DNA of 20,000 nt from an uncultured virus (IMG/VR IMGVR_UViG_3300023179_007799) (IMGVR_UViG_3300023179_007799); one strand, 5' to 3'. Counted from the first letter of the stretch, positions 1 through 20,000 are shown. The notes: generated from the letters alone by a model not told the origin. A program made the numbers and translations.

Positions 1-42
1 CCAGCCGCTGCAAAATTGGTTGCTGACGCTTACGCAGCATAA
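1..42 (+). CDS. 3' end of an upstream gene (partial; ...PAAAKLVADAYAA*)
   Basis: Frame 1 is open from base 1 to TAA at 40-42 and is followed by a terminator hairpin. Too short to assign a product. Confidence 0.6.
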   Translation, partial: PAAAKLVADAYAA

Positions 43-65
43 TTAGTAGTATAAGTTCTAAAACC

Positions 66-94
66 AAAATGGGGACTTGGGTCCCCATTTTTTA
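66..94 (+). terminator. Intrinsic (Rho-independent) terminator
   Basis: Stem AAAATGGGGAC (66-76) / GTCCCCATTTT (81-91), loop TTGG, T-run to 94, just after a stop codon. Confidence 0.85.
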
Positions 95-107
95 TCATAT
101 TTGACTA

Positions 108-341
108 ATGAAAAAAGATTACACAATTGTTGTGAAATGGGCCAGTGCCTGTACCATATTGATAGCCATGGTATTTCATGTTCTGGGTCTAACTCCCTGG
201 AATAGTATACTGCAATTGCTAGGGGCTACTGGGTGGACCTACGTGGGATATAAGTGGAATGAAAAAGCCATTATGATGAACTTTTTACCACAATTTTTTA
301 TCATAATACCTGGGTTGATTTATTTGTTCTGGTTCAAATGA
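108..341 (+). CDS. Small membrane protein with about 3 TM helices (77 aa; DUF6552-like from memory)
   Basis: Three hydrophobic segments (WASACTILIAMVFHVLGL; SILQLLGATGWTYVG; FLPQFFIIIPGLIYLFWF). ATGA overlap with the next gene. Confidence 0.7.
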   Translation: MKKDYTIVVKWASACTILIAMVFHVLGLTPWNSILQLLGATGWTYVGYKWNEKAIMMNFLPQFFIIIPGLIYLFWFK

Positions 342-877
342 AAATAGTAATAACTCAGCGTGAATTGGAATACAATGAAATAATTTATGATTGCCTTGAG
401 CGTGGATGGTATGAACTTTTCGCACGGCACACCATCACAACAATACCAAATTTGCAATATTGTAGTCAGACAAATTTTGATATGCTGGTGATTTCAGGAG
501 GGAATAATAGCATTGAACGGTTTCGAACAGAATTTGAATATTACAAATTCGCCTGGCAACGGAATTTACCAATAATTGGTATTTGTCACGGCGCCTTCTT
601 TCTGAACGAAATTCATGGAGGCTCCACCGGAACAATCGATGGTCATCAGAATAGTCAACACAAAATTGTCATGGAAGGACAAGAACACCTGGTAAATAGT
701 TATCATAACTCAAGAATTGACAAACTGGGCGGAGACCTAATTCCTATTGCAACAGCAGAATCAGATGTTGAAGGTTTTAAGCATGTGGAGCGGCCAATCT
801 GGGGATTGGTTTGGCACCCAGAACGTATGAAGGAACCAGTTTTACCAAAAATATTAAGGGATTTAATCAATGAGTAA
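338..877 (+). CDS. Class I glutamine amidotransferase / peptidase C26 (gamma-glutamyl hydrolase, PuuD-like)
   Basis: Oxyanion strand LVISGG, nucleophile elbow PIIGICHG, VNSYH, and His-Glu dyad motif WHPE. Confidence 0.9.
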   Translation: MKIVITQRELEYNEIIYDCLERGWYELFARHTITTIPNLQYCSQTNFDMLVISGGNNSIERFRTEFEYYKFAWQRNLPIIGICHGAFFLNEIHGGSTGTIDGHQNSQHKIVMEGQEHLVNSYHNSRIDKLGGDLIPIATAESDVEGFKHVERPIWGLVWHPERMKEPVLPKILRDLINE

Positions 878-1499
878 GAAAATTCTAATTTTAACTGGGC
901 CGCAGGGTGCGGGAAATCATCTCTGGAGTAAAATTTTTAGTCTGCATCCAGAAGTATTTGGATGGAAATCCCTGTTGGAAAATTATTGGGAAGCACATAG
1001 AATTGCCGAGCCATTCGCTGCGCATTGGAGGGACCCGAGTTTACTTCTGGGATTTGACTGGGACCAGAGCGAGTATTACTTTACTAGCATAAGTGTACCA
1101 TTGGGTATAAAAGAAACTCGCTGGGTGCCAAATTTAAAATTGTTTATTGACAATCTTATTAAACTAGGTCTTGATGTAGAACTAGCAGTGTGCGGCCGCG
1201 AAAAAAATATACTGCAGCATCAACAAACCCGATTACGTCAGGAAGTAACAATTCCCTTGTTATTGTCAGCAATTGATGATCTGGACATAGAATTAAAATT
1301 TGTGAGTTACGAATTATTACATCTTTATCAAAAAAGATATTTAAAAACACTAAAATTTAATATTCCCGTGGCCTGGAACGATGCCAGAGTTGAAAACTTC
1401 CTGGAAGAAGACAGCAACATCAAATATATTCATCACGTGGACAACCACTTCCTGGATGAATGCAACCGCACCGGTCGAACACTAAAAACACGGCCATGA
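870..1499 (+). CDS. Sulfotransferase-fold / P-loop protein (paralog 1)
   Basis: N-terminal ILILTGPQGAGNHLWSKIFSLHPEV resembles the sulfotransferase PSB loop pattern (GxxxSG...L..HP.V). Later VSYE motif. Confidence 0.6.
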   Translation: MSKKILILTGPQGAGNHLWSKIFSLHPEVFGWKSLLENYWEAHRIAEPFAAHWRDPSLLLGFDWDQSEYYFTSISVPLGIKETRWVPNLKLFIDNLIKLGLDVELAVCGREKNILQHQQTRLRQEVTIPLLLSAIDDLDIELKFVSYELLHLYQKRYLKTLKFNIPVAWNDARVENFLEEDSNIKYIHHVDNHFLDECNRTGRTLKTRP

Positions 1500-2146
1500 A
1501 AAAACTTTTAATCGTCACAGGACCGCAGGGGTCAGGCAATCACTTCTTTAGTCGTGTATTCAGCACACATCCTGACGTGGGTGGATGGAAAAGTCTATTA
1601 GATGAATACTGGGTTCCCAGTGATCTGGAACCCTTTGCTGAATACTGGGTTTATCCAGAACGACTAACTGTGGGACATTTTGCTGAATACGATTATTGGT
1701 TGGCCAATGTCAGCGTGCCCTTTGTTTATGATGGGATAAGACGAGTTCCCAAAATTTTAGAAGTTGCTGAACGGGCCAGATCATTTGGCATTGCTGTACA
1801 GATTGCCATCATTGTCAGAGATCAAAATATCAATTCTGAGCAACAGCGACGTGTTCGAAAAGAAGTGACTTTGCCTATTGCTCAAGAGTATTATTACCAA
1901 ACCTTGTTGGACAGTGATTTTTCTGTACATTTTTTAGACAACGAAGCATTTTTCTTACACCGTGAGCATTATTTGAAATGGGTCAGTAAGTTATTGGAGT
2001 TTCCCATAGACTGGGGTAATCCTGACATATTTAAATTCATCGATCAGGACCCCAATGCCAAATATGTTAAATATGTTGATGAATACTGGTTAGACCAGCA
2101 AGTCTGGCATGGCATACAACCTAAAAAAGCCAGAGGAATTGAATAA
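1496..2146 (+). CDS. Sulfotransferase-fold / P-loop protein (paralog 2; start corrected to ATG 1496, 216 aa)
   Basis: MKKLLIVTGPQGSGNHFFSRVFSTHPDV aligns with paralog 1 (shared GWKSLL..YW, EPFA..W, SVP, RxxN, EVT.P, D.N.KY). ATG 1496 overlaps the upstream TGA (ATGA). Confidence 0.65.
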   Translation: MKKLLIVTGPQGSGNHFFSRVFSTHPDVGGWKSLLDEYWVPSDLEPFAEYWVYPERLTVGHFAEYDYWLANVSVPFVYDGIRRVPKILEVAERARSFGIAVQIAIIVRDQNINSEQQRRVRKEVTLPIAQEYYYQTLLDSDFSVHFLDNEAFFLHREHYLKWVSKLLEFPIDWGNPDIFKFIDQDPNAKYVKYVDEYWLDQQVWHGIQPKKARGIE

Positions 2147-2149
2147 ATA
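2142..2149 (+). promoter_or_regulatory. Putative T4-type late promoter (AATAAATA)
   Basis: One mismatch to TATAAATA, about 20 nt before ATG 2169, overlapping the upstream TAA. Confidence 0.55.
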
Positions 2150-2168
2150 ATAAAAAGAGTACCCGAAC

Positions 2169-2702
2169 ATGGCAAAATCCATTTCAGATGTTATAGACAA
2201 TACTAAAGAAATCTTCATGACAGATTCGTCATTGAAGACCCTCATGGACTTTGAGCGAGTTCTAGACGAATTAGATCTTTACGTATTTGATAACTGGAAA
2301 GACGGGGAATTGGTGGAAGGCCCTGTTTACGAAAAGTATTTTGTAACATGTACATTCATGTGGCCCCATCGTATGATGCCTGATCCTGCTGGAGGAGAAA
2401 GACTCCTGAGTTATGATTGTGAAGTCTACTACAAAAAAGAACAATTAGAATACCCAATTAAAATCAAAGATCCCGACGATTTTGAGCCCGGCACCAAGAT
2501 GCCCAAAATGGCCAAAAAACCCGTATGGCTAGTGACCATAGTCATGCCCAAAAAACTCATGCAGGAAATACAACAGGGCAGTCTAGAACTGGAAAACGAA
2601 ACCATTGATCTAGAAGACATTGATCAGGCCTACGAAGAGGGTGAAGATCAGAATGCGGTGTATGATCAAGAACAAGGACAGCAAAATGCCCCAGGACTTT
2701 AA
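2169..2702 (+). CDS. Conserved-looking large-phage hypothetical protein (177 aa, acidic)
   Basis: Clean ORF behind a late-promoter motif. Motifs LMDFERVLDELDLYVF.NW..GEL..GP and MPDP.GG.RL recalled from large-phage hypotheticals; function unknown. Confidence 0.75.
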   Translation: MAKSISDVIDNTKEIFMTDSSLKTLMDFERVLDELDLYVFDNWKDGELVEGPVYEKYFVTCTFMWPHRMMPDPAGGERLLSYDCEVYYKKEQLEYPIKIKDPDDFEPGTKMPKMAKKPVWLVTIVMPKKLMQEIQQGSLELENETIDLEDIDQAYEEGEDQNAVYDQEQGQQNAPGL

Positions 2703-3249
2703 CATGCTGTTGGAAAATTTAGAAAAGGGTGATCTAAAAAGACTAGTGCATCCAGAACTGCACATTGACGAATACAAAAGTAAAATGGGAGATGATGCTG
2801 ATATCTGTGTGATTAGTTTCAAAGTATCCGGCAAAGAACCATCAATTGACCTGGTGAGTTTCATTGAAAAGGGTTATGATTTTGTGCTGGATGCCGACGT
2901 CAGCAGTGGTGAGAAAGAGGGTGGCGATTATCTGGTGTTTATAGAAATAGAAAGAACCCCAGAATTGCCTGATCAAATCATCAAGATGATATCGGATGTC
3001 ATGAGACTCACTGAGCAAGATTTTGCTGACTGGAGAGTCAGATATCACAAGTCTGCTCAGGACCATGAACTATCGGCAGATTCTTTAAGATCCATGATCG
3101 TACTGACGCCGGAAAAGTACCGAGCCAGATATGACAAAGAAAAAAATGATCTGGACAGTTTAAAAGCTGCTGCTGGGGTAAAAATTGATACCCGAGCACC
3201 AGTCAATGATTTCACAGAGAGCATACGCATCGCTGCTGGAATCAAATAG
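2686..3249 (+). CDS. Hypothetical phage protein (start probably ATG 2686 or 2704, not TTG 2620)
   Basis: AAGGA SD-like site just upstream of ATG 2686. Globular-looking sequence (IDEYKSKMGDDADI, DLVSFIEKGYDFVLDADVS). Confidence 0.75.
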   Translation: MPQDFNMLLENLEKGDLKRLVHPELHIDEYKSKMGDDADICVISFKVSGKEPSIDLVSFIEKGYDFVLDADVSSGEKEGGDYLVFIEIERTPELPDQIIKMISDVMRLTEQDFADWRVRYHKSAQDHELSADSLRSMIVLTPEKYRARYDKEKNDLDSLKAAAGVKIDTRAPVNDFTESIRIAAGIK

Positions 3250-3254
3250 TATTA

Positions 3255-3262
3255 TATAAATA
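3255..3262 (+). promoter_or_regulatory. T4-type late promoter TATAAATA
   Basis: Exact T4 gp55 late consensus, intergenic, about 21 nt before the endolysin start. GGGAG SD at 3274-3278. Confidence 0.75.
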
Positions 3263-3282
3263 CTCGACAAGACGGGAGTTCA

Positions 3283-4173
3283 ATGATGCAGGTTGATATA
3301 CGAGTACTTCAACAATTATTTCCTCAGAACAAACATCCAGATCATCTGGCCGAAATATTAAACGAAATGTTTCCCAAGTATCAGATCACCACAGTAAATC
3401 GTGCAGCTGGATTTCTTGCGCAATGCGGTCATGAATCCAATGGGTTCACCATACTGAAAGAAAATCTCAACTATGGCGCCAAGGGGTTGGTGGGATTATT
3501 TAAAAAGTATTTTCCAGATGAAGCAACTGCTAAGGCCTACGAGCGTCAGCCAGAAAAAATTGCCAACAGAATCTATGCCAACCGTATGGGCAACGGCCCT
3601 GAATCCAGTGGAGACGGTTATCGCTATCGGGGTCGTGGAGCAATCCAATTAACCGGCAAGGACAATTATTCCAGATTCGCTGCAAGCATTGGCATGAGTC
3701 TGGAAGAGGTTATTGCGGATTTGGAAACTCTGGATGGAGCCATTGAATCGGCCTGTTGGTTCTGGGCCACCAACGGATTGAATAACATCTGTGATGCTGA
3801 TGATATTGTCAAAATGACCAAAAAAATCAATGGTGGAACCATTGGACTGCAGGACAGACAACATCATTATGAAGTAGCCAAGCAGTTGTTGTCTGCCATG
3901 GCTGATGTAGACAACAGTGACTCAGACCAGTCAGATGATTCAGACTCATACACTGAGGATTTTGATAATAGCCCTGCCGCACCACAATATACCACTGTGC
4001 GACTGGGCTCACGTGGGGACACCGTGGCATTGCTACAACAGGCACTGGGGTTGTCGGCTGATGGTGTGTTTGGTCCCGGCACTGATCGTGCGTTAAGACA
4101 ATGGCAAGCAGCCAATGGTTTGTCACCAGATGGCATTGCTGGACCAAATACTTTAAAAAGGTTGCTGGGCTAA
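3283..4173 (+). CDS. Endolysin: GH19 (chitinase-like) catalytic domain + acidic linker + C-terminal peptidoglycan-binding domain
   Basis: GH19 motifs FLAQCGHES, ENLNY, YRGRGAIQLTGKDNY, KKINGG..GL.DR. PG_binding_1 motifs LGSRGDTVALLQ, DGVFGPGT, WQ..NGL.PDGIAGPNT. Confidence 0.92.
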   Translation: MMQVDIRVLQQLFPQNKHPDHLAEILNEMFPKYQITTVNRAAGFLAQCGHESNGFTILKENLNYGAKGLVGLFKKYFPDEATAKAYERQPEKIANRIYANRMGNGPESSGDGYRYRGRGAIQLTGKDNYSRFAASIGMSLEEVIADLETLDGAIESACWFWATNGLNNICDADDIVKMTKKINGGTIGLQDRQHHYEVAKQLLSAMADVDNSDSDQSDDSDSYTEDFDNSPAAPQYTTVRLGSRGDTVALLQQALGLSADGVFGPGTDRALRQWQAANGLSPDGIAGPNTLKRLLG

Positions 4174-4174
4174 C

Positions 4175-4639
4175 ATGTGGATACTACACTTCATTCCAGA
4201 TAGCATTTTATTGATGGCAATCTATGGTCTGTTGGTGGTGGGTGGTGCTGCCGTCATAGCTGGATTATTCCTGGATTTCATTCCCATGATTTATCTGTGG
4301 AAAGGACCACTGCTGATTGTGGGGATCCTGTCACTGGGCGCAGGGGCATACTTTTATGGTGGCTACGGGGTAGAACAAGCGTGGAGAGCCAGAACCGCTG
4401 AGCTGGAAAAAAAGGCAGCCGATGCTGAAAAGAAAAGTCAGGTTGTCCGCAAACAAATACAGACAAAAATAGTCACCAAGGTCAAGATAGTCAAAGAGCA
4501 GGTGGCCGCCAATCAGGAAAAAATAGTCGAACATCAGGTAGAAATAAATGCCGGCTGTCGATTGAGTGATGCAGCAGTAAATGCCTACAATGAGTTGACC
4601 AAAAACAAGATAGTCGAGGAGGTTCATATACATGAATAA
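4175..4639 (+). CDS. Probable inner-membrane spanin (Rz-like)
   Basis: N-terminal TM segments followed by a charged helical region (AWRARTAELEKKAADAEKK) and a late Cys. Directly after the endolysin; overlaps a lipoprotein gene by 8 nt. Confidence 0.7.
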   Translation: MWILHFIPDSILLMAIYGLLVVGGAAVIAGLFLDFIPMIYLWKGPLLIVGILSLGAGAYFYGGYGVEQAWRARTAELEKKAADAEKKSQVVRKQIQTKIVTKVKIVKEQVAANQEKIVEHQVEINAGCRLSDAAVNAYNELTKNKIVEEVHIHE

Positions 4640-4895
4640 ATTTATTCTTCCAATCTTGTTATTGGTATCAGCCTGCACCACAGTACCAGTGACACAAAAA
4701 TTCCCAGCAGCACCAGAAAGCCTGCTGGAACCAGCTCAGAATCTTGAGCCCCTGAACCCAAACAAGCGTGAACTCAGTGACCTATTGGAAAACGTTGCTG
4801 AAAACTACGGACGTTATCATATTCTGGAACTTAAATATCAGTCCTGGCAGGAATGGTATAATCAACAGAAAAAAATATTCGAGGAGGTAAAATAA
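4632..4895 (+). CDS. Probable outer-membrane spanin lipoprotein (Rz1-like)
   Basis: Lipoprotein signal MNKFILPILLLVSA-C, Pro-rich mature N-terminus (PVTQKFPAAPESLLEP), C-terminal helix with WQEW. Confidence 0.75.
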   Translation: MNKFILPILLLVSACTTVPVTQKFPAAPESLLEPAQNLEPLNPNKRELSDLLENVAENYGRYHILELKYQSWQEWYNQQKKIFEEVK

Positions 4896-5011
4896 TGTTG
4901 GACACTCTATTTTTTATATTGGTGGGGGCTATGATTGGTTGGCATTTTCCACAACCCACCTGGGCTAAATTGCTGGCAGAAAGAATTATAAGCCTGATCA
5001 ACAAAAAATGA
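4895..5011 (+). CDS. 38-aa single-TM membrane peptide, absent from the ORF track (MLDTLFFILVGAMIGWHFPQPTWAKLLAERIISLINKK)
   Basis: Strong SD GAGGAGGT at 4881-4888. TAATG coupling upstream and ATGA coupling downstream; it fills the intergenic gap exactly. Confidence 0.85.
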   Translation: MLDTLFFILVGAMIGWHFPQPTWAKLLAERIISLINKK

Positions 5012-5409
5012 AAAAAGTCTTAGTGTTGGGTATGGCATTTGCACTCAGTGGCTGTGCAATTTATGACGCCATCACCATGGCAAAATTTGACAACCATGAA
5101 TATGCACTGGTCAACGACATACGATCATCAGTTGTTGTTGCCCGACCTCGGTGTGGCACATCTGAAGAAAAGCCTCTGGTACAACAGTTATATGTTCAGT
5201 CACTGACTTTAAAGAACTATTCGCAATATATACCAAAAAATAATCCCACAATAAAAATGACATCGGAATTACACGAGATCATTCAGGGATTACATGACAA
5301 GTATCAGGGACAGGAACCAGTCAGTGCTGCATATTGCAACTTAAAACTTAATTTAATTGAGAAAAATGCAGAAGTCATGCAGCGATCAATCGGAGGAAAA
5401 CCCAGATGA
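5008..5409 (+). CDS. Lipoprotein of unknown function (133 aa)
   Basis: Signal MKKVLVLGMAFA-LSG-C (canonical lipobox). Two further Cys residues; helical. Confidence 0.8.
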   Translation: MKKVLVLGMAFALSGCAIYDAITMAKFDNHEYALVNDIRSSVVVARPRCGTSEEKPLVQQLYVQSLTLKNYSQYIPKNNPTIKMTSELHEIIQGLHDKYQGQEPVSAAYCNLKLNLIEKNAEVMQRSIGGKPR

Positions 5410-5654
5410 ATTTAGATCAACTACTCAGAGAATTAAACGACCACCCAGATGATGCTGTGGCCAATTGGGCTGCAGACGCTCACGAGTTGCAAACTCAATT
5501 AAAGTCCAATGCTATTTCTCTGGCCGAGTATAAAGAACTCTTGCAGGACCTACTTCGTGGTCAGGAGATCATCAAGTCTGCAAATGATCTCGACACCCAA
5601 TCCGCAATTAATCAGGCCACACACGGACTGTTGGCATTGGCCAGTCTGGCATAA
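5406..5654 (+). CDS. Hypothetical helical protein (82 aa)
   Basis: GGAGG SD and ATGA overlap with the lipoprotein gene. Confidence 0.75.
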   Translation: MNLDQLLRELNDHPDDAVANWAADAHELQTQLKSNAISLAEYKELLQDLLRGQEIIKSANDLDTQSAINQATHGLLALASLA

Positions 5655-5677
5655 TTTATAAAAACAAGGAGCGAACA

Positions 5678-6271
5678 ATGGCATTCACAGACTCAATTTT
5701 AACAATTTTTAACAAAGCACCAAAAGATCCAGATGCACCCAAGCCCCCAGCAGGATCACGCAGCGAGAGAGAAGCAAAAATCAAAGACAAGGCCGGGTTG
5801 GTCATCAACGTTTTTGCTGCACTGCTGGCATTTAATACCTGGTTTGGAAGCACACTCAGCAGTACTGTTATGAACAATACCATCAAGGCCAACGACATCT
5901 GGAATTTTTATCAGGCCAAAAGTATCAAACAAACACTGGCCGAATATGCACTGGAAGATGCCAAACGAGCAGGCGATGTTAAATTGGTACAAAAGCTGCA
6001 GGCCAAAATAGATCGTTACGAAAGTGATCCTGAAAAAGGTGAAGGCAAACAAGAGCTATTTGCCAAGGCCAAGGCTCTGGAAGCCGAGCGCGATCATGCC
6101 AAAAAGCGCAGCCCCTGGATTGGTTATGCCAGCACAGCCTATCAACTGAGCATTGTTTTGCTGTCAGCAAGTATACTTGCTGTAAACATGTTGATGTTCT
6201 GGTCTAGCTTTGTAGTAGCAGGAGTTGGAATACTACTCATGAGTCAGGGACTTTGGCTGTGGTTGCTGTAA
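5678..6271 (+). CDS. DUF4337-like membrane protein (197 aa)
   Basis: One TM, then NDIWNFYQAKSIKQ (DUF4337-type motif, from memory), a coiled region and two C-terminal TMs. SD AAGGAG. Confidence 0.75.
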   Translation: MAFTDSILTIFNKAPKDPDAPKPPAGSRSEREAKIKDKAGLVINVFAALLAFNTWFGSTLSSTVMNNTIKANDIWNFYQAKSIKQTLAEYALEDAKRAGDVKLVQKLQAKIDRYESDPEKGEGKQELFAKAKALEAERDHAKKRSPWIGYASTAYQLSIVLLSASILAVNMLMFWSSFVVAGVGILLMSQGLWLWLL

Positions 6272-6290
6272 ACACCACTATTTGAAATCC

Positions 6291-6319
6291 AAGCCGGCAT
6301 TTTAAATGCCGGCTTTTTT
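6291..6319 (+). terminator. Intrinsic terminator
   Basis: AAGCCGGCATTT-T-AAATGCCGGCTT palindrome followed by a T-run, 20 nt after the stop at 6271. Confidence 0.88.
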
Positions 6320-6347
6320 ATGAGCAGTTTTTATTTTCTACGATAGT

Positions 6348-6355
6348 TTTAAATA
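6348..6355 (+). promoter_or_regulatory. Putative late promoter (TTTAAATA)
   Basis: TAAATA core between the terminator and ATG 6392. Confidence 0.45.
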
Positions 6356-6391
6356 CTTGAGTATTATCATCAACTATCGTTGGGGAATAAC

Positions 6392-7417
6392 ATGAAAATA
6401 ATAAAAAATATACTCGCCATATCGTTAGCATTTGCTGCCAGCACCACTTGGGCCGATCCTGTACTGATCAATCAAACGGGATATGACAGCAAATCGTTAG
6501 TTGACACCAACAGCACCTCCAACAGTGTGAGCACAGTCAATACCACCAACAACAGTACCAGTAACAGCAACAATACTAGTACCAGTACAGTGACCAGCAC
6601 CAACACCAATAACAACAACAACGTCAGCACCAGTGTAAACACCAACAACAACATCAACAGTGGCACACAGACGTTCAACAACGTCAACACTGGTGACATG
6701 ACTTACAGAAACATCAACTCCAATACCAGTACCAACACCAACACCAACTACAATGTAAACAGTGGCACACAGACATTCAATAATAACAATAACACTGTCA
6801 GCACCAACACCAATAACAACAACAACGTCAGCACCAGTACCAGCACCAACAACAACGTCAATACTGGCGACATGACCAACCGCAACATCAACACCAGTAC
6901 AAGTTCCAGCACCAGTGCCAACAACAACGTCAATCAAAACATCAACACGGGCGATATGACCAATCGTAATATCAACTCTAGTGAAATTACTCAACGTGTT
7001 GTTCAACCTCCCCCCACTGCGGTGGCACCTGCCATGATGAGTGGCGGCAACAATGATTTATGTACCACTGGCACCAGTGGAGCAGTGCAGACGCAAATTT
7101 TAGGTGTCAGTACTGGTGGCACTGTTCGAGACATGAATTGCGAAAGACTCAAGCTCAGTAAGACCCTGTTTGACATGGGCATGAAGGTTGCTGCTGTGGC
7201 CACCATGTGTCAGGACCGCCGTGTGTTTGATGCCATGATGCAGGCTGGCACACCTTGTCCGTACGAAGGTAAGATTGGCGATGCTGCTCGCGATTTGTGG
7301 GCTGAAAATCCAGAAAAACTACCAAAACTCGAGGAAGCCAAGAAAGATGACACCTATAAAAAGATGGGTTTCGGTGCTCTGTTGGGTGCTGCTATCTACA
7401 AACTATTCGGCTTCTAA
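6392..7417 (+). CDS. Secreted protein with an Asn/Thr-rich repeat region, a Cys-containing C-terminal domain and a hydrophobic tail (start corrected to ATG 6392, 341 aa)
   Basis: Signal peptide MKIIKNILAISLAFAASTTWA-D; N/T repeats; PPPTAVAP...LC...NCERLKLSKTL..MGMKVAAVATMCQD...GTPCP; tail MGFGALLGAAIYKLFGF. GGGGA SD before 6392. Confidence 0.85.
   Translation: MKIIKNILAISLAFAASTTWADPVLINQTGYDSKSLVDTNSTSNSVSTVNTTNNSTSNSNNTSTSTVTSTNTNNNNNVSTSVNTNNNINSGTQTFNNVNTGDMTYRNINSNTSTNTNTNYNVNSGTQTFNNNNNTVSTNTNNNNNVSTSTSTNNNVNTGDMTNRNINTSTSSSTSANNNVNQNINTGDMTNRNINSSEITQRVVQPPPTAVAPAMMSGGNNDLCTTGTSGAVQTQILGVSTGGTVRDMNCERLKLSKTLFDMGMKVAAVATMCQDRRVFDAMMQAGTPCPYEGKIGDAARDLWAENPEKLPKLEEAKKDDTYKKMGFGALLGAAIYKLFGF
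6505..6985 (+). repeat. Asn/Thr-rich coding repeat region (AAC/ACC-rich)
   Basis: N(V/I)NTGDMT(Y/N)RNIN x3, N(I/V)NSGTQTFNN x2, STNTNNNNNVSTS x2. Confidence 0.85.
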
Positions 7418-9197
7418 AGCAAACGTAGTTTCTGTTCCCATAGGCGACACCGGTCTGAGTGTAACTCTGCAGACCGGTATCGATGCTCAAGGTTTGCAGA
7501 ATCTCTACAACAACCCCAATTCTACTTCGGTGGGATCACAATTGGGAGATGACGGCAATGCACATGTACCGCTGAATTTTACTTTTCCCTATTGGGGCAA
7601 GAATTTTACAGACAGCTGGATGCACAGCAACGGTGTGGTGAGTTTTCAAAACCCCAACAACACTGGCAACTTCTGCTGTGCTGGGCAAGATCTCAAATCC
7701 GCTACAAACTCGCAGTATAATTATGCCATATTTCCCTTGTGGACTGACCTTATCGTGAGATCCGGCAGTGCATATTATATGGGAACTCCTACCAGTATGA
7801 CCTATGGCTGGTATGGCACCAGCGAATACGGCAATAGCAATGCCAAAAACACCTTTGAGGTCAAGATTGACAACAGTGGGGGCTTGGACCTGCGTTGGAG
7901 TGGCGCTCTGATAACCATGCAACCCAACACCATTGGATTTACCGGCGATCTCAGCAAGGGTGAATATTTTCAAGCACACAATGCCTCCAGTCTCACCATC
8001 AACAACGCTACGCAATTAACCATAGCTGGCACCAGTGTTGATCCATGCATAGCAAATCCCTTGTATAGCACCACGTGTCCCGGCTACAAAGAAGCATACC
8101 TACAACAGCAGTGCAATTTGGATCAGTTGTTTTCGCCCAGTTGTCCAGGATACGGGATAGCCTATGCCAAAACAACAATACTTGGCTCAATTGCATCCAA
8201 TGCGTCTGGGGCAAGGTCGACCATGACAGCACCCATGCCCATGCTGGAACCGGGGCCGGCTGGCAGTAATGGGCCAACGACAGGAGGAAACGGGCCCATG
8301 GCAGGCGGTGCACCAGGTGGTGATGGTCCCATGACAGGTGGCGCACCAGGCGGCAGCAGTAATGGACCAACGGCAGGGGGAACCGGGCCCATGGCGGGTG
8401 GCGCACCAGGTGGTGGAACAGGCAGCAGTAGTAATGGTTCAGCCGCGGGCGGCGGTGGAGCGAAATCTAATGTATCCACATCCCAGGTTCTATCTATGAT
8501 CAGTGGAAATGCTGCAAAAGAAAACAACATTGCCATAACTGCAGCCAACACTGCGACTGCACAGGCAATCGAAGCTGGAAATCAAACCACACGAGATGCG
8601 GAAGCAACTGCTAGTACATCGGCCACCCAGAGCAGTTCTGCATCTCTGACCAATGTCTCAAATCAGACGTCTGTATTAGTGGGAGCCTCCAATTTCGCGC
8701 CAGGTGGCGGTATAAAACTTCCTGGTATGTTAAATCTTGGACCCACGGCCAGCAGTGCAGAGTTGGATTCATCAACACCGTCAGCTGCAGGTGCCTCCAC
8801 AACATTTAATCTAAGACAAGAACTTGCTAAATTGTCAGAGGTAGAACTTCTAGAACCACAGGAAGAGTTAAAATCAAACGGATTGAATCCACGTCTAACC
8901 ACAACAACCAATATTCCAGCACAGACCACACCAACTGAACAGCGCACAGATACTGTGAAGAAAAATGCACCCGATAGCACAGTGGCTGGCGATGTTTCAA
9001 TTGCTGCCATGGCCACACAGCCTGCGGGATACAGTGCATACTCTCTAACCATGCCCGACACATCGTTTTATGCACCTAAAGAAATTTATCGAAATCAGAA
9101 GGTCGTGGACAATCAGCGTCTGATGCGAGGGTTAACTCGCGGTAGTGATAGTCTGCACGAACAAATGATGGAACAACAGTATCCCATAACAAAATAA
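7347..9197 (+). CDS. Secreted protein with a nidogen-like (NIDO) N-terminal domain, Cys repeats and a Gly/Pro linker (start corrected to ATG 7347, 616 aa)
   Basis: Signal-like MTPIKRWVSVLCWVLLSTNYSASKA with GAGGA SD at 7331. NIDO-type motifs DDG...VPLNFTFPYWG..F...WMHSNGVVSF, IFPLWTDL, NTFEV. Two C..(N/D).L(Y/F)S..CPGY repeats. Confidence 0.8.
   Translation: MTPIKRWVSVLCWVLLSTNYSASKANVVSVPIGDTGLSVTLQTGIDAQGLQNLYNNPNSTSVGSQLGDDGNAHVPLNFTFPYWGKNFTDSWMHSNGVVSFQNPNNTGNFCCAGQDLKSATNSQYNYAIFPLWTDLIVRSGSAYYMGTPTSMTYGWYGTSEYGNSNAKNTFEVKIDNSGGLDLRWSGALITMQPNTIGFTGDLSKGEYFQAHNASSLTINNATQLTIAGTSVDPCIANPLYSTTCPGYKEAYLQQQCNLDQLFSPSCPGYGIAYAKTTILGSIASNASGARSTMTAPMPMLEPGPAGSNGPTTGGNGPMAGGAPGGDGPMTGGAPGGSSNGPTAGGTGPMAGGAPGGGTGSSSNGSAAGGGGAKSNVSTSQVLSMISGNAAKENNIAITAANTATAQAIEAGNQTTRDAEATASTSATQSSSASLTNVSNQTSVLVGASNFAPGGGIKLPGMLNLGPTASSAELDSSTPSAAGASTTFNLRQELAKLSEVELLEPQEELKSNGLNPRLTTTTNIPAQTTPTEQRTDTVKKNAPDSTVAGDVSIAAMATQPAGYSAYSLTMPDTSFYAPKEIYRNQKVVDNQRLMRGLTRGSDSLHEQMMEQQYPITK
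8250..8462 (+). repeat. Gly/Pro-rich coding repeats (GPM(A/T)GGAPGG x3; NGPT.GG x2)
   Basis: Repeated DNA units such as gggcccatggc.gg.gg.gcaccagg.gg; GC-rich patch. Confidence 0.85.
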
Positions 9198-9210
9198 CAA
9201 GGAGCGGATC

Positions 9211-9798
9211 ATGACAGAAGAAATCAAAGATGTCAATGCAAAAATTGACCAAGCAGAAGCAGCAGTAAAGAAGTATGCCAGCAAGGACACTGTGATCAGT
9301 ATCGGCGGTTATGAATTTACACCTGCCAAACTCATGGTGGCTGCTACCATTGTGAGTTCCACCCTGGGTGGTCTGTACGGCTGTTTTGAGGTCTACAAAG
9401 ATTACATGGGCATGAAGAAAAAAATTGCCGAGTATGCGGCACCAGATCTGTCAGGGTTCGACAAGCGACTGGCTGTGATTGAAGAAAACAGCCAGAAATC
9501 CAGTGACTACACTCGAGATATTAAGAATGATCTTAAAAATGATATCCGTCGCAATGAGTCAGTGACTGAACAAGTGGAGCGCAGTGTCAAGCAGGCTCAG
9601 CGCGAAACTGAACAGGAAATGCGTCAGGCCCGCAAGGACATACGTGAAGATCTGGACAAAGCTCGCGGTGAAGTCACAGCCATTCGCAGAGAGATGGCCG
9701 ATGCGCGTCGTGACATCAGTCGGGAAGTCGAGCAGATGAAGAAGGAAGTAGATTCCAAGATCCAAAAGGCCATGGACAACCCCTTGGCCAACCGATGA
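9211..9798 (+). CDS. Single-TM protein with a long amphipathic coiled coil (195 aa)
   Basis: SD AAGGAG. Hydrophobic segment LMVAATIVSSTLGGLYGCF, a charged helix with roughly 11-residue periodicity, and a DNPLANR end. Confidence 0.85.
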   Translation: MTEEIKDVNAKIDQAEAAVKKYASKDTVISIGGYEFTPAKLMVAATIVSSTLGGLYGCFEVYKDYMGMKKKIAEYAAPDLSGFDKRLAVIEENSQKSSDYTRDIKNDLKNDIRRNESVTEQVERSVKQAQRETEQEMRQARKDIREDLDKARGEVTAIRREMADARRDISREVEQMKKEVDSKIQKAMDNPLANR

Positions 9799-9814
9799 TT
9801 TTTTAGTTCAAACA

Positions 9815-9822
9815 AATAAATA
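9815..9822 (+). promoter_or_regulatory. Putative late promoter (AATAAATA)
   Basis: Intergenic, about 30 nt before ATG 9852. Confidence 0.55.
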
Positions 9823-9851
9823 ATAATACATTTTAAAAAGGATTTTCAATC

Positions 9852-10373
9852 ATGGCAAAACGAGAAGATTGGATGCAAACAATGTGGAGACCAGCCATGG
9901 GCTGGTTATATATGCTGATCTGTTTCCTGGACATGGCGGTGTTCCCAGTGTTGTGGACGCTGTGGCAGGGGTGGAATCATGTGCCAATCACTCAATGGAA
10001 TCCGCTAACACTACAAGGTGCGGGTTTATTCCACATTGCCATGGGCGCCGTTCTGGGTATTGCAGCATTTGGTCGTACCCAGGAAAAACTGGCAGGCACT
10101 GCAGCTAACCCAACAGCAACAGCGCAAACCATGACAACCAATACCATTGGTGTTCCTGGCGGAATGGGCGGTGGGTTTGGTGGCAGTGTTGGTGGTTTTG
10201 GTGGCAGTGTTGGTGGTTTTGGTGGCAGTACTGGTGGTTTTAATTCCCCAACACCTGCTGCAACTGGGGGCTTCAACACTGGTTTTAACAGTGCCGATAC
10301 CAGCACTGGGTTTGGATCGGACTCGGCTAATTTGGGCGACGCTCCTCCACCCAGACGAAGAAAAATAACTTAA
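9852..10373 (+). CDS. Holin-like membrane protein (GTA 3TM-holin family-like) with a Gly-rich C-terminal tail
   Basis: W...WRPAMGW.Y N-terminus and LG.AAFGRT.EK motif are typical of the 3TM holin family. Hydrophobic segments; basic C-terminus RRRK. Confidence 0.7.
   Translation: MAKREDWMQTMWRPAMGWLYMLICFLDMAVFPVLWTLWQGWNHVPITQWNPLTLQGAGLFHIAMGAVLGIAAFGRTQEKLAGTAANPTATAQTMTTNTIGVPGGMGGGFGGSVGGFGGSVGGFGGSTGGFNSPTPAATGGFNTGFNSADTSTGFGSDSANLGDAPPPRRRKIT
10179..10241 (+). repeat. 21-bp tandem repeat x3 encoding GGS(V/T)GGF
   Basis: ggtggcagtgttggtggtttt twice, then ggtggcagtactggtggtttt. Confidence 0.9.
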
Positions 10374-10393
10374 TAATAGTCGAAAAGTCAGAG

Positions 10394-10437
10394 TAAATAA
10401 AAAGGTAAGCATGTTTGACAGCTTACCTTTTTGTTTA
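10394..10437. terminator. Inverted repeat; probable terminator (possibly bidirectional) enclosing the -35 box of the dnaJ promoter
   Basis: AAAAAGGTAAGC (10399-10410) / GCTTACCTTTTT (10421-10432) is a perfect 12-bp stem, extendable by TAAAT/GTTTA with one G-U pair. Loop ATGTTTGACA. Confidence 0.7.
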
Positions 10438-10443
10438 TATAAT
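10415..10443 (+). promoter_or_regulatory. Consensus sigma70 promoter for dnaJ
   Basis: TTGACA (10415-10420), 17-nt spacer, TATAAT (10438-10443): a perfect consensus. Confidence 0.85.
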
Positions 10444-10452
10444 ATTAAGACC

Positions 10453-11298
10453 ATGCAAGACTTATATCAGATACTGGGCGTAAATAAAAACGCCACCGAA
10501 GAAGAAATCAAACAGGCCTACCGAAAGTTGGCCATGAAGCACCACCCAGATCGTGGTGGTGATGAAAAACAATTTCAAGAAATTAAAAATGCCTATGAAG
10601 TTCTGAGTGACCCTGTCCGGAGACAACAACACGATAACCCCGGCCCATTCCACCATCATCACGGCAACCATGAGCACAGTCATTTTGAATTCCATTTTGG
10701 CGGAGGTGGTCCACAGGATATCTTCGCACAGTTCTTTAATCAGGGGTTTGGGGCACATCCTTTCCAAAGACAACCAAGAAAAAACAAAGATCTCAGAGTC
10801 AGACTGGGAGTTGACCTTGCCAGTACACTGCAGTCACAGGAAAAAACCATCAGTGTACAGACCACCAAGGGGGATAGATTTACAGTGGATGTGAGTATTC
10901 CCCGTGGTATTGACGATGGAACAACTATCAAATTTTCTCAGCTGGGAGATAACTTTTTTGACACATTAACAAGAGGCGATCTATACGTCATAATTTCAGT
11001 TAATCCAGATCCCAGATATGAAATCGCCGGCAACAATCTCGTCACTCAGGTGGAAATTGATTCCCTACAGGCCATGCTGGGTTTGGAAACACAGGTCACT
11101 GGAATCGATGGCAGAGTATTCGCCATCCGAATACCACAGGGGTGCCAGTATGGAACAAGACTTGGGCTACAGGGGCAAGGCTTGTATCAGTTGAACAGCC
11201 ATATTCGAGGAGATTTAATCGTTGATATAAGAATTAAAACACCTGTGTTAAATGAAAAGCAGTTGGAGCTTCTTAGACAATTGCAGACCACGCTGTAA
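10453..11298 (+). CDS. dnaJ: DnaJ-class co-chaperone, type II/CbpA-like with no zinc finger (start corrected to ATG 10453, 281 aa)
   Basis: J-domain DLYQILGV...IKQAYRKLAMKHHPDRGG...AYEVLSD with HPD motif, G/F-rich linker, and DnaJ C-terminal domain (IPRG, GDLYV, G.G, RGDLIV). No CxxCxGxG repeats. Confidence 0.92.
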   Translation: MQDLYQILGVNKNATEEEIKQAYRKLAMKHHPDRGGDEKQFQEIKNAYEVLSDPVRRQQHDNPGPFHHHHGNHEHSHFEFHFGGGGPQDIFAQFFNQGFGAHPFQRQPRKNKDLRVRLGVDLASTLQSQEKTISVQTTKGDRFTVDVSIPRGIDDGTTIKFSQLGDNFFDTLTRGDLYVIISVNPDPRYEIAGNNLVTQVEIDSLQAMLGLETQVTGIDGRVFAIRIPQGCQYGTRLGLQGQGLYQLNSHIRGDLIVDIRIKTPVLNEKQLELLRQLQTTL

Positions 11299-11301
11299 AT
11301 A
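11294..11301 (+). promoter_or_regulatory. Putative late promoter (TGTAAATA) before clpA
   Basis: TAAATA core overlapping the dnaJ stop, about 32 nt before ATG 11333. Confidence 0.45.
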
Positions 11302-11332
11302 GTATTACCCTTACAAGGAACCAACGAGTAAC

Positions 11333-13621
11333 ATGCAATCAAATCCAGAAATTGAAAAGATCATCAGTAACGCTTGCGAAATCGCCACCGGTTATAATCA
11401 CAAATATGTAACACTGGAACATCTGTTGGCAGCATTGGTGGAGTTTCCCAACTTCAATAGTTTGCTGACAAAATTTGGCGTTGAAGATGACGAACTGCTT
11501 CGAGACATATATGATTATCTGGGCAAACAAGATCATCTGATTAAGCCCGAAGATGATCAAACAGCGCCACAAAAAACACACAGTCTGGAACGTGTGTTTA
11601 ACCGAGCATTCACTCAGGTGTTGTTCAGTGCCCGAGATCAAATGGAGCCCATTGATTTGTATCTGAGTATCTCTCAGGAGCAACAAAGCCACGCGGCTTA
11701 CTTTTTACTCAAGTGGGGCGTGGAACGAAAGAATTTCTTTGAATTTTATCAGAAAAAGACCAATGTGGTGGCCCGAGGTAAAAATGGTAAACCCAAGGCC
11801 GAATATGCTGACAAGATCCTGACCGAACACTGCACTAATCTCAACAGTCTGGTGGTGGAAGGTAAAATTGACCCAGTGATTGGGCGTGAATACGAATTGG
11901 AAGAAATTGCTCAGGTTCTGGCCAGACGCAGCAAGAGTAACGTGCTGATGATTGGTGATCCTGGCGTGGGCAAGACTGCCATCGCCGAGGGGCTGGCCTA
12001 CAAAATTGTTCACGGTGCTGTGCCTGAATATCTCAGAAGCTATACCGTGTACAGTCTGGAAATTGGAAGTTTGCTGGCTGGCAGCAAGTACCGCGGTGAG
12101 TTTGAAGAAAAACTCAAGGATGTGTTGGCTGCACTGGATGAAAAGGGCAACACCATCCTGTTCATTGACGAAGCGCATCAGATGCGTGGTGCAGGTGCCG
12201 GCAACAGCAGCAGTGTGGACTTTGCCAACATGATCAAACCTGCATTGTCCCGTGGCAAAATCAAAGTCATTGCCAGTACAACATTTGAAGAATACACGCA
12301 GAGTTTTGAAAAAGATCGTGCACTCATGCGTAGATTCTACAAACTCAGCATTGATGAGCCCAGCCCCGAAGTGGCCAAGGACATCCTGTATGGACTGCGC
12401 ATGCATTTTGAAAGGTTCCACGGTGGCACTATTACAGATGATGCCATTGAAGCAGCAGTGGATCTCAGTGTCAGATATCAAGCTGATCGACGTTTGCCAG
12501 ACAAGGCCATTGATCTGATCGACATGAGTTGTGCTGTGCTTAAAATCAAGAACCCAGAGTTTGTGGTGGATAAATCCGTAATCACAGACACCATCAGTCG
12601 AGCCACCAAGATTCCCATGGAAAACCTGACAGATCAGAAGACTGTGGACAATCTGGCAAACATGGAATCAACCATCAAGGAACGTCTGTATGGACAAAAC
12701 ACTGCAGTGGACACTGTGTTAGACAAGATCTACGTGGCCAAGGCTGGTATGAAGGGCCACAACAAACCCGTGGGTAGTTTCTTGTTCCTGGGACCCACTG
12801 GCACTGGTAAAACTGAACTGGCCAAATTGCTGAGTGAAACCATGAACATGTCTCTGCTGCGATATGACATGAGTGAATATCAGGAAAAGCACAGTGTGGC
12901 CAAGCTGATTGGTGCGCCACCAGGATATGTGGGGTATGAAGACTCCAATCTGGCAGGCGGACTGCTGATCAGCGATGTTGAACGCAACCCCCATGCAATT
13001 ATCCTGCTGGATGAAATTGAAAAAGCCCATCCCGACATCAGCAATCTGTTGTTACAAATCATGGACGAGGGTACCATTACTGCCAGCAATGGCAAAAAGG
13101 CCGATTGCCGCAATGCCATTGTGATCCTCACCAGCAACCTGGGCGCTGCTGACAACGAACTCAACAATATTGGTTTTGGTCGCAGTCTGGAAAAAACTGA
13201 TCAAGATGATGAGGCTGTCAAGAAGTTCTTCAAACCCGAGTTCCGCAATCGCCTGGACGCAGTGGTCAAATTTGGCAAGCTGGACAAGATCTCCATGAAG
13301 AAGATTGTGGTCAAGTATCTGAACGAACTCAACAATCTGTTGGCAGAAAAGAAGATCAAAATCAGAGCCAGTGAAGAAATGGTGGACCATCTGGTTGCTG
13401 AGGGGTTTGACAATAAGATGGGTGCCAGACCCTTGGCCAGAAAGATTGATAGCCTGATCAAAGTGCCAGTGAGTAAAAAGATCCTATTCGAAAATGTCGA
13501 AGCAGGCAGCGTTATTGCAGTGGATTACCATGAAGAACAGGTTAAGTTTGTGGTGATCCCGCCAACTCCAGTTGACCTTTTGACCAACAAGACTGTTGAT
13601 GAGCAGGGATTTATCGTATAG
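11333..13621 (+). CDS. clpA: ATP-dependent Clp protease ATP-binding subunit, ClpA-like (762 aa)
   Basis: Clp N-domain (HKYVTLEHLL). AAA1: GDPGVGKT, LFIDEAH, GSKYRGEFEE. AAA2: GPTGTGKT, LLDEIEKAHPD, GAPPGYVG. ClpP-docking loop IGF; PEFRNRLD; GARPL. No long ClpB middle domain. Confidence 0.93.
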   Translation: MQSNPEIEKIISNACEIATGYNHKYVTLEHLLAALVEFPNFNSLLTKFGVEDDELLRDIYDYLGKQDHLIKPEDDQTAPQKTHSLERVFNRAFTQVLFSARDQMEPIDLYLSISQEQQSHAAYFLLKWGVERKNFFEFYQKKTNVVARGKNGKPKAEYADKILTEHCTNLNSLVVEGKIDPVIGREYELEEIAQVLARRSKSNVLMIGDPGVGKTAIAEGLAYKIVHGAVPEYLRSYTVYSLEIGSLLAGSKYRGEFEEKLKDVLAALDEKGNTILFIDEAHQMRGAGAGNSSSVDFANMIKPALSRGKIKVIASTTFEEYTQSFEKDRALMRRFYKLSIDEPSPEVAKDILYGLRMHFERFHGGTITDDAIEAAVDLSVRYQADRRLPDKAIDLIDMSCAVLKIKNPEFVVDKSVITDTISRATKIPMENLTDQKTVDNLANMESTIKERLYGQNTAVDTVLDKIYVAKAGMKGHNKPVGSFLFLGPTGTGKTELAKLLSETMNMSLLRYDMSEYQEKHSVAKLIGAPPGYVGYEDSNLAGGLLISDVERNPHAIILLDEIEKAHPDISNLLLQIMDEGTITASNGKKADCRNAIVILTSNLGAADNELNNIGFGRSLEKTDQDDEAVKKFFKPEFRNRLDAVVKFGKLDKISMKKIVVKYLNELNNLLAEKKIKIRASEEMVDHLVAEGFDNKMGARPLARKIDSLIKVPVSKKILFENVEAGSVIAVDYHEEQVKFVVIPPTPVDLLTNKTVDEQGFIV

Positions 13622-13649
13622 TATTATTTTAGTTGCCAGGCAGGCCCAC

Positions 13650-13657
13650 TATAAATA
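13650..13657 (+). promoter_or_regulatory. T4-type late promoter TATAAATA
   Basis: Exact consensus, intergenic, about 27 nt before ATG 13684. Confidence 0.75.
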
Positions 13658-13683
13658 GTAGTATATTATTTTAGGAGCCTGTG

Positions 13684-13848
13684 ATGGCAAAATTACACGA
13701 AGAAGTGTTGGTAATTAAAGTGAGTAAACTGTTAAAGGACAGTGAAAGCACAGCAGAAATTATCAGCAACGAAGTATTACATAGTCTAGAAGAAGTAGTA
13801 GGCGAACTTGCAGGTGTAGGCACACTTGTAGAAATCGAAAGAGCATAA
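13684..13848 (+). CDS. 54-aa hypothetical protein, absent from the ORF track (MAKLHEEVLVIKVSKLLKDSESTAEIISNEVLHSLEEVVGELAGVGTLVEIERA)
   Basis: AGGAG SD at 13673-13677 and a late promoter upstream; TAA at 13846-13848. Beta-alpha-beta-like pattern. Confidence 0.85.
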   Translation: MAKLHEEVLVIKVSKLLKDSESTAEIISNEVLHSLEEVVGELAGVGTLVEIERA

Positions 13849-13874
13849 TTTACATTTATTAAGAGAGAACATCA

Positions 13875-14654
13875 ATGAGCAAGCAATCCAAGCGTATCAA
13901 GCCCAACCAACCACAAATGATTCAATCCATGCCAGCACAACCTGCTTACGATTTCAGCAAGGTGCATATTCACTTTGGTATTCCCTGCTACGGTGGACAG
14001 ATTACTGAGCCCTGCTTTACCAGTTTCCTGCGTTTTATTCTGATGGCACAGAAGGTTGGCCTACAATGGAGTCTGGATACCATGGTCAATGAAAGCCTGG
14101 TAACTCGTGCCCGTAACAATCTCATGGCCAAGATGATGACCAATGAAAAAGCCACACACTTCATGTTCATTGATGCTGATATCCGTTTCCAACCCGAAGC
14201 CATTCTGATGATGTTGTCTGCTGACAAGGATGTCATTGGTGGCCTGTATCCCAAGAAGGCCCTGCCAATTCAGTATGTGATCAACGTGCAGCCCGGCACA
14301 CAAATTATTAATGACGTATTTAAGGTGGACACCATGGGCACGGGTTTCATGATGTTCAAACGTCATGTTTATGAAAAGCTGTGTGCGGCTCATCCAGAAT
14401 GCAAGTATGTGGACGATGTTGGCCTGGGCAAGCAATACGAACCCACCATGTATTCAATCTTTGACACTCTGATTGATGAAAAGGGTCATTATTTGAGCGA
14501 AGACTGGACTTTCTGCCGTCGCTGGGCCGCACTGGGTGGTGAAACCTATGCTCATGCCAAGGTACTGCTGAACCACAGTGGGCACTATGAATTTGCTGGC
14601 GATCTGAGTGTGTTGACTGGCAACAAAAATGTAGATCAAGGAGCAGAAGAATGA
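13875..14654 (+). CDS. GT-A fold glycosyltransferase-like protein (259 aa)
   Basis: GIPCYGG, ESLVTRARN, DxD motif THFMFIDADI, GG.YPKK, GTGFMM..R, and YLSEDWTFCRRW...GG, a motif set typical of phage GT-A proteins. Confidence 0.8.
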   Translation: MSKQSKRIKPNQPQMIQSMPAQPAYDFSKVHIHFGIPCYGGQITEPCFTSFLRFILMAQKVGLQWSLDTMVNESLVTRARNNLMAKMMTNEKATHFMFIDADIRFQPEAILMMLSADKDVIGGLYPKKALPIQYVINVQPGTQIINDVFKVDTMGTGFMMFKRHVYEKLCAAHPECKYVDDVGLGKQYEPTMYSIFDTLIDEKGHYLSEDWTFCRRWAALGGETYAHAKVLLNHSGHYEFAGDLSVLTGNKNVDQGAEE

Positions 14655-15097
14655 GCACAGAAACCCTAAATTTTAAAGTGACACTTAGTGGAACGTTCTG
14701 GGACAAACGTCCAAAGTTTTCAATCTGGATTGATGACACCAAAATCCAGGATGGGGAAATCACCAGTGCCGAGCATCAGACTATTGAATTTTCTCAGGAA
14801 CTTTCCGAGACCGATCACCAACTCAAGATCAGACTAGAGAATAAAGAAGATACTGATGTTGTGCAGGAAAACGGAAGTATTATCAAAGACATGTTACTAA
14901 ACATTGAAGATATCTCGATTGATGACATCCCCCTGGGACATCAACTTTGGAAATCCACATACTATCCTGACGAAAAAAAGATGTTTAATGGTGAAGAAAT
15001 TGAATCAATATCTGGATGCGTAAATCTGGGCTGGAATGGTTCATATGTAGTAAATTTTTCCAGTCCGTTCTATATCTGGTTGTTAGAAAATTCATAA
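14651..15097 (+). CDS. Hypothetical beta-rich protein (148 aa)
   Basis: ATGA overlap and AGGAG SD. Alternating hydrophobic strands; ends NLGWNG...FSSPFYIWLLEN. Confidence 0.75.
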   Translation: MSTETLNFKVTLSGTFWDKRPKFSIWIDDTKIQDGEITSAEHQTIEFSQELSETDHQLKIRLENKEDTDVVQENGSIIKDMLLNIEDISIDDIPLGHQLWKSTYYPDEKKMFNGEEIESISGCVNLGWNGSYVVNFSSPFYIWLLENS

Positions 15098-15122
15098 ATT
15101 ATATTTTTGGAAATAGTGTTTT

Positions 15123-15455
15123 GTGAGCATTAGAACTGTAAATTTAACTGTTGACGTGCACTTTGAAAAGCCGACAACACTCCCCCATCATGACATCATT
15201 TATAGAATCTATATTAATGAAGAATTATTAATCGAAAGATCCTGGATTTGGGATTATCAAACTTTTTTGAAAGAAAATATTTGTATTAATGCGGATTCTG
15301 ACACAATTTATACTATTTTCCTTGACACTATTCTTTCTATTCCACGCAATTCCATAAAGTTTTCAGGGCTCACTTTCCAAAACCTTCAGATCACTAATGG
15401 AGAAATCAATATTGTGGATTGTAATCCACAGTCAATAACCTTCAAAATTTTATAA
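15123..15455 (+). CDS. Hypothetical beta-rich protein (110 aa, GTG start)
   Basis: Fills the gap between neighbours; motif YRIYINEELLIERSWIW; AT-rich; weak SD. Confidence 0.65.
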   Translation: MSIRTVNLTVDVHFEKPTTLPHHDIIYRIYINEELLIERSWIWDYQTFLKENICINADSDTIYTIFLDTILSIPRNSIKFSGLTFQNLQITNGEINIVDCNPQSITFKIL

Positions 15456-15458
15456 ATA
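15451..15458 (+). promoter_or_regulatory. T4-type late promoter TATAAATA
   Basis: Exact consensus overlapping the upstream TAA, about 20 nt before ATG 15478. Confidence 0.7.
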
Positions 15459-15477
15459 CTTTTTTAAAGAAAGTATT

Positions 15478-15879
15478 ATGAAAACTTCAGAATTTATCAA
15501 AGAAGCCTACGATCATGAAGAGTACAATGATGAGGCAGGCATGGTCAAAAGTAATATTCACACCATTGTGCGAGTAATGACACATCTTTGCAAGGAACTT
15601 AAAGACGATGAAAATATCCCTGAGTGGTGTCAAGAAAAGATTGCGTCGGCCAAAGGTATGTTGGTCAATGTCCGGGATTACATGATCAGTCAACATGAAC
15701 AGGGCATACAGCCCACTGTTTCTGAAAATGCATCAGCCGGAGCAACTGCCTCTGGCGCTGTTGCCAGTGCACCCACTGCTGGAAAGAATGCTGGGACTTT
15801 ATTTGGTGGTAGTTATCAACAGCCCAACAGTCCTTTTAAACGGAAATCCACAAAAAAAGAAAGTGTCATTAAGAGATAA
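15478..15879 (+). CDS. Hypothetical late protein, possible internal head protein (133 aa)
   Basis: Late promoter upstream; N-terminus MKTSEFIKE; helical domain ENIPEWCQEKI; low-complexity ENASAGATASGAVAS tail. Confidence 0.75.
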   Translation: MKTSEFIKEAYDHEEYNDEAGMVKSNIHTIVRVMTHLCKELKDDENIPEWCQEKIASAKGMLVNVRDYMISQHEQGIQPTVSENASAGATASGAVASAPTAGKNAGTLFGGSYQQPNSPFKRKSTKKESVIKR

Positions 15880-15882
15880 ATT

Positions 15883-16440
15883 ATGAATATGCGCCAATTA
15901 CTAGCAGCCATGGATAGGGTCACTGATAACCCTCAATCGGTGCCCCAGCAGGATAATTTACTCCGAGATCTGAGCGAAACAGCGGCGGATATGGACATCG
16001 AGTGGCAACTCAGAGAAATGTGGCAGCAATTTCAGGAAGATGATCTGGGCACAGCGGCCAAACGTCCCAGTCGTAAAGGCAGTCGCCATGCTCGTGGGCA
16101 TGAGCCACTGCCACAATATAAAAAAGTCAGTGAAATGGGAGCAAATAGTGCTGCGACCACCAAACCCAACCCGGTGGCGGCTACAGCCAACCCCAATGCT
16201 GATCCAGCTTATAAAGCAGCCATGACTGCGACCAGTGCCATCAAAAGTGCCACAGGCAGCACAGCATCAACAGCCAATTTGGCTCGAGCACTGGATTCAG
16301 CCAGCCAGGGCAAACCCGTTGCTGCTGCCGATGCCAAGGCCGTGGAACCAGTCATGGACATTGTCAGCAAAGCAGCAACCAACCCCCAGCTGGCCAATCA
16401 GTTTAAAACATTGGCACAGCAGGCCAAGAACATCAAATAA
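15883..16440 (+). CDS. Hypothetical Ala/Gln-rich protein, possible virion/internal protein (185 aa)
   Basis: Starts 3 nt after the previous stop; MNMRQLLAAMD start; Ala-rich C-terminal half. Confidence 0.7.
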   Translation: MNMRQLLAAMDRVTDNPQSVPQQDNLLRDLSETAADMDIEWQLREMWQQFQEDDLGTAAKRPSRKGSRHARGHEPLPQYKKVSEMGANSAATTKPNPVAATANPNADPAYKAAMTATSAIKSATGSTASTANLARALDSASQGKPVAAADAKAVEPVMDIVSKAATNPQLANQFKTLAQQAKNIK

Positions 16441-16890
16441 TTACTCGTCTGAAGACTCGTCGGGCACCTGGAAGACTTGTCGTAGTTCCTGATCCAGCGT
16501 TCGAATAAACTTCTTGACTGCCATCATACTCTTGAGTGGCCTGGTACTTCGACGATCGTCAACATAGATCACAAACTTTCCAGCAGTGTCTTTCTTGACC
16601 TGGATATTAGTGGCATTGTCAGGACCAATGACATCTGAATAGATGGATTCTGCATCACTCAGAGTGTCAAACCCCAGCAAAATGCTGTCACCACTGCGAC
16701 CAATCTTGACCAATTTCTTGGGAAAAATTCCACTGGTGTTGACCTTGCGCATGATCAAGGCTGCAATCCGGACATTGTTTTCTGTGACCTGAATCAGCCC
16801 TTGCTCGTCAACGACAAAGTCTTCACCCTCAAATGGTCCGGCGAAAGGATCTGACACCAGATTGACCACGTGTTCCATAGTATAATCCAT
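16441..16890 (-). CDS. Hypothetical protein (149 aa), the only supported minus-strand gene
   Basis: Occupies a stretch with no long + strand ORF, has a normal composition and its own sigma70-like promoter. Its stop abuts the stop of the convergent gene. Confidence 0.8.
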   Translation of the reverse strand: MDYTMEHVVNLVSDPFAGPFEGEDFVVDEQGLIQVTENNVRIAALIMRKVNTSGIFPKKLVKIGRSGDSILLGFDTLSDAESIYSDVIGPDNATNIQVKKDTAGKFVIYVDDRRSTRPLKSMMAVKKFIRTLDQELRQVFQVPDESSDE

Positions 16891-16922
16891 AATTTAGACT
16901 CAAATAGTAATTGGGGATTGTA

Positions 16923-16951
16923 ATAATACACTATGATGTAGTTGTTGTCAA
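16923..16951 (-). promoter_or_regulatory. sigma70-type promoter for the minus-strand gene
   Basis: On the minus strand: TTGACA (16951-16946), 17-nt spacer, TATTAT (16928-16923), about 33 nt before ATG 16890. Confidence 0.75.
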
Positions 16952-16963
16952 CCCATCTGTCAG

Positions 16964-16978
16964 GATAAATATTAAATA
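16964..16978 (+). promoter_or_regulatory. Putative late promoter(s) GATAAATA / ATTAAATA for the fibre gene
   Basis: Two TAAATA cores 28-35 nt before ATG 17006. Confidence 0.55.
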
Positions 16979-17005
16979 GATTAAATTAAGGTGCTCCAGA
17001 GTAAT

Positions 17006-20000
17006 ATGCCAGTAAAAAATCAGACCATCACGCAAATCAAACCCGGTGTATATACCTTTACAGTTTCCCCAGGAATCAGCCAGATAGATATAGATCTGTG
17101 GGGCGCTGGCGGTGCTGCTGGCAGTGCGGGCCAATCCACACAAGTTGTCACAGGCCAACAACAGGTTGGTACCCGAGTGTCAGGACAACGAGTAGTGGGA
17201 CAGCGTGTCGTGGGACAACGAGTCGTTGGACAACGGCAGGTTGGGCAAAATCAGGTGGGGTTTTCCACACAACAAGTCCTGGTGTCAGCCGAAGTTCCTA
17301 CCATCAATGTCTCTGCAGGCAGTCAGTCATTTTCATCAAGTGGGAGTTTTACACTTCCATTGGGCGTTACCAATTACAGCATATCTGCCGGTGGCGGTGG
17401 TGGTGGCGGTGGTGGTGGACACAGTGCCACCACCTGTGGTGATAGATCTGGCCATCACGGAGGAACTGGTGGTGCGGGCGGAAGTTTTTCTTACTCTTAT
17501 ACCAGTCCACCCACACAGTCCAATTCAATAGATTTCACAGTGGGTCAGGGCGGTGCGGGCGGTACTGGTGGTGAATCAGGAAGCTCTGGTGGGTCAACTG
17601 TTGTGTTAATTAATGGCACAACTGTGGGCACCGCAGCAGGGGGTGGCGGGGGCACTGGTTATCCGTATGCTGGTGGCAAAGTCACCAACGGGGCTGCTGG
17701 CGCCGGCGGTGGTGGTGGCGCTGGTGGCGCCTATGGCCTTGGTGCCAGCAAAGGTGCTGATGCCAGTGGATCACCTGGTGGCAATGGTAGTGTCGGCATC
17801 AGTTGGGGTGCATCAAACATTCCAGGATCCCCAGCAGTGTATCGAACTGAAACCACTCCAGTGTATGAGCCAGTATTTGAGCCTGTTTACGAAAACATTC
17901 TAGAAAATATTTACCAAGACATTATAGAAGCAGTATATGCGCCAACCTACGCCACTGTGCCTGGTGCCCCAGGTGCAGCTGGCGGTCCGGGGGGTTATGC
18001 TGCAGTTTCATTAACCGTTGAGGTGGGTGATCAGATAATTGTTGTGGTGGGTGACAGTGGTCGATCTGCCCGAGGCGGCGCCAGCACATACTCAACTTTT
18101 AATTACAGTGGTGGTAGTTCGGGCGCACCCATCAAAGGTGGAGCAGGTGGCGGTGGCGGTGGTGCCAGTTTTGTCCTGTTGAACGGCAATGTGGTGGCTG
18201 TGGCTGCCGGCGGTGGCGGTGGTGGTGGCGGCGGGGGCGGAGACAGACCCGAAGACCGACTGCCTGGTCTGGCAGGGCTTCCTGGAACCAATAATGGATT
18301 GGGCGCTGGCATACCAGGCCTTGGGCAGAATTCAGCCGCTGGCGTTGCCACTGGCGGTGCTGGTGGCGGTGGTTACTGGGCTGGGTCTGCCGGCACTTCT
18401 GGTAAGTCTGGCACTGGTGGCAGTGGTGGGACCAACTATGGCAAAGCCGTTGATTCAGGAACCAGCACCGCACCAGGTGGGCTGACTTTGGACAGCTACC
18501 CCAAACAAAATCCTGGATACGCTGGGAATCCAGGTGCTGCGGTAATAAGCATATATAAATCATTCAGTCTGGCGATTAAAAACTCCAATCAATGGAAAAG
18601 AGCCGACCGTGCCTGGGTCAAAATCAGTGGCCAATGGAGAGAAATTTACAATGGATGGACCAAGGTCAATGGGGTCTGGAAGGAAATTGCATACAGTTCA
18701 GGACCCGTGGCCGCTCAACCTACCTATCAACTGACCGCCGACCGAGCCGCAGTAAACGAAGGCAGCACAGTGGAATTTAGATTGACAACCACTGGCGTTC
18801 CGGCCGGCACACAAATCGCTTATTCAGCCACGGGGATCGCCGCCAGTGATCTGACATCAGGAACACTATCTGGTTCGTTTATTGCGGGTTTAAGAGAAAC
18901 AACATCTTTTGGAATCAGAGCCAATCAGACCACCAATGGACCCAGAACATTGACTGTTGTTCTGGATGGTTCCAGGGCCACAGGCAGTTGTATCGTCAAT
19001 GACACTTCAAGAACTCCCACATATGGAGTGACTCCTGGTACCATCAGTGTCAACGAAGGTAGCAGCCTGACATTTAATGTGTCGGGATCAGACATCACAG
19101 ATGGCACATACTATTGGACTATTACCAATGCTGGTGATTTTGGCACAAGGTCAGGGGCTGTCATAATTACAAACAATACTGGATCTTTTTCAGTCACACC
19201 CACTACCGATTCCACCACAGAAGGTGCAGAAACATTTACTGCATCTCTGAGATCCGGCAGCACGTCTGGGCCAGTTTTGGCAACAAGTGCAACAGTGACT
19301 ATACTGGACACCAGTGTCACTCCTGTGCCCCCACCTCCGGTGCCCCCACCACCCGAACCACCGCCACCACCTCCGCCAGCAGCCGCATATCAATTAAGCA
19401 ACAGTGTGGCATCGGTTAACGAAGGTGGAGTGGTGATGTTTACATTGGTGACTCAAAATGTCTCTGATGGAACGCAGGTGCCTTATACCATATCAGGTGC
19501 CGGCATCACCTCTGATGATTTCGATTCTATGCAAGTGAATGGATCCAGTATATCCACAGCCTTGACTGGCAATTTCATTATTCAGAATGGTGTTTCTACT
19601 CTGAGAGTGGTGGTTGCCAATGATCTGTTGATTGAAAATTCAGAAACATTTACGGTGGCATTGGACAATGGGCTCAGCAGTGTCTCAGTGTCAATTGTCA
19701 ACACCACCAGATCAGAACCACAAAGTCTGACATTTTCATACTCTCCTAATGTTCAGACCTGGACTGTGCCAGTGGGAGTGACCAGTGTCAACGTAAATCT
19801 GACTGGTGGTGGTGGCGGTGGTGGCGGGTCAGACAGCAGCGGTAGAGGATATCCAGGAGCTGCTGGTGACCGTGTGGCAGGAACCTTGTCAGTAGCGCCT
19901 GGTGACACACTCACCATATATGTTGGCGGTGGTGGTGCTGGTGGACTTAGTGCTCAGCGTGGGACCGGCGCTGGTGCTGGTGGTGGCGTCGGAATTTTTG
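17006..20000 (+). CDS. Large glycine-rich tail fibre/adhesin-like protein (at least 998 codons, 3'-partial; absent from the ORF track)
   Basis: Manual translation from ATG 17006 (MPVKNQTITQIKPGVYTFTVSPGISQIDIDLWGAGG...) has no stop to base 20000. Three Gly-rich domains, Trp repeats (QWKRADRAWVKISGQWREIYNGWTKVNGVWKEI), three Calx-beta-like domains ((S/A)VNEG...EGAETF) and a polyproline linker. Confidence 0.9.
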   Translation, partial: MPVKNQTITQIKPGVYTFTVSPGISQIDIDLWGAGGAAGSAGQSTQVVTGQQQVGTRVSGQRVVGQRVVGQRVVGQRQVGQNQVGFSTQQVLVSAEVPTINVSAGSQSFSSSGSFTLPLGVTNYSISAGGGGGGGGGGHSATTCGDRSGHHGGTGGAGGSFSYSYTSPPTQSNSIDFTVGQGGAGGTGGESGSSGGSTVVLINGTTVGTAAGGGGGTGYPYAGGKVTNGAAGAGGGGGAGGAYGLGASKGADASGSPGGNGSVGISWGASNIPGSPAVYRTETTPVYEPVFEPVYENILENIYQDIIEAVYAPTYATVPGAPGAAGGPGGYAAVSLTVEVGDQIIVVVGDSGRSARGGASTYSTFNYSGGSSGAPIKGGAGGGGGGASFVLLNGNVVAVAAGGGGGGGGGGGDRPEDRLPGLAGLPGTNNGLGAGIPGLGQNSAAGVATGGAGGGGYWAGSAGTSGKSGTGGSGGTNYGKAVDSGTSTAPGGLTLDSYPKQNPGYAGNPGAAVISIYKSFSLAIKNSNQWKRADRAWVKISGQWREIYNGWTKVNGVWKEIAYSSGPVAAQPTYQLTADRAAVNEGSTVEFRLTTTGVPAGTQIAYSATGIAASDLTSGTLSGSFIAGLRETTSFGIRANQTTNGPRTLTVVLDGSRATGSCIVNDTSRTPTYGVTPGTISVNEGSSLTFNVSGSDITDGTYYWTITNAGDFGTRSGAVIITNNTGSFSVTPTTDSTTEGAETFTASLRSGSTSGPVLATSATVTILDTSVTPVPPPPVPPPPEPPPPPPPAAAYQLSNSVASVNEGGVVMFTLVTQNVSDGTQVPYTISGAGITSDDFDSMQVNGSSISTALTGNFIIQNGVSTLRVVVANDLLIENSETFTVALDNGLSSVSVSIVNTTRSEPQSLTFSYSPNVQTWTVPVGVTSVNVNLTGGGGGGGGSDSSGRGYPGAAGDRVAGTLSVAPGDTLTIYVGGGGAGGLSAQRGTGAGAGGGVGIF
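17153..17272 (+). repeat. 8 x 15-bp coding repeat (GQRVV-type pentapeptides)
   Basis: GQQQV GTRVS GQRVV GQRVV GQRVV GQRQV GQNQV GFSTQ. Confidence 0.85.
17858..17953 (+). repeat. 8 x 12-bp coding repeat (PVYE-type tetrapeptides)
   Basis: PVYE PVFE PVYE NILE NIYQ DIIE AVYA PTYA. Confidence 0.8.
19322..19379 (+). repeat. Polyproline linker (PVPPPPVPPPPEPPPPPPP)
   Basis: C-rich run in the fibre reading frame between the second and third Calx-beta-like domains. Confidence 0.85.

What the first reader, a model, noticed from the sequence alone, without database searches (positions are those of the whole stretch)
17006..18560. Nested glycine-rich domain on a matched 8x5 / 8x4 repeat stalk in a phage adhesin
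Seen: the first Gly-rich domain begins (YTFTVSPGISQIDIDLWGAGGAAG) and is interrupted by 8 pentapeptides (G-Q-R-V-V type, basic, 17153-17272). A complete second Gly-rich domain follows (about 17318-17806, SFSSSGSFTLPLGV...GGNGSVGISW), then 8 tetrapeptides (P-V-Y-E type, acidic, 17858-17953). The first domain then resumes (GAAGGPGGYAAVSLTVEVGDQIIVVVG). Inference: equal repeat counts, complementary charges (R vs E/D) and a 5-versus-4 register suggest the arrays pair as an antiparallel two-stranded beta-ribbon with one Gly bulge per unit. That would be a length-tunable stalk projecting an inserted receptor-binding domain from a loop of its parent domain. Known: Gly-rich polyglycine-II domains form the T-even gp38 adhesins. 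I do not know this nested stalk architecture as described.
Basis: partly seen in the sequence, partly recalled or inferred. Interest (0 to 1): 0.85.

Follow-up and report, generated by a model that had tools for sequence, protein, structure and literature searches.

The report
Matched-repeat stalk carrying a nested fibre domain
A phage fibre-like protein has one glycine-rich binding-type domain held out from a loop of another on a long two-armed stalk, and across relatives the two arms always lengthen and shorten together, which points to a length-adjustable stalk with an exchangeable tip.

Summary
Residues 50-89 are 8 pentapeptides, residues 285-316 are 8 tetrapeptides, and a complete Gly-rich domain lies between them. 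The outer domain is split by this unit.

Relatives confirm the split. With both flanking motifs present, 31 of 64 proteins have them 9-13 residues apart and 29 have them 74 or more apart.

The pairing idea passes its own test. In 26 rows (20 distinct length pairs) the ascending arm scales with the descending arm: slope 1.22±0.02, r 0.997. A slope of 1 is rejected; 5:4 is not. All 17 non-zero phylogenetic contrasts share the same sign.

A second lineage uses 7:6 repeats and changes in steps of exactly 7:6. The rule is therefore n+1 residues opposite an even n, as expected for one bulge per unit.

AlphaFold2 draws both arms as single long strands at modest confidence.

The tip is absent, swapped among several domain types, interrupted by a HINT domain, or divided between two genes.

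Not shown: residue contacts, oligomeric state, virion location, receptor binding. Charge complementarity is not general (12 of 25).

I class it as a new variant of known phage Gly-rich fibre domains.

The parts
17006..20000 (+). 5' 998 codons of a 1266-aa fibre-like protein (P0002); the ORF runs off the window end
17006..17122 (+). Parent domain, N-terminal piece (aa1-39): three beta strands and the first Gly strand, WGAGGAAG
   Evidence: strands E4-10, E14-19, E24-32. Structural alignment of the parent spans model residues 3..519 against LTK/ALK TG domains, Z 14-14.8.
17123..17323 (+). Ascending arm (aa40-106). It contains the 8 G-initial pentapeptides at 17153-17272.
   Evidence: translation; lag-5 autocorrelation, 0 of 20000 shuffles reach it. 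(one strand, E45-94). (G-rich and Q-rich composition).
17318..17806 (+). Nested TNF-like plus Gly-rich domain (aa105-267), carried at the tip
   Evidence: Pfam PF21722, E 1.1e-11. Model 103-270 aligns to Pam3 fibre 7ypx_A with Z 15.1, rmsd 2.5 A, 150 residues, 31% identity.
17807..17959 (+). Descending arm (aa268-318). It contains the 8 tetrapeptides at 17858-17953.
   Evidence: translation; lag-4 and lag-8 autocorrelation. (strand E278-318). (Pro-rich and aromatic-rich composition).
17960..18565 (+). Parent domain, resumed (aa319-520). It begins with the second Gly strand, GAPGAAGGPGGY.
   Evidence: invariant Gly columns; pLDDT 81-97.
18566..18700 (+). Conserved W/K-rich repeat stretch (NQWKRADRAWVKISGQWREIYNGWTKVNGVWKEI) that follows the parent domain
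   Evidence: W530 and K539 nearly invariant; phrog_21772 and phrog_25859, aa524-589; the same motif in other viral fibre-like ORFs.
18716..19705 (+). Run of Ig-like or Calx-beta-like modules, interrupted by a poly-proline linker at 19320-19371
   Evidence: Calx-beta 23.6 bits, below the cut-off of 27; Ig_3 weak. (Pro-codon repeats).. The boundaries are approximate.
19718..20000 (+). Start of the C-terminal Gly-rich domain (aa~905 onward; the rest lies beyond the window)
   Evidence: phrog_863, 356, 11737; tail category. (P0002 aa911-1124 is 80% identical to the tip domain of P0004).

Best explanation
The ORF encodes a large phage fibre-like protein. Its N-terminal TNF-like plus polyglycine ('TG'-type) domain is split at the turn between its first two glycine strands.

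From that turn the chain runs out along a Gly/Gln/Val/Thr-rich arm built of 5-residue units. It then forms a complete second TG-type domain and returns along a Pro/aromatic/Glu-rich arm built of 4-residue units, after which the parent domain resumes.

I propose that the two arms pair antiparallel as a long beta-ribbon. Each even-length unit of the descending strand (4 residues here, 6 in a sister lineage) would face a unit one residue longer in the ascending strand (5 or 7). The extra residue would be taken up by one Gly-containing bulge per unit.

The ribbon would then be a stalk of set length, roughly 13 nm here if 41 strand residues rise 3.3 A each. It would hold an exchangeable second binding-type module beyond the distal face of the parent domain. 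Stalk length would change by gain or loss of matched unit pairs, and specificity by swapping the tip.

Shown: the split, the nesting, both folds (on predicted models), the co-variation of arm lengths and the tip exchange.
Inferred: ribbon geometry, the bulge, the length in nm, virion location and receptor binding.
For: (1) The split is real.
- Of 177 related proteins, 64 have both flanking motifs. In 31 the gap is 9-13 aa (an uninterrupted domain), in 4 it is 14-22 aa, and in 29 it is 74 aa or more.
- In the model, the parent aligns as one domain across residues 3..519 to LTK/ALK TG domains: Z 14.0-14.8, 169-178 residues, rmsd 3.1-3.3 A.
- The insert, residues 103-270, aligns to Pam3 fibre gp24: Z 15.1.

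(2) The arms co-vary.
- 26 rows give slope 1.225 and r 0.998. The 20 distinct length pairs give slope 1.224±0.021, with p(slope=1) = 3e-9 and p(slope=1.25) = 0.22.
- Independent contrasts on 26 tips give slope 1.202±0.016, r 0.998, with 17 contrasts of the same sign and 0 opposite.
- On 19 tips the slope is 1.186, with 13 of the same sign and 0 opposite.

(3) There are two registers, both n+1 opposite an even n.
- Window-type proteins have autocorrelation periods of 5/10 against 4/8.
- All six hairpin-type proteins tested have periods 7 and 6.
- Hairpin-type arm lengths are (52,38), (59,44), (73,56), (87,68) and (100,79), which are steps of 7:6 or multiples.

(4) Composition fits a bulged strand facing a proline-protected strand.
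- Gly is 14.2% in ascending arms and 2.5% in descending arms.
- Pro is 3.5% against 12.2%.
- Tyr+Phe is 1.9% against 13.7%.
- Both arms are rich in Val and Thr.

(5) AlphaFold2 makes each arm one continuous strand.
- Window protein: E45-94 and E278-318.
- P0017: E45-98 and E124-171. The difference of 6 residues equals its 6 units.
- No other strand in either model exceeds 9 residues, so the two long strands can only be laddered with each other.

(6) The tip is modular.
- P0004 has nearly the same stalk as P0002 but a different, larger tip domain. That tip is 80% identical over 216 aa to P0002's own C-terminal domain.
- Tips are absent in the hairpin-type proteins.
- P0043 and P0047 have non-Gly tips.
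- L007 has a HINT domain at the apex.

(7) A natural two-gene version exists.
- In L001 the gene is cut inside the tip domain by TAA TAG. An AAGG lies 9 nt before the next ATG.
- The ascending arm (50 aa) is on one chain and the descending arm (35 aa) on the other. The pair still falls on the regression line.

(8) The context is phage.
- The window encodes a GH19 endolysin, a holin, a spanin-like protein and a virion protein.
- Homologues lie on IMG/VR contigs of 35-219 kb.
- In Pam3 gp24 the distal ends of the Gly strands are the proposed receptor-binding sites (PMC9608196, passages read).
Against: - No coordinates or contact map were available, so strand-to-strand pairing is deduced from the DSSP strings, not observed.
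- Stalk confidence is modest. Block pLDDT falls 83→51 along the ascending arm and is 48-81 along the descending arm. It is 56-78 in P0017.
- Arm boundaries rest on my own motif rules. These add a constant offset: the shortest stalks measure 20:12 and 23:15.
- Two split proteins were unclassifiable (P0012, P0058). P0043 and P0047 failed the rule altogether.
- Some ascending arms hold non-repeat stretches. P0007 sits 6 residues off the line.
- P0006 and P0010 differ by 28:24, not 30:24.
- Charge complementarity, part of the original argument, holds in only 12 of 25 rows.
- A free two-stranded ribbon of 40-124 residues per strand with no hydrophobic core would be unusual. It may need oligomerisation.
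- No evidence shows that the protein is in the virion or binds a receptor.
- No match was found in the 50,697-record phage collection, by DNA or by protein.
Confidence: 0.7

Rival explanations
1. The arms do pair, but not as a free two-stranded ribbon. The parent TG domains trimerise as in Pam3 gp24 or TNF, and the three hairpins bundle into a six-stranded trimeric shaft, as in other phage fibre shafts. The tip domains would form a second trimeric head.
For: - Pam3 gp24, the best structural match of the nested domain (Z 15.1), is a trimer (PMC9608196, passages read).
- From general knowledge, phage fibres are usually trimeric.
- A lone ribbon this long, with little hydrophobic surface, seems fragile.
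- This reading explains the matched arm lengths just as well.
Against: - In Pam3 gp24 an N-terminal helical bundle contributes most of the trimerisation, and the TNF-like and Gly-rich domains make only loose contacts. This protein starts directly with the beta domain.
- Neither face of the arms is clearly hydrophobic: Val, Tyr and Phe are mixed with Thr, Gln and Glu.
- Oligomerisation was not tested here.
Confidence: 0.25
2. The two arrays are flexible low-complexity tethers that do not pair in any fixed way. They merely let the inserted domain swing away from its parent.
For: - The sequence is repetitive and low in complexity.
- pLDDT is low towards the tip.
Against: - Unpaired tethers have no reason to keep a length ratio with r 0.997, or to change in exact 7:6 steps.
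- They have no reason to keep opposite compositions on the two arms in every lineage.
- They could not hold two separate polypeptides together in the split-gene form.
- The composition (Val, Thr, Ile, Tyr) favours beta strands.
- The three identical GQRVV units differ at synonymous sites, which points to selection on the peptide.
Confidence: 0.05
3. The architecture is as described, but the protein is not a receptor-binding fibre. It could be a capsid or tail decoration protein, or another surface-exposed structural protein. The stalk would then serve spacing or bridging rather than host recognition.
For: - There is no direct evidence for virion position or receptor binding.
- The gene lies beside lysis and chaperone genes rather than recognisable tail genes.
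- The protein also carries Ig-like or Calx-beta-like modules and a PA14-like end. Such modules also occur in decoration proteins (that they occur there is from general knowledge).
Against: - The nearest solved structures are a phage fibre and a phage tail tip.
- The C-terminal Gly-rich domain hits tail-category PHROGs.
- Some relatives carry the gp38 adhesin family PF05268 (precomputed Pfam column).
- Tip-domain shuffling is the pattern expected of host-range determinants.
Confidence: 0.12

Closest known systems
Cyanophage Pam3 tail fibre gp24 (PDB 7ypx, 7yfw): TNF-like plus glycine-rich domain
   Same: - It is the best structural match of the nested domain: Z 15.1, rmsd 2.5 A over 150 residues, 31% identity. 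Foldseek gives E 5.8e-4.
- It has a beta-sandwich from which Gly-rich strands run out and back.
- The distal ends of those strands are the proposed receptor sites (PMC9608196, passages read).
   Different: - gp24 is a single 280-residue chain with an N-terminal helical trimerisation shaft.
- It has no domain nested in a Gly-strand turn and no repeat stalk.
- Here the domain occurs three times in one protein, and one copy sits inside another.
ALK/LTK TG (TNF-like plus glycine-rich, polyglycine-II) extracellular domain (e.g. PDB 7nx0, 7nx1, 7mzy, 7lrz)
   Same: It is the best structural match of the parent domain. The alignment spans both of the parent's separated pieces, model residues 3..519: Z 14.0-14.8, 169-178 residues, 26-29% identity.
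   Different: - These are animal receptor kinases that bind cytokine ligands.
- They have no stalk insertion at the first Gly-strand turn.
- The likeness is one of fold.
T-even-type gp38 adhesin (Pfam PF05268; phage S16 gp38)
   Same: - It is a Gly-rich polyglycine-II domain used for host recognition. The Pam3 paper names gp38 as a structural relative of gp24.
- Some distant relatives of this protein carry PF05268 at their C-terminus.
   Different: - PF05268 does not match the window protein.
- From recall, gp38 is a small separate protein that caps the gp37 fibre.
- It has no nested domain and no stalk.
Streptococcal antigen I/II adhesins (SpaP, BspA/BspC, AspA): A-region and P-region hairpin stalk with the V domain at the tip
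   Same: The design logic is the same. Two repeat arrays flank a tip domain, run antiparallel and associate into a long stalk that presents the variable domain (PMC6586375, passages read).
   Different: - There the arms are an alpha-helix (Ala-rich repeats) and a polyproline-II helix (Pro-rich repeats).
- Here both arms are strand-like with an n+1:n register.
- The stalk here grows out of a loop of another folded domain, and the host is a phage protein.
- There is no sequence relationship.
Mycobacteriophage Bxb1 tail-tip Gly-rich proteins (PDB 9d93, chains Qa/Qb)
   Same: It has the same Gly-rich fold as the nested domain: Z 14.2, 154 residues, 32% identity. It is located at a phage tail tip, according to the entry title.
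   Different: I did not read a paper on this structure. The one search for it listed only an unrelated paper. Nothing in the match covers the stalk.

Membership tests
Pfam PF21722 Gly_rich_2 (glycine-rich domain) | Sequence match above the curated gathering score | tested here: met
   Nested domain aa112-262: E 1.1e-11, 45.7 bits against a cut-off of 24.3, on P0001. On the full protein the score is 30.7 bits.
TG-type fold (TNF-like beta-sandwich plus polyglycine-II strand lattice, as in Pam3 gp24 and ALK/LTK) | Beta-sandwich with Gly strands running out and back, superposable on solved TG domains | tested here: met
   Tested on an AlphaFold2 model (mean pLDDT 79.6; parent core blocks 81-97). 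The nested domain aligns to 7ypx_A with Z 15.1. The parent aligns to 7nx0_B with Z 14.8 and to 7nx1 with Z 14.3, spanning residues 3..519. This is a predicted structure, not a solved one.
TG-type fold | The parent domain is one domain interrupted at the first Gly-strand turn | tested here: met
   In 31 of the 64 proteins with both motifs, WGAGG and GGY are only 9-13 aa apart. The window protein has 292 aa there.
T-even gp38 adhesin (Pfam PF05268) | Sequence match to PF05268 | tested here: not met
   PF05268 gave no hit at E<=0.1 on P0001 or at E<=0.01 on P0002. It appears only in more distant relatives such as P0014 and P0029-P0039 (precomputed column).
T-even gp38 adhesin | Separate small protein that docks on the tip of a trimeric gp37-type fibre | not testable with these tools
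   The protein is 1266 aa and multi-domain. No partner fibre was identified.
Antigen I/II-type hairpin stalk | One arm is an Ala-rich alpha-helix and the other a Pro-rich polyproline-II helix | tested here: not met
   Across the 25 proteins the ascending arms are rich in Gly, Gln, Val and Thr (Ala 4.6%), and both window arms are modelled as strands. Only the design logic is shared.
Paired bulged beta-ribbon stalk (proposed here) | The two arms change length together in an n+1:n ratio | tested here: met
   Slope 1.224±0.021 and r 0.997 on 20 distinct pairs. Contrasts are 17 of 17 same sign. Periods are 5:4 and 7:6.
Paired bulged beta-ribbon stalk (proposed here) | Direct backbone hydrogen bonding between the two arms | tested here: inconclusive
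   DSSP strings show two long strands in each model. No coordinates or contacts were available, and pLDDT is about 50-80.
Trimeric phage fibre shaft | Three chains intertwined around a common axis | not tested
   No oligomer prediction of the whole N-terminal region was run. It would be 3 x 540 residues, above the tool's size limit.

The most novel reading that the evidence does not exclude
The stalk is a self-sufficient, sequence-programmed beta 'zipper'. It would be a two-stranded ribbon whose strands recognise each other through an n+1:n repeat register (5:4 or 7:6, one Gly bulge per unit). It would be rigid enough to serve as a spacer of 4 to 40 nm. It would pair strongly enough to hold two separate polypeptides together in the natural split-gene forms. 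That would make it a strand-based counterpart of the coiled coil. Phages would use it to mount exchangeable receptor-binding heads, and it could be reused as a length-tunable rigid linker or heterodimerisation module in protein design.
Probability: 0.35. Interest if true: 0.85.

Novelty: new variant of a known kind. Interest (0 to 1): 0.72.

Why it matters
Gly-rich TG-type domains are known receptor-recognition modules of phage fibres. How phages vary their reach and swap their specificity is a practical question for host-range prediction and for phage engineering.

This family shows a compact solution that I did not find described. Three searches looked for it: PF21722/Gly_rich_2 found 0 papers, a two-stranded ribbon as a domain insertion in phage receptor-binding proteins found 0, and beta-ribbon/bulge/tail-fibre repeats listed 5, none relevant by title or abstract.

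- A second head is mounted on a repeat stalk that grows from the distal turn of the first head.
- Stalk length spans about a ten-fold range across relatives, from 12 to 124 residues in the descending arm.
- The tip is freely exchanged, lost, split between two genes, or invaded by a HINT domain.

The strict n+1:n rule in two independent registers is a rare case where sequence statistics alone nearly fix a structural model. It gives a clear, cheap target for structure determination.

If the ribbon stands alone, it is also a new kind of programmable rigid spacer.

Tried and rejected
- **Own genome:** none is held for this window.
- **Phage genome collection:** megablast of 16000-20000 and tblastn of aa1-565 both found no match. 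No named phage relative is therefore available.
- **Complex prediction:** I sent the ascending arm (aa40-106) against the descending arm (aa268-320) as two chains with alignment A1. The result was 'no answer': ipSAE 0.22 and 0.23, below the mark of 0.32, and the controls were not run. This counts neither for nor against pairing.
- **The search for related loci with alignment A1:** the tool chose pure glycine patterns and confirmed nothing. A 96-aa query from the W/K repeat region worked. P0044 as query confirmed nothing.
- **The search of earlier findings, by place and by sequence:** nothing was on record.
- **Literature:** see Why it matters. Three searches turned up no description of this architecture. 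One search failed on syntax and was rephrased.
- **Pore-forming-toxin-like stem hairpin:** considered and rejected. There is no alternating hydrophobic pattern, Pro recurs every 4 or 6 residues, and a 150-240 aa domain sits at the hairpin tip.
- **Polyproline-II or alpha-helical arms:** considered and rejected. Periods of 4, 5 and 7 do not fit a 3-residue repeat, and the Pro, Gly and beta-branched composition argues against helices.
- **Charge pairing as the basis of arm recognition:** rejected as a general rule (12 of 25 rows).
- **Locating matched deletions in close relatives (P0006 against P0010):** not pursued, because gap placement within repeats is ambiguous.
- **A tree from two joined segments:** set up but never built. 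A tree on one contiguous segment was used instead.


Full report
**What is in the window**

The frame at 16991..19999 is open to the end of the window. Read from the ATG at 17006 it gives 998 residues without a stop. A database search returned the complete protein, P0002, of 1266 aa.

- 17153-17272 encodes eight G-initial pentapeptides, GQQQV to GFSTQ.
- 17318-17806 encodes a complete glycine-rich domain ending in GISW.
- 17858-17953 encodes eight tetrapeptides, PVYE to PTYA.
- The next residues, TVPGAPGAAGGPGGYAAVSLTVEVGD, continue a second glycine-rich domain. That domain began at the N-terminus with YTFTV...IDIDLWGAGGAAG.

The periodicity is not chance. Lag-5 identity is 0.66 in the first array and lag-4 identity is 0.43 in the second. 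Neither value was reached in 20000 shuffles at any lag from 2 to 10.

At DNA level only the central units are similar: period 15 x 3.5 copies and period 12 x 2.2 copies. The three identical GQRVV units differ at synonymous positions. The peptide repeat is therefore maintained rather than freshly slipped.

**Context**

No genome is held for the window. The phage genome collection has no match by DNA or by protein.

The neighbours are nevertheless phage-like:
- a GH19 endolysin with a peptidoglycan-binding domain;
- a holin-like protein and a spanin-like protein;
- a virion structural protein (phrog_12928);
- a DnaJ and a ClpB-like ATPase.

Homologues lie on IMG/VR viral contigs of 35-219 kb and on metagenome contigs of up to 344 kb.

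**The outer domain is one domain, interrupted**

I scanned 177 related proteins from the two protein searches. In 64 of them I found both the WGAGG motif and the downstream GGY...GD motif.
- In 31 the two motifs are 9-13 residues apart.
- In 4 they are 14-22 apart.
- In 29 they are 74 or more apart. These 29 include P0002 itself, one mis-anchored row (P0012) and one probably spurious row (P0111).

The short form, for example WGAGGGSGRGGARGGGGGYA in P0021, is the ordinary out-and-back pair of glycine strands. The window protein has 292 residues at that turn.

An AlphaFold2 model of aa1-540 was built from a 26-row alignment and has mean pLDDT 79.6. Structural alignment of this model agrees.
- The parent aligns as a single domain across residues 3..519 to the TNF-like plus glycine-rich domains of LTK and ALK: Z 14.0-14.8, 169-178 residues, rmsd 3.1-3.3 A.
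- Residues 103-270 align separately to the cyanophage Pam3 fibre gp24 (Z 15.1, rmsd 2.5 A, 150 residues, 31% identity) and to a Bxb1 tail-tip chain (Z 14.2).
- Pfam places the nested domain in Gly_rich_2.

In Pam3 gp24 the glycine strands run along the fibre axis, and their distal ends are the proposed receptor sites (PMC9608196, passages read). By inference the stalk leaves the distal face of the parent domain.

**Do the two arrays pair? The comparative test**

I measured both arms with fixed motif rules. The ascending arm runs from WGAGGxxG to the first strand of the tip domain, or to the apex motif. The descending arm runs from the last strand of the tip, or from the apex motif, to ten residues before GGY.

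- A slightly relaxed rule gave 25 proteins, plus one two-gene pair.
- P0012 and P0058 could not be classified.
- P0043 and P0047 failed the rule because their tips are of other kinds.

The 26 rows give slope 1.225 and r 0.998. The 20 distinct length pairs give slope 1.224±0.021 and r 0.997. Equality of the arms is rejected (p 3e-9), and 5:4 is not (p 0.22).

Relatives share lengths by descent, so I also computed independent contrasts.
- On a tree of the conserved parent core with 26 tips and 93 columns: slope 1.202±0.016, r 0.998, with 17 non-zero contrasts all of the same sign.
- On a 19-tip tree with 236 columns: slope 1.186±0.017, with 13 contrasts of the same sign and none opposite.

**A second register**

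The hairpin-type relatives (P0011, P0015-P0018, P0048, and later P0022 and P0041) have no tip domain, only a 32-52 residue cap. They do not use 5:4.
- Their ascending arm is a heptad, VQTGTxx.
- Their descending arm is a hexad, PVYxxQ.
- Autocorrelation peaks at 7 and 6 in all six proteins tested.
- Their arm lengths are (52,38), (59,44), (73,56), (87,68) and (100,79). These are steps of 7:6, 14:12, 14:12 and 13:11, with a slope of 1.170.

In two different registers, then, the descending unit is even (4 or 6) and the ascending unit is one residue longer (5 or 7).
- An even unit keeps the two-residue alternation of a strand in phase from repeat to repeat.
- One extra residue per unit on the facing strand is what a periodic bulge would give.

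Composition fits this picture.
- Ascending arms are 14.2% Gly, about one per unit, against 2.5% in descending arms.
- Descending arms are 12.2% Pro and 13.7% Tyr+Phe, against 3.5% and 1.9% in ascending arms.

From general structural knowledge, a proline every fourth or sixth residue fits the non-hydrogen-bonded positions of a two-stranded ribbon. It would also block further edge pairing. That point is inference.

**Predicted structures**

In the window model the only long strands are E45-94 and E278-318. All other strands are 9 residues or shorter. In the whole-protein model of P0017 (30-row alignment, mean pLDDT 72.1) the long strands are E45-98 and E124-171. They differ by six residues, and the protein has six units.

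DSSP assigns strand only to laddered residues, so each pair of long strands must be laddered with each other. I had no coordinates to list the contacts. Confidence in the stalk is modest:
- block means are 83→51 going up and 48→81 coming down in the window model;
- they are 56-78 in P0017.

**The tip is a cassette**

- P0004 has an N-terminus and stalk that read almost the same as P0002's but carries a different, larger glycine-rich domain at the tip. That domain is 80% identical over 216 residues to P0002's own C-terminal domain.
- Other relatives carry about 145-160 residue Gly_rich_2 tips, about 210-240 residue tips, non-glycine tips (P0043, P0047) or no tip at all.
- In L007 the apex of a (52,38) hairpin holds a HINT domain: PT-HINT E 2.4e-12, Hint_2 E 9.5e-9.
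- In L001 the gene is divided inside the tip domain. The first ORF ends in TAA TAG, an AAGG lies nine bases before the next ATG, and the frames differ.
- In that locus one chain carries the parent's N-terminal strands and a 50-residue ascending arm. The other chain carries a 35-residue descending arm and the rest of the parent. The pair lies on the regression line.
- Short N-pieces (P0059, P0060, P0061, P0070) and long C-pieces (P0042, P0044, P0046) are separate 50%-identity cluster representatives. The split is therefore not a single sequencing error.

Two chains that must rebuild one parent domain and one tip domain have only the arms running between those domains. This is the strongest biological hint that the arms bind each other.

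**What is not supported or not shown**

- Charge complementarity (R against E/D) is real here, +4 against -6, but holds in only 12 of 25 rows.
- The two-chain complex prediction gave no verdict and carries no weight either way.
- Oligomeric state is open. Pam3 gp24 is a trimer, and three hairpins could bundle into a six-stranded shaft.
- Virion location and receptor binding are inferred from the fold's relatives, from tail-category PHROG hits on the C-terminal domain and from the shuffling pattern.

**Comparison with what is known**

- The domains belong to the known phage and ALK-type glycine-rich fold.
- The window protein is not a gp38 (PF05268) member by sequence.
- The nearest design analogue is the streptococcal antigen I/II stalk. 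There an Ala-rich helix and a Pro-rich polyproline-II helix pair to present the V domain (PMC6586375, passages read). The secondary structures, the register rule and the origin from a loop of a folded domain all differ.
- Three literature searches found no description of this architecture. Subscription journals are largely outside that library.

**Verdict**

I rate this a new variant of a known kind.

| Claim | Confidence |
|---|---|
| Split and nesting of the two domains | about 0.95 |
| The arms form a matched paired structure | about 0.85 |
| That structure is a bulged two-stranded ribbon, free or bundled | about 0.65 |
| It serves as a length-set stalk for an exchangeable binding head | about 0.55 |

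Noticed in passing
L001:4095-7311 (IMG/VR contig, 89.6 kb): The homologous gene is split into two cistrons inside the tip domain. The first ORF ends TAA TAG, an AAGG lies 9 nt before the next ATG, and the frame differs. The ascending and descending arms therefore lie on separate polypeptides. Short N-pieces (P0059, P0060, P0061, P0070) and long C-pieces (P0042, P0044, P0046) recur as separate cluster representatives.
   Followed up: partly
L007:2104-2673 (IMG/VR contig, 218.9 kb): A HINT (intein-like) domain sits at the apex of a hairpin-type stalk with arms of 52 and 38 residues. Pfam gives PT-HINT E 2.4e-12, Hint_2 E 9.5e-9 and Hint E 2.9e-7. It starts with Cys and ends in HN followed by Gly. 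Whether it splices is unknown.
   Followed up: partly
P0022, P0041, P0042, P0046 and L001 (parent domain, after the GD.I.V.VG strand): A second nested insert of roughly 150-160 residues sits in a later loop of the parent domain. It contains a DDSGSM / DRSGS-type motif. Pfam reported no family for it in P0041 at E<=0.01. P0012, P0013, P0020, P0023 and P0025 instead carry a further Gly-rich domain in a later loop, without a long stalk. The parent domain therefore tolerates insertions at several loops.
   Followed up: partly
window 10411-13621: Adjacent phage-borne chaperone genes. One is a full DnaJ (DnaJ plus DnaJ_C, E 2e-24 and 8e-32). The other is a ClpB-like double AAA+ ATPase (phrog_4871 E 3e-242; Clp_N, AAA_2, ClpB_D2-small).
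   Followed up: no
window 19320-19371: A poly-proline linker (PVPPPPVPPPPEPPPPPPP) lies between Ig-like or Calx-beta-like modules of the same protein.
   Followed up: no
P0002 aa911-1266 (begins at window 19736, mostly beyond the window): The C-terminal Gly-rich domain is 80% identical to the stalk-tip domain of P0004, so the same module is used at a chain end or at a stalk tip. It is followed by a PA14-like end (E 0.0034, 17.6 bits, below the cut-off of 24).
   Followed up: partly
window 18566-18700; L003-L006: The W/K repeat stretch (WVKISGQW..GWTKVNGVWKEI) after the parent domain recurs as 'VKVNGVWK'-type repeats in otherwise unrelated fibre-like ORFs on other viral contigs. It may be a shared joint or trimerisation motif.
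   Followed up: no
window 14651-15097: A small ORF (148 aa) matches the carbohydrate-binding module CBM60 exactly at the gathering score (28.2 bits, E 2.7e-6).
   Followed up: no
P0005 (N-terminally cut by its contig end): This close relative (62% identity over the 886-aa main alignment) has a descending array of about 17 tetrapeptides instead of 8. Its ascending arm is lost at the contig edge, so the prediction of about 17 pentapeptides could not be checked.
   Followed up: no
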